Shown here: in pieces, positions 1-64,000 of the stretch
Layout of the letters: each line of letters begins with the position of its first letter
Numbering within the stretch: the first letter of the stretch is position 1
IMG/VR virus record: IMGVR_UViG_3300043410_000597
Strand: one strand, 5' to 3'
DNA length: 64,000 bases
Source: an uncultured virus (IMG/VR IMGVR_UViG_3300043410_000597)
Taxonomy: Duplodnaviria; Heunggongvirae; Uroviricota; Caudoviricetes; Crassvirales
Made by a program: the position numbers and the translations under genes
Notes under the pieces: generated by a model
The model's database searches: none
Told to the model about the DNA's origin: nothing
Seen by the model: only the letters and a program-made list of their open reading frames with translations

Positions 1-84
1 GACCCACTAAAACTACTAGCATCGTGGCTACAAAGCAATGATGGTCTAGACACATACGAGATACTATCTAAAAAGTATCGCTAA
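1..84 (+). CDS. 3' end of an upstream gene (partial), probably structural
   Basis: Frame 1 reads DPLKLLASWLQSNDGLDTYEILSKKYR-TAA and is followed by a terminator. Confidence 0.6.
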   Translation, partial: DPLKLLASWLQSNDGLDTYEILSKKYR

Positions 85-90
85 ATTAAG

Positions 91-115
91 AGGGCACACT
101 GAGTGCCCTTTTTTT
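91..115 (+). terminator. Rho-independent terminator
   Basis: Stem-loop AGGGCAC-ACTGA-GTGCCCT followed by a T run. Confidence 0.85.
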
Positions 116-117
116 AT

Positions 118-125
118 TATCTTTG
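118..125 (+). promoter_or_regulatory. Bacteroidota sigma-A -7 promoter box
   Basis: TATCTTTG matches TAnnTTTG, 5 nt before ATG 131. Confidence 0.7.
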
Positions 126-130
126 TCATT

Positions 131-823
131 ATGATAAATTCTGTATATAACACTGTGCTGAATATTGTCGCCAAGGAGAGAAATGGCTTCATTACACCAG
201 AAGAATTCAACAGCTTTGCAAAGCAGGCTCAGTTAGAATTATTTCAACAATACTTCTATGACTTTCAGAAAACTAAGATTAGTGATTTGAAGGGAATGGA
301 GACTAGTGGGTATTCAGATATCACTAAACAAATAGACCAAACGATTGATTACTTCTCTAAGAATGAAGACTTAGTATATAATTCTGTAGATGGCAAGTTT
401 GATCTACCTAATAACTTTTTCTTATTAAATGTACTATACTATAATGGTAAAGAGGTTACTCACGTGGACCAAGGTAAATTATATTATTTGCTTAATTCCA
501 ATTTGACAGCACCTACAGAAACATATCCTACATATGTTATGCAAGGAAGTCAGATAGCTGTGTATCCTACTACTATTACAGATGACATTAATATTTATTA
601 TGTTCGCTATCCAGCGGATCCAAAGTGGACATATACAGTAGTAAACGGTAGCCCTTTGTTTAATCAATCGGCTAATGACTATCAAGATTTCGAGTTAGCT
701 ATATCTGACTTCCCTAAGTTAGTAATTAAGGTTTGCGAATACGCAGGCGTTAGTATTAGAGAGATGGATGTTACATCAGCGGCTCGTGCAGAAGAAGCAT
801 ACACTGATCAAAAACAACAATAA
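131..823 (+). CDS. Tail tubular/adaptor (ring) protein, podovirus type
   Basis: 230 aa; N-terminal GFITPEEFNSFAKQAQLELF and C-terminal YVRYPADPKW resemble ring proteins of Bacteroidota podoviruses; first gene of the tail module. Confidence 0.65.
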   Translation: MINSVYNTVLNIVAKERNGFITPEEFNSFAKQAQLELFQQYFYDFQKTKISDLKGMETSGYSDITKQIDQTIDYFSKNEDLVYNSVDGKFDLPNNFFLLNVLYYNGKEVTHVDQGKLYYLLNSNLTAPTETYPTYVMQGSQIAVYPTTITDDINIYYVRYPADPKWTYTVVNGSPLFNQSANDYQDFELAISDFPKLVIKVCEYAGVSIREMDVTSAARAEEAYTDQKQQ

Positions 824-1719
824 TGAATCAGGAAAAATATTACACCAATGATGGGGTAACACCCACTGATGCCAATTGGGGCTCTTATCAGAATGTAACA
901 TTAGGAGATGTTGTGAATAACTTCATCTTAATGTATACAGATGATGGCGATTTGTTGAATAACATCAACAGATACAAGGTATTATTCCACGCTAAAAGAG
1001 CTGTACAAGAATTAAACTACGATGGTAATCGTCAGATTAATGCTTTGCAGTTAGAAGTTGGACACGACCTTAAATTTGTGTTGCCTCCTGATTACGTGAA
1101 TTATGTTCGTGTATCTTTATTTTGGGGTGGCAATTTGTACCCTATGTTTGAGAATACTCAAGCTAACTCATCTACAGAATTCTTGCAAGACGACCAATAT
1201 CAAATCTTATTTGATGACCAAGGCAATGCTTTGCAAGGAACATCTAAACTAGACCTATCTCGCATTGATGGAGAGAACTATATGTTGTGCCCATTCAATA
1301 ATCAGTGGGGCTGGTACGTAGATGGTCTTTGGTACTTCACTTGGGGATTTGGTGCATACTATGGTATGAACACTGAGGTAGCAAATGTTAACCCTACATT
1401 TAGAGTAGACAAAGCAGCTGGTGTTATTAACTTTAGTTCAGGTGTATTTAACCAATCAGTAGTATTGGAGTATATTTCCGATGGTTTGTATCCAGGTGAT
1501 GACAATCAGATTGTTATCAATAAATTAGCAGAAGAGTATATCTACTCATATATTAAGTGGGCTATCTTAAATACTAAAGCAAATCAGCCTGAGTATGTTA
1601 TTAATAGAGCTCGAAAAGAAAAAGTTTCTAACTGGAGAAACGCAAAGATTAGATTAAGTAATTTACACCCAGGTCGCTTGTTGATGAACATGAGAGGCCA
1701 ATCTAAGTGGATTAAGTAA
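823..1719 (+). CDS. Structural ring/tail protein
   Basis: 298 aa; LPPDYVNYVRVS and VVLEYISDG motifs; lies between the tubular and stabilization genes. Confidence 0.6.
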   Translation: MNQEKYYTNDGVTPTDANWGSYQNVTLGDVVNNFILMYTDDGDLLNNINRYKVLFHAKRAVQELNYDGNRQINALQLEVGHDLKFVLPPDYVNYVRVSLFWGGNLYPMFENTQANSSTEFLQDDQYQILFDDQGNALQGTSKLDLSRIDGENYMLCPFNNQWGWYVDGLWYFTWGFGAYYGMNTEVANVNPTFRVDKAAGVINFSSGVFNQSVVLEYISDGLYPGDDNQIVINKLAEEYIYSYIKWAILNTKANQPEYVINRARKEKVSNWRNAKIRLSNLHPGRLLMNMRGQSKWIK

Positions 1720-4700
1720 ATGATAGAACTTCAAAGAAATTTCCTTTCGGGGGTCATGAATAAAGATCTTGACCCTCACTTTTTACCTGATGGTGCGTAT
1801 AGAGATGCACTCAATATTATTGTGGGCGATTCTGATGGAACATTTGTTTCTGAAGAAGGCTCACATAATGGGGTAGCACAAAATTATTTAGGTAACGTAT
1901 TAAAGGGAACGGACTACGAGTTAACCAATGCAATGTGTATTGGTTCTTTGGCTTACGAGACTAACAATTGTATTTATTGGCTAGTAACTTCTGATGAACA
2001 AGATGCAATATATGAGTATAATGAGACATTAGATTTAAAAACTACTGTATTAATATCTGTTCGAGGGTTAGATGGTAAAACTCAATTGAATTTCAATAAA
2101 GAGTTTTTTGTTACAGGCATAAACTATATTAATGGGTTACTTTTTTGGACTGATAATTTAAACCCTCCACGTAGAATCAATATTGATCGTGCAAAGAACT
2201 ATCCAATTGACCCATTAACAGGAAGTAGTATTTTTACGGAAGCTGACATCAATGTTATCTTAGCTCCTCCATTGTCTGCTCCAACAATTAATTTATATTC
2301 ACAGGGTGAAGCTAACAACTTAGAGAATAAATTTTTATACTTTTCTTACAGATATAAATATTTAGACAACGAGTATAGTGCTCTATCTCCATTCTCACCT
2401 GTAGCATTCTTTCCAAAAGAATATGCATACGATTATGGTGTATCAGAGAACGTATCTATGGTTAACAACTTTAACACAGCAGATATAACTTTCAACTCTG
2501 GCCCTAAAACTGTAAAAGAGATTCAGTTGGTTTTTAGAGACACATTAAGTACTAATACTTATGTAATTGATAATTTGATTAAAGAGGCAAATGGATATGC
2601 TGATAATACGGAATATTCTTTTCAATTTAAAAACAATAAAGTATTTACATTATTGCCAATTGAGCAAGTAAATAGATTGTTTGATAATGTGCCTATTAAG
2701 GCTAAATCACAAGAATTAATTGGAAGTAGATTAGTATATGGCAATTATACTCAGTTTTTTGATTTACTGAAGGATAACTACGAGCCTATTAATCCTGATT
2801 TCTCGGTATCTCTATTATCTAACTCTGTAGTAAGTGGAACGCCTACTCCTACATTTAAGAGTAATAGAGATTATGAAATTGGTATTGTTTACTTAGATGA
2901 CTACGGCAGAACAACTACTGTAATTACTCCAACAGATAATACCAATACAATTTACATACCTCCTGCTAATGCTGTTGATGCGAATAATATTCGTATCACA
3001 ATTGATGGTACTTATCAGCCACCATCTTTTGCTACACATTATCGTTTTATGATTAAGCAAGATAAGCAGGATTATTACAATGTATTCCCATTAACTTATT
3101 TCAAGGACGGTCAGTTTAAGTGGTTTTTGATTAATCAAGCAGACCAAGATAAAATATCCGTTGGGTCTTATGTTTATTTAAAGGGAGAGTCATCTAACAC
3201 TAATATTCAATATAAGATATTAGACATTCAATCGAAGTCAGCTAACTTCTTAAACACGTCAAATGTTGATCAGCCAGCTGGTATATATTTTAAAATAAAA
3301 ATAGAGGACACTGTTCTGCCTCCTGTTACGTATTATACAGATTCTAATGCAGGTGGATTAAGTACATTAGCTCCTGTTGATTTTAGATTTGATGTTGCTG
3401 AGAATGCTATATTCTATGGTCGTGGATTAAATGATATGACCACTGGCAATTCTAATATATTTACAGGTACTAATGATATTAGATTCTATGTACAAATAGA
3501 TAGTGTAGGCGTAACAGATACCTTTAAATATTATGCTACTTATGATGGTACATATAAAGTTCTTGTTGCTAGTAACCAAGCTATAACAGCTGGTGTAGAC
3601 CAAACACTAACATATTCTGGACAAAGTTGTGATATTAATTTTGCTGCAAACACAGGGCATAGATTAGACGACTATTGGGTTGTTAACTGTAGAAGTGATT
3701 TAGGTAAGAATATTTTTGGTGGAGATACTTATGGTCCCGACCCAACATATTATGCACTTACAACTCCAACTTTCTTTACATTTGACAATTGGAGTGTTAG
3801 TCCAAGCAATGATGAAGATAGACCAATTAAAGCTGGTGCTGTATTGACATTTAAGTACAAGGAAACAAATGGAACTGACCAATGGATAAGTCAAACATTT
3901 ATTTCTACGAAAGACTATGTTAATATAGAAGAATGGTTTATTGAGGATTCTGCATATCAAAAATGGTCTCAACTAGATGATGCAAACCAAAGTATTGGAC
4001 CTAAACTTATTACCTTCAGAAGAGGTTATATTATATCTACCGCAAGACCTGGTACAATTGACCAAGGAAGTGTTATAAGTTCGACTACATTAGCTTACCC
4101 TGTGTATATGTATATGTTTACAGCACAAGGGGGTACTAATCCTGCAACAGATACTGTATTGACTCTTCAGCAATCTGAAAAGCCATCTTTATTTGAAACA
4201 GTTCCAACTGACACCAACCAAGATATATACTATGAGCTTTCACAAACGTATCCTATTATCGATGGCAATCACTATGGAAATGTTGACAATCAGGACATTG
4301 CATTGGGTGCTCCGGCGATAATAGACTTAAATACGCTTGATTTCAACTCTGACTTTAATGCGTTTACATTTGGTAATGGAGTAGAAAGTTTTAGAATTAG
4401 AGATGACTGGAACTCAGCAACAATGCAATATAGTCCACGTGCTAATTCAACTATCGAAGGATATGAACAACAAACACTTGTTCAGGCACTAACTTATAGT
4501 GGTATATATACTCAAACATCTGCAATTAATAGATTGAATGAGTTCAACCTATCACTTGGTAACTTTAAGTATTTAGATAGATTCTTTGGGTCTATTCAAA
4601 AATTATTCTCTCGTGATACAGATTTAATTGTTCTTCAAGAGAATAAGATATCTAAAGTGCTTTATGGTAAAAACCTATTGAGTGATTCAGTTGGTGGTGG

Positions 4701-5859
4701 TGTAGTAGCATCTATTCCTGAGGTATTGGGTACTCAGATTTCTTACGAAGGTGAATATGGTATTAGTTTAAACCCTGAAAGTTTTACTAAATGGGGTAAC
4801 GATTTATTCTTTACCGATGCTAGACGTGGTGCTGTTATGGCATTACAACCTAATGGATTATTTGAGATATCTTCTCAAGGAATGAAGAACTGGTTCAAAG
4901 CAAACCTAGATACTAATACGGTAAAACTAGGTATGTTTGATCCATACTTTGAGCATTATGTTTTGGCGTTAGATAATGATAGACAAATTAAAACTTGCTC
5001 ATTATCTGTAACACCTACATCTTTATCATTTGATGGTTTAGCTCAGAGCAAAACATTCTACATAGAATCTAATTCTGATTGGGAGATAACTGTTCCGACT
5101 AATACTTGGATTACATTAAGTGACAGATTTGGCTCTAATAATCAATTGATTACAGTTACAGTTACAGAAAACACAACAACTGCTAGAGACTTAGATATAA
5201 CAATAAGTAGTTGTGCTGACGATGTTGTATTAAATATTAGCCAAACTGTTTTATACGATTGGTATGAGTTGTTAGATTGCGACACATCTGAAACATCTTA
5301 TAGTATTCAATATGCAGCAGGAACCTATGAACTTAATGATCGTGTTACTTTTGGTGATGCAACATTTAATATTGTAGATGTATTACACGAAGAACCTGTT
5401 GGGGTATTAATAGATGTTGAATCTACAGGGCTTCAGGGATGTCCTACTCCAGCTGCTTTTTGGTATCAGTTATTTAATTGTTTTGACAGCTCTACTGCTA
5501 ATTCACAAAGTTATGCACCAGGTGTATTTAATATAGATGATAGGGTTACATCAGGAGGATCAACATATGTTATTACAGGGGAGATAGAATATAACCCTGG
5601 TGGAACATTATTAGCAATTACGCCTACAGGAGAAACAGGGTGTGAGACATTGACTACTTATTATGAGTTATCAGAATGTTCTCCTGGAACAGGATATGCT
5701 TTCACTACAATTGTACCTGGATCTGTTGGAAGGAGATATGTATTACCATATCCAACTGAAACATTCTATACTTATACAGGATCAACATTAACACAAAGCA
5801 CTGTTCCTCCTGGATATAATGGTTCAATTCAAATAACATCGTTCTATAGTTGTCCGTAA
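1720..5859 (+). CDS. Tail stabilization/nozzle protein (P22 gp10-like), N-terminal part, with C-terminal BACON domain and Cys-containing repeats
   Basis: Motifs GVMNKDLDP..YRDALNI, LLFWTDNLNPPRRINI, FDNVPIKAKSQELIGSRLVYGNY, FKSNRDYEIGIVYLDDYGR, GEYGISLNPESF; BACON-like LSVTPTSLSF..IESNSDWEIT..WITLS near 5000-5240. Confidence 0.75.
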   Translation: MIELQRNFLSGVMNKDLDPHFLPDGAYRDALNIIVGDSDGTFVSEEGSHNGVAQNYLGNVLKGTDYELTNAMCIGSLAYETNNCIYWLVTSDEQDAIYEYNETLDLKTTVLISVRGLDGKTQLNFNKEFFVTGINYINGLLFWTDNLNPPRRINIDRAKNYPIDPLTGSSIFTEADINVILAPPLSAPTINLYSQGEANNLENKFLYFSYRYKYLDNEYSALSPFSPVAFFPKEYAYDYGVSENVSMVNNFNTADITFNSGPKTVKEIQLVFRDTLSTNTYVIDNLIKEANGYADNTEYSFQFKNNKVFTLLPIEQVNRLFDNVPIKAKSQELIGSRLVYGNYTQFFDLLKDNYEPINPDFSVSLLSNSVVSGTPTPTFKSNRDYEIGIVYLDDYGRTTTVITPTDNTNTIYIPPANAVDANNIRITIDGTYQPPSFATHYRFMIKQDKQDYYNVFPLTYFKDGQFKWFLINQADQDKISVGSYVYLKGESSNTNIQYKILDIQSKSANFLNTSNVDQPAGIYFKIKIEDTVLPPVTYYTDSNAGGLSTLAPVDFRFDVAENAIFYGRGLNDMTTGNSNIFTGTNDIRFYVQIDSVGVTDTFKYYATYDGTYKVLVASNQAITAGVDQTLTYSGQSCDINFAANTGHRLDDYWVVNCRSDLGKNIFGGDTYGPDPTYYALTTPTFFTFDNWSVSPSNDEDRPIKAGAVLTFKYKETNGTDQWISQTFISTKDYVNIEEWFIEDSAYQKWSQLDDANQSIGPKLITFRRGYIISTARPGTIDQGSVISSTTLAYPVYMYMFTAQGGTNPATDTVLTLQQSEKPSLFETVPTDTNQDIYYELSQTYPIIDGNHYGNVDNQDIALGAPAIIDLNTLDFNSDFNAFTFGNGVESFRIRDDWNSATMQYSPRANSTIEGYEQQTLVQALTYSGIYTQTSAINRLNEFNLSLGNFKYLDRFFGSIQKLFSRDTDLIVLQENKISKVLYGKNLLSDSVGGGVVASIPEVLGTQISYEGEYGISLNPESFTKWGNDLFFTDARRGAVMALQPNGLFEISSQGMKNWFKANLDTNTVKLGMFDPYFEHYVLALDNDRQIKTCSLSVTPTSLSFDGLAQSKTFYIESNSDWEITVPTNTWITLSDRFGSNNQLITVTVTENTTTARDLDITISSCADDVVLNISQTVLYDWYELLDCDTSETSYSIQYAAGTYELNDRVTFGDATFNIVDVLHEEPVGVLIDVESTGLQGCPTPAAFWYQLFNCFDSSTANSQSYAPGVFNIDDRVTSGGSTYVITGEIEYNPGGTLLAITPTGETGCETLTTYYELSECSPGTGYAFTTIVPGSVGRRYVLPYPTETFYTYTGSTLTQSTVPPGYNGSIQITSFYSCP

Positions 5860-5871
5860 TATTAAAATAAG

Positions 5872-5879
5872 TAAATTTG
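5872..5879 (+). promoter_or_regulatory. -7 promoter box
   Basis: TAAATTTG, 7 nt before ATG 5887. Confidence 0.65.
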
Positions 5880-5886
5880 TAAGCAT

Positions 5887-6615
5887 ATGGCTAACTATAC
5901 AATAACATATTCTCCAAGATTATCAGGATGGACATCATACCACTCATATTTACCTGAGTGGATGGTGTCTATGAATAATTATTTGTACACATTTAAGAAC
6001 GGTAATTTATACAAACATAACTCCAACACAACTAGAAATAGTTACTATGGTGTATTGTACCCATCTAAAATAACAACCATATTCAATAATGATCCGTCTC
6101 AGACTAAATCATTTAAAACCATATCTACCAACTCAACGACTGCTTGGGATACAGCTATCTTAGCTGACCAAGGAGAAGGGTATATCGATGCAGATTGGTA
6201 TGCATTAAAAGAAGGTACTTGGTACGCTTATATCAGACGTAACGAAGCTACACATAGCGATGTGTCTATGACATCTGTGCAGGGTATAGGTAATGTGACT
6301 ACGTATGCGGCAGGTGTACTTACGTTTGCGTTTAATATTGGCGATATTATTAGCACAGGAGATGCACTTTATTGGGTTAACTCAGGCGTACTTACGCTAA
6401 TTGGGACAATTACTGCACACACTGCGACTACAGTAACCGTGAGTGTGACTGGCACCGCACCAACAAATGGGAGCTTTATTCTTTATGAGAAGAGCCCGGT
6501 AGCAGAGTCTAGTCCAACAAGAGGAACTTACTTGAGCGTAGAGTTTACAAATAACGATACAGATTACACAGAAATGTATATGGTAACTTCTGACGTATTC
6601 AAGAGTTATCCTTGA
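5887..6615 (+). CDS. Tail stabilization/nozzle protein, C-terminal part encoded as a separate gene
   Basis: TITYS..GWTSYHSYLPEWMVSMNNYLYTFKNGNLYKH and KSFKTI..KEGTWY resemble the C-terminal segment of gp10-like proteins. Confidence 0.6.
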   Translation: MANYTITYSPRLSGWTSYHSYLPEWMVSMNNYLYTFKNGNLYKHNSNTTRNSYYGVLYPSKITTIFNNDPSQTKSFKTISTNSTTAWDTAILADQGEGYIDADWYALKEGTWYAYIRRNEATHSDVSMTSVQGIGNVTTYAAGVLTFAFNIGDIISTGDALYWVNSGVLTLIGTITAHTATTVTVSVTGTAPTNGSFILYEKSPVAESSPTRGTYLSVEFTNNDTDYTEMYMVTSDVFKSYP

Positions 6616-6624
6616 TAATTTAAT

Positions 6625-6632
6625 TATATTTG
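6625..6632 (+). promoter_or_regulatory. -7 promoter box
   Basis: TATATTTG, 4 nt before ATG 6637. Confidence 0.65.
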
Positions 6633-6636
6633 TAGA

Positions 6637-7044
6637 ATGAAATTTAATATTAGGTTACTAAACGAAAGTGACTACGATAATACATTGGTAAAATGGTGGA
6701 AAGATTGGAGATGGCAAGCCCCTCCAAAAGAAATGTTACCCAACAATGGATTAGGTGGTTTTATGATTTCAAAAGAAGATGTGAATATTTGTGCAGGTTT
6801 TGCATATTTCACTAATTCAGGAATCGCATTTTGTGAGTTTATAGTATCTAATTTTGAATACAAAGACGAGGATAGGCACGAAGCCATTGAGTTATTAATT
6901 GAAACAATATCTCAGGCTTGTAAAGATGCAGGGCATAAAGCTGTTTGGACTTGTCTTATTAATAATAGTTTGATTAGTAAATACGAGAACTGTGGATTTA
7001 CAAAGTCAAACACCAATTGTACAGAAATGATTAAATTATTATAA
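6637..7044 (+). CDS. GNAT-fold acetyltransferase-like protein
   Basis: 135 aa; begins IRLLNESDY, ends LISKYENCGF; position just before the ejection proteins as in T7-like podoviruses. Confidence 0.6.
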   Translation: MKFNIRLLNESDYDNTLVKWWKDWRWQAPPKEMLPNNGLGGFMISKEDVNICAGFAYFTNSGIAFCEFIVSNFEYKDEDRHEAIELLIETISQACKDAGHKAVWTCLINNSLISKYENCGFTKSNTNCTEMIKLL

Positions 7045-7045
7045 T

Positions 7046-7828
7046 ATGGCAGCAATAACAGCAGCAGTAATCGCAGCAGGTGGTGCTGCATATAGTATTA
7101 TTCAAGGAGCAAACGCTAAGGCAGAGGCAGAACAAGCAGCTGGCAAGGCTGCTCAATCTTTAGCTCAAATGCAAGAGGCTGATAAGTTTGCAAACTTACA
7201 AGTACCCACTCTTGGATTAGAGATGGCTCAACAAAATGTTCAAGCACGTCAGGCACAACAACTTCAAGGTTTAAAAGATATTGGAGCTGCTGGAGTATTA
7301 GGTGGACTTACTGCATTAAATCAACAAGGTCAACAAGAAGATTTAGCTTTATCGGCTCAAGCTCAACAAGCTCAGTATGCTCGTGATTTAGCTCAAGCAG
7401 AAAACGCTCAAGCAGTACAACAAAGAAATGTAGCAAGATTAGCAGCATTAGAGCAACAAAGATTAACGGGTGCTCAAGCTGCTGCTGCTTATGGTCAACA
7501 ACAAATCAATTCAGGTATTCAAGGATTGGCTCAGACAGCAGGAAATGTATTGGTTCAATCTATTAAAAATGAACCTTTGTATGGAGACCAAACGAATGCT
7601 GAATTAGGAACAAAGGGTAATCCTATTTGGGCGGGTCAAAAGGCAACTCCTGAAATGCAAGCTGCTCAAGGTCAATATGAGAACTATCTAAAAAATAATC
7701 CTTTGATGCCTACTGGCACAGGAGTATTAGCTCCTACTCCTCCTATGGCACCAGGTATGGGTGTATTAGCTCCATTAAATTGGAATCAACAACCTGCTCC
7801 ATATTCTTGGTCTAGTTTAGGATTTTAA
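7046..7828 (+). CDS. Internal virion/ejection protein
   Basis: Ala/Gln/Gly-rich with a hydrophobic N-terminus; follows the GNAT gene. Confidence 0.6.
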   Translation: MAAITAAVIAAGGAAYSIIQGANAKAEAEQAAGKAAQSLAQMQEADKFANLQVPTLGLEMAQQNVQARQAQQLQGLKDIGAAGVLGGLTALNQQGQQEDLALSAQAQQAQYARDLAQAENAQAVQQRNVARLAALEQQRLTGAQAAAAYGQQQINSGIQGLAQTAGNVLVQSIKNEPLYGDQTNAELGTKGNPIWAGQKATPEMQAAQGQYENYLKNNPLMPTGTGVLAPTPPMAPGMGVLAPLNWNQQPAPYSWSSLGF

Positions 7829-7841
7829 ATAAAAAAATAAA

Positions 7842-9311
7842 ATGGCAGAATTTGCAGGATATGTAGGCAATCAAGTACCTCCAATAGATTGGGGTAAAAT
7901 TGGTACGGACTTATACGATAAAATAAATAAGGTCAACGACGAGAGAAAGGCTGAGAAGCAAAAAATCGACGATGATTATAATGAGGCATTTTCTAAGATA
8001 GGCGAGTACGAGCAGACCACGGATCAATCTCTAAACGAGATGATTTATAAAGGTGTTGATGAAGTTCGCAATGCCATGAAAACTCAATACGATTTATTAA
8101 AAAAAGGAGCCATTACAATGGCAGACTATAAGTTGTATAAGAACACTGCAATGACCGATTGGTCTACATTGAATAAAGCAGTTAAGGGTTATGGAAATAC
8201 TATTGCTGGTATTCAAAAGATTATTACAGAAGGTAAAATGTCTGGACTTGGTCAATATAATGCATTGACTTACGCTAAACTTAGCAACTTAAAAGATGCT
8301 AAGATTATGGTTAACCCTGAGACAGGCAGATTATATCGAGCAAACATTGATCCTAAAACAGGTACAATTGCATCTGACTCACAAGTTTACAGTCCATCAG
8401 CAATGCTTAACCCAGGAAACTTGGTTGACTTGAAGGTTGATATTAACGACGGAGTTACCACGTTTTTGAAGCGTGTTGCTGATTATGGTGTATCTGTTGA
8501 TAAAGGAAGTGGCAAGATTTTAAATATTGAAGATGCACGTAAAAACCCTTCATTCAATAAAGCATTAGATGCACAAGTCAATGCATTAACTGTAACACCT
8601 CGCTCAACTACAAGTGTGCTTACTGATTATATTGGAGACTACCAATTCTTTGAATCTGACGCACAGAAAAAAGAGTTAATAGCAAAAGGTGTTAAGGAGG
8701 AAAAGTTAATCAAGGTAGAGAGAAAGAATGGGGTCTACGAACCTGTTCCTACAGACAAACAAGAAGACGTTGCAAAGCAATATGTTCGTGACCAAATTGA
8801 AGTAGGTGTTGGGTATAAAGAAACACGTACTCAAGGATTCGCTCCTCAACAACCTAGAGAAGTAAAAAAACCAAGTGCTACTGAAATCAAAGAAGATAAA
8901 CGTATTCAAACTATTACAACCAAAGCAGAAACAGCTAATAAGATTTGGGCAGCTAGACAAAATAGCCCACAATGGCCATTACTTAGATCTGCTGCATCTG
9001 ACCGTGGTTTAGATTCTCCTAAAGTTACTTTTGTTAGAGAAAGAGATTCTGCAGGCAATTTACTTCCTCCAATTATTAGGATTACTGGTAACGAGATGAC
9101 TGTAGATGAAGGAGGTAGAAAAAAGAAAGGTGCATTGGTTGTTAGAGACTTGAAGAGTCCTGAAGATGTATACACTTATATTAGTACTAAGCAAGATCCA
9201 TTAGCCGCATCTTCTGATTATATTGAAGGTAATGAGTATTTTGAAGCAAATAGAGGGCAATCAGCAGCACCTGCAACAAGAACAAGAGTTTCAGCTCAAG
9301 GCTGGCAATAG
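7842..9311 (+). CDS. Internal virion protein (putative)
   Basis: 489 aa, helical and charged; lies in the ejection module. Confidence 0.5.
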   Translation: MAEFAGYVGNQVPPIDWGKIGTDLYDKINKVNDERKAEKQKIDDDYNEAFSKIGEYEQTTDQSLNEMIYKGVDEVRNAMKTQYDLLKKGAITMADYKLYKNTAMTDWSTLNKAVKGYGNTIAGIQKIITEGKMSGLGQYNALTYAKLSNLKDAKIMVNPETGRLYRANIDPKTGTIASDSQVYSPSAMLNPGNLVDLKVDINDGVTTFLKRVADYGVSVDKGSGKILNIEDARKNPSFNKALDAQVNALTVTPRSTTSVLTDYIGDYQFFESDAQKKELIAKGVKEEKLIKVERKNGVYEPVPTDKQEDVAKQYVRDQIEVGVGYKETRTQGFAPQQPREVKKPSATEIKEDKRIQTITTKAETANKIWAARQNSPQWPLLRSAASDRGLDSPKVTFVRERDSAGNLLPPIIRITGNEMTVDEGGRKKKGALVVRDLKSPEDVYTYISTKQDPLAASSDYIEGNEYFEANRGQSAAPATRTRVSAQGWQ

Positions 9312-9327
9312 TTAATATAAATATATA

Positions 9328-12300
9328 ATGGCAAAACAAAGATTAGTAAAAAAAGGTAGCCAATATGGTATCTTAGACGAAGCGTCTAACACAGTATTAC
9401 CTATTTCAGAGAATATGAAACTTGTTCAGAAGCAAGGGCAATATGGTATTTTAGATGGCGATTCTGTTATTCCTATTGATAACTTCTCAGAGAGTATTAC
9501 TGAGTCGGACTTAGATATATTAAAAAAAAAAAATTCTACGGAATCCGTTGGTCAACCAGCTCCAAAACCTACTTCATCGGTATCTCCAAAGATTCAAGGG
9601 AGTGGACTTGTGGCTTCTCCTGCAAAAGCAGGTAAAGAAGAGGTTGGTGTTATTGATGACCTTTGGAATTCATTTAAAGGAGCTGGTGCTAAAGCATTAG
9701 CTTCTATTGCTGCTGTACCTCAGTTTGCACAAAATGCTGCTATAGATATTATGTCTAGTGTAACCGGACGCTCTAGTGATTTCAATAAATTACCATCGAA
9801 TGTCAAGAAGCAAGTAAGAGATGCAATAGCAGGATCTCTTAGTGCAGCCACACCTACAGGTCGCTTTGCACAAGCATCTCAAGAAGCTACAGATTATCTT
9901 AATAAAAAATCTGAAGACATCTACAAGAAGACTCGCCAAGAGGAGGTTGATGTTATAGATGAGTTATCTAAATTTAAAGATAACCCAAATGCAGAATCCA
10001 TTCAGAAAATTCTTTACCAAGGATTAAAGACTACGGTAGAATCTATACCATATATGGCTATTGGTGCCGTTAGTTTACCTGCAATGGGAGTTACGGCTGC
10101 TGCAGCTAAAAGAGCTGAAGATGTAATAAAAGAAGGGAATGTTGGCATAGGTCAACTATTAAATGCTGGAGTTACTGGTGCGGCTGAAGCTGTATTTGAA
10201 GGCACAACTCAAAAGATTTTAGGTAAAGCAGCTAAGGCTGCATTAGGAAATCCTACTGCATCTAAAGCAGTTGCTGAAGGATTTGTTAAGTCTATCTTTA
10301 AAGATTTTGGTCAAGAAGGGGCTTCTGAAGGAGCCACAACTTTAATTCAAGAGTTATCAGACAAGATAACAAAAGGTGAAGAAATTAAATTTTGGGATTT
10401 AGCTAAGAAGGTTGGCAATAGTGCTATTCTAGGTGGACTTTCAGGAGGAGGCATATCAGCTACAGGAGCTGGTGTTGGTGCAGCAAGAAGATATGTAGCA
10501 GGCAAAATTATGCCTAAAGAGCAAATAGAAAAGATAGACAATAATATTAAGACTATTCAAAGTCTAAATCTTGAGCACGGAGAAGATGTTGACCCTCGTG
10601 TTAATGAGATTGTCAATAAAAAAATAGATGAATTATTAGCAGAGAATGAAGCTATTGTTTTTGAAAATGAAAAGATTGCTGAAAATTTATCTGCGGATCA
10701 GGTAAAAGAAATATTTGACATTGACGATAAATTAGAAGAAAACTATAATAGTGCAAAGTCTATTATTGACGATGCGGCTATGGATGATAACGCAAAGAAG
10801 TTATTATTAGATGATTTATTAAAACAACAAAATAACCTTAAACAACAAAAAGATGCCATTCAAAAGCAAGCAACAAGTCAAATATCTGTACAGCCAGAAA
10901 CCGGAATTAGCGGAGAAGTGGCGAAAGGAGAACCCCAAGCAGAACCTCAAGTCCCTGCCGAAGAAGATAAAAGGGAAGAAATAGAAAGAAGAAGAAAAGA
11001 GGAGTTGCAAAATAGAGTCGTATACGACAGAAAACCAACTATAGAAGATGGAGAATTTAAGTTAGTAGGCGACCCTAATAATATTATTTATAGAATTAAT
11101 GAATTTACTGGAAAACTTGAGCGAAAAGATACTGAAACTGGACTGTGGACAAAATCAGGTACACACGGAAAGCTTGAATTAGAATCAGCACAAAGAACCG
11201 GTTTTGAAAAACTAAAAGAAAATATTAATTCTAAATACGATGCAGAATTAGCAGCATTAGAACAACCTATAGAAGAAGTTAAAGTCGAAGAAGTAACAAC
11301 TCCTTCTGAAACAATTGAAGTATTTCATGGTGGAGATTTACCTTCATTAGAAGAAGGTAGACCTTTGTACGTATCAGAAGATGCTAGTCAAGCGAACGAG
11401 TATGCAAAGATGTCTGGTGGAGAAGTGTCAAAATTCTTTTTAGACAAAAATAAAATAGCTAGCGAACAAGAGGCTTTCGATATAATGGAAGAATTGGGGC
11501 TAGATTCATTTGGAAATTTCTTTGAACTTATTGATCCTAGATTTGATGAGGCATTTTCTGAAGAAGACATAAAGAGGGTTTTTGACACATTAAAAGAAAG
11601 AGGATTTGAGGCGGTAAGATATACTGATATTGATCAAAAAGATTTAAAGTCAGGTATTGAAAACATACTAGTTCTTGATGCCTCTAAATCACTTAAAACA
11701 GAACCAACTTCTGCCACAGAGGTTAAAGAAGAAGTAGTAGTTACACCTCAACAAAAGGCAGAACAAGTTACTGCAGTTAAAAAAGGAATTGATGCTGTTA
11801 ATAAAGCTGTGGAGCGTGGTAGACCTTTAAAGAAAGCTGTCGAAGGTGGTATTGCATTTATGCAAAAAACAATTGCCTATGAACAAGCGGATGACGTTAC
11901 TCGTGAGCAAATGCTTCGTGACATCAATAAGAAGTTTGGTGTAAAAGAAAAGAAGGCTCCATCTGTTAAAAAGGTAATGGGTGAAACTACTCAAAAGAAA
12001 GTTACAGTCAATGAAATGACTGCACTTAAAGACCAAATAAAACTTGAATCTAAAGCAGCTAAAGGATCCGAGAAAGCTACTGACCAAATCAGAAAAGATG
12101 TAGTAGAAAAGGTTAAATCTTTTATTACTAGAGGTGGATTAAGTAAAGCCCAACAAAAGTCTTTATTAAGCTCTTTAGCTAAAACTAACATCTTAAACCC
12201 TGTAATGCGTGAGCGTTTATTTGAACGTATGCAAAAGATGTTCAAGCGTGCTGACTATCAGGATAGAATTAAGGAGGCAACTACTTTTAGAAATAAAATC

Positions 12301-15201
12301 AAAAAGTTAGCCAAGTCAGATACGTTGCAGGCATCTGTTGCTAACATGGCTAGGGATTTTGGTAAAGTGATACCAGAGTTTACAGATGTTGACCAATATC
12401 TAGAAAAAGCTAGAGAGGTGTATGGTGCTATTAAAAAACCAATTAGAGCAGCTGCTCTTATTGAGGATATCAATGCATTCACAAAGAAAGAGTTAGCTAA
12501 ACAAGAAGAGAAGGTAAAGAATACTTTACTTGACCAATACGATTATCTAGCTGAAGCTGGATTAATAGATGAGTCTATGAGTTTAGCTCAAATACAACAA
12601 TATGTAATGGATGTAGAATCAGGTACTAAACCTGATGCAACTGTTAATGAAGCTAAGATTAGAGAAAACTTGGGTGAATTGTTTGATTCAATGTCTGATA
12701 TCGTAGATTCAATTGTCAACGAAGAATACAATCCACTTACAGGAGAAGAAGTTGAATTAGATAATTACACAAAAAATCTAATTAAGAACTTCACTAGTAT
12801 GGATTTGAATGATATGTCTGTTAGAGACTCATACAGAGCTGTGGAGGCATTAGAAAACTTCTTAGTTAATGGCATTGTTGATAATATGGAAACAATGTAC
12901 AAGACTTATGAAGGTGCAGAGAAGGCAACAGGATTAGCTAATCAAGGCATAGTAGCAGAAAGTTTCAGAAGAGTCTTTGGAGGTAAGGGAATGAACTTCT
13001 TGTCTCAGGCTTGGACATCTGCATTCTCGCCTGTTAAATCTACATTGGATTTAGTTCACAGAAGTCGTGCTGTTGGATCAAAAGTTTTTGATGCAATGGG
13101 TCTTCGTGATTTATCAAATCAATCAAGTAGAGCTAAAACAGAAGCTAATAATATAGATAAGGCTTACAATGAGAAATTTGGGAAGAAAAAACCAAACAAC
13201 AAGGATTTTAATGATGTAGAGAATGTATTCGAAAGAGGTATCTATGCACATTTAAGAAGAAATGTTGTGGGTACGGCTGAGGAAATGAAAGTTGAATTTG
13301 ACAGACGTAAAAATCAAATTGTTGAAACCATTGATGCTTTATTAAAATCTCAAGATGACAAGTTAGTAAAAAGAGGTAAGATTATTGACTCAATATTTGA
13401 GAATATAAAAGATGCTGAAGATATCAGTCAGGTTGAATCATACATAGACCCAATTAATCAGGATGCGGTTAAGTGGTGGAATGCTATTTTTGATAAATAC
13501 TATCCTGAGGTAAAGCAGATTGCAGCATCTGTTTACAATACTATATTGGAAGATGATATTAATTATTCTACTGATAACTATGAAAATATTGTAGAAGACA
13601 AATCTAAGGATGTTAATGAGCCTTCTTCATATAGAATGGGATTTGATTTCTTAAATCAATCTAAATCAGGCACATTAATGAAGAATAATCGTATCAAAGG
13701 TATTCCTCAGAATCGTGTAATAAGTTTTGATTTTGATTACAATAACTCTTCTGCATTTCACAAAATGCTTACAGATGTAAGAACTGCACCTTCTGTTCAA
13801 CAATACAGAGGATTTGTTCAGTCTCCTGCATTTGAAAAGATTTATCCAAATGTTAGAGAAAGAAATGTAATTCAAAATAAATTAAACTATTATGTAAACG
13901 AGGTTCGCTCTAAAAATGTAGCTACTGGTTCTGTTAACGAAAAGGCTTTTGCTAAAGTTATCCAAGCAGTTAGTAGATACGGAACATCTCGTGCTTTAGG
14001 TGGTGCTTTATCAGGTCTCAAACAAGCATCAACAGCCCTTGTTAACACAGCTGTTTCATTGATGAATGATCCTAAGTCATTTGGCAAAGGTGTGTCTTTA
14101 TTAACTAATAAAGATGCAATGGACTTCTTGAATAATTCAGGATATGGTATTGCTAATCGTGGTTTAGAATCACAGACAGCCATTGAATCTGCAAATAAGA
14201 TTATTGAGCAAACAGATGTTAACTCAGCTAATAAGGTAGCGGAAACTGTAGCAAAGGCAGGTAAGATATATCTAGAATACTCACTTAAGAATGGTGACGT
14301 TTTAGGAGCTAGAGCATCTTGGATGGCATATTATGTTCATAAGTTGAAGCAACTTGGATACAACACAGATAATATTGATTGGAAAAATCACAAGTTAGTT
14401 AAAGAAGCTGGTGATTACGCAGAAGACCAAATCAATTTACAACAAAACGTATCTGATGCGGCAATGATGGGTAAGTTCCTGACAACTAAGAATCCATATG
14501 CAACTATTGCTAGATCAATGGTGATACCATTTAGTAGTTTTATTTTCAATGCTAAAGATAAAATAACTACAGATGTAACTATTCTTACATCTAAGAATTC
14601 TAACAAGCAAGATAAAATTGATGCATTAAAATCATTAACGGCAACTGGTGCTGAGATGGTTGCTTTTGAAGCAATGTCTGCTGCTATTAGTTCTGGAATT
14701 GTTATTGCGGCAAATTCAATACTTGGTATCGATGAGGACGAAGATGAAAAAGAGAAAAGAAGAAATCAGTATATAAATTCTGCATTCACTAGATTTACTA
14801 CTGATGTATTATCACCAATACCTAATATCGGAGATAAAGCAGTAGTTGGAATCATGAATGGTTTATTGGATTTAGCCCAAACTGATTTGGATGAAGAAGA
14901 TAAGTTTAAGTTATTTTCATACAAACCTGAAAGTGAATTAGATGCTATGTTGAATCTAATAGGAGGTATCCCAGAAGTGGCTACTAAACCTTTCATAAAC
15001 ATGGGTGATACTATATATAAAATATCTAGTGATAGCTATGTTGATAAATTTGGCAACGAGATAGAGTTATCTAATGAAGACAAGCAAAAACTAGGATTAG
15101 TATTGGCTGTGGAATTACTGGGAGCAAGTAATATTTTGCCTTCTGAAGTTGTAAGACTAAATGAAAAAGTAAAACAGACGATAGAAAAAGAAGCTAAATA
15201 A
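9328..15201 (+). CDS. Giant internal virion/ejection protein with ADP-ribosyltransferase-like insert
   Basis: 1957 aa; Gly/Ala-rich helical N-terminal region; VFHG..LYVSED..ANEYA..GFEAVRY..ENILVL at about 11310-11700. Confidence 0.65.
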   Translation: MAKQRLVKKGSQYGILDEASNTVLPISENMKLVQKQGQYGILDGDSVIPIDNFSESITESDLDILKKKNSTESVGQPAPKPTSSVSPKIQGSGLVASPAKAGKEEVGVIDDLWNSFKGAGAKALASIAAVPQFAQNAAIDIMSSVTGRSSDFNKLPSNVKKQVRDAIAGSLSAATPTGRFAQASQEATDYLNKKSEDIYKKTRQEEVDVIDELSKFKDNPNAESIQKILYQGLKTTVESIPYMAIGAVSLPAMGVTAAAAKRAEDVIKEGNVGIGQLLNAGVTGAAEAVFEGTTQKILGKAAKAALGNPTASKAVAEGFVKSIFKDFGQEGASEGATTLIQELSDKITKGEEIKFWDLAKKVGNSAILGGLSGGGISATGAGVGAARRYVAGKIMPKEQIEKIDNNIKTIQSLNLEHGEDVDPRVNEIVNKKIDELLAENEAIVFENEKIAENLSADQVKEIFDIDDKLEENYNSAKSIIDDAAMDDNAKKLLLDDLLKQQNNLKQQKDAIQKQATSQISVQPETGISGEVAKGEPQAEPQVPAEEDKREEIERRRKEELQNRVVYDRKPTIEDGEFKLVGDPNNIIYRINEFTGKLERKDTETGLWTKSGTHGKLELESAQRTGFEKLKENINSKYDAELAALEQPIEEVKVEEVTTPSETIEVFHGGDLPSLEEGRPLYVSEDASQANEYAKMSGGEVSKFFLDKNKIASEQEAFDIMEELGLDSFGNFFELIDPRFDEAFSEEDIKRVFDTLKERGFEAVRYTDIDQKDLKSGIENILVLDASKSLKTEPTSATEVKEEVVVTPQQKAEQVTAVKKGIDAVNKAVERGRPLKKAVEGGIAFMQKTIAYEQADDVTREQMLRDINKKFGVKEKKAPSVKKVMGETTQKKVTVNEMTALKDQIKLESKAAKGSEKATDQIRKDVVEKVKSFITRGGLSKAQQKSLLSSLAKTNILNPVMRERLFERMQKMFKRADYQDRIKEATTFRNKIKKLAKSDTLQASVANMARDFGKVIPEFTDVDQYLEKAREVYGAIKKPIRAAALIEDINAFTKKELAKQEEKVKNTLLDQYDYLAEAGLIDESMSLAQIQQYVMDVESGTKPDATVNEAKIRENLGELFDSMSDIVDSIVNEEYNPLTGEEVELDNYTKNLIKNFTSMDLNDMSVRDSYRAVEALENFLVNGIVDNMETMYKTYEGAEKATGLANQGIVAESFRRVFGGKGMNFLSQAWTSAFSPVKSTLDLVHRSRAVGSKVFDAMGLRDLSNQSSRAKTEANNIDKAYNEKFGKKKPNNKDFNDVENVFERGIYAHLRRNVVGTAEEMKVEFDRRKNQIVETIDALLKSQDDKLVKRGKIIDSIFENIKDAEDISQVESYIDPINQDAVKWWNAIFDKYYPEVKQIAASVYNTILEDDINYSTDNYENIVEDKSKDVNEPSSYRMGFDFLNQSKSGTLMKNNRIKGIPQNRVISFDFDYNNSSAFHKMLTDVRTAPSVQQYRGFVQSPAFEKIYPNVRERNVIQNKLNYYVNEVRSKNVATGSVNEKAFAKVIQAVSRYGTSRALGGALSGLKQASTALVNTAVSLMNDPKSFGKGVSLLTNKDAMDFLNNSGYGIANRGLESQTAIESANKIIEQTDVNSANKVAETVAKAGKIYLEYSLKNGDVLGARASWMAYYVHKLKQLGYNTDNIDWKNHKLVKEAGDYAEDQINLQQNVSDAAMMGKFLTTKNPYATIARSMVIPFSSFIFNAKDKITTDVTILTSKNSNKQDKIDALKSLTATGAEMVAFEAMSAAISSGIVIAANSILGIDEDEDEKEKRRNQYINSAFTRFTTDVLSPIPNIGDKAVVGIMNGLLDLAQTDLDEEDKFKLFSYKPESELDAMLNLIGGIPEVATKPFINMGDTIYKISSDSYVDKFGNEIELSNEDKQKLGLVLAVELLGASNILPSEVVRLNEKVKQTIEKEAK
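10853..10984 (+). CDS. Small basic protein nested in the +1 frame of the giant virion gene (MPFKSKQQVKYLYSQKPELAEKWRKENPKQNLKSLPKKIKGKK)
   Basis: ATG 10853 to TAG 10984 translated by hand; A-rich leader; resembles free-standing small phage proteins of the MPFKS.Q....PE.A..W type. Confidence 0.55.
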   Translation: MPFKSKQQVKYLYSQKPELAEKWRKENPKQNLKSLPKKIKGKK

Positions 15202-15202
15202 T

Positions 15203-15230
15203 AAAAATGGGGACCATAAGTCCCCTTTTT
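15203..15230. terminator. Bidirectional terminator between convergent modules
   Basis: AAAAAT-GGGGAC-CATAA-GTCCCC-TTTTT. Confidence 0.85.
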
Positions 15231-15253
15231 AATTAATCACCTTATACGCAATT

Positions 15254-15607
15254 CTAACTTAAAAATCTTAGTTTGTAAAGTGTAGAGCTTAATAACTCTT
15301 GAGTGTTGTCAACCATTTGTTGTAAGTAACCATCAGTTAATGTAGAACGGTATCCTTCAAATGCTGTCATCTTTTCTTTCAAGTAATCTACCATATCAAC
15401 GTTTTCTTCTAATTTAAAAGACTTGTATCCTTTGATGATGCCGTACTTGCCTTGGTAAGCCTCAACGTAAGCGTCGAACTGGTCAACGATGCCGTCATAT
15501 AATTCATTCAAAGCCTTGTGCTCTGCGAATGATGATGTCTGTAAGTGTGCGATGTGAGATACATTCTCAATCTCCATTAATGCACTAACGTATTCTTGAA
15601 CTGTCAT
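15254..15607 (-). CDS. Ferritin/Dps-like four-helix protein (DUF5856-like)
   Basis: HIAHLQTSSFAEHKALNELYD..D.YVEAYQGKYG; ends TLYKLRFL; own -7 box TATTTTTG at 15623-15630. Confidence 0.7.
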   Translation of the reverse strand: MTVQEYVSALMEIENVSHIAHLQTSSFAEHKALNELYDGIVDQFDAYVEAYQGKYGIIKGYKSFKLEENVDMVDYLKEKMTAFEGYRSTLTDGYLQQMVDNTQELLSSTLYKLRFLS

Positions 15608-15644
15608 AATCTTATATTTTCACAAAAATACTAAAATATATTTA

Positions 15645-16055
15645 CTAGTCTTGCAATAGATATTCTATTGCATTTAATAATATATCAATATCATCACGCA
15701 ACAAGCCAATACCACGATTACACTTATCACACAATAATCCTCTAATTCTGCCTGTGTTGTGATCATGATCTACACAGAAATTGAATTTTTTAGTACTAAT
15801 TATTTCGGATATATGTTTTTTACATATGCCACAACAATTATTTTGCTTTAAAAGCATTTCATCGTATTGCTCGATTGTCATATTATATGATTTTTTTAAA
15901 TCATATTTTCTCATATAATCACGTGACCTCTGAGGCTTTTTAGCTTTTTTAACACAATCGATACACCTAGACTTGTATCCGCAAGGTCTATTATATCTCT
16001 TATGGAAATCCTCTAAAGGCTTTTCCTGTAAACATTTAGTGCAAGTCTTTTTCAA
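15645..16055 (-). CDS. Endonuclease VII-family (homing-type) endonuclease
   Basis: CTKC, CGIC, VDHDHNTGRIRGLLCDKCNRGIG. Confidence 0.85.
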   Translation of the reverse strand: MKKTCTKCLQEKPLEDFHKRYNRPCGYKSRCIDCVKKAKKPQRSRDYMRKYDLKKSYNMTIEQYDEMLLKQNNCCGICKKHISEIISTKKFNFCVDHDHNTGRIRGLLCDKCNRGIGLLRDDIDILLNAIEYLLQD

Positions 16056-17185
16056 AATATATGTAATAATCTAGCTACTTGTCCATTATTTTTATGATGT
16101 ATAAATCCTTCAACCGCCTTAGGACTATGAGCGTATCCGGAACGATGGTGCCAACTATCGGTACCACTGGGAGATCGGAGAGACTCGACGCAAACGCCCA
16201 TGTAATCCTTAGAAGACTTGTGGTGCACGTGATGAGTATAAATGTAGCGGTGTTTTGAGTCTGCCCACTCTTTACTTGCTTCATGAGCCATTAATAGGGG
16301 TAAGTCTGATACCTTAGCCCCGTCTCCGTGTGTTGTGCCAATTAGGTTTGACCCATATTGTGTGTACTTACGGTGGGCAATAGAGCAATCAAATGTGATG
16401 TTTGGATTATTGTGGAACCAAGACTCGATTGCATCGGCTAAAAAGAAGCCATTAGTGTAGTCGTGGTTTGATGGATTAAATACAAAGTGAACGTCAGCTA
16501 TACCAATTAACATCTCGATGACCTCGATATATAGCTTCTTAGCGACTCTAAAGTTATCGTACCACATTCCATCTGTATCCTGTGGAGTTCCGCTTGTGGT
16601 GGTACGTTTTGGGGTGTCTATGTGAAGGATGTCGTTGCCACCAACAAAAAGAATCTTGTCAATATTAAAACCTGATGCTTTCTGTACAATTCCACGTACC
16701 CCATCAAGAACACGTTGAACAGCAATCTGATTATTGTAGTCATCACCAGTCTCAAAAGAAGAGGCTAACTTGCCAATATGAATGTCAGCTGGGTCAACTA
16801 CTAATAGGTGACCATCCTGAATGTTACTGCGATCTAACTTAGGGTATACAGGTGCGTGCTTTTGCATCTCAGCCACGATATCAGCTCTCATGTCATGATA
16901 CGTTTGCACCGGGTCTTTCTTGTCAACCTTGACAAAAATAGACTGCTTGTCAGTCTTCAACCAGTAGTGCGATACCTCACCGATTGGTGCACCTTCTTTA
17001 TCACACTCATCGTTTAGGCTGCGATGTTCTGACTTTAAAATGTATGCGGATACTTTCTTTCGTATTGTCTCGACATTTCTGTCGTGCATATTGTAATGCT
17101 CTTGGACTCTTTTAGCAATCTCAGCTTTGCTAAGGTCGCCCTGTTGGTGTAGTTCTAGTGCGTATTCTAGGTAAGGTTTCATCAC
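16052..17185 (-). CDS. Calcineurin-like metallophosphoesterase
   Basis: DIHIG, GNDILH, SNHD, THGD and HHVHH metal-binding motifs. Confidence 0.8.
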   Translation of the reverse strand: MMKPYLEYALELHQQGDLSKAEIAKRVQEHYNMHDRNVETIRKKVSAYILKSEHRSLNDECDKEGAPIGEVSHYWLKTDKQSIFVKVDKKDPVQTYHDMRADIVAEMQKHAPVYPKLDRSNIQDGHLLVVDPADIHIGKLASSFETGDDYNNQIAVQRVLDGVRGIVQKASGFNIDKILFVGGNDILHIDTPKRTTTSGTPQDTDGMWYDNFRVAKKLYIEVIEMLIGIADVHFVFNPSNHDYTNGFFLADAIESWFHNNPNITFDCSIAHRKYTQYGSNLIGTTHGDGAKVSDLPLLMAHEASKEWADSKHRYIYTHHVHHKSSKDYMGVCVESLRSPSGTDSWHHRSGYAHSPKAVEGFIHHKNNGQVARLLHIF

Positions 17186-17336
17186 GTAATAGATTTAATT
17201 TTTCGATTAGAATTGAAATGGAGTCTTGAAGGTCTTCGTACTCTTTGTCCATAAGAGCCTCATATATCTCGTCTGTCATCTTATTGATGAAGCGAATTGT
17301 TGTGTTAGTATATTCAATGTGCTCTTTCATAAACAA
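17130..17336 (-). CDS. Hypothetical protein
   Basis: 68-aa helical ORF in the operon direction. Confidence 0.5.
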   Translation of the reverse strand: MFMKEHIEYTNTTIRFINKMTDEIYEALMDKEYEDLQDSISILIEKLNLLRDETLPRIRTRTTPTGRP

Positions 17337-17373
17337 ATAAAGGGGAAGTGTAAAACGATAAACACCTCCCCTT
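17333..17373 (-). terminator. Putative terminator hairpin
   Basis: Minus strand AAGGGGAGGTGT..ACACTTCCCCTT followed by a T-rich tail. Confidence 0.55.
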
Positions 17374-17512
17374 CAAAAAATTATCACTTTAACCTTTGTA
17401 AATTTAGTTAAATATCTAATTACTTGTACATTTTTAATAAAAAATTTATAAGAACCCATTTTCAAGGACACCACCGACCAAAGCCTTAATGGTTTTAAAT
17501 GGGTAAACCTTA

Positions 17513-19276
17513 TTAACCATCACAAGATAAACAGTCAGGATCCGTTGCACGTGTAGCTATATCAGCACGCAAAACAGATTCTGTACGCATATAATACAGT
17601 GTTTTGATACGTTGTCTCCACGCCTCCATGTGTACCTGATTAATCCACTTAGGTGTAGCCTGAGATGGGAACGCTAGGTTTAATGAAACAGATTGGTCAA
17701 TGTACTGCTGACGAATACCTGCCTGCTTAATTAATTCTAATTGGTTAATCTCCTTGAATGTTTTAAATACATCTTTAACTGGGATATAGTCATCGCCTTC
17801 AGGATTCTCTGCTAACTTTCCATTCACATAGAACCAACTATCTAGTTCAGCAATGTCTTGGATTGATCCACCATCAGCAAGAATCTTATCCCATATCTCT
17901 TTAGTATTAATGCCAATCTTCTTCAATACTTTCTCGAGCTCTCTGTTCTTGCGAATGAATGTACCCTTAGCGGACTGATCTGTGAATACGTTAGCAGCCC
18001 AAGGCTCAACACCAGCTGACACGTTACCACTTAACTTAGAGTTAGATACTGTAGGAGCAATGGCACGCAAGTGTGTGTTACGCATTCCTGTCTCAACACA
18101 CCACAATGGCTCACCATATTCTACAGCCATGTCACGTGATGCACGCTCAGACTCAATCTTAATCTGAGAGAATATCTTACGTGTCTCAAACTGAGCAAGC
18201 AATCCTTCGAATGGAATACCTTTCTGCTGTAAGTATGTATGCCATCCTAGAACACCTAGTCCAATAGCACGACCTTTCTCAGCAAAGCGAACTACATTCT
18301 CAAAGCCTTTCATGTTCTTAGCTTTCTGAATAAACTCCTCAAGCACACCATCTAGGAACCATGTAGCCACATAGATTAAGTCTGTGTCTTTCCACTCATC
18401 ATACTTAGCTAAGTTGACTGATGATAGACAGCACACAAAGCTATGGCTCTCATCTGTATGTAACACAATCTCCGAGCAGATGTTAGTCATGTACACCTTC
18501 AAACTATTCTTCTTGTATGCCTCAGGGTTCTGCTTGTTGACATTACCCTTGAACATAATGTATGGCTCACCTGTAGCCTTACGTTTCTGTAATAACTTAC
18601 CCCACTTGCGACGTGCATCCGGGTCACCATCTTCTAGCTTACGCATAAACTTGTCACCCACTACAGCACACTGGTGTAGGTTTAAGCACTGGCGATTCAC
18701 ATCACCCTTAGGCTCACGAATCTCCAACCAATCCTCAAAGTCTTTGTGCTCAATGTTAAGGTTGCTTGATGCCGCACCACGACGTACATTACCTTGTGAT
18801 GTTGCAAGAATAGTAGAGTCAAAGATTTTAGTGAATGGGATAACACCATCAGATGTCCCGTTCTTAGATATCTTTGATCCTGCAGGACGAATGCGATTGA
18901 AACCTACACCTACTCCACCACCGTGCTTGGCAAGTAGCATCATCTCTAAGTTCTTAGTACCAATGTCATAGACTGAGTCAGCTATGTCAATACCATAACA
19001 AGAGATAGGTAAGCCACGATCGGTGCCTGTGTTAGATAGCACAGGTGTAGCTAGGTTTAACCATCCATTCCAGATGTATTGAAAGAACTTGTCAGCCATC
19101 TCAGGCTTACCAAGTCTATCAGCTACAGCACGAGACACACGTGCGTATGCATTTATTGGTTTTTCTCCTGCAAGCAGGTATCCACCTGAGATTGTCTTTA
19201 CGTATTCGGGTGAGTTACCCCAAGCTGGGAAATCTACATCTAGTTCCCATCCTAGGTTCTCTGCGTGATTAATCAT
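17513..19276 (-). CDS. nrdA: Class I ribonucleotide reductase alpha subunit (short, no ATP cone)
   Basis: LPISC, GGGVG, TNICSEI, CCLSSVNL, AIAPT, KTLYYMR and C-terminal CLSCDG. Confidence 0.95.
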   Translation of the reverse strand: MINHAENLGWELDVDFPAWGNSPEYVKTISGGYLLAGEKPINAYARVSRAVADRLGKPEMADKFFQYIWNGWLNLATPVLSNTGTDRGLPISCYGIDIADSVYDIGTKNLEMMLLAKHGGGVGVGFNRIRPAGSKISKNGTSDGVIPFTKIFDSTILATSQGNVRRGAASSNLNIEHKDFEDWLEIREPKGDVNRQCLNLHQCAVVGDKFMRKLEDGDPDARRKWGKLLQKRKATGEPYIMFKGNVNKQNPEAYKKNSLKVYMTNICSEIVLHTDESHSFVCCLSSVNLAKYDEWKDTDLIYVATWFLDGVLEEFIQKAKNMKGFENVVRFAEKGRAIGLGVLGWHTYLQQKGIPFEGLLAQFETRKIFSQIKIESERASRDMAVEYGEPLWCVETGMRNTHLRAIAPTVSNSKLSGNVSAGVEPWAANVFTDQSAKGTFIRKNRELEKVLKKIGINTKEIWDKILADGGSIQDIAELDSWFYVNGKLAENPEGDDYIPVKDVFKTFKEINQLELIKQAGIRQQYIDQSVSLNLAFPSQATPKWINQVHMEAWRQRIKTLYYMRTESVLRADIATRATDPDCLSCDG

Positions 19277-19362
19277 TTTCTAAAGATTTAATTAGTTCAA
19301 GTAAAAATTCTATCATTTGCACAGCACTCTCTGCACTGCTTGCATCTATTGAAGCGGTTGAC

Positions 19363-19662
19363 TTATCGGGCAACACTATCTCCATTTTTATTGGGGAATT
19401 TGGCATAGCTAAATGATGTTAAAAAAGATGTTAAAGGTTCTATCTCATCAAAGTACATATACTCATCATCAAATATATAAGCCTTCCATGTACTAAGTTT
19501 CGCCTCATCGTCTGCATTAGTTATTAATGATGTATGCCTAGATACTACATATAAGTAATAGTAAAAGTCTTCCGGGTATCCTGACTCATGTTGAGAGACA
19601 AGAACTTTCTCAAAACCTAAATCTATTAGGTCTTGTTCGTGGATAGGATGGTGCTTTATCAT
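19363..19662 (-). CDS. Hypothetical protein
   Basis: 99-aa ORF with LIDLGFEK motif; ATGA-type coupling to upstream gene. Confidence 0.55.
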   Translation of the reverse strand: MIKHHPIHEQDLIDLGFEKVLVSQHESGYPEDFYYYLYVVSRHTSLITNADDEAKLSTWKAYIFDDEYMYFDEIEPLTSFLTSFSYAKFPNKNGDSVAR

Positions 19663-19967
19663 TCCTTTATGAAGACTCCGTTAGTTGTTTTTCCTTTGCG
19701 ATGCTTAATCTCATTCCATGCGGAGTTCAACGCTTCTTGTGGTGTTAACCCACATTGCATTGTCAAGATAATAAGAGTAACGAACGTGTCACCTAAACCA
19801 TCAATCAATTCATCAGGCTTGTTCTTGCTGATAGCGGAGGCCGCTTCACCCAATTCCTCAACAACCTTGACGAATTGAGACTTTACAAATGATGGGTCAA
19901 TCAAACCTTTGTCGTTAGCCCAGTCATGTACATTAATAATTAGTTGGTCAAAAGATAATTCTTCCAT
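19659..19967 (-). CDS. MazG-like nucleotide pyrophosphohydrolase
   Basis: QFVKVVEELGE..DGLGD..AWNEIKHRKGK. Confidence 0.85.
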   Translation of the reverse strand: MEELSFDQLIINVHDWANDKGLIDPSFVKSQFVKVVEELGEAASAISKNKPDELIDGLGDTFVTLIILTMQCGLTPQEALNSAWNEIKHRKGKTTNGVFIKE

Positions 19968-19988
19968 TGTTATTATATTTAGTTTAAG

Positions 19989-20981
19989 TTAAAACATATC
20001 ACTCCAGTCCTCACCTTCGTTTGCTTTGCTGTAAGCAGTTGGTCTGGTTGCAAAAAAATCTGAGTGTTCAACGCCTGCTGTCAATTGGTAAAACCAATCT
20101 AATTGTTCAGCCGCCGCAGGGTCGTAAGCAAAGATGGCATCATAGCCTAACTCTACTAACTTATCGTTGATGCGTTTGTGCATAAAATGTTTAAGGTCTC
20201 TAGCCTTTAAATTCTCTAGGTCTCCTCTCTCAAATATCTTATCGATGAAATTCATCTCCATTAGAAGAGTTAGGTTAGCTGCCTCCACTATAGCATCCTT
20301 TGCATCAGCCTTTAAATCCGGAAACTCCTCACACATGTGACGGAACAATTTACATCCCATCTTAGAATGCAGAGCCTCATCTCTTACCGACCACTTCATT
20401 TGTTGGCCAACACCTTTTAGTTTGTTGTTCAATTGGAATGAATATAGTACAGCGAATGAACTATACAATGCTACACCTTCAGTGAACGCTGAGAAGATAG
20501 CAAGTGATCGAGCCACATCTCTACGAGCTGGTGCACTCGTGCAAAGAATCTTATAGTTGTAATGGTGTGGCACAGATGTCAATACCTCCACACGACTAGC
20601 AATAGCAGGCTCGTGCATAAATCCTTCGTAGTCATCAAGACCAAGAGTATCATTAAGATACGAGTAAGCCGTTGCGTGAACAGTCTCCTGAGCTCCGAAC
20701 ATCATAGCCATCTGAATGATTTCATACTTAGGAAACCAATCAGTCACCATGCCTGTCCAATAGTCCGACACAGCACATTCTGTTTGAGCAAAGCCAAGCA
20801 GGATGTTACCTACTACGTGCTTCTCATTCTCTGTCAGATTCTCATTCCAATCCTTTACATCGGATGACATAGGAATCTCTGTATGTAACCAAAATGCTTG
20901 GGCTTGCTTCAGCCATCCCTCTGTGTAGTACTCAGGGTATTCAAAAGGTTTGTATGCAATTCTTTTTTCAAATAAACTCAT
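19989..20981 (-). CDS. nrdB: Class I ribonucleotide reductase beta subunit
   Basis: KPFEYP, FW..E, ETVH..Y, TEG..LYSSF, DEALH, DFF..Y. Confidence 0.95.
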   Translation of the reverse strand: MSLFEKRIAYKPFEYPEYYTEGWLKQAQAFWLHTEIPMSSDVKDWNENLTENEKHVVGNILLGFAQTECAVSDYWTGMVTDWFPKYEIIQMAMMFGAQETVHATAYSYLNDTLGLDDYEGFMHEPAIASRVEVLTSVPHHYNYKILCTSAPARRDVARSLAIFSAFTEGVALYSSFAVLYSFQLNNKLKGVGQQMKWSVRDEALHSKMGCKLFRHMCEEFPDLKADAKDAIVEAANLTLLMEMNFIDKIFERGDLENLKARDLKHFMHKRINDKLVELGYDAIFAYDPAAAEQLDWFYQLTAGVEHSDFFATRPTAYSKANEGEDWSDMF

Positions 20982-21363
20982 AAGATGCGATAAATCGTTT
21001 TATTGTTTGGTCTTTAATAATTTGATTGCCAGCTAGTACCTCGTCTAAAAACTCGTCGATATCTATCTGTTCTAGTAACTCTACAGCTACCATAGGTTTA
21101 GGTGGTTCAGAATCTACAAACGTAAGTTCTCCCATCCCTGCATAAAACCTAAAATACTTAGGCTCTTCATCCACTACACTGAAGACAATACTTCGTTCGT
21201 CTTCTTCGTTTATTTCGTTTGAAAAATGTACCAGTGCATCTGCTATCTGATCAAAAGTTTCCTCCTGCATCGAACTCATCCATTTGAAAAGACTCTGTGG
21301 TACTGCTACCATTTGTCTCTCCTCGAAATACCTCGACGCTAAATCCATGTTTTCTGAGCTCAT
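20968..21363 (-). CDS. Hypothetical acidic protein
   Basis: 131-aa ORF; true start uncertain because of overlap with the VRR-NUC gene. Confidence 0.5.
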   Translation of the reverse strand: MSSENMDLASRYFEERQMVAVPQSLFKWMSSMQEETFDQIADALVHFSNEINEEDERSIVFSVVDEEPKYFRFYAGMGELTFVDSEPPKPMVAVELLEQIDIDEFLDEVLAGNQIIKDQTIKRFIASYEFI

Positions 21364-21556
21364 TTAGTCTAAATTTTTGTAAGTCTGATACTTTTCCTGT
21401 TGGTGTTTTAACCTCGCTAAACAAAACTCCTTTGGTCGGATGCAAAGCTAGTAAGTCAGGTATACCGTTCTTGTTAGTCTTAATTAACTTAAGAACATAG
21501 TACCCTTCTTTCTCTAGTTGCTTAATTCGTTTGGATTGTATTTGTTGTTCTGACAT
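21251..21556 (-). CDS. VRR-NUC nuclease
   Basis: MSEQQIQ..GIPDLL..FSEVK..GKVSDLQ. Confidence 0.85.
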   Translation of the reverse strand: MSEQQIQSKRIKQLEKEGYYVLKLIKTNKNGIPDLLALHPTKGVLFSEVKTPTGKVSDLQKFRLNELRKHGFSVEVFRGETNGSSTTESFQMDEFDAGGNF

Positions 21557-21560
21557 GGGG

Positions 21561-22796
21561 CTACGAATTTAAGAAATCTTTCTTGAAAAAATTTAGAGTG
21601 TAATCCTTTTTTTGTTGAACCACTTCGTAAATCTTTTCCTCGATTCCTCCAATCGTAAACACCCAGTACACCTTGTTAGACTTTCGGTCGATGGTGGTCA
21701 TCCTATCCTTGCTTTGCCAATAAGATGTTGCACTAAAGTCTATATTATAGTACACCAAGAAGTCAGCGTTGCGGAGGCTGATGCCCTCACGTCCTGAGAC
21801 AATCTGAAGAGCAATGTTCTTGCTAGTAGTATTAAACTCCTCAAGATCATCTGTCAACTCATCACCGAACACAAACTTCAACGCATCCCACTCAGCCTTG
21901 AACTTATAAAAGATTCCTATCTTCTTGTTCTTGAACTGATTCTTTATGTAGGTAGCCTTGGTATAATCAAATACTAGTCTTCTACCTGACTCAAGGATGA
22001 TGGTACCTGAGTACATCTGATGTAACTTGTTCATCATCTTGGCTCCAGTGTCAGCAAGTATGGTATCATCATCACCCTGAACAACCGACTCTTTCTTTAA
22101 CTTGTTAGCTAACTTATAAGTCATAGGACTCATAGCAATTCTAAGTACTGCCTCCTCTACTGATGTAGTGAAGCCTGCTTTCTCTTGGGTGAATGATATC
22201 ATTAGATGCTTGATGGCATCCATGATTTTATCTTTCAACGCACCTGAGTAGTCATTAACTTTCATTGCACCTATGTACTTTATTTTTACTTTAACATAGT
22301 CATTAGCCCACCGATAAAAGTTAGCATAAGATTTGAATGGGTTATTAGGATGCACATAAAGCTGGTGGTATATCTGAGAGAAACTCTCAGGTGTCGGTGT
22401 GCCCGATAAAAATATAACCTTTGAGTTAACTTTTTTTACCAAATCTTTAACTTGCTTCGCTCTTTTGCTAGGCTTAGGGAATGCACCCATAGTGTGAGCT
22501 TCATCACAAATTATTACATCCCACTTCCGCTCTTCTAACTTGTGTAATGACTCATAGTTTACACACGTAAGGTTAAAGTTACAACCTAAATCTTTATGAT
22601 CTTTCTTAATACCTGGCACCACCTTTAACTTGGTGACGAACAATACTTCTTTGGCACCTAACGCATCGCAGATAGCTAGTGATGTCATGGTCTTACCGGT
22701 CCTTACCTCCATAGATAAGTATAGCATACCATGCTCTTTAATAATGCCAAGCCCGTCGCTTACTATCTTCTTCTGGTAATCCCTTAGCTGTATCAT
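21561..22796 (-). CDS. SF2 (SNF2/ResIII-like) helicase
   Basis: LRDYQ, RTGKT, DEAH, LSGTP, EGISL, QSKDR. Confidence 0.9.
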   Translation of the reverse strand: MIQLRDYQKKIVSDGLGIIKEHGMLYLSMEVRTGKTMTSLAICDALGAKEVLFVTKLKVVPGIKKDHKDLGCNFNLTCVNYESLHKLEERKWDVIICDEAHTMGAFPKPSKRAKQVKDLVKKVNSKVIFLSGTPTPESFSQIYHQLYVHPNNPFKSYANFYRWANDYVKVKIKYIGAMKVNDYSGALKDKIMDAIKHLMISFTQEKAGFTTSVEEAVLRIAMSPMTYKLANKLKKESVVQGDDDTILADTGAKMMNKLHQMYSGTIILESGRRLVFDYTKATYIKNQFKNKKIGIFYKFKAEWDALKFVFGDELTDDLEEFNTTSKNIALQIVSGREGISLRNADFLVYYNIDFSATSYWQSKDRMTTIDRKSNKVYWVFTIGGIEEKIYEVVQQKKDYTLNFFKKDFLNS

Positions 22797-23010
22797 TTGC
22801 GTATTTTTCGTTGTAGTATTGTTCTCCTTTCATATATATTCCAAATTCCCAATCACAATTACCATATTCATAAGAATCTATAATCTGCTCTTTCTCTTTT
22901 TTTAATAATGATTCAATCTTAGCTTCAATCATTCTAGGTGTATCTAAATCCATCGGTAATGTCCTCCGTGTCCATTCCAACATTTCTTGCATTGCTGTTT
23001 TATTTTCCAT
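22738..23010 (-). CDS. Hypothetical phage protein
   Basis: KEKEQIIDSY..EQYYNEKY motif typical of small Bacteroidota phage proteins. Confidence 0.6.
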   Translation of the reverse strand: MENKTAMQEMLEWTRRTLPMDLDTPRMIEAKIESLLKKEKEQIIDSYEYGNCDWEFGIYMKGEQYYNEKYANDTAKGLPEEDSKRRAWHY

Positions 23011-23203
23011 CGTCTTCTAGTTTAATGTGAAATGCCCCTTCAGGTGGGTATTCTGTATTGTCCCAATAGTACTCACATATGTCATCATCCTTGATAGGAG
23101 GAGTCATAAAGTATGACTGGTAGTCACTTGCTTTTGCTGTGTGCCTATAGCACATCTGCTTCTTTGGGCATTGTTCACCCGTACACATTGCTATATCAGG
23201 CAT
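23000..23203 (-). CDS. Small Cys-rich hypothetical protein
   Basis: MPDIAMC..CP..CYR..CEYYW. Confidence 0.6.
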   Translation of the reverse strand: MPDIAMCTGEQCPKKQMCYRHTAKASDYQSYFMTPPIKDDDICEYYWDNTEYPPEGAFHIKLEDDGK

Positions 23204-23332
23204 TGTCTTGTTGTTTAATTATTAACATAATCTCCCTTGTTAATTCACCTGCTGTCTTTGTGCCATCAAGACTCCAGCGTATGATTGCGGTTTCTACAGT
23301 AGTATATAGTTCATCTTCGGTCATTTGCATAG

Positions 23333-24187
23333 TTATAGTCCGCAGAAACCTGAGTCGCATTCGTTAAAGTCCGACTCAAATAATTCCACTTGTTTAAATG
23401 ATTCTTTGATTTTATTATAAGATGTACCCTTGATAAATCTAGCCGAGTCAGTCTCCTGATTAGCAAACCAATCAAACTTATTTGGTTGCATCTCAGACAT
23501 CAACTTAAGTAATGCAGGATTACGATGGAAACATCCAACACAGTTGTTCATATAAGCGAACCTAACTGGTTTATCTTTCCAATACTCGTGCACCTGCTCT
23601 CGTAAGATATTCTGCTCGATTAAAGGGAATCTTGGGGTGCGGTATGGAATAGAGTGCCACTTATGTCTGCCACGCTCGTTAGTAGACTTGATAACTCTAA
23701 AGTTCTCAATGCCATCTACACAACGCTTCATCATATTGTTAGCACGCCTAGTCTCATTAGCCCTGAACCCAATTCTCATTTCAACGGGTAGATCCGTGTT
23801 GGCTCTACACCATTCAAAGATTGGGTTAACTTTCATATGCACCGTGCAGAATCTTTGCATCACATTAGGTAAGTATTTATAATACTCCCCGTTGTCTTTG
23901 CGATTCTTGTTTACGATTGAATCAAAAGTTGGACCGGTTATCCAAGTAATCTTTCTACCTAGATACTGCTCTAAATCTAGCATCGTGTAGATAATTGCAT
24001 CCTCTTCTAGTGTACCAATAAAATCAGTCTGAAGTTTGTCCTCTACAATCTTTCTGATTGCATCATCTTTAAACTTACACGACTCATCTGTGGTTCTAAC
24101 CAAAGAGAATAAATCTACATCAGCTGGAAAATGAGCTGCCATATACGATGATGTTTTGCCTCCACTTAAAGAGTTAACTGTTGTCAT
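23333..24187 (-). CDS. PAPS-reductase-family (PP-loop, Fe-S) protein
   Basis: SLSGGKTS, RFCT, IGFRANE, FPLI, NCVGC, CDSGFCG. Confidence 0.8.
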   Translation of the reverse strand: MTTVNSLSGGKTSSYMAAHFPADVDLFSLVRTTDESCKFKDDAIRKIVEDKLQTDFIGTLEEDAIIYTMLDLEQYLGRKITWITGPTFDSIVNKNRKDNGEYYKYLPNVMQRFCTVHMKVNPIFEWCRANTDLPVEMRIGFRANETRRANNMMKRCVDGIENFRVIKSTNERGRHKWHSIPYRTPRFPLIEQNILREQVHEYWKDKPVRFAYMNNCVGCFHRNPALLKLMSEMQPNKFDWFANQETDSARFIKGTSYNKIKESFKQVELFESDFNECDSGFCGL

Positions 24188-26562
24188 ATTAGTTCTAGTT
24201 GTTTATCTTCTTTTAATGGGAACACCATCCACTTACCTGCACCATCACGACCCTCTACAGGGTTGCTACCAGTTAAATGCAAGCAGTAGGTACGTAGCCA
24301 CGAATTAAATCGTTGTTTAGATAGCATACGGAACATTCCGTTATTATCCGCTATGAACTTATCGAACACATCATCAGGTCTAAATCGCTGATTCATTGGT
24401 ATGAATGATGGCCCAAACTCGTGAGCCCACTCAGCAAACTCAGCATTAGTCTCCGCTCTGAACTTACGTTCTTTAAGGTTCACAAAGTTACATTTAACTA
24501 GACCAGTATTCAGATACCCTTGCAATACTTTGATCATATAGTTGTCGAACGCACACCAATCATCTTGGCTCCAGTCGTTGAACAATAACCGACCAAACTC
24601 ATCCTGAGGTGTGAAGTCTTTAGAATAGAATTGCTTGAACTCCATCTCCCACTTACGCCTCTCAAATGAGTTACCCTTACCTTGGATAGCATAGTTAGTA
24701 GTGATGACAACCTTAGGTGACTTATGAAATGGAATCTTAATTGCATCCTTGTTCTTACGCTCAACTGTGATACCCTCAGTAACCACCGAGAATAATCGCT
24801 CAAAGTCAAAGTTCTTCTTCACATCATCAAACACCAACACCTGCGTGTCTGTGCTCACTAACTGATAAGCAAATGACTTATCGAACGAGAACGACTTACC
24901 ATCAATGGTAACCGCCTTCTTCATACGACTGATTCCGTTCATAAATAAACCTTTACCAGTACCTCCCTCAGGGTTCTCTGATATCACCTCATCATTAATG
25001 ATGACAGCTGGGCAGTACCCCCCATTTTTAAATGCGTGAAGGATGAAGCCGATGGTTGACTCGATGGATGCCACACGTTGGTCATCATTGCCACCGATGT
25101 TGCGAATGAATGTTTTGTAATCACACTCATCTGCAGGGCAGAAGATGAAGTCACGTTGGATAACTTGGTCTGACCACACGTAGCCACCTAAGTCCTCGTA
25201 GTTTAATAGGACAGTTTGATTCTTAGTCACCTTGACCACGCCATTCTTGAAGTATAAGTACGCCTCATCCTTTGTGTCTTCCACAAAGTAGATGTTGACC
25301 GAGTCAAGCATAGACAAGAAGTCTTCCCTAAAGAATCGAGTCTTGTCAGCAAAGTAATTGTACACGCTTAGATCCTGAAAGTTATCAAGGATGTGGTTTA
25401 ACACAAAGTCCTTGATGTCATCCTCAGTACACATCTCAATTAAGTTCTGATTGATACGTACAAAGATGAAGCCCTTGTTACCCTCAGGCACATACTTGCG
25501 ATACCCATTGTTTTCTAGGAATGTCTTGAGCTCGTAGTGAATTAATGTCACCACACCCTTGTCACTCTTAGTCCAGAATGTATTCTTGCTTTGCTCCTCC
25601 TCGATTCTAGTTAGTACTGAATCAATCGTTCCGTCCTCCACTCCGGAGGCTTTCAATTGAGAACGGATGTCCTTTTTTGGCACGCCACGACTTAGTTGAT
25701 TCTTTGCAAAGTCAACACGTGAGGTATCCTCAAAGTACTTGGTGGCATACTTGTCTGTATGCTTGTACGCTGAGTCAATGATTCCTTGAATCTCCTTGGT
25801 TGTAAAGTCCTCGGATGCAAATGCCATCATTCGATACATCGCCTCAGACTTAGACACGCCATACTCGTTGAACGCCATAGCAAGCACGAAAAGATTGTTG
25901 TTTCGTGCACCTGACACGAAGCCAAACTTATTATCCCACCATTTAGCCAATCGATTAATGATTTCGTTCTCATCATCGATAGGGATGGTTGGTCGCATAT
26001 CCTTGGTCACGTGTTCAATCTCTGCATCATCCACCTTGTTCCACTCAATAGAGTTTACATTAACAAAGATGGTCGGATCGTAAGACTCGTAGCACACACG
26101 TGATACATTCTTGGATGTCTTATCAAACTGCTCGCAGTTATAGTAAGCCTCCAGTGCATTGAAGAATGATTTGTGCTTGCTTGCATCCTTTGGTATCTTA
26201 ACCAATACCTTCAGGCCATTACCTGATGGCGATATAAAAACTGAAAACGTATAAGGGTCATTAGCCAGTTCATCTTTCTTGGCTAGTATCTCATCACTTG
26301 ATGGGAAGTTGTCGAAGTCTAAACATATCAGACCACTATGCTCCATAAGAGCTGAGTCTTCACGCTTAGAGAACGTACCTGAGAAACATATCGCAGGCAA
26401 CTCTTGCTTGAGCTTGTTACGTAGCTCCTTATCTTTCTCCAATCTAATCTTACGGACAATGTCTTTGGACTTACCCTCCTTGACTCTCGAGAGTATAGCC
26501 AAGACATCCCGATAGAATGGGACAGATGTCTCTTTTATGTTAGAAAAAATAGTTACTTGCAC
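24184..26562 (-). CDS. Primase-helicase (BT4734/VirE N-terminal, PriCT-like and P-loop helicase domains)
   Basis: KQELPAICFSG, LICLDFD, FISPSGNGLK, RVCYESYDP, GARNNNLF, GGTGKG, FDD, ITTN; GTG start. Confidence 0.85.
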   Translation of the reverse strand: MQVTIFSNIKETSVPFYRDVLAILSRVKEGKSKDIVRKIRLEKDKELRNKLKQELPAICFSGTFSKREDSALMEHSGLICLDFDNFPSSDEILAKKDELANDPYTFSVFISPSGNGLKVLVKIPKDASKHKSFFNALEAYYNCEQFDKTSKNVSRVCYESYDPTIFVNVNSIEWNKVDDAEIEHVTKDMRPTIPIDDENEIINRLAKWWDNKFGFVSGARNNNLFVLAMAFNEYGVSKSEAMYRMMAFASEDFTTKEIQGIIDSAYKHTDKYATKYFEDTSRVDFAKNQLSRGVPKKDIRSQLKASGVEDGTIDSVLTRIEEEQSKNTFWTKSDKGVVTLIHYELKTFLENNGYRKYVPEGNKGFIFVRINQNLIEMCTEDDIKDFVLNHILDNFQDLSVYNYFADKTRFFREDFLSMLDSVNIYFVEDTKDEAYLYFKNGVVKVTKNQTVLLNYEDLGGYVWSDQVIQRDFIFCPADECDYKTFIRNIGGNDDQRVASIESTIGFILHAFKNGGYCPAVIINDEVISENPEGGTGKGLFMNGISRMKKAVTIDGKSFSFDKSFAYQLVSTDTQVLVFDDVKKNFDFERLFSVVTEGITVERKNKDAIKIPFHKSPKVVITTNYAIQGKGNSFERRKWEMEFKQFYSKDFTPQDEFGRLLFNDWSQDDWCAFDNYMIKVLQGYLNTGLVKCNFVNLKERKFRAETNAEFAEWAHEFGPSFIPMNQRFRPDDVFDKFIADNNGMFRMLSKQRFNSWLRTYCLHLTGSNPVEGRDGAGKWMVFPLKEDKQLELI

Positions 26563-26585
26563 GTCGTTTTAATTAAAGTGAGCAC

Positions 26586-26772
26586 TTTATACACTGTTTT
26601 GTGTACAAAATTTTTAATTTGTACACTAGTTAACTAATTGATTATTAGTATATTATATTCTTTTGTGTACAAAGTGAACAAAATATATAAGAAAAGAGAA
26701 AAAAATAATTTATCTAAAAAAGAAAAATATATATTCATCTAAGTCCCACATATTTTGTTCATTTGTACACAA
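26586..26772. repeat. Origin-like element, copy 1 (TGTACA repeats, IHF-like site, A-tracts)
   Basis: TGTACA at 26602, 26620, 26666, 26764; TAACTAATTGATT at 26631-26643; similar to 36690-36960. Confidence 0.6.
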
Positions 26773-26774
26773 CA

Positions 26775-27074
26775 TTAGAATGGAAGGTCAGTCTCTTCCA
26801 CCGATGGAGTTGGTGCAGGAGCTGGTGCTTTCTTAGCCGTTGACCCACCATCAGATGACCAAGCAATTTTGCCGTTACCTAAATAGTTCTTCTTCTCCTT
26901 AGCCTCACGCTCTTCCTTAGATTGAGACTCGTAGATACCCGCTTGGTTTCCGTACTGGTCTACCTCATCATTGATAGAGATAGTGATGTTAAGGTACGTG
27001 CCCTTCTCTCCTTTAACTAACTTGTCTTTAGAGATTTTTGATACATCAATAGATGCTGAAATTAATTGTGCCAT
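26775..27074 (-). CDS. Single-stranded DNA-binding protein
   Basis: OB-like core, Pro/Ala linker and acidic EETDLPF tail; next to exonuclease and annealase genes. Confidence 0.75.
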   Translation of the reverse strand: MAQLISASIDVSKISKDKLVKGEKGTYLNITISINDEVDQYGNQAGIYESQSKEEREAKEKKNYLGNGKIAWSSDGGSTAKKAPAPAPTPSVEETDLPF

Positions 27075-27086
27075 AATTGTTTTTGT

Positions 27087-27815
27087 TTATAAAGTTTCTA
27101 ATTTAAAATACTGAGTAATATCATCGGTCGCATTTGGCCCGAAGAACTTTTGCCAAACCTCGATAGCTTTGTAGACCTTCTCTCTGCCACGATCCAAGAA
27201 CTCATCTGAGCATTCAAACAAGCCCGTACGACAGCTATCTTTCTCGACTGCGATAAACACCATAGGTTTGCCAAATAACTGGTTGTAGATGTAAGCCTGA
27301 GAGTCGTAGTTATACTTACGTGCAGAGAACTTAAAGTCATCTAGATTGGCAGTAGTCTTGAGGTCGATAAGAATCTCATCGCCTACAATATCCGACTTAC
27401 CTTTCCATTGTATTCCACCAATCTCACCGATGGCTGGAACTTCGTAAGAGTTTGATGAGTCACGAATCATATCGTAGAATGTTAAGTTACCCATCAACGC
27501 CTTAGCCATACGCTCGCAGTCATCTACTTCTTTTTGAAGCAATAACATATCAGCACCTGAGGAGGCTAATGCTTCCTTGTAGATGTTAGTTGTACGTGTT
27601 GAACAATCTACTGCCACAAAGTTCTTTAACTTCTCAGGCTCAAGGATGAACGTGTGAAAGTAAGATCCTGCAAGCATAGCAGGAGTCTTTTCTTTCGGCA
27701 CACCATATTGAGATGGGTTGTACAATAATGCTCCGATGTCAGAGTTCGATAAGTAATTCTTACCTACACCTGAGTAGTACTCAGTGTCATTCTTTAATGT
27801 CTCTAGGATATTCAT
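27087..27815 (-). CDS. PD-(D/E)XK exonuclease (RecE/DUF3799-like)
   Basis: YLSNS, GSYFH..LEP, KGKSD, IDLKTT, YDSQAYIY. Confidence 0.85.
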   Translation of the reverse strand: MNILETLKNDTEYYSGVGKNYLSNSDIGALLYNPSQYGVPKEKTPAMLAGSYFHTFILEPEKLKNFVAVDCSTRTTNIYKEALASSGADMLLLQKEVDDCERMAKALMGNLTFYDMIRDSSNSYEVPAIGEIGGIQWKGKSDIVGDEILIDLKTTANLDDFKFSARKYNYDSQAYIYNQLFGKPMVFIAVEKDSCRTGLFECSDEFLDRGREKVYKAIEVWQKFFGPNATDDITQYFKLETL

Positions 27816-28408
27816 TACTTCTTAAGTTTATTGATTGCAGACTTGACATCATCTGATAACTCATACTTCTTGGATAAGTTCTTGAACACATCCTCAGACT
27901 TGAGCCCTATATTATCGACAACATAGTTGACTACTTTCTCCCAGTTTGCATCGCCTACCACAAGAGCAATCTTGCCCGCAGGTTTAGCCACCACCTTAGC
28001 AGGTGTGCCATCGGTTGCCTCAGGGAAATCTTCTTTAGCATAGATGTTAAGAGCCAAGCCATGTAATGCCAACGCCTTCACCGTTGAACGCTGAATAGTT
28101 TTGTTCACATCGAACGATGTAAGACTAGCTAGTGGTATTGACTTGTTCATGTGATTCATCACTGGCAAGTAGTCAATGTACTCTAAGCCATTGATAGTAA
28201 CACCCACCTTGACCCAAGCCGTAGCACCATCTGAAAAGTAATTCATCCCAGTTTCTGACTCGTACACCGTACGTGTCATGTCAGGGAATAATTTCTTGCA
28301 TTCTGCCCATGCAGTAGCCCAAGATAAGTAGGATAGATTACCTCTCTTCTCGACTTTAGATGAGAGGTTGAGAGCAGATAACTGCTCGAACACTGATTTG
28401 TTAGACAT
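27815..28408 (-). CDS. Sak-like (DUF1071, Rad52-like) single-strand annealing protein
   Basis: LSYLSWATAW, LPVMN, VNKTIQRSTVKALALHGLALNIYAKED. Confidence 0.85.
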   Translation of the reverse strand: MSNKSVFEQLSALNLSSKVEKRGNLSYLSWATAWAECKKLFPDMTRTVYESETGMNYFSDGATAWVKVGVTINGLEYIDYLPVMNHMNKSIPLASLTSFDVNKTIQRSTVKALALHGLALNIYAKEDFPEATDGTPAKVVAKPAGKIALVVGDANWEKVVNYVVDNIGLKSEDVFKNLSKKYELSDDVKSAINKLKK

Positions 28409-28436
28409 ATTAGATTAAGTTAAAGTGAAATTTTAA

Positions 28437-28922
28437 TTAGTACTTATTAGTGATCAAATTAATTGATTCGTAATTCTTTCTGGCAATGTGAGCCTCCTCC
28501 TGAGTATTGTAAGTTCCAATATGATTTAGTTTGTTATTGTAATAAATTGTGGCAAACCATTTCTTACCTTTCTTTTTGACTCCAGATTTTTTATCAACAT
28601 CTTTAATTAAATATCTATGGCAATTGTTTTCCATATGTGTACACCACTCAAGGTTATCAACGCAGTTATTAAACTTGTTGCCATCAATATGATTAACATA
28701 ATCTCTGCCTTCTTCCTTAGTTAAGAATGTTTCAGCTACTAACCTATGAACAAAAAATGTTTTAGCAACTCCATTAAAACTAAATCTTACGCATAGATAT
28801 CCCCTCGATGTTTTAGATAGACTCATCTTTTTAGTCTTATTGAATTTTCTTGAAAATACTTCACCATTTTTATTAACAAAATAGTAAGGATTGTTTTCAA
28901 AAATCTGTTTGCTATTTTCCAT
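28437..28922 (-). CDS. HNH homing endonuclease with AP2-like C-terminus
   Basis: VHRLVAETF..VNHIDGNKFNN..NLEW; HIGTYNTQEEA; ATG at 28922. Confidence 0.85.
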   Translation of the reverse strand: MENSKQIFENNPYYFVNKNGEVFSRKFNKTKKMSLSKTSRGYLCVRFSFNGVAKTFFVHRLVAETFLTKEEGRDYVNHIDGNKFNNCVDNLEWCTHMENNCHRYLIKDVDKKSGVKKKGKKWFATIYYNNKLNHIGTYNTQEEAHIARKNYESINLITNKY

Positions 28923-28926
28923 TGTT

Positions 28927-29289
28927 TTATTCTTTAACTCGATCAATTAGTTCATTTATACAATCATTTTCTATTTCATCGTATGTTCCTCTAAATCTCA
29001 TAAATGAATTATCTTCGTCTTTATAAAACTCTCCTACTAAGTAATTACTTCCACCACTTAACATTCTTACTCCTCCTGTCCAGTTATGATTTTCTCTAAA
29101 CCATCTAAATACTTGTTGTTTAAGAGGAGCTTTATCATAGTAATTTGAATTAAACTGTACTCCTGCATTTATTAAATATGCTATGTAAAGCGTATTATCT
29201 TCTTTATCATAGCCAGCCATACACTCTTCATCAAACCCTAATTCCTTTAAGGCTAATGCTTGCTCGTAGGTTACAAATTCTTTTTCCAT
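28927..29289 (-). CDS. Hypothetical phage protein
   Basis: MEKEFVTYEQALALKELGFDE..APLKQQVFRWFRE; -7 box TAAATTTG at 29298-29305 supports start 29289. Confidence 0.7.
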   Translation of the reverse strand: MEKEFVTYEQALALKELGFDEECMAGYDKEDNTLYIAYLINAGVQFNSNYYDKAPLKQQVFRWFRENHNWTGGVRMLSGGSNYLVGEFYKDEDNSFMRFRGTYDEIENDCINELIDRVKE

Positions 29290-29302
29290 CTGTGCGACAA
29301 AT

Positions 29303-29611
29303 TTAATTTTTTTCTTGGAATAAACAATAGCCAAGCAATAAATAGTTATACAAATCTGCAAATCTTGATGACAAAGGTTCGGCAGGTTTTAGATCAGGAT
29401 TCTTGATGTGAGCGTGAATAGAGCTCAGTTGCTTATCAAAAAAGATTGACCACACTTGTAATGGAGTGACACCAACTCGCTTGGCTGACTCCTTAAAATT
29501 GTTGAGAACATCGATGTTCTCTAACGTGTACTCAGGTTGCTTTGCCTCTCTGATGGACATCGCATGGTTATAAAGCGTATCGTACGCTTCGTTGAATTGT
29601 TCTTGTGTCAT
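29303..29611 (-). CDS. DUF1599/nucleotide-modification-associated-like (MazG-fold) protein
   Basis: K..EY..NNF..DK..E.L..RF.DL.NY pattern. Confidence 0.55.
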   Translation of the reverse strand: MTQEQFNEAYDTLYNHAMSIREAKQPEYTLENIDVLNNFKESAKRVGVTPLQVWSIFFDKQLSSIHAHIKNPDLKPAEPLSSRFADLYNYLLLGYCLFQEKN

Positions 29612-29615
29612 TTTA

Positions 29616-29849
29616 TTAAAGGTTATAATTAAATCTATCTACTTTCGCTTCTAATTCTCCCGTACCAATCTTAGCTAAAAAGAATCTTACTTCTTGTTGA
29701 TATGCAGAATCAAGTTCTTTTTCTATTAGTACATCTATAATCTCATATACGGCCAATGATGCACAGCGTTTTGCCATGTCAAAATCTAATCCTAGCCCTT
29801 TGTATCTATCGATCATTTGTAGAGCCTTATCTTCTGGTGTCTGTATCAT
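29616..29849 (-). CDS. Hypothetical protein
   Basis: TPEDKA..AKRCA.LAVYEII motif. Confidence 0.55.
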   Translation of the reverse strand: MIQTPEDKALQMIDRYKGLGLDFDMAKRCASLAVYEIIDVLIEKELDSAYQQEVRFFLAKIGTGELEAKVDRFNYNL

Positions 29850-30106
29850 ACTAAATATCTTTCTATTGCATTAGTTAATTGTTCGTAATTTAAAGCACTC
29901 GCTATCTTAATGTTAAAGTAGCGTTGTTGCTCCAACCAATGCTCAGGTAAAGCATCGAATTGGATGAGTAGGTAGTGGTAATCACCTGATGCTTTAAGCA
30001 CCAATAAGTTATTCCCTCCAACCACATTTGCGTAACGCAACCCTCTCTCCCGAAGGTATCTGCGTGTTCTGGCCATCAAGCCTTTAAGTGTTAGTTTTTT
30101 GCCCAT
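29846..30106 (-). CDS. Hypothetical protein
   Basis: 86-aa ORF coupled to its neighbours. Confidence 0.5.
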   Translation of the reverse strand: MGKKLTLKGLMARTRRYLRERGLRYANVVGGNNLLVLKASGDYHYLLIQFDALPEHWLEQQRYFNIKIASALNYEQLTNAIERYLV

Positions 30107-30393
30107 GCGTCTGCGTAATCTACGGGTGCATAAAATCTTGTATGTATATGTCCTGATGCAATCTTACGTCGCTTCTTATAATCGATGTAGCGATAAAATG
30201 TAAAGTGCCCAAGCGTGTGGCGTTGCAGTAGCACACGCATATCACACTCATCGCAAGTAGTGTGCATTGTTGTCTTGTTACCTGAGCGTTCGAATATCTT
30301 TCGCAAGACATTCACATCGTGCTCGTGCCCACACCAAGGGCAAGCCGTATTGGATTCCTCGTATCCTTTACGTGATCTAATTATTCTTTGCAT
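30091..30393 (-). CDS. Zn-ribbon protein
   Basis: CPWC and CDEC; start taken at the TAATG-coupled ATG 30393. Confidence 0.55.
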   Translation of the reverse strand: MQRIIRSRKGYEESNTACPWCGHEHDVNVLRKIFERSGNKTTMHTTCDECDMRVLLQRHTLGHFTFYRYIDYKKRRKIASGHIHTRFYAPVDYADAWAKN

Positions 30394-30507
30394 TACGATA
30401 GTCTGATTAAAATGTACACACATACCAGTGCACTAAGTGTACCTGATACACCAATTAAAACACCGATAACAAATTGTCGAAAGGCTATCTCTGAGACATC
30501 CTTGACA

Positions 30508-30840
30508 TTATATTTTTCTTCCATCTCTTTCACGAGCTAGTTCTTGTTTAGATTTAGCGGTCACTAGGTTAGTCGTGCCCGTTTGATTTTTCTCAAATTC
30601 TTTAATTTTATTAATGCCATACAATATGGACGAATGGTCAATAGGATAACCATACCTCTCGCAGTACCTTTGAATCTCCCACAACTTTATACCCTCGCTA
30701 TCGCATAGGGTATAGAAGTGATGGCGAGCAGATACAATGGGGGATAGCTTCGTGTTAAGAAACATATCCTTCTTTCTGATCCTGTGTCGATAGCAGATTC
30801 GCCTAGCGATTCTGTCTATCTTATCTACGTCTGAAATCAT
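30508..30840 (-). CDS. DnaA C-terminal-like helix-turn-helix protein
   Basis: IVSARH..LWEI..DHSSILYGINKI resembles the DnaA domain IV signature (RDHTTV...KI). Confidence 0.65.
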   Translation of the reverse strand: MISDVDKIDRIARRICYRHRIRKKDMFLNTKLSPIVSARHHFYTLCDSEGIKLWEIQRYCERYGYPIDHSSILYGINKIKEFEKNQTGTTNLVTAKSKQELARERDGRKI

Positions 30841-31058
30841 ATAATTATTGTAATTAAAAAGTAAATAATGTAAGCCCAAAACAAACCGAGAAGGAATAAA
30901 AATAATCTAGCGTTCTTCATTTGTGTCATCTATTGCCACTGCCATAGCTAACACCATGACAGCAACGGTGAAGAATAGGAATGTGGCAACCATGTAGGTT
31001 AATAAACCCGACACAAGTGCAAGGGCAAATAGCCCATAAGAAATTTTATATAATGAAT

Positions 31059-31865
31059 TCATAAGTCTGTATATTGATAAATTATTTCGTCAAAATCTTT
31101 AACTAAATTTTTACTGATATTATCGTAACTAGTCCATAGCCAATCGCTACCATCGTAGCACTGGAGAATATATTTCTTGGTGATGGAGTCTCGTGTAAAC
31201 TTCATTTGCACCGTACGTTTGGTTGCGGTCGGTAGGTAGAATGTCCCCCCTTTCTTGCCAGAAATTAGTAACTCCCTGAATCGATCTATTTGCTCTATCA
31301 TTTTTTTGTTGGTCTAAAAATTGTTGATGCTTCGCATTGTTATATTGCTCCACAAATTGTAAGATTTGATTGTCGTATTCGCAAGCCTGCCCGAACTGGG
31401 CATACTCACACCATTCGTTGTATGTCATATTACGTTAAGGTTATATCTAAATTAGCACCATGGTAAGTAAAAGAAAACTCAATGTAGCCACTATTGCTAG
31501 TTAATTTTCCATCGCCGTACTTGCTTGCAAATAATCCTACTTGCCTATCAAAATTGCCTTGCAACCTAATAATGCTTTTGTAAATCGTGATTGCATAAAA
31601 GTCTGAATGCTTTAAGCCCGATTCATTTAAAAATTGTTCTAATAATTTAAAATTGTTTTCCATTTTATTTTGCGTTTAAGTTTCTAAAATAATCTTCGTA
31701 ACATTCATAAAGTCCTTTGTAACCATCATTGTATCCGGACTTTAAAAAGTCTTCATACATTACAATAAGGTCGCCAAATACAAGGTCATAAGCCTCACGT
31801 GTGTCAATAGCCTCGTATGCATAGGCTAGTTGCGTGAATAGAAAAAAATCATAGTCATATTTCAT
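31059..31865 (-). CDS. Cluster of small hypothetical early genes (31059-31301, about 31279-31428, 31430-31663, 31665-31865)
   Basis: Tightly packed co-directional ORFs with no recognisable motifs. Confidence 0.5.
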
Positions 31866-31869
31866 TGTC

Positions 31870-32364
31870 TTATTTAGTTACGTGTTTTCTATAAATTTCT
31901 ACCAATTCAGCGTGCTCATCTGCATTAACAAAATCGAACATATCCATAAACTCATTGAATGATTCGCAGTCGTCTAGGCGTGGCACGGCTTCCGATTCTA
32001 AAAAATCAGACCATTCTTCAAAATGGTACTTGCCTTCGAGGTATGTAAACTCTAAGTTGAACACCAGTTTTCCCTTGTCAAACCCAAATTTGCCTGCTAT
32101 ATTTGATCCCGACTCATCGTATTCACATTCGATTACTAGATTGTAATCTTTGCTAAGTGATTGCAGTTTCTCCTTCGGTGGTGACCACCTAGACTCTGCA
32201 CTAAACTCCAAACTGGTTGGGTCTTTACTAAAATCGCCTAAACCTACAACCACAAATTCATCTTCGTATCTATTCTTTAATAAGTTATCGTAAAACATTC
32301 TCATTCCCCTTTCACTCCCGAAAGTTTGAATGTAATTAAAGCAGTTATTTGCCATTAATACCAA
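31870..32364 (-). CDS. YubB/Api92-like ferredoxin-fold protein
   Basis: MANNCFNYI..FSAESRWSPP..YDESG..AG. Confidence 0.55.
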   Translation of the reverse strand: MVLMANNCFNYIQTFGSERGMRMFYDNLLKNRYEDEFVVVGLGDFSKDPTSLEFSAESRWSPPKEKLQSLSKDYNLVIECEYDESGSNIAGKFGFDKGKLVFNLEFTYLEGKYHFEEWSDFLESEAVPRLDDCESFNEFMDMFDFVNADEHAELVEIYRKHVTK

Positions 32365-35300
32365 AGTTTAAATGAATTGTTTAATAATACATTCGTGTAA
32401 AAGTGATCCAAAGGAAGGATGTTTATATCCCACATAAATTCGCCATCAGTAATCTCGCCATCAACATCTTTGATGTAAAAGTAAATTGTCTTGCCATCCT
32501 CGTGGTGCAAGTGGTCACACCATTCAACCTCAAAGGCATAGGCTACATTGCCATCTGCTACCTCAAAAGGGGTGTTAATTTCATACTCTCCAAGCAAATT
32601 ATTTTGCTCCACTAATGACATTATTTTGTCAGTTAAGTCTGCTCTCAATTTGGAGATTGTCTCCATAGTTGTCAATTGAATTGTTAAATTTTCCATTTTA
32701 AATTAAGTTTAAATGTTAGTAAAAAAATCCTTGGTAAGGGCAGTCATCAGGGCGTTTGTTGCGCCACTTCTTACCAGGTTTAGCATATAAGTTAGGGAAT
32801 AGCGTATCAGGCTTAGGATTATAGTACAAGTCTATTGCTAGGCTTCGCATATGCTGATCACTTTCGTCGTAAAGGCTATTCATTTCGGCCATAAGGATAT
32901 AATAATCTTTGCCCCCGAATCGGCCGTAGCCCGAGTAACTAGGCTCGTGATATTGATTGCCTTTGTCGTCTACCATATAGACATCGAACGTAGGTCTGCG
33001 ACTTGCATTATTTGCAATGCTTCTTCGCGTGTCTTGTGTTTTAAAAGAAAAGAATCCCATCTTAAATTACGTTTAAGGTTAAAATTATTATTAACGTGTC
33101 ATCGCAAGCCTGCGATTTGGATTGCTATCAAATGCTTTATTGCATTCTGATTTTATATCGGCATCTAAAATGTCGCTGATACCTATCCACGTGCCAAATC
33201 TGCCACCATAGGTACTTAATCGAAGTACACCTTTGTTGTCTTTAATGTATTCGGCTACTGCTTTATGGTCATTACCAAATACCTCGTACATACTTAATGT
33301 ACCTTTTTGCCCCCACTTATCTACATCGCAAGTGGCATGAAATTCTACAAGTTTTTGTTTGATTAAATCTTGCATCTTAGATTGTATTTAGAAAGTTTAT
33401 AATAGACTGAGTTTTAGTCGTAAACTGACTGATATAATCAGTTAACGCTTCACTTACTTCGGTAAAAATTGATAATTCCAGCAGGTCAGAATCAGACCTA
33501 TTAAATACTTTTACAATAATGACCCCAGCTTCTGAGGCCACCACGTGCAGGCTATAATCACCCTGGTTTATGATTTTCCTTGCCATTATAATAATTTGAT
33601 TCTATCCGTGTCAATTCCGTGTATAATGCCAGTGCTTTGGCTTTCTACGTATACTTGCCACTCATTATACCCGTACTCATTTACGTAAACAATTTCGCCC
33701 AGTTTTAAGGGATTAGCCTCTATTTCTTCATCGTCGTAAATAAGGCCATCAATATCCAGTATTATAGCTTGTGGCCGTTCGCTTTCTTTTAGTGGCTCAA
33801 AATCGAAGCAAATGCCCTCATTACCGAAATAATAATAAACTTCGCCATCTATTGTTTCGGGTTTGATTAATACATCGTATTCATCGCCATAAATTACGCG
33901 TACGTTTTCGCCTTCCCAGTTGTAAGTATTTTCGGGATGCGATAACATTTGAATTAATTCATTCACAAAATAGTGGTGAATGTAGGGCATAGCCCAGCCG
34001 TTCCAACCGTTGTAAGGGTCAGCGTACGCGATCATATTTGTGGACGTTTCGCCCTCAAAACTTGCAATTCCTTTTAAAAACTTTTCCATTTTAATTTTGA
34101 GCCGTTTTGTGCCACGGCTCACGGGCTTTGTTCACAATCACGCGAAAGCGTGATTAATATGATACGTGAATAAAATCTACAAATTCATCTAAAAAGCATC
34201 GCTCATTTGATCGAATTAATTTATTTTTTGAATCCAGTCGCAAAGGCTGGTTACTATAATCCAAGCATTTTAATATATTATCCTTTGTAATAGGGTGGTT
34301 ACATTCTTTATTTTCCCAAAAGAAAAGCGAATTAACCTCTTTAATAATTTGAGTTTGTGGCTTTAATGAATTAAAGCAATAGGCTAGAACTTGCATAGTA
34401 TTATTTTTTTAAGTTATCCCAAAGTAAATCGTCGTCTGCAAATAACTCCACCGTAGGCCAGCCGTTATTTGCCTCTATTGATAAATTTTCTGCCGTGTCG
34501 TAAAGTGTTTCCCATTCAGACGACGAATTGTATTCGCCAGTTTGTGCCATTTTAATAGCAATTTCCTTAGCTTCACCAAAGCTATCAGCCTCAATAGAAA
34601 AAAGTTCACGGTACCAAATCGTTTTTTTAGAATCTTTGTGAAAATCAAAAGTTGCCATAGTTTTAAAATTCGGTTGACCTATGCACCGAAAGGTTTAAAG
34701 GTTGTTAGAATAATAATAAAGGCATTAGTAAACCGATTGCTTCGCTATCTTGAAAGCTTACTTTCATTCCCTTGTTTTGGCCGTAAAAACCCAGCTTCAA
34801 AGGTTTTTTTCCATTCGCTTTATATAGCGTGTCCAGTAGCTCAGGATTAATAGATATTTCTTTTAGTTCCTGATTAGGCACGTCGTCTTTATACATTACG
34901 TCGTCGCAATTAGGGAAACGCTGGCCGTAGGTTGTTTTTTCAAAAGCCTCTTTTGTTAGGGGCTTTAAAAATCCTAATGATTTAGATTTATTATCGAATA
35001 ATTCAAATAAATCGCCTTGCTTTTTGTGAAAGGCCATAGAAGCCACTTTTGCATCCTTCCAGTTTGTACCCTCGAAATACATTTCGCTTTCAAGTTCTGA
35101 TAATAGTTCAGCTGGTAGCACCTCAGAAGCTGGCGATTTTAATAATATACTGCCATTAGTAACGTAAAAATAGCCTTCACGTAGCTGAATGAATTTAAAC
35201 GCTTCGCGGTAAGATTTGGGATCGATAATTAAGTTTAATGCTTTCATTTTATTGAATTGTTTATAAGGTTGTTAAAAAAAGTATGCGACCTAGACCGCAT

Positions 35301-36006
35301 ACTCACTAATAAAATACTTGAATAGTTCTAAATAATCGAATGATTTGCGATATTGAGTGCATTGAGTTTGTGTTTTACCGCCCTCTACATTAATGCAGTT
35401 ATCTGAGTGACTCCACTCTACAAACCTTTCACGGCTTTCGATTGCACTTTCTATTTCATTTTCGTCAAATTCTTCGCTTATAAATTCTTGCAAGGCCACA
35501 CAAGCGGCCTGAGAAATGTTAGTAATTTCACCAAACTCGCTTTCTGACCAGTCGGTAAAATTCAAATCCTTACAAATGTCAAAACAATCAGAGTAATAAA
35601 TTACCGCCCTTTCTATTTCGGCGTTTTGGTACTCCCAAAAATCAGACATATCAGTGATATTTTCGTTTAAAATTTCGTTTAAAATGTCACTTTTAAAAGA
35701 CTCTAAAAATAAATACTTATTAAAATTTCCCATTTTATTTAATTGTTTATAAGGTGATTAATTATTTTCATCTAGGCACGTATCGCCAAAATATAAATCT
35801 ATTTGTGAATAGTATTTGTCTAGGTAAGCTAGTAAGCGGTCTTTTTTAGAAAAACGCTTTACTGTCTCTTTGTCACACCACGGGTTTAAATAGGTGTATT
35901 CTTTAATTATAGCAATATATCCGCCTTTGAATACTTTGCCTTTGTCTGATAATACAAGCGTATTATCACTAACTACGTTTTCTCTTAAAATGAAATTTGA
36001 AGCCAT
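32355..36006 (-). CDS. Early-gene array of hypothetical proteins (32355-32696, 32716-33060, 33091-33375, 33377-33586, 33586-34089, 34154-34396, 34401-34658, 34705-35247, 35290-35733, 35758-36006)
   Basis: Co-directional small ORFs with A-rich leaders, downstream of a full-consensus host promoter. Confidence 0.6.
35274..35303 (-). terminator. Intrinsic terminator inside the early operon
   Basis: Minus strand AGTATGCG-GTCTAGGT-CGCATACT followed by a T run. Confidence 0.7.
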
Positions 36007-36097
36007 TTTGTTTTTTGTTTAAAGTGAATAAATATAGCGGGCTAGCACGGTAAGCGAACCGCCTAGAATTCTGAATTTCTAGCCCTATAATAATTGC

Positions 36098-36114
36098 CAA
36101 GATGTCAAAGAACT
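36098..36114 (-). promoter_or_regulatory. boxA-like antitermination site
   Basis: Minus strand AGTTCTTTGACATCTTG shortly downstream of the early promoter. Confidence 0.55.
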
Positions 36115-36140
36115 TGTGTATTGCCGTTGCATTACGAAGG

Positions 36141-36172
36141 CAAACCTAGGCAAAATAGGAATACAAGTCAAA
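36141..36172 (-). promoter_or_regulatory. Early promoter with full Bacteroidota sigma-A consensus
   Basis: TTTG (36172-36169), 20-nt spacer, TAGGTTTG (36148-36141). Confidence 0.75.
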
Positions 36173-36425
36173 TACTTGTGGAAAACTTTTTTAGTGTTAT
36201 TTGAAAAATACAATGAATAGAGCCTAATTAGGCGAAAGTTCTTTAAAAAATGCAATGATATTTTTGCAATAGTTTGAGCCTAATTTTGTGGTAATTCAAA
36301 GTCTATTTAACAATATGTTAGGATTGTGGGGAGGGCAACGCGTCCAGTACGATCCCCTCAATTTTTATTTTGATCGCTCGAAATAAATTTTTAGACTAGC
36401 CTAAAAAAAATTCGGATGGAAACAA

Positions 36426-36498
36426 TTAGACAAACGTCTAAACGATTGCGGTTAATTCTTAGATAGTTAGACAAATATCTAATTAGCAGAACGGCTAA
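36426..36498. repeat. Three 16-bp palindromic boxes TTAG-N8-CTAA
   Basis: TTAGACAAACGTCTAA (36426), TTAGACAAATATCTAA (36467), TTAGCAGAACGGCTAA (36483). Confidence 0.65.
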
Positions 36499-36689
36499 AT
36501 AAATCCGAATAAGTCTAGCCAGTACCCCCGAAGCGAAGCCCTCAAAAAAGCTAAAAAATCTACGACAATTTTCCAAAATCGTACCCCCCCGTACCTCGAT
36601 CAGGAGCGTTTCCCTTTGGGCCCCGGTCGGCTGAGATGGGGGTGTTGCCCGCTACCCATTTTTATCTAACATTCTTTTTTCGCCCCAAA

Positions 36690-36960
36690 TCTTGTACAGA
36701 TTCTACATTTGTACATAATTATGACTTCTTTGTGTACAAAATATGTACAAAAGTATTTTTATACAATCTTGTAACTTATTGATTATTAGTTATTTATATT
36801 AAGTATTTATTTAATTATGTATAAAATGAACAAAATAAATAAGAAAAGTAAAAAAAATTTCACACGCTCAAAATAAAAAAATATATTTACGTAATACGGC
36901 AAAAAAGTTTGCAAGTTTACATATTGTACATTTCATTTGTTTTTAGTATATTTGTACAAA
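36690..36960. repeat. Origin-like element, copy 2
   Basis: TGTACA at 36693, 36710, 36733, 36744, 36925, 36953; TAACTTATTGATT at 36772-36784. Confidence 0.6.
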
Positions 36961-36974
36961 CAATAAAATATAAT

Positions 36975-37268
36975 ATGAAACTTTACAATTCCAAACCCCA
37001 AAAACTCATCAGGGTAAACATCAAACAGGCTGGTCAGCCAGTTATACATTTGGCATTTGACGAATGCGAATTATTAGATTGTGCTGAGTCACTATTGTCT
37101 TATATCAATTCGGGATTGCCACAAAAAAATAGTAGTGACAGATACAAGATTACTATCCAGTGTCGTGAATGGGAGAACTCTAAGAATGGGTTATCGACTA
37201 GTTTTAGTTTTATTGGTCCCGATAGTTCATTTGTAAGGGATTGCATTGTCAGTCATTTTGACAATTAA
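36975..37268 (+). CDS. Hypothetical protein
   Basis: ATG 36975 after -7 box TATATTTG (36947-36954). Confidence 0.55.
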   Translation: MKLYNSKPQKLIRVNIKQAGQPVIHLAFDECELLDCAESLLSYINSGLPQKNSSDRYKITIQCREWENSKNGLSTSFSFIGPDSSFVRDCIVSHFDN

Positions 37269-37319
37269 TCTTGTTTGGTGTAACAATTGTATATAGATTT
37301 GTAACAAATTAAATTTAAC

Positions 37320-38867
37320 ATGATAGTAAAAGACATCGTCTTCGGAGATGAAGGCAGACAGAAATTAATTAAGGGTGTTAATACAATTGCGGATGCAGTT
37401 GGGTCTACACTAGGAGCTCGTGGTCGCACGGTGCTTATTGAGTCCGAGCAACACGTTGGTGGCATCACGGTTACCAAGGATGGTGTGACGGTTGCTAAGT
37501 CAATTAACTTAATGGACCCAGCTGAGAACTTGGCGGTCATGATAATGCGAGAAGCATCTGAGAAGACAGCTAACTCGGCAGGTGATGGGACGACGACGAG
37601 TATGGTGCTGGCACAAGCCATCATCCATGCGGCTATGGACGAACTTACACCAGAAGATAATATCACACAAGTGCTACGTGATGTGCAGGCTGCAGCATTG
37701 CGTGTTGCAGATGAGCTGACTGAGATGTCAACTGAGATTACATCAGACAAGTTGGTGGACGTGGCGACTATCTCGGCCAATGGCGATGCGGAGATTGGCA
37801 AGATCATTGCTGATGCGTACAATCAAGTTGGCTTAAGTGGTGTGGTGACTGTTGGAGCATCTGAGACATCGGACACATACGCTGAGGTGGTCAGTGGTAT
37901 GAAGATAGACAGAGGTTTTGCGAGTAAGTACTTTGTGACAGACCACAAGAAGCAAGAGGCTGTGCTAGACAAGCCATATATTTTGGTGACTGACCAGCCC
38001 ATTACAAACCTTAACGACATCTTGCCTATTCTAGAGTTCATCCACCAAGGCAGACATTCATTGCTTATCATTGGGGAGCTCGATGAGAACTCACTAAACT
38101 CACTAAATGTGAACAAGATTAAGTTGGGTCTAAAAGTGAGCACTATTATTCCTCCATCATTTGGCTACAAGCGTCATCAGATTATGCAGGACATAGCTAT
38201 TGCGACAGGTGCTAAGTATTTCTCTGAGCAGACAGGTGACAATTTAATGATGGTCACTATTGACGACTGCGGACAAGCAGGCAAGGTGGTGAGCTCACGG
38301 TTCAATACCATTATCTTCGATGCTGTCGGAGCAGGGGAGGAGAGAGTTCAAGAGTTGCAAGAGCAGATAGAGGTGGAGACGCAGGCGATTGAGAAAGAAT
38401 TCTTAAAAGAACGCATCGCTAATCTTGGTGGTGGGGTGGCTATCATAAAGGTGGGTGCAAACTCAGACATTGAGCAGAAGGAGAAGAAGGACCGGGTGGA
38501 CGATGCGGTGTGTGCGGTGAGAGCAGCACTAGAAGAGGGCATCCTTCCAGGTGGAGGCGTGGCTCTGCAAGACATCGCTGTCAAGATGGAGTCAAGTAAC
38601 AAGGGTGATGACATATTAAGAGAGGCGATGGTGGCACCAATGTCCAAGATACTTGCTAACGCAGGCATCAGCCTAAATACTATCGATAGAGATCAGATAC
38701 AAAAAGAAGGGGTCGGCATAAACGTAGCAACAGGGGCATATTGCCACATGATGAGCGTTGGGATTATTGACCCAACTAAGGTGACTAAAGAAGCACTTAA
38801 GAATGCGGTGTCAGTGGCGACTACATTGCTATCCACAGAGACGGTCATAACTAACATTAGAGCATAA
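37320..38867 (+). CDS. groEL: Chaperonin GroEL (phage-encoded)
   Basis: TKDGVTVAK, GDGTTT, ISANGD, ERIANLGGGVA, GIIDPTKV; lacks the GGM tail; -7 box TAGATTTG at 37294. Confidence 0.97.
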   Translation: MIVKDIVFGDEGRQKLIKGVNTIADAVGSTLGARGRTVLIESEQHVGGITVTKDGVTVAKSINLMDPAENLAVMIMREASEKTANSAGDGTTTSMVLAQAIIHAAMDELTPEDNITQVLRDVQAAALRVADELTEMSTEITSDKLVDVATISANGDAEIGKIIADAYNQVGLSGVVTVGASETSDTYAEVVSGMKIDRGFASKYFVTDHKKQEAVLDKPYILVTDQPITNLNDILPILEFIHQGRHSLLIIGELDENSLNSLNVNKIKLGLKVSTIIPPSFGYKRHQIMQDIAIATGAKYFSEQTGDNLMMVTIDDCGQAGKVVSSRFNTIIFDAVGAGEERVQELQEQIEVETQAIEKEFLKERIANLGGGVAIIKVGANSDIEQKEKKDRVDDAVCAVRAALEEGILPGGGVALQDIAVKMESSNKGDDILREAMVAPMSKILANAGISLNTIDRDQIQKEGVGINVATGAYCHMMSVGIIDPTKVTKEALKNAVSVATTLLSTETVITNIRA

Positions 38868-38878
38868 ACTAAAATAAA

Positions 38879-39136
38879 ATGAAAGTAATCGGAAAGAATA
38901 TTCTAATCGTGCCTCAAGAAGAGGAGACAAAGTCCAAGGGTGGGTTAATCATGACCGCAATGGATGCAAATGAGCTACGCTACAAGAAAGCTACCGTGGT
39001 ATCACAAGGACATCTAGTAGATGGCATTAAACCAGGCTCATTTATCTACTTTGATCGTGCAGCTGGCCACACCATCCGTATCAATGAGGACCTATATACG
39101 GTCATCACTGAGAAAGATGTGGTAGTGGTGCTCTAA
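38879..39136 (+). CDS. groES: Co-chaperonin GroES
   Basis: ILIVP.EEETKSKGGLIM..VITEKDVV; adjacent to groEL. Confidence 0.9.
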   Translation: MKVIGKNILIVPQEEETKSKGGLIMTAMDANELRYKKATVVSQGHLVDGIKPGSFIYFDRAAGHTIRINEDLYTVITEKDVVVVL

Positions 39137-39639
39137 AAGTCTTTATTAAGTCTACCAATGACCCTGTCATATTGCCTTGTGGCAAAGTGATGGGGTTTAT
39201 TGTTTTTAGGTTTGATGTCAGATAGCTTTGGAATGGGTTTTTGACCTTGCAACATCTCATAAACTTGTCGCATGATGGCTTTTGCTTGGTAAGATAGCTC
39301 ATAAATAGCCCGTTTGCCCGGTTCAGGCTTGCGAAAATGGATGATTAAGCCTTTCTCCATCAAATCTTGTCGTCTATTTTTAGTAAATCCAAAGATTTGG
39401 CAGTATTGGTCGAACTGATTGGCATCAAATACGTGCTCGGAGTATAAATAACACAACATCTCAAAGTCATCTAGCGTAATTCCGTGCTTATGACGGGCCC
39501 AAGCACGCACAACTTTGATGTATTTTAGAAAGTCTTTGTCAATAGCCTCACGTCTAACGACAATTGGCTTAACTTTATATTCACGCACCTTGATAACTCT
39601 AGGCTTAATCTTCCTAGGCTTCATATATGTTCGGATCAT
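39133..39639 (-). CDS. Hypothetical protein, possibly a winged-helix regulator
   Basis: HGITLDDFEMLCYLY..LMEKGLI..YELS; own -7 box at 39659-39666. Confidence 0.5.
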   Translation of the reverse strand: MIRTYMKPRKIKPRVIKVREYKVKPIVVRREAIDKDFLKYIKVVRAWARHKHGITLDDFEMLCYLYSEHVFDANQFDQYCQIFGFTKNRRQDLMEKGLIIHFRKPEPGKRAIYELSYQAKAIMRQVYEMLQGQKPIPKLSDIKPKNNKPHHFATRQYDRVIGRLNKDF

Positions 39640-39658
39640 TTTATTAAATTTAGTATTA

Positions 39659-39676
39659 CAAAATTACTTATCTTTG
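39659..39676. promoter_or_regulatory. Back-to-back divergent -7 boxes
   Basis: TAATTTTG on minus (39666-39659) and TATCTTTG on plus (39669-39676). Confidence 0.65.
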
Positions 39677-39695
39677 CCAAATAATACTAAATACT

Positions 39696-39953
39696 ATGGC
39701 AAAACCAATTTCGGCATATAACACAGTACAAGCCGCAAAAAAATTAGAACAAGATGCTCGTTTAGAAATGGACAATGTTCGTGGTCTAATGGGCACGGGC
39801 ACAAAAGGTGCAGATAAAATTATTTCAGATGCTCGCAAGCGTGCTGATTATATGAATGCAAATGCTCAACGTTATCGTTCATTAGCAAATGCTGCAGTTA
39901 AAAAAGCAACAGGAAGAGATTATCCTTTAGCTAAATCACCTTCATTCGAATAA
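39696..39953 (+). CDS. Small basic protein
   Basis: 85 aa; paralogous to the next gene. Confidence 0.65.
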   Translation: MAKPISAYNTVQAAKKLEQDARLEMDNVRGLMGTGTKGADKIISDARKRADYMNANAQRYRSLANAAVKKATGRDYPLAKSPSFE

Positions 39954-39955
39954 TT

Positions 39956-40363
39956 ATGGCAAAGATGAAACCAGGGCAGATATCTGCCAAGCGTGCTTAT
40001 GAACTATCTGATTCATTAAGTAAAAATGCTAGTGCAGCGAAATACGCAGGAAACCTTTATATGAAAGGTGCTAATGCTATGCAAAAACGTGAAGAGAAAT
40101 CAGGTAAACAAGAAACAATGGTTGTTGATCCAAGTCGTAAAATTGGAGATGCTTTTGAATTAACCGGTAACAAAGCTGTTAGAGCTTTTGGAACTTCTAT
40201 GTTAAACAGAGCAACTGCTAATTCAGAAAAAGCTACACGTTTAAAAACTCGTGCAGATGCGGCAGTAGCAAAAGCAACAGCAGGACGAGATACACCACTT
40301 CCTTCATCAGAAGGCATGATGAGTAAGATTGCTAGTGGATTATCAACTCTATTTAATAAATAA
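39956..40363 (+). CDS. Small basic protein
   Basis: 135 aa; shares AAV.KAT.GRD.PL with the previous gene. Confidence 0.65.
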   Translation: MAKMKPGQISAKRAYELSDSLSKNASAAKYAGNLYMKGANAMQKREEKSGKQETMVVDPSRKIGDAFELTGNKAVRAFGTSMLNRATANSEKATRLKTRADAAVAKATAGRDTPLPSSEGMMSKIASGLSTLFNK

Positions 40364-40364
40364 A

Positions 40365-40505
40365 ATGGCAAAGCAAGAAAAAACACCAATGACACGTCCA
40401 ATGCCTAAAACGGCTATGGGTATTTCTAAAATCGGAGCTGCTAAGAAGGCAGTGAAGGTTGCTAAAGTAGTGAAAGCTGCTAAGGCAATTAAGAAAATGT
40501 GCTAA
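40365..40505 (+). CDS. Small Lys/Ala-rich protein (46 aa)
   Basis: MAKQEKTPMTRPMPK..AAKKAVKVAKVVKAAKAIKKMC, read by hand. Confidence 0.6.
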   Translation: MAKQEKTPMTRPMPKTAMGISKIGAAKKAVKVAKVVKAAKAIKKMC

Positions 40506-40506
40506 G

Positions 40507-40683
40507 ATGAAAGAGAAAAAAGGAATGGGCTTTAAAGCAGCACAAACTGCTGTTGCCCACAAGATGGGTATCCCTATGGATCGTGCTGCTGCAGTACTAG
40601 CAGCAGGTGCTCGCAAGGCAGGTGCAAAAGCTATTAAGGCTAACCCGAACTTGAAGAAAGTATCGGGCATGAAGAAAAAGTAA
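40507..40683 (+). CDS. Small Lys/Ala-rich protein (58 aa)
   Basis: MKEKKGMGFKAAQ..KANPNLKKVSGMKKK, read by hand; TAATG-coupled to next gene. Confidence 0.65.
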   Translation: MKEKKGMGFKAAQTAVAHKMGIPMDRAAAVLAAGARKAGAKAIKANPNLKKVSGMKKK

Positions 40684-40880
40684 TGAAAGGCTTAGGAGAC
40701 GTAGTCGAAAAAGTTGCTAAGGTAACTGGTATTGCAGCCGCTGTTAAATCCGTCGCAGGTGATAACTGCGGCTGTGCTGCTAGAAGAGATGCATTGAACA
40801 GAGTATTTCCATTTAATAAGGAAGAAGATAATAAAATACAATCAAGTAATGACATCAAAAAAATGCACAAAATGCAATAA
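40683..40880 (+). CDS. Small phage protein
   Basis: KGLGDVVEK..TGI..CGC..RRDALN.VFP motif. Confidence 0.7.
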   Translation: MKGLGDVVEKVAKVTGIAAAVKSVAGDNCGCAARRDALNRVFPFNKEEDNKIQSSNDIKKMHKMQ

Positions 40881-41373
40881 TGTTTTTGATTTAAGTAACT
40901 TCTATACAACAGGGAAAAAAGTATCAGGAGAACCTAAGTATAATTCTTGGTGTAAAAAATGTATATCAGAAAAACAATCTTCATACCACAAACAAACTTG
41001 GGGAGAAGATAAGTTAAAGTATACTTCTTTTAAAAGAACCAAATCGGTAAAATCATATTTGTCTTATTTAAGGGCTAAAGCATTAGGCAGAAAGAAAGGC
41101 GATAATATAGACATAGACTATTTAATTAGCCTTTGGGATAAACAAAATGGTAAATGTGCTTTAACTGGTTGGGATATGACTATGGTTTTAGGGGAAGGTG
41201 TTATACAAACAAATTGTAGCATTGATAGAATAGATTCATCAATAGGATATGTTGAAGGAAATATACAGTTGGTTTGTCGTATTGTAAATATATCAAAGAG
41301 TAATACATCTGTTGATAATTTTATAAATTTGTGCAAATCAGTTGTTGATTTTAATAACAAACAAAATGGCTAA
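40849..41373 (+). CDS. HNH-like (His-Me finger) endonuclease
   Basis: CTKC, WCKKC, QNGKCALTG, SIDRIDS..GY..GNIQLVC..N. Confidence 0.75.
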   Translation: MTSKKCTKCNNVFDLSNFYTTGKKVSGEPKYNSWCKKCISEKQSSYHKQTWGEDKLKYTSFKRTKSVKSYLSYLRAKALGRKKGDNIDIDYLISLWDKQNGKCALTGWDMTMVLGEGVIQTNCSIDRIDSSIGYVEGNIQLVCRIVNISKSNTSVDNFINLCKSVVDFNNKQNG

Positions 41374-41638
41374 AACAGCAGCATGGCAACGGTCAGAGGG
41401 TAAAAGTAAAACTGGTGGGTTAAATGCCAAAGGTGTTGCGTCATACCGACGTGAACATCCTGGTAGTAAACTGCAAACAGCAGTGACTACACCACCATCA
41501 AAATTAAAGGCAGGCAGCAAAGATGCTGCTAGACGCAAGTCATTCTGTGCTCGTATGTCGGGCATGGAGGGGCCAATGAAGAAGCCAAATGGCGAGCCAA
41601 CAAGAAAAGCGTTAGCATTAAAGAAATGGAACTGTTAA
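41366..41638 (+). CDS. Small basic phage protein (DUF6321-like)
   Basis: AWQRSEGK..GGLNAKG..RRKSFCARM..ALKKWNC. Confidence 0.7.
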   Translation: MAKTAAWQRSEGKSKTGGLNAKGVASYRREHPGSKLQTAVTTPPSKLKAGSKDAARRKSFCARMSGMEGPMKKPNGEPTRKALALKKWNC

Positions 41639-41766
41639 AAAGAAAAGACGGGTCAAAGTCTCGTCGTGGCTTATGGGATAATATCCGTGAGAATAAAGGC
41701 TCAGGCAAGAAGCCTACCAAAGAAATGTTAAAGCAAGAGAAGAAGATTCTCGCAAAGAAAAAGTAA
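41626..41766 (+). CDS. Small Lys-rich protein (46 aa)
   Basis: RKDGSKSRRGLWDNIR..GSGKKPTKEMLKQEKKI, read by hand. Confidence 0.6.
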   Translation: MELLKRKDGSKSRRGLWDNIRENKGSGKKPTKEMLKQEKKILAKKK

Positions 41767-42041
41767 TGGCAGGACGTACATCTGAGTATTATAAGACGCA
41801 TCCCGAAGCAAGAGCTAAACGCTTGGCTTATCAGGCTGACTATAACAAGCATCCTGATCAGTTGCGTAAGCGTATTGAGCTTAACAAGGAGAACCGTAAG
41901 CGTGGGTCTTATGCAGACCACGATGGCAAAGATTTAGCTCACCACATGAGCGGTAGATTCACTGAGAAAGTGGCTAGTCGCAACCGTGGAGACAAGAACG
42001 ATATGCCTGGCGATCATCGGGCAAGAGGCAAAAAAAAATAA
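41766..42041 (+). CDS. Small basic protein, degenerate HNH-like
   Basis: DGKDLAH..ASRNRG. Confidence 0.55.
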   Translation: MAGRTSEYYKTHPEARAKRLAYQADYNKHPDQLRKRIELNKENRKRGSYADHDGKDLAHHMSGRFTEKVASRNRGDKNDMPGDHRARGKKK

Positions 42042-42071
42042 TTAACTTTGTACTTCAAAACATCAAAAAGA

Positions 42072-42200
42072 ATGAAAAAGGTATCTAAGAAAACAGCGTT
42101 CAATATCAAAGAAGCAAGTAACCAAAAATTGACAGCAACTGCACGTAAGCACTACGCAGAAAACGCACAAGCTGCAATGAAAAACAAAAAGAAGAAATAA
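42072..42200 (+). CDS. Small Lys-rich protein (42 aa)
   Basis: MKKVSKK..ASNQKLTATARKHYAENA..KKKK; -7 box TAACTTTG at 42043. Confidence 0.6.
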   Translation: MKKVSKKTAFNIKEASNQKLTATARKHYAENAQAAMKNKKKK

Positions 42201-42201
42201 G

Positions 42202-42465
42202 ATGGGTGTTTTAAATTATATGCAGTCAGGGCGTGCTGCAGCAGTAACGCCTTCTAATACTACAAACATTCCAAGTGTTTCAGGTGGTACAAATGACGAA
42301 GGATGTATCCTTTACATTGGTGGAGCTGGTAACTTGAAAGTCTTAACTATTGGTGGAGACGAGGTTACTTTCTACGCAGTACCAGCAGGCACAACTCTTC
42401 AAGTTCGTGTTCTAAGAGTTTTCTCTACAGGAACAGCAGCTACAAACATCGTTGCTCTCTGGTAA
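42202..42465 (+). CDS. Head-spike base protein (RcGTA Rcc01079-like)
   Basis: AAAVTPS..LYIGGAGNLKV..VTF..VPAG..L.VRV.RV..TGTAATNIVAL. Confidence 0.75.
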   Translation: MGVLNYMQSGRAAAVTPSNTTNIPSVSGGTNDEGCILYIGGAGNLKVLTIGGDEVTFYAVPAGTTLQVRVLRVFSTGTAATNIVALW

Positions 42466-42629
42466 TGACAGAAGACGACTTGAAAATAGGAATCTTAAAT
42501 TCGATAACTCTTATGTTATCGTTCACCACTATAGAAGCTACTCTTCGTGTGGCGTTATTGGCTGTGTCCATAGCGTACACGGGGTTTAAGCTATATAAAC
42601 TTATAAAAGAAAGAAAGAAATGGCTTTAA
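42465..42629 (+). CDS. Small membrane protein, holin/antiholin candidate (54 aa)
   Basis: Hydrophobic stretches and a basic tail; precedes the endolysin. Confidence 0.5.
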   Translation: MTEDDLKIGILNSITLMLSFTTIEATLRVALLAVSIAYTGFKLYKLIKERKKWL

Positions 42630-42907
42630 TCGATTTATTTAAAGACGAGAATGATATCAATGAAAAATCTGTATTAGGATTTTTATCATTTGGTGTTCTT
42701 ACTATCTACGCATCAGTAGACATCGTTACAGGATATTTTGGTCAGCAATTTGTAATTGAGCCAGTTATTCTTGAAATTTTCGCTGCCTTGACAGGTGGTT
42801 GTTTTGGTATTGCTGCATTTGAGAAAGTGAAGAATCGCCAAAACGAGACAGAAAGACAAAAAGCCCTAGGTGGCCAAATCGAGCCATATGAAGAGTCTGA
42901 AGGTTAA
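42620..42907 (+). CDS. Two-TM membrane protein, holin candidate
   Basis: NDINEKSVLGFLSF..GCFGIAAFEK. Confidence 0.55.
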   Translation: MALIDLFKDENDINEKSVLGFLSFGVLTIYASVDIVTGYFGQQFVIEPVILEIFAALTGGCFGIAAFEKVKNRQNETERQKALGGQIEPYEESEG

Positions 42908-43502
42908 TATTATTATGTTTCTTATCAGCATGGTGCTTCTGGTTCTCTTCATGAGAGAAAGAGGCAAGAATGCTGAGACAAGACCTAATGATACGATTAC
43001 TGTTCACGACACGACTTGGCAGATTCACGATTCGATTCGTATCAAGAAAGTACCCGTATACAAAGAGGTGATTGTAGAGGTAGCATCCAAACCAGAGATG
43101 CTACCTGATACAAACTATGCACGCTTAAAAGAGCAATATATGGCACTTTTAGCGTTGTATCTAAACAAAAAAGCCTATTATGACACGATTCGTGTCGGAT
43201 CATACGGTTATATTGCACTTTTGGATACAATAAAAGAAAATAAAATAGCCCACAGACGCACACGTGATAATTTTAATATACCAATCGTTAAGGAAACTAA
43301 AACTATTACTAAGTATGCACCACCAGTCCGTCAGTTATACGTTGGAGGTGGCGTTATGGTTAACAACACCCTTGGGATAAGAGGTGCAGAAGCTGGCTTA
43401 CTATACAAGACAAAGAAGGATGAGATATATAATATCACAGCCGGAGCAAATCTTGATGGAGCAGTAATCTATGGTGTGCATTACTATTATAAACTAAAGT
43501 AA
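42888..43502 (+). CDS. Membrane-anchored protein in the lysis cassette (spanin-like candidate)
   Basis: N-terminal TM, DT repeats, beta-rich C-terminus ending YYYKLK. Confidence 0.5.
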   Translation: MKSLKVNIIMFLISMVLLVLFMRERGKNAETRPNDTITVHDTTWQIHDSIRIKKVPVYKEVIVEVASKPEMLPDTNYARLKEQYMALLALYLNKKAYYDTIRVGSYGYIALLDTIKENKIAHRRTRDNFNIPIVKETKTITKYAPPVRQLYVGGGVMVNNTLGIRGAEAGLLYKTKKDEIYNITAGANLDGAVIYGVHYYYKLK

Positions 43503-43503
43503 A

Positions 43504-44352
43504 ATGCTATTAAGAGTTGGATCGACAGGTGACGAGGTAAAAAAACTCCAAGAGAAACTTGGCGTAGATGTCATTGGTAAGTTTGGGCCAAAGACTGAGG
43601 CAGCTGTGAAGGGATGGCAAGCGGCTCATGGGTTGACCCCTGACGGGTTGGTTGGTGATGCTACTTGGGCGAAGATGTTTGCACCAGTTACACCTCCTCA
43701 TACAGTTGTTGTTCCCCCTTTGCAGCAATTTTCTAAAGAACCCAATGTTTCATTCAAATTAGATGCACTTAAAGGTCACGTGCCACAGGCAGTGATTGAT
43801 GCAATACCTGATACGGCTTCTAAGTTTGATATTTCTACTCCATTAAGACTTGCTCACTTCTTAGCTCAGTGTGGTCACGAGTCAGGAGGGTTTAAAGCAG
43901 TTCAAGAGAATCTAAACTACGGAGCCAAAGGCTTGCTTAGTATTTTTAAGAAATACTTTAAGACCATTGCTCAAGCTACAGCCTACGAGCGTAAGCCTGA
44001 GAAGATTGCTAACCTAGTCTATGCAAATAGAATGGGTAATGGATCAGAGGGGAGTGGAGAGGGTTGGAAATATCGTGGGAGAGGTTACATTCAATTGACA
44101 GGCAAAGAAAACTACAAAGCATTTGATGCGACTGTTCCTGAGGATATTACAGCCAATCCTGACTTAGTAGCAACTAAATATGCCTTAGCCTCCGCAGCAT
44201 TTTTCTTTAAGAAGAATAACCTATGGGCAATCTGCGACAAAGGTAGTTCGCCAGAAGTTGTAACTTTGGTAACCAAAAGGGTAAATGGCGGCACAATTGG
44301 ACTTGCTGACCGTCAAAAACATTTTAAAGAATACTATAACCTACTAAGCTAA
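43504..44352 (+). CDS. Endolysin: peptidoglycan-binding domain plus GH19 catalytic domain
   Basis: GDEVKKLQ..FGPKTEAAVK..DGLVG; AHFLAQCGHESGGF, YRGRGYIQLTGK.NY, VNGG. Confidence 0.93.
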   Translation: MLLRVGSTGDEVKKLQEKLGVDVIGKFGPKTEAAVKGWQAAHGLTPDGLVGDATWAKMFAPVTPPHTVVVPPLQQFSKEPNVSFKLDALKGHVPQAVIDAIPDTASKFDISTPLRLAHFLAQCGHESGGFKAVQENLNYGAKGLLSIFKKYFKTIAQATAYERKPEKIANLVYANRMGNGSEGSGEGWKYRGRGYIQLTGKENYKAFDATVPEDITANPDLVATKYALASAAFFFKKNNLWAICDKGSSPEVVTLVTKRVNGGTIGLADRQKHFKEYYNLLS

Positions 44353-44480
44353 TGGCAAAAGCAAAATCATCATCCGAAGCAAAGAAAATTGTATTCGGAG
44401 TACGTCGCAAAGGGAAGCACGCTAAAACGTCTTCACCAAAAGACAAACAAACTAAAAAATACAGAGGCCAGGGAAGATAA
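44352..44480 (+). CDS. Small Lys-rich protein (42 aa)
   Basis: RRKGKHAK..KKYRGQGR, read by hand; TAATG-coupled to the endolysin. Confidence 0.6.
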   Translation: MAKAKSSSEAKKIVFGVRRKGKHAKTSSPKDKQTKKYRGQGR

Positions 44481-44506
44481 TACTTCCCTGTTTTTATATA
44501 AGCATT

Positions 44507-45043
44507 ATGAAAGTACTATTATTTCTTGTATCAAGCATAGTTGGACTTGCAACAGCAACGCAAGGTTACTTTGTGTATTTGCATTTCTTTGATGATGCAA
44601 AAGCTAGAGAGATTATTTTATCCCACAACGAGAGTATTGACATCTCATCTGTACATAATTCTGTACAGATTGGTACACTAGCTGGCAACCGTAACCTAGA
44701 GTTTGGAGTTAAAGGTATGCTAGAAGAATTCGTAGAGGAGAAAGACTACTTACTTAATCCATACGCAACTAAGAAATTAGAGGTAGAGATATTATATCTA
44801 GATGTATTAAAGACTCAATCAAACCTATCAGTATTCCATAAGAACAGCGATGCTGTGGTGATTAGAATGCGTGGTAAATTAATTAATAACGGTAAGGTTG
44901 TAAAGACAGTTATTGTTGAAGAGTCAGCAGAAGAGGTATCTATGTCAACTCTTTTGATTGATGAAGGAGGTAAATTTAATCAAACTAATTTAAGTTCAGC
45001 TTTAAAGAAAACTTGTAATACTTTGATTAATAAACTTCTATGA
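44507..45043 (+). CDS. Exported/membrane protein, CsgG-like paralogue 1
   Basis: Hydrophobic N-terminus; FGVKGMLEEFVEE and KFNQTNLSSALKK match motifs in 47438-48145. Confidence 0.55.
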   Translation: MKVLLFLVSSIVGLATATQGYFVYLHFFDDAKAREIILSHNESIDISSVHNSVQIGTLAGNRNLEFGVKGMLEEFVEEKDYLLNPYATKKLEVEILYLDVLKTQSNLSVFHKNSDAVVIRMRGKLINNGKVVKTVIVEESAEEVSMSTLLIDEGGKFNQTNLSSALKKTCNTLINKLL

Positions 45044-46773
45044 AAAAACTATTTTTGATTGCAACAATTTTAATTTTTGCAATTCGAGTACAGGGCCAAA
45101 CTGTCAAACTTTATTTCCCTAACGATACTAACAATCTAAATATTGCTGGCAATGTAATCAATAAGGGTGATACATTATTAGTTGATGTGCACGCAGATGG
45201 CAACAGCAATTCTACTGTTCGTTCATTGTACTTTGACTTTGAGTACCCTAATACAGCATTAAGTTTATTAGGTGTTTCTAACTTTAATACCATCTTGCAA
45301 ATTAACTCACAGGCAACGATGAGTTATTATACGTACCCAGGATATGCTTGGCAGAATACTACATTAAACTCTAGCACAGATGGTAATGTGAAATATCGTT
45401 ATGCATCTTATACCTATACCCAAGGTGGTCCAAAAACAATCTTGCGTGTATACTTAAACTGGGCAGCCTCCTCAGGCGTACTTGGTACAGGCAAGTTATT
45501 ATCATTGAAGTATAAGTTAAAGACTGATGCACCGGGTTATAGTTGGGACCCAATTAAGATGAACTTTGCTGCGGCATATAATCAGAATGGCTCAGAAGGT
45601 TCGACTTTAATGACGACTCCATTGACAAGTATCATTATACTTGATCCAACAGCAAGTAAATATGTGACAGCAACTATTGGTAATAATGCTAACGTAGATA
45701 ATTTTAGTTTGCATAGAGTAGCATTCACAGATTCAGTAACCAACCAAACATTCTTGGTTGATGCGTTATCTGATGGTAGTATTCCTGTGGACCAAACTAG
45801 ATTTAGTCCAAATACAGTTTACCATGTGCGTGTTATGTTTAATATGGACACGATTAAAGACTTAGCAACAGCAGCGGTAAGTGTATCTGACTATACCACA
45901 GCACAGGCTGAGTATGTGACTCAAAATTTAGATGGCACATTCCGCAATCAAAATATTGTGACAGGAATGGGGTATTATGCAGCGGATGTGAATAGAAATA
46001 AGTTATTTGATGGAGGAGACTTAGTTAAACTATTCTCGCACGTAGTGGGAGTAGATAATTTAGTGACACTGCCAACAGGATACACAGCTGGTACAGATAT
46101 GTACATGAGCGTTCCAACATTTACTCAAAGCGAGTTTGATGGTGCTACTCAATCCACTTGGAAGGACTTGCCACGTAACTATGCTCGATTTAAGACAGGT
46201 GTGATTGGTGCAAACCTGCCTTTAAAGTTACGCTACGTGATACCAGGTGATATTAACCGTTCACATAGTTCGCAGGTGGTGATAGGTAATAGTATTGCAA
46301 CAAATGCGATTAAAAGTTTGTCTACCTCAGGATATATTAATACACCTCAGAACATCCCATCAATTGATGTAAGTTTAAAGAATGTCACGATTACTTCTAG
46401 TACAATCGACATTCCTGTGGTTATTAACACAAATGAGAAACAAGTTTCATCTTTGCAGTTTGAGTTTACTTATGACCCAACAAAGGTGAAGTTTGAACAG
46501 TTGTTCAATGAGTTGCCTAGTACTTGGTACACATTTGTGGACAATCAAGAAGGCAAGATTCGTTTTGGATCGTTGGACAAAGATTTAAAGACTCCTGTTA
46601 CAGGAACGATTATTCCATTTAAGTTACGTTTTAGTTCTGTGATTAACCCATTGGATATCAATACGTACATTAAAGTAAGTCCTAATATGGATGCTAGCTC
46701 TAAGACTGGCTATCAGTTAGGGATTAATTTATCAACCGACTCGATCAAATTGACGGGTTATAATAACTTCTAA
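45040..46773 (+). CDS. Secreted protein with cohesin-like and dockerin-like domains
   Basis: Signal peptide ..VQG|Q; SLYFDFEY and IDIPVVI..VSSLQFEFTYDPTKVKF (cohesin-like); ADVNRNKLFDGGD and GDINRS (dockerin-like). Confidence 0.65.
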   Translation: MKKLFLIATILIFAIRVQGQTVKLYFPNDTNNLNIAGNVINKGDTLLVDVHADGNSNSTVRSLYFDFEYPNTALSLLGVSNFNTILQINSQATMSYYTYPGYAWQNTTLNSSTDGNVKYRYASYTYTQGGPKTILRVYLNWAASSGVLGTGKLLSLKYKLKTDAPGYSWDPIKMNFAAAYNQNGSEGSTLMTTPLTSIIILDPTASKYVTATIGNNANVDNFSLHRVAFTDSVTNQTFLVDALSDGSIPVDQTRFSPNTVYHVRVMFNMDTIKDLATAAVSVSDYTTAQAEYVTQNLDGTFRNQNIVTGMGYYAADVNRNKLFDGGDLVKLFSHVVGVDNLVTLPTGYTAGTDMYMSVPTFTQSEFDGATQSTWKDLPRNYARFKTGVIGANLPLKLRYVIPGDINRSHSSQVVIGNSIATNAIKSLSTSGYINTPQNIPSIDVSLKNVTITSSTIDIPVVINTNEKQVSSLQFEFTYDPTKVKFEQLFNELPSTWYTFVDNQEGKIRFGSLDKDLKTPVTGTIIPFKLRFSSVINPLDINTYIKVSPNMDASSKTGYQLGINLSTDSIKLTGYNNF

Positions 46774-46774
46774 G

Positions 46775-47137
46775 ATGAACAGACTTATTATAGTATTATT
46801 TTTGTTATTCGTAATTTCGTGTGAGGAAATTAGCGTAGTTGAGCAGCCAATCAATTTAGGCGTTGAGTCTAAGGTTATGGTTGTTAACTCAGCGGTTGTT
46901 AAGAACAACGTACTTGAGGTTAGCATTGCTACTACACCAGGTGCAAAGTATTTACTAGAAGTATATACTTTTGGAGGCAAAGAACCGGTGAAGAAGTTAG
47001 GCTTCACTGCTGATGCAAATGTTAGTAATAAGAGTATCCAAATGGATACACTTAAGAAAGGGATGTATGATTTAAAAATCATCAATATCTCAGGAGAAGA
47101 AATTAAAAGACCAATTAACCACAATAATTATTTATAA
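46775..47137 (+). CDS. Lipoprotein with Ig-like/T9SS-CTD-like fold
   Basis: Lipobox FVIS|C followed by EE; LKKGMYDLKI near the C-terminus. Confidence 0.65.
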   Translation: MNRLIIVLFLLFVISCEEISVVEQPINLGVESKVMVVNSAVVKNNVLEVSIATTPGAKYLLEVYTFGGKEPVKKLGFTADANVSNKSIQMDTLKKGMYDLKIINISGEEIKRPINHNNYL

Positions 47138-47138
47138 G

Positions 47139-47444
47139 ATGTCAGAAGAAAAAGAAGGAGGCTCAATTAAGGGAGCTGTAATCGGAGGGATAACATTGCT
47201 TATTACAACTGTCACAGGTGTGGTGGCTACTAAGTTTGAGTCAATCTTTGGAGACAAAGAAGAACCAAAGACTGAGGTGGTACAACCTGCGGCACAGCAA
47301 CCACAGATTGTTATCAACAATGCACAGCCTCAGCAAGCATCAAGCGGAGGCACTAAGACTGTCATTGTTAAGGAGAAGGCTGCAAAAGAAAAACCTAAAG
47401 CTCCTACAGCTAAAGAAGAATTAGAAAAACCACCACAATGGTAA
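47139..47444 (+). CDS. Single-TM protein with low-complexity tail
   Basis: TM AVIGGITLLITTVTGVVA followed by a Q/P/K-rich region. Confidence 0.6.
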   Translation: MSEEKEGGSIKGAVIGGITLLITTVTGVVATKFESIFGDKEEPKTEVVQPAAQQPQIVINNAQPQQASSGGTKTVIVKEKAAKEKPKAPTAKEELEKPPQW

Positions 47445-48145
47445 GATGGAGTATTTGCTTATTGCTATTGTCGTTGTCATCTTATGGGCAGATTGCCACG
47501 ACCAAAACGGAGGCTTATCAAGCTAGTTTTGAGAAGAAGATTAATATCGACTCATTAATGGACTATGATGGTCCTAAGATTCCTATTCAATTACTATCGA
47601 TTGGGATCAATGAGGATATTTATGCTTCGTACCCAGAACTAAAAGATAAGCGTGTAGGATTAGGTGTGACTAATATTGTAGTTGAGTTCTTGGAAGAGAC
47701 CAATCGCTTTACATTTACTGAGGACAAGGCTGAGATTAAGAACCGTATGGTCAAGCAGTTTCAAGCTAGTCAAGCAGGTATATCAGAGAACAAACTAGAC
47801 GGACGTGGCAAGATTAAACTTGCTCAGTACTTTGTTTACATTGAGTGTTACGACTTCTCAGTTAGTGAAGACGAGTCTATTAGTTTAAAAGATGGTGCAA
47901 AGCAAACCGTAGTAACAAGACTTGGCTTGCAAGTTAAGTTTGTGAACGCTGAGACGGGCGAATACTTTACAGGCTCAGGACTAGGCGAGGCTAAGACTAC
48001 ACGTGAGGCTACACTAATGAATGACGGAAACTTTGCAGAAATTAAATTTAATCAATCCACTATAGGCACAACGACTAAGAAAGCGTTGGAGAATGCTTCT
48101 AGTAAAATTATTGTGCGGATGATTAAAAAGAAAATCTTTAAATGA
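47438..48145 (+). CDS. CsgG/HfaB-family outer-membrane assembly/secretion-like protein
   Basis: Signal peptide ..SYG|Q; GLGVTNIVVEFLEETNRF, AQYFVY..YDF, LQVKFVNAETGE. Confidence 0.65.
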   Translation: MVRWSICLLLLSLSSYGQIATTKTEAYQASFEKKINIDSLMDYDGPKIPIQLLSIGINEDIYASYPELKDKRVGLGVTNIVVEFLEETNRFTFTEDKAEIKNRMVKQFQASQAGISENKLDGRGKIKLAQYFVYIECYDFSVSEDESISLKDGAKQTVVTRLGLQVKFVNAETGEYFTGSGLGEAKTTREATLMNDGNFAEIKFNQSTIGTTTKKALENASSKIIVRMIKKKIFK

Positions 48146-49320
48146 AATGGATAGTATTTATAGCCATACTTATCTTACCCACGATTATGTACGCACAAAC
48201 ACTTACGCAGGTGTTCGTGGATCCGTGCAGTGGCAAGGTAACAACTGTAGTGGTACCGCTCGCTGGTGGCAAGACTACCGTGGTTTACCGAGGGCAGTAC
48301 AAGGTAGTGACGGCAAACGATATTACAAGTGGAGCCCTGCAAGCGTGGATAAATGATTTAACAGTTAATTACCCTTGTCCACAAGCAACCATTGCAGTAA
48401 CGCAAACTGTGGCTAAGGCAGTACAACAAGCAGTAGCAGCGGCAACAACAGCAGCTACATCAACTGCAACAAGTGCAGCGACAAGTGCAGCAACATCTGC
48501 GGCGACATCAGCAGCAGCACCTGCACCGGTAGTAGAAACAAAGACTGAGGCACCTGTTGCGACATCAGAATCAAAAACAGAAACTAAAACAGAAACTAAA
48601 AGTGAATCCAAAGAAGAAAAAAGCGAGTCCAAAAGCGACTCCAAGTCCAGTAAGAAAAGCGAGAGTAAAGCCAAGTCGTCTTCGTCAAATCCAATTATTT
48701 ATTCTTCGGATTTTACGGTCGCTCCGACTAGTGAAGTAACATCTATTATTGCTAGTGTTGGTATGAGTCAAGCCTCCTTGATGGGCAACTCATCGTGGGG
48801 CATTAACTCTATGATATGGTCAACCTTTGACCAATTTGCACTAGGTGGTAGATATACCTTGATGAGCTTTAATCAAGGTAAGTTAGAGTCAATCTCAAAC
48901 TTTGGCGTTACAGGCGTTTATTTAGGTGGAAATGTGTTAGGCTTCGCAACAGCTGCTTACATCGTTCCTATGGGCAAGTATGGCACCACAGGAGCCAACT
49001 ATACTTTATCGATTGCAGGAGCAAACGATGAGGCTAGTATATCCAATAATATATTACTATTCTACACCATTCCAATCAAGATAAATAAGTACGTATCAAT
49101 GAGTCCTGACTTATACGTGTCAGGATCATCAACAGGTTATCTAACCAAGCAGAAAGTATTTGTGACTAGTAATGACATAGGCATTTTAACAGGTGCCTCA
49201 TTTGATATTGCACTAACCAAACGCTTCAAGTTTAACTTTGCTTTAAAGACAGGACTCAACACCAATCCATCTATCCCTCAGTCCTATCTTGGAATGATAG
49301 GCACCAAAATTAATTTGTAA
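48142..49320 (+). CDS. Putative outer-membrane beta-barrel protein with Ala/Thr/Ser/Lys-rich linker
   Basis: Signal peptide ..MYA|Q; DPC..PC small domain; about 200 aa of amphipathic strands ending IGTKINL. Confidence 0.6.
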   Translation: MKWIVFIAILILPTIMYAQTLTQVFVDPCSGKVTTVVVPLAGGKTTVVYRGQYKVVTANDITSGALQAWINDLTVNYPCPQATIAVTQTVAKAVQQAVAAATTAATSTATSAATSAATSAATSAAAPAPVVETKTEAPVATSESKTETKTETKSESKEEKSESKSDSKSSKKSESKAKSSSSNPIIYSSDFTVAPTSEVTSIIASVGMSQASLMGNSSWGINSMIWSTFDQFALGGRYTLMSFNQGKLESISNFGVTGVYLGGNVLGFATAAYIVPMGKYGTTGANYTLSIAGANDEASISNNILLFYTIPIKINKYVSMSPDLYVSGSSTGYLTKQKVFVTSNDIGILTGASFDIALTKRFKFNFALKTGLNTNPSIPQSYLGMIGTKINL

Positions 49321-49349
49321 CTAATAATATTTGTTTTTATATTTGCAAT

Positions 49350-49445
49350 GTAGTTGCCATCTCACATTACGCAACAAAGACAAAAACAGTCCTATGAATG
49401 AAACCGAGGTGAGATGCGGTGGATTTTGTAGGACTTATTTTTTTA
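49350..49445 (+). ncRNA. Candidate structured leader RNA (pseudoknot/kissing loop)
   Basis: AGTCCTAT/GTAGGACT and ACCG/CGGT stems; loop GTGAGATG is complementary to upstream CATCTCAC; downstream of -7 box 49338-49345. Confidence 0.5.
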
Positions 49446-49446
49446 T

Positions 49447-49977
49447 ATGGAAATTTGGAAAGATGTTGTTGGCTATGAAGGACACTTTATGGTTAGCGAA
49501 AGTGGAAAAGTTAAATCATTAGATAGAAAATATAAAAGGTCAGATGGTTCTATATATCCTGTAACAGGAAAAGAACTAACTCCTTTTATTAGTAATGCCG
49601 GTTATAAAAGAATTGCACTCAGAAAAAATGGTAAACCAATGAAGTACTCTGTGCATAGATTAGTAGCTGAGGCATTTTTGCCTAAAGAAGAAGGTCGTGA
49701 TTTTGTAAATCACTTGGATGGGGATAAATTAAACAACCATTATTCTAATCTAGAATGGGTATCTATGATTGAAAACAATTGTCATAGATTTAATAAAATC
49801 AACACAACTAGCAGGTATACTGGAGTTACTTGGATAAAAGCAAAACAAAGATATGTCGCAGTTATGCAAATAAACGGTGTACAGAAAACAATTGGACATT
49901 TTTTAAATGAAGAAGATGCTTATGCTGCTAGATGTAAATATGAAAAGGATAATGGCATAATTAATAAGTATCTATAA
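49447..49977 (+). CDS. NUMOD4-HNH-AP2 homing endonuclease
   Basis: EIWKDVVGYEG..VSESGKVKS; VHRLVAEAF..VNHLDGDKLNN; SRYTGV. Confidence 0.9.
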   Translation: MEIWKDVVGYEGHFMVSESGKVKSLDRKYKRSDGSIYPVTGKELTPFISNAGYKRIALRKNGKPMKYSVHRLVAEAFLPKEEGRDFVNHLDGDKLNNHYSNLEWVSMIENNCHRFNKINTTSRYTGVTWIKAKQRYVAVMQINGVQKTIGHFLNEEDAYAARCKYEKDNGIINKYL

Positions 49978-50015
49978 TTTTACGTATTTTTGCTAGATAA
50001 TAAGCAAGAACACAG

Positions 50016-53000
50016 ATGGCAAGAATTTCCACGTATCCTCGTGATTTAGATATAAATGGTCAAGACCGTTGGATTGGGTCGGCATGGCAAACTCCAGATA
50101 AATTAACTAAGAACTTCACTGCAGATGGCGTAGCAGAATACTTTAACAAGGTAGGTATTATCGATACAGGTAGTTTCAACTGGTCATACAGAATGTATGC
50201 ACCGACAGAATCTCAACCAGCGAAGACGTTTGAGTTAATTGACCATCCATTTGATACAGTAGATGTTATTGGACTTGAGGGTACTATTAAGGTATCTTTC
50301 TTGTCTATGGGTAACACTGAGCCAGGAATATTTATTGAAGAAGTTTGGAACGACAAGATTATTCTTGTTAATCGCCCAGGCTTTCCTAGTGAATACGGAT
50401 TATATAGAGTAACTGCTGTCGTTCAAGATGGCGACTATTACTTATTAGACTTAGATTTTATTGGCGGCCATTCGGGTATTGTTAACGAAGATGAGCCAGT
50501 TACATTCGGCTTATTTGCAGGTGTAAGTGGCACATCGGGTACAACAGGAACCTCAGGAACAAGTGGTACAACAGGAACCTCAGGAACTAGTGGTTCAGAT
50601 GGTACAAGCGGTTCGTCAGGAACAACGGGTACATCAGGATCATCGGGAATAAGTGGAACAGACGGAACATCAGGTACAGACGGAACATCAGGTACATCAG
50701 GTACACGTGGCACATCAGGTACAAGTGGAACAAATGGTTCTGCGGGCACATCAGGTACACGTGGCACATCAGGTACGTCAGGCATTGACGGTATCGATGG
50801 CACAGATGGTACGTCAGGAACTAGTGGAGTAAGTGGCACCGATGGCACAAGTGGAACATCAGGTACAACGGGTATCGATGGGACAAGTGGCACAGATGGT
50901 ACAGGAGGAACTAGTGGAAGTAGTGGAGTTAATGGTACATCAGGTACAGGGGGAACAAGTGGTACGGATGGTACGGGTGGCACTTCCGGTACAGATGGTA
51001 CAGGAGGAACATCAGGTACATCGGGTTCTAGTGGTTCATCAGGTATTGATGGTACTTCAGGGATAAATGGTACATCAGGAATTGATGGAACTAGTGGTTC
51101 ATCAGGAAGTTCAGGTACATCTGCTACCTCAGGTACAGATGGCACAGGCGGTACGTCAGGTACGACAGGCACTAGTGGTACTGCAGGAACCTCAGGTACA
51201 ACAGGTACTTCAGGTACAGGTGGTACATCAGGTGTCGACGGGGTTAGTGGAGGTCGTGTTTACTATTTTAATAACAGTCAATCATCCTCTATTTCTCCAT
51301 ACAAAGTATTGGCTACTGAACCTACACTAGGTGCATTACAGACAATAACTGTTAGTATGGCTGGCAACCAACAAAATGTGTTGGTTCAAGAATTTATAAC
51401 AGAACAATTAGGATTTACTATTATCCCATCAGGTGTACAAAGATTCCATCTTCATACATTAAAGCCTCAGGATAACGATAATATACAGGTTTATATAACA
51501 TTACAACTTGCTAATTCAGCAGGTACGCCATATGGCACATTAGCTACGTCATCTGCTAATACTTTAGCTTGGAACGGCACAGGTGTTATTGCAGAGACTA
51601 CTTTAGACTTTGTATTCCCACATACGACAATTACTGCAACAGACCGCATGATTGTCAAGATTTATTACAATAACAATGTAAGTACAGCAAAAACTGCAGA
51701 ATGGTACACAGAGGATAGCGAGTACTCTTATGTAACTACATCAATTGCTGCGGCATCAGGTACAAGTGGTGTTAATGGTACTTCTGGTACATCAGGAGTA
51801 AGTGGCACATCAGGTACAACAGGTACTAGTGGCGTTAATGGAACATCTGGAACTGCAGGAACATCAGGAGCTGATGGTACTAGCGGTGTAAGTGGAACTA
51901 GTGGGGTGAGTGGCACATCGGGCGTAAATGGCACCAGTGGAATTGATGGGACAAGTGGTACTTCAGGAGTAAGCGGCACAAGCGGTAGTTCAGGAGCAAG
52001 TGGCACGTCAGGTGTGTCAGGTACCTCAGGTATCAACGGAACCTCCGGTGTAAACGGTACCTCAGGATTAAACGGTAGTTCTGGAACATCTGGTGCAAAC
52101 GGTACATCTGGAACAAGCGGTACAACACCAGACACATCTTTATTTGTATTGAAGTCAGGTAGCACAATGACTGGTGCATTGGTTATTGATCCTGCAAACA
52201 CGGGAGTAATTGGACTTGATGCAGCATCTAATACATTTAGATTACGTTCAGATAGTACCAATCCTTTTGCTCGTCAATTAACCACTACAATGAATAGTGG
52301 TACATTGGTTAAGATGCAAGCGGCAGGGTATGGTGGAACATATGTTACGGACTTAGGATTTTATACATCATCTAACTCAGCAGTTAATAGCACGCCAAAT
52401 ATTTATTTAACAGGTGGAGATAATCGTGTAGGTATTAATACAACTACACCTGGATATACTTTAGATGTAAATGGAACGTCTTCTGCTCAATCAGTTTATA
52501 TTAATGGAGACTCTACAAACGGTGGAGCATTAAGAATAAAACAATATGCAGCATCAGTTGCAAACGAAGATGGATATAACTCTATTAGTACATTAAGCAC
52601 CGGAGTTTTTTATTTTACTGCAGCTAAAACTGCACCTAATTTTAAAACTTTTGTTTTAAATCCTAATAGTTTAACAGATAATACACTTAGAACTTATACA
52701 CTTCCAAATGCTTCAGGTACAATTGCTTTAACTAGCGACATTCCAAGTGTTACAGGATATGTTCCATATACAGGTGCTACAGGTGCGGTGAATTTAGGTG
52801 CTTATGACTTAACGGTTAATTCAATAAAAGTTGGCTTAGGAGGTGGTAGTATATCTAGTAATACAGCACTAGGTGCTTCTACTTTAAATTCTAATACAAC
52901 GGGAAGTGGTAATACTGCAGCTGGTAATTCTGCTCTTTACACTAATACAACAGGAGGAAGTAACTCTGCATTTGGAACTTATTCGCTTTTATTTAATACT

Positions 53001-55388
53001 ACAGGAGGTCTTAATACTGCAATAGGCGGTTCTGCTCTTTATTCTAATACAACAGGAAATAGCAATACAGCAACAGGTATAAATTCTCTTTATTCTAATA
53101 CTACAGGCGGAGGTAACTCTGCATTTGGCGTTCAGGCTCTTTACACCAATACAACAGGTATTTATAATACGGCAATAGGTAGTAATGCTCTATATTCTAG
53201 CACAACATCAAACTATAATACTGCTTTAGGTAACAATGCTCTTTATGCAAATACGACAGGAGCAAGTAATACCGCAATAGGAAATGGTGCAGGGCAATCT
53301 ATAACAACAGGTAGTAATAATGTTATTATTGGTGGATATGGTGGAACTACCACTATGTCCAATAATATAGTTTTATCAGATGGTGCAGGAAATATAAAGT
53401 ACCAATGGAACGGAACTAACAATACTATTTATGGAGCAACAACACTTACGGGAGCTTTAAGTGGTACAACTGCTACGTTTTCGAGTAGTTATTCAAATAC
53501 TAGCGATTTGCAAATTGTTGCTGATGGAAACATATCAGGAATTAATATACGTTCAACTTCAGGAGGAAGGTTGTCGATTTTACAAAATTTCATAGCTCCT
53601 AATACAACTTCATTTTTAACATCAACAGGAACAAGTAATCCATCAGTAGAAGCTATTAGAATAGCTAATGGGACAGGAGTTATTACATTTGCTAGTAATA
53701 TTATAGCTTATACAACTGGATTAAATAGTGATTTTAATGGAGGAGCATTAATTGCAAGAGGAGCAGGAAGTACATTAAAATATACACAGATTGGTTATGA
53801 CACTACTGGTAATTATGGATGGATTCAAGCACTAGAACAAGGTACTGCTTATCGGAATTTAATTTTAAATGGTGCAGGAGGCAACGTAGGCATCGGAACG
53901 GCTTCGCCATTTGCTATTGCAGGCGTTAATTTATCATTAGATAATTCAACAGATTCAGCTATTCAATTAGGAGTAGGGGGAACAAGAACAGGACAATTGT
54001 ATGCTTCTGGTTCACAAGTTAGATTATCAGCAGTAGCTAATGTTCCATTATTATTTTATACTAATGATACATTACGTTTAACTTTAGCAGCTTCAACTGG
54101 AGCAGCTACTTTTGTAAGTAGTATTACAGCTGGAGGAGATTTAACATTAAATGGGAATAGAACTATTTATCTTACTAACACTGGAGTTGCGGCAGGCGGA
54201 ATAGTTTTTTATAATAGTAGTACAAGTTTAATTAAATCTGGGATTGGTTCATATTATAATATAGCTGACCAAGGAAATTTAGAGTTTTTAGCTGGAGGAA
54301 ATTCAACTAAAATGGTTTTAGATTCATCTGGAAGATTAGGAATCGGAACAACTGCCTTATCTGGAACAGGTTCAAATCTACAAGTTGAACAATCGGGTAC
54401 TCCAAATACAGTAGCAATTAGAAGAGGAGATTCTTCTAATACTGGTGCAGCTAGAATTTTATGGCAAGCATACAATGCTTCTTCTGTCATTCAAAACACG
54501 GCTATCATTGAAGCTGGATTAGATGGAAGTTCTACTGAAGGTTATTTAGCTTTATCAGCAGGAACTCCAGGAACGCCACAAGTAAAACTTACATATGCAG
54601 GTAGATTATTAGTTGGTGCAACAGCATCTGTTGATGCATTAACAAGAATGAGAGTTAATTATTCTGCTGATTCTTGCTATTTTGATATTACATCTGGTGC
54701 TGATGCAGTATTACGATTGGGAGGAACATACGGACAAATTACAAATACAACAGGAGCTTTATATATTTCCAATGCAGGTGCAACAGGAGATATGATTTTC
54801 AGAACAGGTAGTACGACTGAAAGAATGCGTCTTACTTATGATGGTCGTTTATTAGTAGGCACAACTTCTACCTATGATGCAAGAATAACTTGTTATGCAG
54901 AAAATTCAACAAGTGCAAACTATACTTTTAGAGCAGTTAATACAAATGGTCAAGGTATTTTTTCAGTAAGAAATGATGGTCAATTTAGAACAGGAGATGG
55001 TCCTAGTTCTCCTTATTATTTAACTGTAACTGGTAGAGCTATATTTTCAGATTCAACAGGTGTTCTTGGTTATGTGGCTTCAGTAAGAGAGGCAAAAACT
55101 AATATAAATACAATAGAAAATACTTCTTGGATTTATGATTTAAAACCTGTTACATTTAATTACCGCAAAAAAGATAATAATAATAATTATACAGAAGAAT
55201 TTTATAATGAAATTTCTTACGGTTTAATTGCTGATGAAGTAGAAAAAGTAAATAAAGATTTAGTATTCTACGATAGCGTAAATGGTAAAAAAGAATTAAG
55301 AGGTGTAGAATATGAAAAGTTAGTACCTGCTTTGGTTAAAGTAGTTCAGGAATTAAAACAAAAAATTGACATTTTAGAAAATAAATAA
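50016..55388 (+). CDS. Fibre protein with Gly-Thr-Ser repeats, YadA-head-like repeats and C-terminal S74 chaperone domain
   Basis: G-X-Y runs, NTALG..AL..NTTG repeats, GNVGIGT motifs, K.NI..LKPVTFNY..GLIADEV..YEKLVPALVK; -7 box at 49985. Confidence 0.85.
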   Translation: MARISTYPRDLDINGQDRWIGSAWQTPDKLTKNFTADGVAEYFNKVGIIDTGSFNWSYRMYAPTESQPAKTFELIDHPFDTVDVIGLEGTIKVSFLSMGNTEPGIFIEEVWNDKIILVNRPGFPSEYGLYRVTAVVQDGDYYLLDLDFIGGHSGIVNEDEPVTFGLFAGVSGTSGTTGTSGTSGTTGTSGTSGSDGTSGSSGTTGTSGSSGISGTDGTSGTDGTSGTSGTRGTSGTSGTNGSAGTSGTRGTSGTSGIDGIDGTDGTSGTSGVSGTDGTSGTSGTTGIDGTSGTDGTGGTSGSSGVNGTSGTGGTSGTDGTGGTSGTDGTGGTSGTSGSSGSSGIDGTSGINGTSGIDGTSGSSGSSGTSATSGTDGTGGTSGTTGTSGTAGTSGTTGTSGTGGTSGVDGVSGGRVYYFNNSQSSSISPYKVLATEPTLGALQTITVSMAGNQQNVLVQEFITEQLGFTIIPSGVQRFHLHTLKPQDNDNIQVYITLQLANSAGTPYGTLATSSANTLAWNGTGVIAETTLDFVFPHTTITATDRMIVKIYYNNNVSTAKTAEWYTEDSEYSYVTTSIAAASGTSGVNGTSGTSGVSGTSGTTGTSGVNGTSGTAGTSGADGTSGVSGTSGVSGTSGVNGTSGIDGTSGTSGVSGTSGSSGASGTSGVSGTSGINGTSGVNGTSGLNGSSGTSGANGTSGTSGTTPDTSLFVLKSGSTMTGALVIDPANTGVIGLDAASNTFRLRSDSTNPFARQLTTTMNSGTLVKMQAAGYGGTYVTDLGFYTSSNSAVNSTPNIYLTGGDNRVGINTTTPGYTLDVNGTSSAQSVYINGDSTNGGALRIKQYAASVANEDGYNSISTLSTGVFYFTAAKTAPNFKTFVLNPNSLTDNTLRTYTLPNASGTIALTSDIPSVTGYVPYTGATGAVNLGAYDLTVNSIKVGLGGGSISSNTALGASTLNSNTTGSGNTAAGNSALYTNTTGGSNSAFGTYSLLFNTTGGLNTAIGGSALYSNTTGNSNTATGINSLYSNTTGGGNSAFGVQALYTNTTGIYNTAIGSNALYSSTTSNYNTALGNNALYANTTGASNTAIGNGAGQSITTGSNNVIIGGYGGTTTMSNNIVLSDGAGNIKYQWNGTNNTIYGATTLTGALSGTTATFSSSYSNTSDLQIVADGNISGINIRSTSGGRLSILQNFIAPNTTSFLTSTGTSNPSVEAIRIANGTGVITFASNIIAYTTGLNSDFNGGALIARGAGSTLKYTQIGYDTTGNYGWIQALEQGTAYRNLILNGAGGNVGIGTASPFAIAGVNLSLDNSTDSAIQLGVGGTRTGQLYASGSQVRLSAVANVPLLFYTNDTLRLTLAASTGAATFVSSITAGGDLTLNGNRTIYLTNTGVAAGGIVFYNSSTSLIKSGIGSYYNIADQGNLEFLAGGNSTKMVLDSSGRLGIGTTALSGTGSNLQVEQSGTPNTVAIRRGDSSNTGAARILWQAYNASSVIQNTAIIEAGLDGSSTEGYLALSAGTPGTPQVKLTYAGRLLVGATASVDALTRMRVNYSADSCYFDITSGADAVLRLGGTYGQITNTTGALYISNAGATGDMIFRTGSTTERMRLTYDGRLLVGTTSTYDARITCYAENSTSANYTFRAVNTNGQGIFSVRNDGQFRTGDGPSSPYYLTVTGRAIFSDSTGVLGYVASVREAKTNINTIENTSWIYDLKPVTFNYRKKDNNNNYTEEFYNEISYGLIADEVEKVNKDLVFYDSVNGKKELRGVEYEKLVPALVKVVQELKQKIDILENK
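50520..51250 (+). repeat. Gly-X-Y (mainly GTS) coding repeat, block 1
   Basis: About 80 uninterrupted triplets. Confidence 0.9.
51758..52125 (+). repeat. Gly-X-Y (mainly GTS) coding repeat, block 2
   Basis: About 40 uninterrupted triplets. Confidence 0.9.
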
Positions 55389-55389
55389 T

Positions 55390-55767
55390 ATGACAACAAC
55401 TTACGAATGGATAGTTACCCAAATGGAAACAGCACCCTCATTGGATGGATTAACAGATGTAGTAGTAACAGTACATTGGCGTCGTAACGCTGTGGCAGTA
55501 GATGGTGATAAGACATATTTTAGCGATGTGTATGGGGCAATGGCCTGTCAAACGCCATCAGGAACAGACTTCACTGCTTACTCTGACTTGAAATTTGAGC
55601 AAGTGTGTGGCTGGTTAGATGCAGGTAATGATGTGGAGGCATTGAACGCAAATCTTGATGCTCAGATTGAGAATCAGATTAACCCTCCAATCATTGTATT
55701 GCCTAATCCGTGGGCTACTCCTACTTTGCAAGAAGAAATTGTTGCAGGAGACCAATCTATTGTTTAA
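55390..55767 (+). CDS. Fibre-associated protein
   Basis: YEW..DVVVTVHWR..FTAYSDL..QVCGW..QI.NP; directly after the fibre gene. Confidence 0.6.
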   Translation: MTTTYEWIVTQMETAPSLDGLTDVVVTVHWRRNAVAVDGDKTYFSDVYGAMACQTPSGTDFTAYSDLKFEQVCGWLDAGNDVEALNANLDAQIENQINPPIIVLPNPWATPTLQEEIVAGDQSIV

Positions 55768-55788
55768 CTTTACAAAAAAATATATATC

Positions 55789-56058
55789 ATGAAACTAAAC
55801 TTTAATTTTAATCTAGTCGATTTAGACGGCAAAGAAATTGACAATACTAATGCAGGAAAGTTAATTGCTAATTCATTAGTGCAACAATCTAAGGGTGATG
55901 CTCTTAAGTTTTGGGAGTGGGCTTTGGCTCTTAACAAAGGAGAAGAGCTAGACCTTGACTCATCTGATCAAGAGACTTTGAAGAACTTCATCAAGGATAG
56001 CGAAAACTTTGCTATTATTGCTAAGGCTCAGTTATTGAAAGTTCTTAAGAAGGACTAG
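55789..56058 (+). CDS. Hypothetical protein (fibre-chaperone-like)
   Basis: 89 aa; LVDLDGKEI..ELDLDSSD. Confidence 0.55.
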   Translation: MKLNFNFNLVDLDGKEIDNTNAGKLIANSLVQQSKGDALKFWEWALALNKGEELDLDSSDQETLKNFIKDSENFAIIAKAQLLKVLKKD

Positions 56059-58062
56059 TCTATTAATTACATCATCAGCAGTTATACTCCTCTGGCATTC
56101 AAATTGTCGAGGAGTATTTTTGTATATGGGGCAAAATTCCCATGTCTTATCGAATTTAAAGTTCTGATTATTCCAGCATCCATTACAAACATTCTTATTT
56201 GTGATGCGTATGCACTCAAACTCGTGGTCCTCTTCAGCAAAGTTATTTATCATAACTACTTGCTTGCCTAAAGCCCAAGCAAGCCAGCTCACACCACTTC
56301 CAAGTCCAATAAAGAAATCACTGTGGTCAATTAACGCCATTGTGCGATAGATATCAGTATTTATAATCTGCTCACAGTTGTCGAACGGATTCTCTTCAAG
56401 CGATACGTTAATTACTTTGTAACCTTTCTCGTGTAAATAGTTTATCACTCCTTGCCATCCCTCCTTTGTCCAAAACTTACAGCCTGATGTGGAGTTGGTA
56501 GCAATTGTTACATACTTCTGTGTAGGTAAAGTAATCTCAGCCTCGTATCTTAACTTAGGTCGAATCTCCTCAAAGTCAAGTCCAAGTATCTTAGTTGCTG
56601 CCTCTTGTAACTTAATAGTATTAGGCAATACTGGCTCTTTATTTGAATCATAGAACCATCCAATGTTATACTGAGCGTAGATATTAGGAACCACTGTTCC
56701 TGGTTCTACTAGCTCTATCTCAGGCATATCCAATATCTTATTTAAGAATGTAGATAGGATTACTTTACACTTGTGTTTCTTTTGGAATTCTAAAGCATAT
56801 GGAGCCCAGGCAATTGTATCGCCTAATGAACTACTCGATATAGCGATGTACACACGCTTACCTTCTAGGTCAAGTACGTTATCGTGAATTAGTTCACCAT
56901 TCATGTAGACTTTGCTGTGCCACTTAGTATAGTATTGTCTATTTAGTTTGACCCAACAGTTTGATTCGATAGTATTCTCGTATACTAGCTTGTCGCCATC
57001 AAAGTATTGCACCTTAAAGTCGGCTTTTAGTCCTGACTTAATTTCTAGGTACGGTTGACCAACAAAGTGTTGGATGATGGTTACATCTTGCTCTTGTTTT
57101 TCTAGGGTCATTACTTTGTTGTAGAATGCGATTTGCTTCTCGGTAAATATCTCTGTGGTATTATCTGTAGGTACATTGTAATTACATCGAATGGATCTAA
57201 GATTCGTTCCGATAGGCTGAATGTACTTATCAAACATTGAGCCATATTGTGGCAAGTTGTGAGCTATAATTGGCTTGCCAAAAGATATCGCTTCACGTAA
57301 TACTAGTGGATTACATTCCCACGTAGAATTGAACATAAAGATATCTGCCATCTTAATGAACCTATGTGCATCATTTCTCTCCAACCACACGTGAACATTA
57401 GATGGCAAATCCTTCATTAATGGCTCCCAATAATGCTTGAAATTTACAGCTTGGTTTCCGACAAAATGAAAGTCCATCTCAGGATACTTTCTAGCTATCT
57501 CAATCCCCTCAGCTTGATTCTTACCAGGAGTCCAAAGACCTACGTTTACTACGTTTATTTTATTTTTATAAAAAGGATTCTCATATGTCTCACTAGTTCT
57601 GTCATCAATAGGGAACTCAATCACTTCTTTGTAAGATGGTGATGAAGCGAATGTCTCTAAGTGATATGGCGTGCAGAAGTAATACGCATCAGGATGAAAT
57701 ATCTTTTCTTTGTCGTGATTAAACGATACATCGTGGCACGTCTCCACAATTCGGTAGTTTCGGTCTTCTCGATACAACTCAGAAATCATATCACGATTAA
57801 AGCGTTCAGCTGGCTCGTGAATGTGAACAATGTCAGGATTGAATTTTGCGATGATGTTGAACAACCCCATCTTGTCCTCGTGTAAGGTATGAAAAGGAAC
57901 AAGACTTTTAATGGCATTACGTTGCACGACATAGTCTAAACTATGGCATTGATACTCTACTACCTCAATCTCAAATGTCTTGTAAAGAGTTTGAACACTC
58001 TTTAAAACAAAACCGGGCATTCCCCCGGTCGAACAATGGCTTAGTAGTAATAGTAATTTCAT
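56032..58062 (-). CDS. Two-domain glycosyltransferase: GT4-like plus autotransporter O-heptosyltransferase (Aah/TibC)-like
   Basis: STGGMP, GKNQ..EIA, ECNPLVLREA (GT4); SSSLGDTIAW, KFW..W..VI..L, FFIGLGSGVSWLAW, CNGCW..CP..FEC. Confidence 0.8.
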   Translation of the reverse strand: MKLLLLLSHCSTGGMPGFVLKSVQTLYKTFEIEVVEYQCHSLDYVVQRNAIKSLVPFHTLHEDKMGLFNIIAKFNPDIVHIHEPAERFNRDMISELYREDRNYRIVETCHDVSFNHDKEKIFHPDAYYFCTPYHLETFASSPSYKEVIEFPIDDRTSETYENPFYKNKINVVNVGLWTPGKNQAEGIEIARKYPEMDFHFVGNQAVNFKHYWEPLMKDLPSNVHVWLERNDAHRFIKMADIFMFNSTWECNPLVLREAISFGKPIIAHNLPQYGSMFDKYIQPIGTNLRSIRCNYNVPTDNTTEIFTEKQIAFYNKVMTLEKQEQDVTIIQHFVGQPYLEIKSGLKADFKVQYFDGDKLVYENTIESNCWVKLNRQYYTKWHSKVYMNGELIHDNVLDLEGKRVYIAISSSSLGDTIAWAPYALEFQKKHKCKVILSTFLNKILDMPEIELVEPGTVVPNIYAQYNIGWFYDSNKEPVLPNTIKLQEAATKILGLDFEEIRPKLRYEAEITLPTQKYVTIATNSTSGCKFWTKEGWQGVINYLHEKGYKVINVSLEENPFDNCEQIINTDIYRTMALIDHSDFFIGLGSGVSWLAWALGKQVVMINNFAEEDHEFECIRITNKNVCNGCWNNQNFKFDKTWEFCPIYKNTPRQFECQRSITADDVINRLVLLKNFQ

Positions 58063-58541
58063 TTTTTTATTTTCCATATAAATCCACCTGCGTGAGACAT
58101 GAGGTTTTGTGTATTAAGAGAAATACTTTTTCTGTCTACTTTAGTTGCTTTGTATGCATCTAATATTGACCTGTATTCGGCAACAAATTCACCTTCTTTT
58201 GTATATTGTATTACAGGTGTTTTTCTATTATTTATAAGACCAGTTCTGTGTGCGTGATATTTATTCTCACTATCTGTAACCCACTCTAAATTTTCAATAT
58301 TATTATTTAAAGGATTGCCATCAATATGATTTATTTGCGGCTTATTATGTGGGTTAGGAATAAATGCCTTAGCAATTAACCTATGCACAAATTGATGTTT
58401 CTTTTTATTATTTTTCCACAACTCAACCATAAGTCTACCCTGATTAACAGTTTGTTTTATTTTATGGCACGTAGAAGTATTTCTTATGACTCCTTGATGA
58501 TTAATCATGTAATTTGGAAACTCCTCTATTAATTTTTCCAT
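58059..58541 (-). CDS. HNH homing endonuclease with NUMOD1-like C-terminus
   Basis: VHRLIAKAFIPNP.NKPQINHIDG..NN..NLEW; PVIQY..AGGFIW; -7 box at 58573-58580. Confidence 0.9.
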   Translation of the reverse strand: MEKLIEEFPNYMINHQGVIRNTSTCHKIKQTVNQGRLMVELWKNNKKKHQFVHRLIAKAFIPNPHNKPQINHIDGNPLNNNIENLEWVTDSENKYHAHRTGLINNRKTPVIQYTKEGEFVAEYRSILDAYKATKVDRKSISLNTQNLMSHAGGFIWKIKK

Positions 58542-58637
58542 TTTAATATTATTATTGTGTATAATGATAATCCAAAATTACGTAATATTACGCCATAATA
58601 AAATATAATTAGTACTTTTACAAAAAAATATAATACA

Positions 58638-58892
58638 ATGGATAAATTAACACAAGACGAGTTGGATCGTTTCAGAGCCGCTCATACAGAAATCAGAAAT
58701 CTTCGCAACGCTTTAGCAGATGCCGAGATTACAATTCACAATTCCAACGTAGAGAAACAATCTATTTTAGCTCAGTTAGATACAGCTGGTACAACACACG
58801 TTGCCATTCAGCAAGAACTACACGCTAAGTACGGAGATATCACGATTGACTTTGCGACAGGAGAAATCAAGAACAAAGATGGTAATTCGTAA
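58638..58892 (+). CDS. Coiled-coil hypothetical protein
   Basis: Ends KYGDITIDFATGEI. Confidence 0.65.
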   Translation: MDKLTQDELDRFRAAHTEIRNLRNALADAEITIHNSNVEKQSILAQLDTAGTTHVAIQQELHAKYGDITIDFATGEIKNKDGNS

Positions 58893-59097
58893 AATATCAG
58901 TTGGTGCAGACTACAAGAATGCAATGAACTATATGCATAATCAAGTAGTCTTACAAGGTAACTATAGAATACATTTGATTCGTCAGACCGAAGCAGGAGA
59001 TATTGAAATCTACATTGAGGCTCACGATGAAGTGGTTTTATGGAAAAAGATTAATGGCAATATGCCATTCTTAATTGAATATAATATAGATTTCTAA
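58879..59097 (+). CDS. Hypothetical protein
   Basis: MVIRKISVGADYKNAM.Y..WKK..MP..IEY. Confidence 0.65.
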   Translation: MVIRKISVGADYKNAMNYMHNQVVLQGNYRIHLIRQTEAGDIEIYIEAHDEVVLWKKINGNMPFLIEYNIDF

Positions 59098-59098
59098 T

Positions 59099-59662
59099 AT
59101 GAAGTCCCCATTTTACTTTATAGTGCAACCCCGTGATGGCAAGAGATATGACAACACGAGGGGAGAGCTCATTATTTCTACATCGAAAGAAGACCACCTT
59201 GCTACTATGCGTGAGGCTGTTGTTATCTCTACGCCTATTGGATACGAGGGTCCTATTGAACCAGGTGATACAGTCATTGTGCATCACAATACCTTTAGGT
59301 TGTATTACGATATGCGTGGTAGAGAGAAATCTGCTTGGAATTATTTCCGAGAGGACTTGTACTTTATTGATGATCCATATGCATACAAGAAGCCGGGTGC
59401 TGATTGGATTGGTATTGGTCGCTATGTTTTCATATCTCCGGTAGAAAATTATAGTACAGGCATACTTACTGCGGACGCAGAGAAGCCTCTTGTAGGCACG
59501 ATAAAGTATCCAAACGAAGAAGTACTAGCACTAGGATTAAAAGAGGGTGACACGGTCACGTTTGAGCCTGAGAGCGAGTATCCATTCTATATTGATGGTG
59601 AGAAAGTGTACCGTATGTATACTAAGAATCTAACAATTAAATTAGATGAACAAAATAACTGA
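59099..59662 (+). CDS. GroES-like protein with two tandem GroES-like folds
   Basis: AVVISTP..IEPGDTVIVHHN and GTIKY..GLKEGDTVTF..IDGEKVYRM. Confidence 0.6.
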   Translation: MKSPFYFIVQPRDGKRYDNTRGELIISTSKEDHLATMREAVVISTPIGYEGPIEPGDTVIVHHNTFRLYYDMRGREKSAWNYFREDLYFIDDPYAYKKPGADWIGIGRYVFISPVENYSTGILTADAEKPLVGTIKYPNEEVLALGLKEGDTVTFEPESEYPFYIDGEKVYRMYTKNLTIKLDEQNN

Positions 59663-59927
59663 GTTAAAGAAACGCATCATTGACTCTGGATATAAAGCCG
59701 TTGAAGAGTTAATCAAAGTTGCTGAGGAGAAGATTGTTACCCACATGGATGATGACTTGTCTGCAGACAAATTAAAGAACGCAGCCGCAGCAAAGAAGTT
59801 AGCCATTATGGATGCTTTTGAGATTCTTAAAAGAGTCGAGGAGGAGAATAATATTATTGAGGGAGTAGTTGGAAACTCTGCACCTACCAACCGTGGGTTT
59901 GCAGAACAAAGAGCAAAGACTAAATGA
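59646..59927 (+). CDS. Terminase small subunit candidate
   Basis: 93-aa helical protein coupled (ATGA) to the large terminase gene. Confidence 0.45.
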   Translation: MNKITELKKRIIDSGYKAVEELIKVAEEKIVTHMDDDLSADKLKNAAAAKKLAIMDAFEILKRVEEENNIIEGVVGNSAPTNRGFAEQRAKTK

Positions 59928-62137
59928 GTTTATTCTATATTGATGAGTCTAATGTTCCTGAGAAGATTCTTGCAAAGAGAAATGCAAAGAAGGATTGGGA
60001 GTATGGTTGGGACCCTGAGTACGACTTTGTGGTCGTGTCAAAAGATGGCACGATTGGAGAGGTGTACAATATCAGTGGTCTAAGGGTTGCTCTACCACTA
60101 GCTCCTGAGAAAGTTGAATATGATGGCAACAAGTGGAAAGCGACCGAGCTTCCTAAAGAACTATCTCGCATTAAGACTATCTTTGATTGGAACCGTCGTG
60201 ACAACTCATTTAAGTCTCAATGGGTAGACTACATCGAGAAGGAGTTTGATAGACGTGAATTAGGTTATTGGTTTATAAACAATTCCGAGAAGACTTATAT
60301 CACAGGTGCACATTATATGTATCTGCAATGGTCAAAGACTGACGTAGGTCATCCTGACTTCCGTGAATCAAATAGAATATTCTTTTTATTTTGGGAAGCG
60401 TGTAAGGCTGACAGCAGATGCTTTGGTATGTGCTATCTTAAGAACCGTCGTTCAGGTTTCTCTTTTATGGCCTCCTCGGAAGCCGTAAACATTGCAACCT
60501 TAGCCAAGGATGCTCGTATAGGTTTAACATCTAAGACAGGTCCCGATGCTAAGAAGATGTTTACAGACAAAGTTGTTCCAATTGCGAACAACTACCCGTT
60601 CTTTTTTCAACCAGTGCGTGATGGTATGACAACTCCAAAGACGGAGCTTGCCTTCCGTGTGCCAGCTTCTAAGATTACTCGTAAGAATATGCACGAGGAA
60701 AACGAGGAAGAGATTGATGGATTGGATACAACTATTGACTGGCGTAACACAGCAGACAACTCCTATGATGGAGAAAAATTATTATATTTGGTTGAGGATG
60801 AGGCTGCTAAGTTAGAGCGTCCTATGAACATAGAGAACGGTTGGCGTGTCAGAAAAACTTGTCTTCGTCTAGGTGCTAGGATCATCGGTAAGTGTATGAT
60901 GGGATCAACATCTAATGCACTAGATAAAGGTGGAGAAAACTATAAACGTATTTACTATGACTCGAACGTCAAGAAAAGAAACCAGAATGGTCAGACTATA
61001 TCGGGTCTATATTCGCTCTTTATTCCAATGGAGTATAACTTTGAGGGATATATTGACGAGTACGGTCACGCAGTCCTAGAGACACCAGAGAAACCTGTGC
61101 GTTCAGCAGAGGGTACTTGGATAACACAAGGCGTAATTGAGTATTGGAACAATGAGGTGGCATCGCTAAAAGCTAACCCTGATGCACTAAACGAATTCTA
61201 TCGTCAGTTCCCTAGAACAGAATCACACGCTTTCCGTGATGAGACTAAGTCATCTCTATTTAACTTGACTAAAATCTATCAGCAGATAGATTATAATGAT
61301 AGCTTAATCCAAGACCACGTTCTAACACGTGGCTACTTTCATTGGGCTAATGGAGAAAAAGATACTAGAGTTGTTTGGACACCTGACAAGAATGGTCGGT
61401 TCCTAGTATCTTGGATACCGGGACCAGGCATCAATAATAATTATATTACTAAGAATGGGAATAGATATCCAGGTAATGAGCATATTGGTGCGTTTGGCTG
61501 TGACCCCTATGACATCTCAGGTGCTACCTTTGGTGGATCAAATGGCTCACTGCACGGATTAACCAAGTTTAATATGACAGGTGCACCATCCAATCAATTC
61601 TTTTTAGAATACATTGCTCGTCCACAGACAGCAGAGATATTCTTTGAAGAGGTACTGATGGCTTGCGTGTTCTATGGTATGCCTATTCTTTGTGAGAATA
61701 ACAAAGCACGTTTGCTTTACCACTTTAAGAATAGAGGCTATCGTGGGTTCTCAATGAACCGTCCTGATAAGCACGCACATAAATTGTCGTTCACAGAAAG
61801 AGAGATTGGTGGTATACCGTCATCAAGTGAAGATATTAAGCAAGCACACGCCACGGCAATCGAGACATACATTGAGCGTTTTGTGGGATTAGACATGGAG
61901 GGTAACTACCGTCAGCCTGATGAAATAGGCGATATGCCGTTCAATAAGACACTTCAAGACTGGGCTAGATTCGACGTAAACGACAGAACTAAATTTGATG
62001 CGTCAATTAGTTCGGGATATGCTATTATGGCAAATCAAAAGCACGTATATTTGCCTGAGAAAAAAGAGTCAAAAATAAGCATTAAATTTGCAACTTACGA
62101 TAACACTGGTTCCTTCAGTAGAATTAACAAGATATGA
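59924..62137 (+). CDS. terL: Terminase large subunit
   Basis: LKNRRSGFS (Walker A variant), LVEDE (Walker B), GST, GCDPY, CENN nuclease-domain motifs. Confidence 0.9.
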   Translation: MSLFYIDESNVPEKILAKRNAKKDWEYGWDPEYDFVVVSKDGTIGEVYNISGLRVALPLAPEKVEYDGNKWKATELPKELSRIKTIFDWNRRDNSFKSQWVDYIEKEFDRRELGYWFINNSEKTYITGAHYMYLQWSKTDVGHPDFRESNRIFFLFWEACKADSRCFGMCYLKNRRSGFSFMASSEAVNIATLAKDARIGLTSKTGPDAKKMFTDKVVPIANNYPFFFQPVRDGMTTPKTELAFRVPASKITRKNMHEENEEEIDGLDTTIDWRNTADNSYDGEKLLYLVEDEAAKLERPMNIENGWRVRKTCLRLGARIIGKCMMGSTSNALDKGGENYKRIYYDSNVKKRNQNGQTISGLYSLFIPMEYNFEGYIDEYGHAVLETPEKPVRSAEGTWITQGVIEYWNNEVASLKANPDALNEFYRQFPRTESHAFRDETKSSLFNLTKIYQQIDYNDSLIQDHVLTRGYFHWANGEKDTRVVWTPDKNGRFLVSWIPGPGINNNYITKNGNRYPGNEHIGAFGCDPYDISGATFGGSNGSLHGLTKFNMTGAPSNQFFLEYIARPQTAEIFFEEVLMACVFYGMPILCENNKARLLYHFKNRGYRGFSMNRPDKHAHKLSFTEREIGGIPSSSEDIKQAHATAIETYIERFVGLDMEGNYRQPDEIGDMPFNKTLQDWARFDVNDRTKFDASISSGYAIMANQKHVYLPEKKESKISIKFATYDNTGSFSRINKI

Positions 62138-64000
62138 ACAAACCAACTGGAATATTAATGCCAGATACCCAATTCCCTTCGCAGTTAGCAACTGATGCGG
62201 AGAAGGCATCTTGGGAGTATGGATTAAGAATTGGTCAAAGCATCTCATACGAATGGTTTGCTAAAACAGGCAATAGCTGCCGATACTATTCACAATGGAT
62301 TGATTTCCATAGAGTTAGACTTTATGCTCGTGGTGAGCAACCAGTAGCTAAATACAAAAGCCAATTAGAAGTTGATGGCGATATGTCGCATATCAACCTA
62401 GACTGGACTCCTGTACCAATCATCCCTAAGTTTGTTGACATCGTTGTAAATGGTATGCACGACCGCTTATTTGAGGTTAAAGCATATGCACAAGATGCAA
62501 TGTCATCTAACAAACGCTCTAAGTTTCAAGAGATGGTTGAGGCAGATATGATTGCTAAAGACTTCTTAGTTCAGACTAAGCAAGAGTTTGGTATTGATGC
62601 ATTCAATGTTCCTGAGCAAGACTTGCCAGAGAATGACCAAGAGTTATCGTTATATATGCAGCTTAATTATAAGCCTGCAATTGAGATTGCTGAGGAGGAG
62701 GCAATCAATACTATTTTAGATTTAAACCATTATCAAGACGTTCGTAAAAGGGTCGACTACGACATCACAACAATCGGTATCGGAGTAGTAAAACACTCAT
62801 TTGTGCCGGGAACAGGAGTTCGTGTTGAGTATGTTGACCCCGCTAACATTGTTTATAGTTACACTGAATCTCCAACATTTGACGATTGTTTCTATTGGGG
62901 AGAAGTAAAGCAAGTACCAATCACTGAACTAATTAAGATTAAGCCAGACATTACAAAAGAGGAGTTGGCTGAGATTCAACAATTAGGAACAGCGTGGTAC
63001 AATTATTATGGAATTATGCGTCCTTATCGTAGCGATATCTTCAATAGAGATGTAGTTACGTTATTATATTTTAATTATAAAACTGACAAGACGTTTGTTT
63101 ACAAGAAGAAATATCTTGAGAACAATGGCGTTCGTGTAATCCAAAAAGATGAAAATTTCAACCCTCCTGAAGGAACTGAAGAAAGATTCGAGAGAATTGA
63201 AAAGAGAATTGATGTATGGTACGAAGGTATTATGGTACCTGGATCTCCTTATTTACTTAAGTGGGAGCTTGCTCGCAATATGGTTCGCCCTAAGTCTGCT
63301 TCTCAATATGCGTTACCAAACTACATCGCTGTAGCACCAAGAATGTACAAAGGTATCATCGAGTCATTGACTCGTCGTATGATTCCTTTTGCTGACTTAA
63401 TTCAAATGACCCATCTTAAATTACAACAAGTTCTACAACGTGTTGTGCCGGATGGTGTGTTCATCGATGCTGATGGTATCAATGAGGTTGACTTAGGAAC
63501 TGGTGGTGCTTACAATCCTGAGGATGCTCTTCGTTTGTATTTCCAAACGGGTAGTGTTATTGGACGTAGTATGACTACTGATGGTGATTTAAACCATGGT
63601 CGTGTACCAATACAAGAGTTAAACACTAATAGTGGTCAAGGTAAGATTACTGCATTGATTAATGCATACAATCAATACCTAAGTATGATCCGTGATGTAA
63701 CAGGATTGAATGAGGCTCGTGATGCCTCCACTCCTAGTCCGGATGCATTAGTTGGCGTTCAGAAACTTGCTGCATTAAATTCAAATACAGCAACTCGCCA
63801 TATCTTAGAAGGAAGTTTATTTATCACTCGTAGATTATCTGAAGCGTTGTCGCTTCGTGTTGCCGATATCTTAGAATACTCTGACTTTAAAGAAGAGTTT
63901 ACTATGCAAATCGGTAAGTATGCTGTTGGTCTTTTAGAAGAAATTAAAGATTTATACTTACACGACTTCGGTATTTTCATCGAGGTTGCTCCTGACGAAG
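62134..64000 (+). CDS. Portal protein (partial, runs off the window)
   Basis: ATG 62134 reads MNKPTGILMPDTQFPSQ..RLYARGEQ..NLDWTPVPIIPKFVDIVVNG; directly follows terL. Confidence 0.85.
   Translation, partial: MNKPTGILMPDTQFPSQLATDAEKASWEYGLRIGQSISYEWFAKTGNSCRYYSQWIDFHRVRLYARGEQPVAKYKSQLEVDGDMSHINLDWTPVPIIPKFVDIVVNGMHDRLFEVKAYAQDAMSSNKRSKFQEMVEADMIAKDFLVQTKQEFGIDAFNVPEQDLPENDQELSLYMQLNYKPAIEIAEEEAINTILDLNHYQDVRKRVDYDITTIGIGVVKHSFVPGTGVRVEYVDPANIVYSYTESPTFDDCFYWGEVKQVPITELIKIKPDITKEELAEIQQLGTAWYNYYGIMRPYRSDIFNRDVVTLLYFNYKTDKTFVYKKKYLENNGVRVIQKDENFNPPEGTEERFERIEKRIDVWYEGIMVPGSPYLLKWELARNMVRPKSASQYALPNYIAVAPRMYKGIIESLTRRMIPFADLIQMTHLKLQQVLQRVVPDGVFIDADGINEVDLGTGGAYNPEDALRLYFQTGSVIGRSMTTDGDLNHGRVPIQELNTNSGQGKITALINAYNQYLSMIRDVTGLNEARDASTPSPDALVGVQKLAALNSNTATRHILEGSLFITRRLSEALSLRVADILEYSDFKEEFTMQIGKYAVGLLEEIKDLYLHDFGIFIEVAPDE

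Follow-up and report, generated by a model that had tools for sequence, protein, structure and literature searches.

The window, by which we mean the whole stretch of 64,000 nucleotides that was analysed, is a phage genome carrying terminase, portal and ribonucleotide reductase genes together with a GroEL-like gene. A block of genes matching PHROG virion structural proteins is closed on the plus strand by a giant gene of 1957 codons (9328..15201), hereafter the host gene, which was delimited by its ORF and placed by the PHROG matches of its neighbours. Its product has no match in Pfam or among PDB sequences and its best PHROG E-value (0.081) is not significant; the label 'ejection protein', applied to it in an earlier sequence-only reading of this DNA, is a guess.

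Entirely within this gene and on the same strand lies a second ORF of 43 codons followed by TAG (10853..10984). It opens with an ATG at 10853..10855 and occupies the +1 frame relative to the host gene, (10853-9328) mod 3 being 1. The sequence-only reading had described a 43-aa ORF running from this ATG to this TAG inside the giant gene, and we obtained exactly the same peptide, which has a net charge of +11. That reading had also taken the main frame at this place for a low-complexity linker, and rightly so: in the host frame, the nucleotides 10852..10983 of the plus strand translate into an acidic, low-complexity segment (host residues 509-552) with a net charge of -6 over 44 residues. We call it the shadow segment. 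Ahead of the ATG, an A-rich and weakly structured stretch (10823..10852, plus strand) is the likely initiation region, as judged from its A content, its minimum free energy (MFE) and the position of the upstream stop.

Considered as a bare ORF, the nested frame is only mildly unusual, being the longest of the 71 ATG-started +1-frame ORFs in the host gene (43 aa, with a runner-up of 27 aa). Its weight comes from the comparison with relatives, in which the ORF stays intact and varies mostly at its third positions. On the strength of this comparison, we consider it very probable that the nested ORF is a genuine gene encoding a protein out of frame, at +1, inside a giant virion-module gene. Such a gene would be conserved and unannotated, and its product a predicted one.

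Conservation of the nested ORF in related phages

A word-based protein search returned 16 called proteins of 42-54 aa with 59-93% identity to the peptide. Viral contigs were then scanned with an alignment of these called relatives, yielding at least 600 matching stretches, of which 381 were confirmed and the best 80 kept. An ATG-started ORF of 36-66 aa (median 44) is intact in all 80 of these best-scoring loci, each time in the +1 frame of a longer frame. The enclosing frame spans 762-2042 codons in 76 loci, mostly cut by the locus ends, and 387-431 codons in the remaining four. Deposited phages present the same arrangement. In 'Podoviridae sp.' MW202828, the giant CDS contains a +1-frame ORF of 43 aa, and in the Flavobacterium elemoviruses a 'structural protein' CDS of 11 kb contains one of 42 aa, likewise in its +1 frame. 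In Flavobacterium phage vB_FspP_elemo, a cultured relative growing on Flavobacterium sp. BAL314, the nested copy spans 3583..3711 of locus L002. Exactly one match was counted in each of nine related genome records, on which, rather than on the window's own assembly, the copy number was determined.

Most of these loci were picked by their likeness to the peptide, which biases any comparison of the two frames. The test was therefore repeated on loci found through the N-terminal domain of the host gene. This host-anchored search gave 10 loci with 62-100% identity, two of which end before the site; the eight informative loci all keep the ORF, with 93-100% identity. These eight loci, fairly close relatives of the window, and the environmental contigs described below are the only material free of peptide-selection bias. 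No +1-frame stop interrupts the ORF in relatives, whether in the 80 best-scoring or in the eight host-anchored loci. At the DNA level, a search of the region against deposited phages gave no match, and distant homologues have protein sequence in common but not DNA.

Which frame is under selection

Across 38 ungapped codons in 75 unique module sequences, the entropy at small-frame positions 1, 2 and 3 amounts to 0.54, 0.34 and 0.95 bits, a pattern that is the signature of a coding frame. The flanks of the module rise to 1.4-1.7 bits, and conservation sets in precisely at the ATG, which is invariant in 75 of 75 sequences. Individual codons tell the same story. Over the nested start, the host residue is D, N or Y, always through an xAT codon. 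The Ser5 codon alternates between AGC and TCN, thereby changing the host residue from K/E to V/I. Phe3 of the small gene is always encoded by TTC, since with TTT the host frame would read TAA. When all pairs were compared, small-frame identity exceeded host-frame identity in 2772 of 2775, with means of 76% and 50%, respectively.

A codon alignment was built from the window and seven host-anchored loci, omitting one identical locus and the two cut ones. In sliding windows along this alignment, conservation of host third positions is 97-100% within the module, compared with 71% over the whole gene, and first positions remain variable. Site counts were obtained after dropping L089 (the same as L088 in the module) and L085 (identical to the window) and, for the upstream part, L093, whose flank is unrelated. 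With six sequences, a single one of the 39 host third positions in the module varies, compared with 382 of the 450 lying upstream (Fisher p=4e-27); for host first positions, the figures are 16 of 39 and 233 of 450 (p=0.24). In the seven-sequence set, 17 of the 21 classified variable sites alter the host residue and are silent in the small frame.

Environmental contigs from independent aquatic samples agree with these counts. Among the best-supported 40 of 123 entries for these contigs, all five differences listed in the module fall at small-frame third positions, and 25 of the 34 differences listed upstream fall at host third positions. The replacements also differ in kind between the frames, being radical in the host frame (K/E to V/I; A, T, S, G) and conservative in the small one (Y/F, K/R, L/V/I/M).

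By this comparison, selection acts mainly on the small frame. Host synonymous sites are frozen precisely over the small ORF and the ORF is intact in relatives, as the proposal of a true overlapping gene had implied. The host frame is not wholly free, for it has to stay open and some sites admit purine exchanges only. The acidic shadow segment may have a weak function of its own.

A large family of small phage proteins

A profile built on 24 family members was run against 1.84 billion representatives and matched 2448 clusters at E<=1e-3. The best-matched proteins measure 43-1075 aa, mostly less than 90 aa, and 133 of the best 150 are matched from residue 1-3 onwards. In an alignment of 91 sequences, the residues M1, P2, F3, S5, Q8, P17, A20, L35 and P36 are either invariant or conserved to at least 90%. 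The peptide belongs to a very large and unnamed family of phage small proteins and N-terminal modules that begin with MPFKS. Free-standing small proteins of this type had been mentioned in the sequence-only reading and do exist: unannotated ORFs of 36-40 aa occupy intergenic gaps in Synechococcus phage S-CBS2 and Prochlorococcus phage P-RSP2, and 50 of the best 80 loci of a broader scan (see below) are free small genes.

The PHROG group phrog_1375, of function unknown, matches the window peptide weakly (E=0.0053, 18.1 bits); among eight relatives, four match it weakly (E 5e-4 to 0.05) and four not at all. The MPFKS proteins, phrog_1375 included, share with the nested peptide the MPFKS N-terminus, Q8, P17, A20 and the L35-P36 pair, as well as a basic tail, a model with two helices and a size of some 40-60 aa. 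Unlike them, the window copy does not stand free but is nested, and in its clade the loop before the LP pair is longer by two residues. Pfam gave no match, either for the peptide (E<=1) or for the eight relatives (E<=10), and searches of NCBIfam and of PDB sequences with the peptide, its relatives and the giant protein returned nothing usable. In 28 longer family members, the sole family to pass its cut-off is DUF5661, in the tail of one of them. Pfam DUF3008 (PF11450) was considered and rejected, there being no match to its model; its sole link to the family is a feature-search lead (0.85), to a cluster in which 15% of the members carry DUF3008.

A confident AlphaFold2 model built from 91 sequences (pLDDT 86.7) has two short helices, at residues 6-15 and 17-26, and beyond them a basic tail in extended form. 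A fold search against the PDB gave no match (best E=7.4), and the nearest predicted viral structures are uncharacterised phage proteins of 44 aa.

Start region and probable initiation

The window has an A at 10 of the 15 positions preceding the ATG. The A fraction over these 15 nt is 0.60 in 74 relatives against 0.37 at 4934 other +1-frame ATGs of the same loci (p=3e-38), and the 50-nt MFE at the start is -2.2 kcal/mol for nested ATGs against -6.4 kcal/mol for the others. No core resembling a Shine-Dalgarno sequence is present ahead of the nested ATG or in ten gene leaders from the window. A +1-frame stop lies 10 codons upstream of the ATG in the window; in relatives, its distance from the ATG has a median of 4 codons, does not exceed 10 in 65 of 75 and is never more than 24, and in 74 of 75 no other in-frame ATG stands between the stop and the conserved one. 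An A-rich, unstructured leader with a stop few codons upstream fits an initiation of its own.

Another argument for initiation did not hold. The sequence-only reading had compared the string upstream of the ATG with a leader motif of early genes of this phage. The quoted string is indeed present, and its likeness to the motif is not above chance. ACCTTNNAAAC occurs twice in the window against 0.9 expected, with both matches on the minus strand, where they precede two other ORFs, and AACCTTAAAC with at most one mismatch occurs seven times against 7.2 expected. Nor is the string conserved in L093 or in more distant relatives.

Initiation independent of Shine-Dalgarno sequences is known in Bacteroidota. 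For the window, we infer a Bacteroidota-type initiation; its cultured relatives infect Flavobacterium. Ribosomes would start at ATG 10853 on the late structural mRNA, using an A-rich, unstructured leader without Shine-Dalgarno sequence, as expected if the host bacterium is of Bacteroidota type. The product would be a strongly basic 43-aa protein folding into a two-helix hairpin with a Lys-rich tail, and the host gene would need only an open frame across the module, its shadow being a disposable acidic linker. Genome bins gave 19 matches, all in metagenome bins or an uncultured-bacterium assembly and spread over many phyla, the closest (94%) being on a 3.7-kb contig binned as Chitinophagaceae. 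Since the binning of phage contigs is too unreliable, no host was named from them.

Alternative explanations

The peptide could instead be the C-terminal tail of a truncated giant protein, whose N-terminal part would end in this basic tail through a +1 ribosomal frameshift or a split gene. One family member is built in this way: in P0019 (1075 aa), an N-terminal part resembling a giant virion protein runs in frame into the peptide and ends at its stop. It is one of the best 150 profile matches and could be an assembly error; a search for the DNA of this fusion gave seven pattern matches, none of them confirmed. The other evidence speaks against such a tail. The nested ATG is invariant, and the motif sits at the very N-terminus in 133 of the same 150 matches. 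The +1-frame stop so close upstream and the unconserved stretch between the two leave no place where a conserved shift site could lie, and a programmed +1 frameshift product was rejected on these grounds. We regard a tail of either origin as highly unlikely.

The two other alternatives deny any role to the small protein at this place. In one of them, the acidic motif of the host frame would be functional, for instance as a signal for cleavage or targeting, or as a spacer signal, in proteins destined for the head, and the +1 ORF would be its accidental by-product. The motif does recur in giant genes as well as in a post-portal gene (L080 and L082), and some wobble sites of the small frame carry restricted letters. 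Host-frame selection, however, would leave third positions free and first positions constrained, the reverse of what the alignment contains; the replacements it would have to tolerate are the radical ones, and the peptide also exists free-standing, with the equivalent frame closed in 60 of the best 80 loci of the broader scan. We give this explanation very little credence. In the other, conservation would operate on the nucleotides, as a recombination anchor of mosaic giant genes or as an RNA structure, and neither peptide would matter here. The module is an island common to many otherwise unrelated contigs, with mosaic joints starting at its 3' end and upstream flanks that are unrelated among loci, which speaks for this explanation. 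Against it stand the clear three-base periodicity of variation in the small frame and the switches between Ser codon families, which keep the residue while altering three bases. Rfam gave no match (best E=0.65, off site), the fold energy resembles that of shuffled sequences (z=-0.18), and the likeness of distant homologues in protein but not in DNA points the same way. Conservation of nucleotides for their own sake seems to us extremely unlikely. A small protein-coding gene read in the +1 frame accounts for the pattern of variation, and we retain this reading in what follows.

Genomic context and the origin of nesting

A second scan, with more typical family members, gave at least 600 matches, of which 424 were confirmed and the best 80 kept. 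Among these best 80, there are 50 free small genes, 10 N-terminal modules of longer proteins, 12 copies nested at +1 within open frames that exceed 1600 codons and eight overlapping shorter open frames (six in the +1 frame, two in the other). The frame equivalent to the host frame is closed in 60 of the 80. The six +1-frame cases in shorter open frames (L120, L121, L139, L153, L165 and L166) were set aside as probable chance open frames in GC-rich DNA.

The surroundings of the free-standing copies were surveyed through 82 neighbouring proteins at 48 non-duplicate loci. A terminase, portal, scaffold or capsid gene stands at most two genes away in 14 of these loci, and 34 are without one. One locus (L106) has the order portal, small gene, scaffold, capsid; the genes around the P-RSP2 copy are hypothetical and unannotated, and none beside it can be recognised as belonging to the head or to packaging. 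Two loci, L080 and L082, have the small gene nested close to the 5' end of a 381-415-aa gene, which is situated between portal and structural-protein genes. The window lineage possesses a homologue of this L080/L082 host gene (36% identity, E=1e-42) from which the module is absent.

Resolution is poor in a tree of 140 unique 42-residue cores, which even so requires about six changes of the state 'nested in a giant gene'. Its well-supported branches force at least two such changes, and nested copies form a single group in none of 200 bootstrap trees. A captured gene whose alternative frame became the linker, as suggested in the sequence-only reading, fits with a small family far wider than the nested state, an almost free evolution of the host frame and a different host gene in a sister lineage. 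We infer that the small gene is the older of the two and became nested more than once, in different host genes. Nesting would have arisen either by insertion into the host gene or by a neighbouring gene extending over the small one.

No flanking repeats of note that would mark a cassette were found between 10650 and 11250. In environmental contigs, four mosaic joints start at the 3' end of the module, running from 10959-10984 to 11231-11317. The conserved island may therefore serve as a recombination point too.

Comparison with known overlapping genes

Phage gene overlaps of this architecture, of the type of Rz1 in Rz, are already known. Kongari et al. (2018; PMC6139136) describe lambda Rz1 as embedded in the +1 frame of Rz, with overlapped and separated layouts in other phages, and the embedded part of the larger gene as a flexible or variable segment. 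The two systems have in common a small gene lying wholly inside a larger phage gene of the same strand, in its +1 frame. They differ in the host, here a giant virion-module gene and not a lysis gene, and in the host frame, here almost unconstrained. The small family is here clearly older and far wider than its nested state, and no functional link is known between the two products. An o-spanin identity was rejected for the peptide, which is without Cys and without a hydrophobic lipoprotein signal and is Lys-rich throughout.

Overprinting in phiX174 (E in D, B in A, and K) likewise has two proteins encoded by one DNA stretch in different frames. In overprinting of this type, one frame is disordered or of low complexity and a new protein arises inside an old gene. 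The situation described here is the opposite in this respect, with an old and widespread small gene that would have been overrun by, or inserted into, a large one, and with the reading of the large gene as the novel, unconstrained one.

In the literature, a full-text search for the first six residues of the peptide retrieved no paper. Among the work listed on overlapping phage genes, titles and abstract openings contain nothing on this nested gene, and the extracts of work on the elemovirus genus contain passing mentions only.

Possible functions of the small protein

The small protein could tentatively be an accessory in assembling the head or packaging the DNA, and its basic tail might serve to bind DNA or an acidic protein of the head. 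This guess is made solely because of charge and gene neighbourhood, with free-standing copies often next to terminase, portal, scaffold and capsid genes and nested ones in genes of the head or virion module. A complex prediction of the small protein with the portal of a near-identical relative scored 0.00 in two runs, which were made without controls and count neither way.

More speculative, and in our view rather improbable as a whole, is a reading that joins out-of-frame basic cassettes in acidic linkers, a recombination anchor or fusion seam, and a binding of the peptide to its shadow. In its first part, genes for small basic microproteins may act as cassettes that repeatedly settle, out of frame every time, in disordered acidic linkers of giant virion genes and of the post-portal head gene and leave a recognisable acidic shadow in the host protein. 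The island could then be an anchor for the shuffling of giant-gene domains, or even the seam where neighbouring genes became fused into giant ones, a small gene between them having been read through in another frame. Lastly, the basic peptide and the acidic shadow, made from the same DNA, might bind each other and so tie the small protein to the host protein in the head.

Consequences for annotation and experiment

Standard gene callers never report the small gene when it is nested, though it is kept in every related phage examined, and the gene catalogues of phages with giant genes thus miss a conserved gene. The recurrent acidic linker motif of giant phage structural proteins would be the shadow of another gene and not a motif of its own, which bears on the domain annotation and the alignment of these proteins. 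The locus also offers an unusually clean natural case in which the annotated large gene would be the unconstrained reading and the hidden small gene the constrained one. With the small gene occurring free-standing, in a giant gene and in a post-portal gene, the origin of nesting is directly testable. Additionally, the small gene can be knocked out cleanly, because replacing its ATG by ACG leaves the host residue unchanged (GAT to GAC).

The 3' end of the nested gene

Directly 3' of the 43-codon nested gene (10853..10984, plus strand), approximately 250-345 bases are skipped or replaced in the environmental contigs that share this module. Against the window, these contigs display four joints within 10959-11317, each leading from 10959-10984 to 11231-11317. 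Because the skipped or replaced bases lie right after the module, the giant gene (9328..15201, plus strand) has a mosaic boundary where the nested gene ends, and an extra segment is present in the window directly after the nested gene.

Other settings of the small gene and its peptide

In two viral loci of a sister lineage (L080, 2883-4028; L082, 2817-4064), an acidic gene carries the small gene, nested close to its 5' end. This host gene is flanked by the portal gene and a gene for a virion structural protein, the location of a scaffold-like gene, and its homologue in the window's lineage is devoid of a nested small gene.

Flavobacterium phage elemoE_10-3D harbours a truncated second copy of the module (L002, 3187-3219), which precedes the full copy by about 400 bases. 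Its first six codons are identical to the module, and it is 10 codons long before its stop. The shadow motif, the acidic reading of this DNA in the host frame, is also present there with its first seven residues.

The database representative P0019 (1075 aa, no locus) has an N-terminal part resembling those of giant virion proteins, to which the small peptide is joined in frame, and the protein ends at the peptide's stop. This protein represents either a genuine variant (split or frameshifted) or a mistake in assembly.

The small peptides of MW202828 (L001, 6001-6132) and of the elemoviruses (L002, 3583-3711) each contain two cysteines that are lacking in the window's clade, a hint that one branch of the family has a disulfide or metal site.

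Other features of the window

The exact 11-mer ACCTTATAAAC occurs twice on the minus strand, at 35259-35269 and 35745-35755, in each case 11 bases before the ATG of an ORF on that strand (34705..35247 and 35290..35733, respectively); the two ORFs are neighbours. The 11-mer might serve both ORFs as a genuine leader or promoter element, but a pair of matches does not rise above chance for the window. The phage also encodes a GroEL-like chaperonin (37320-38867; phrog_5725 match, E=5e-128).
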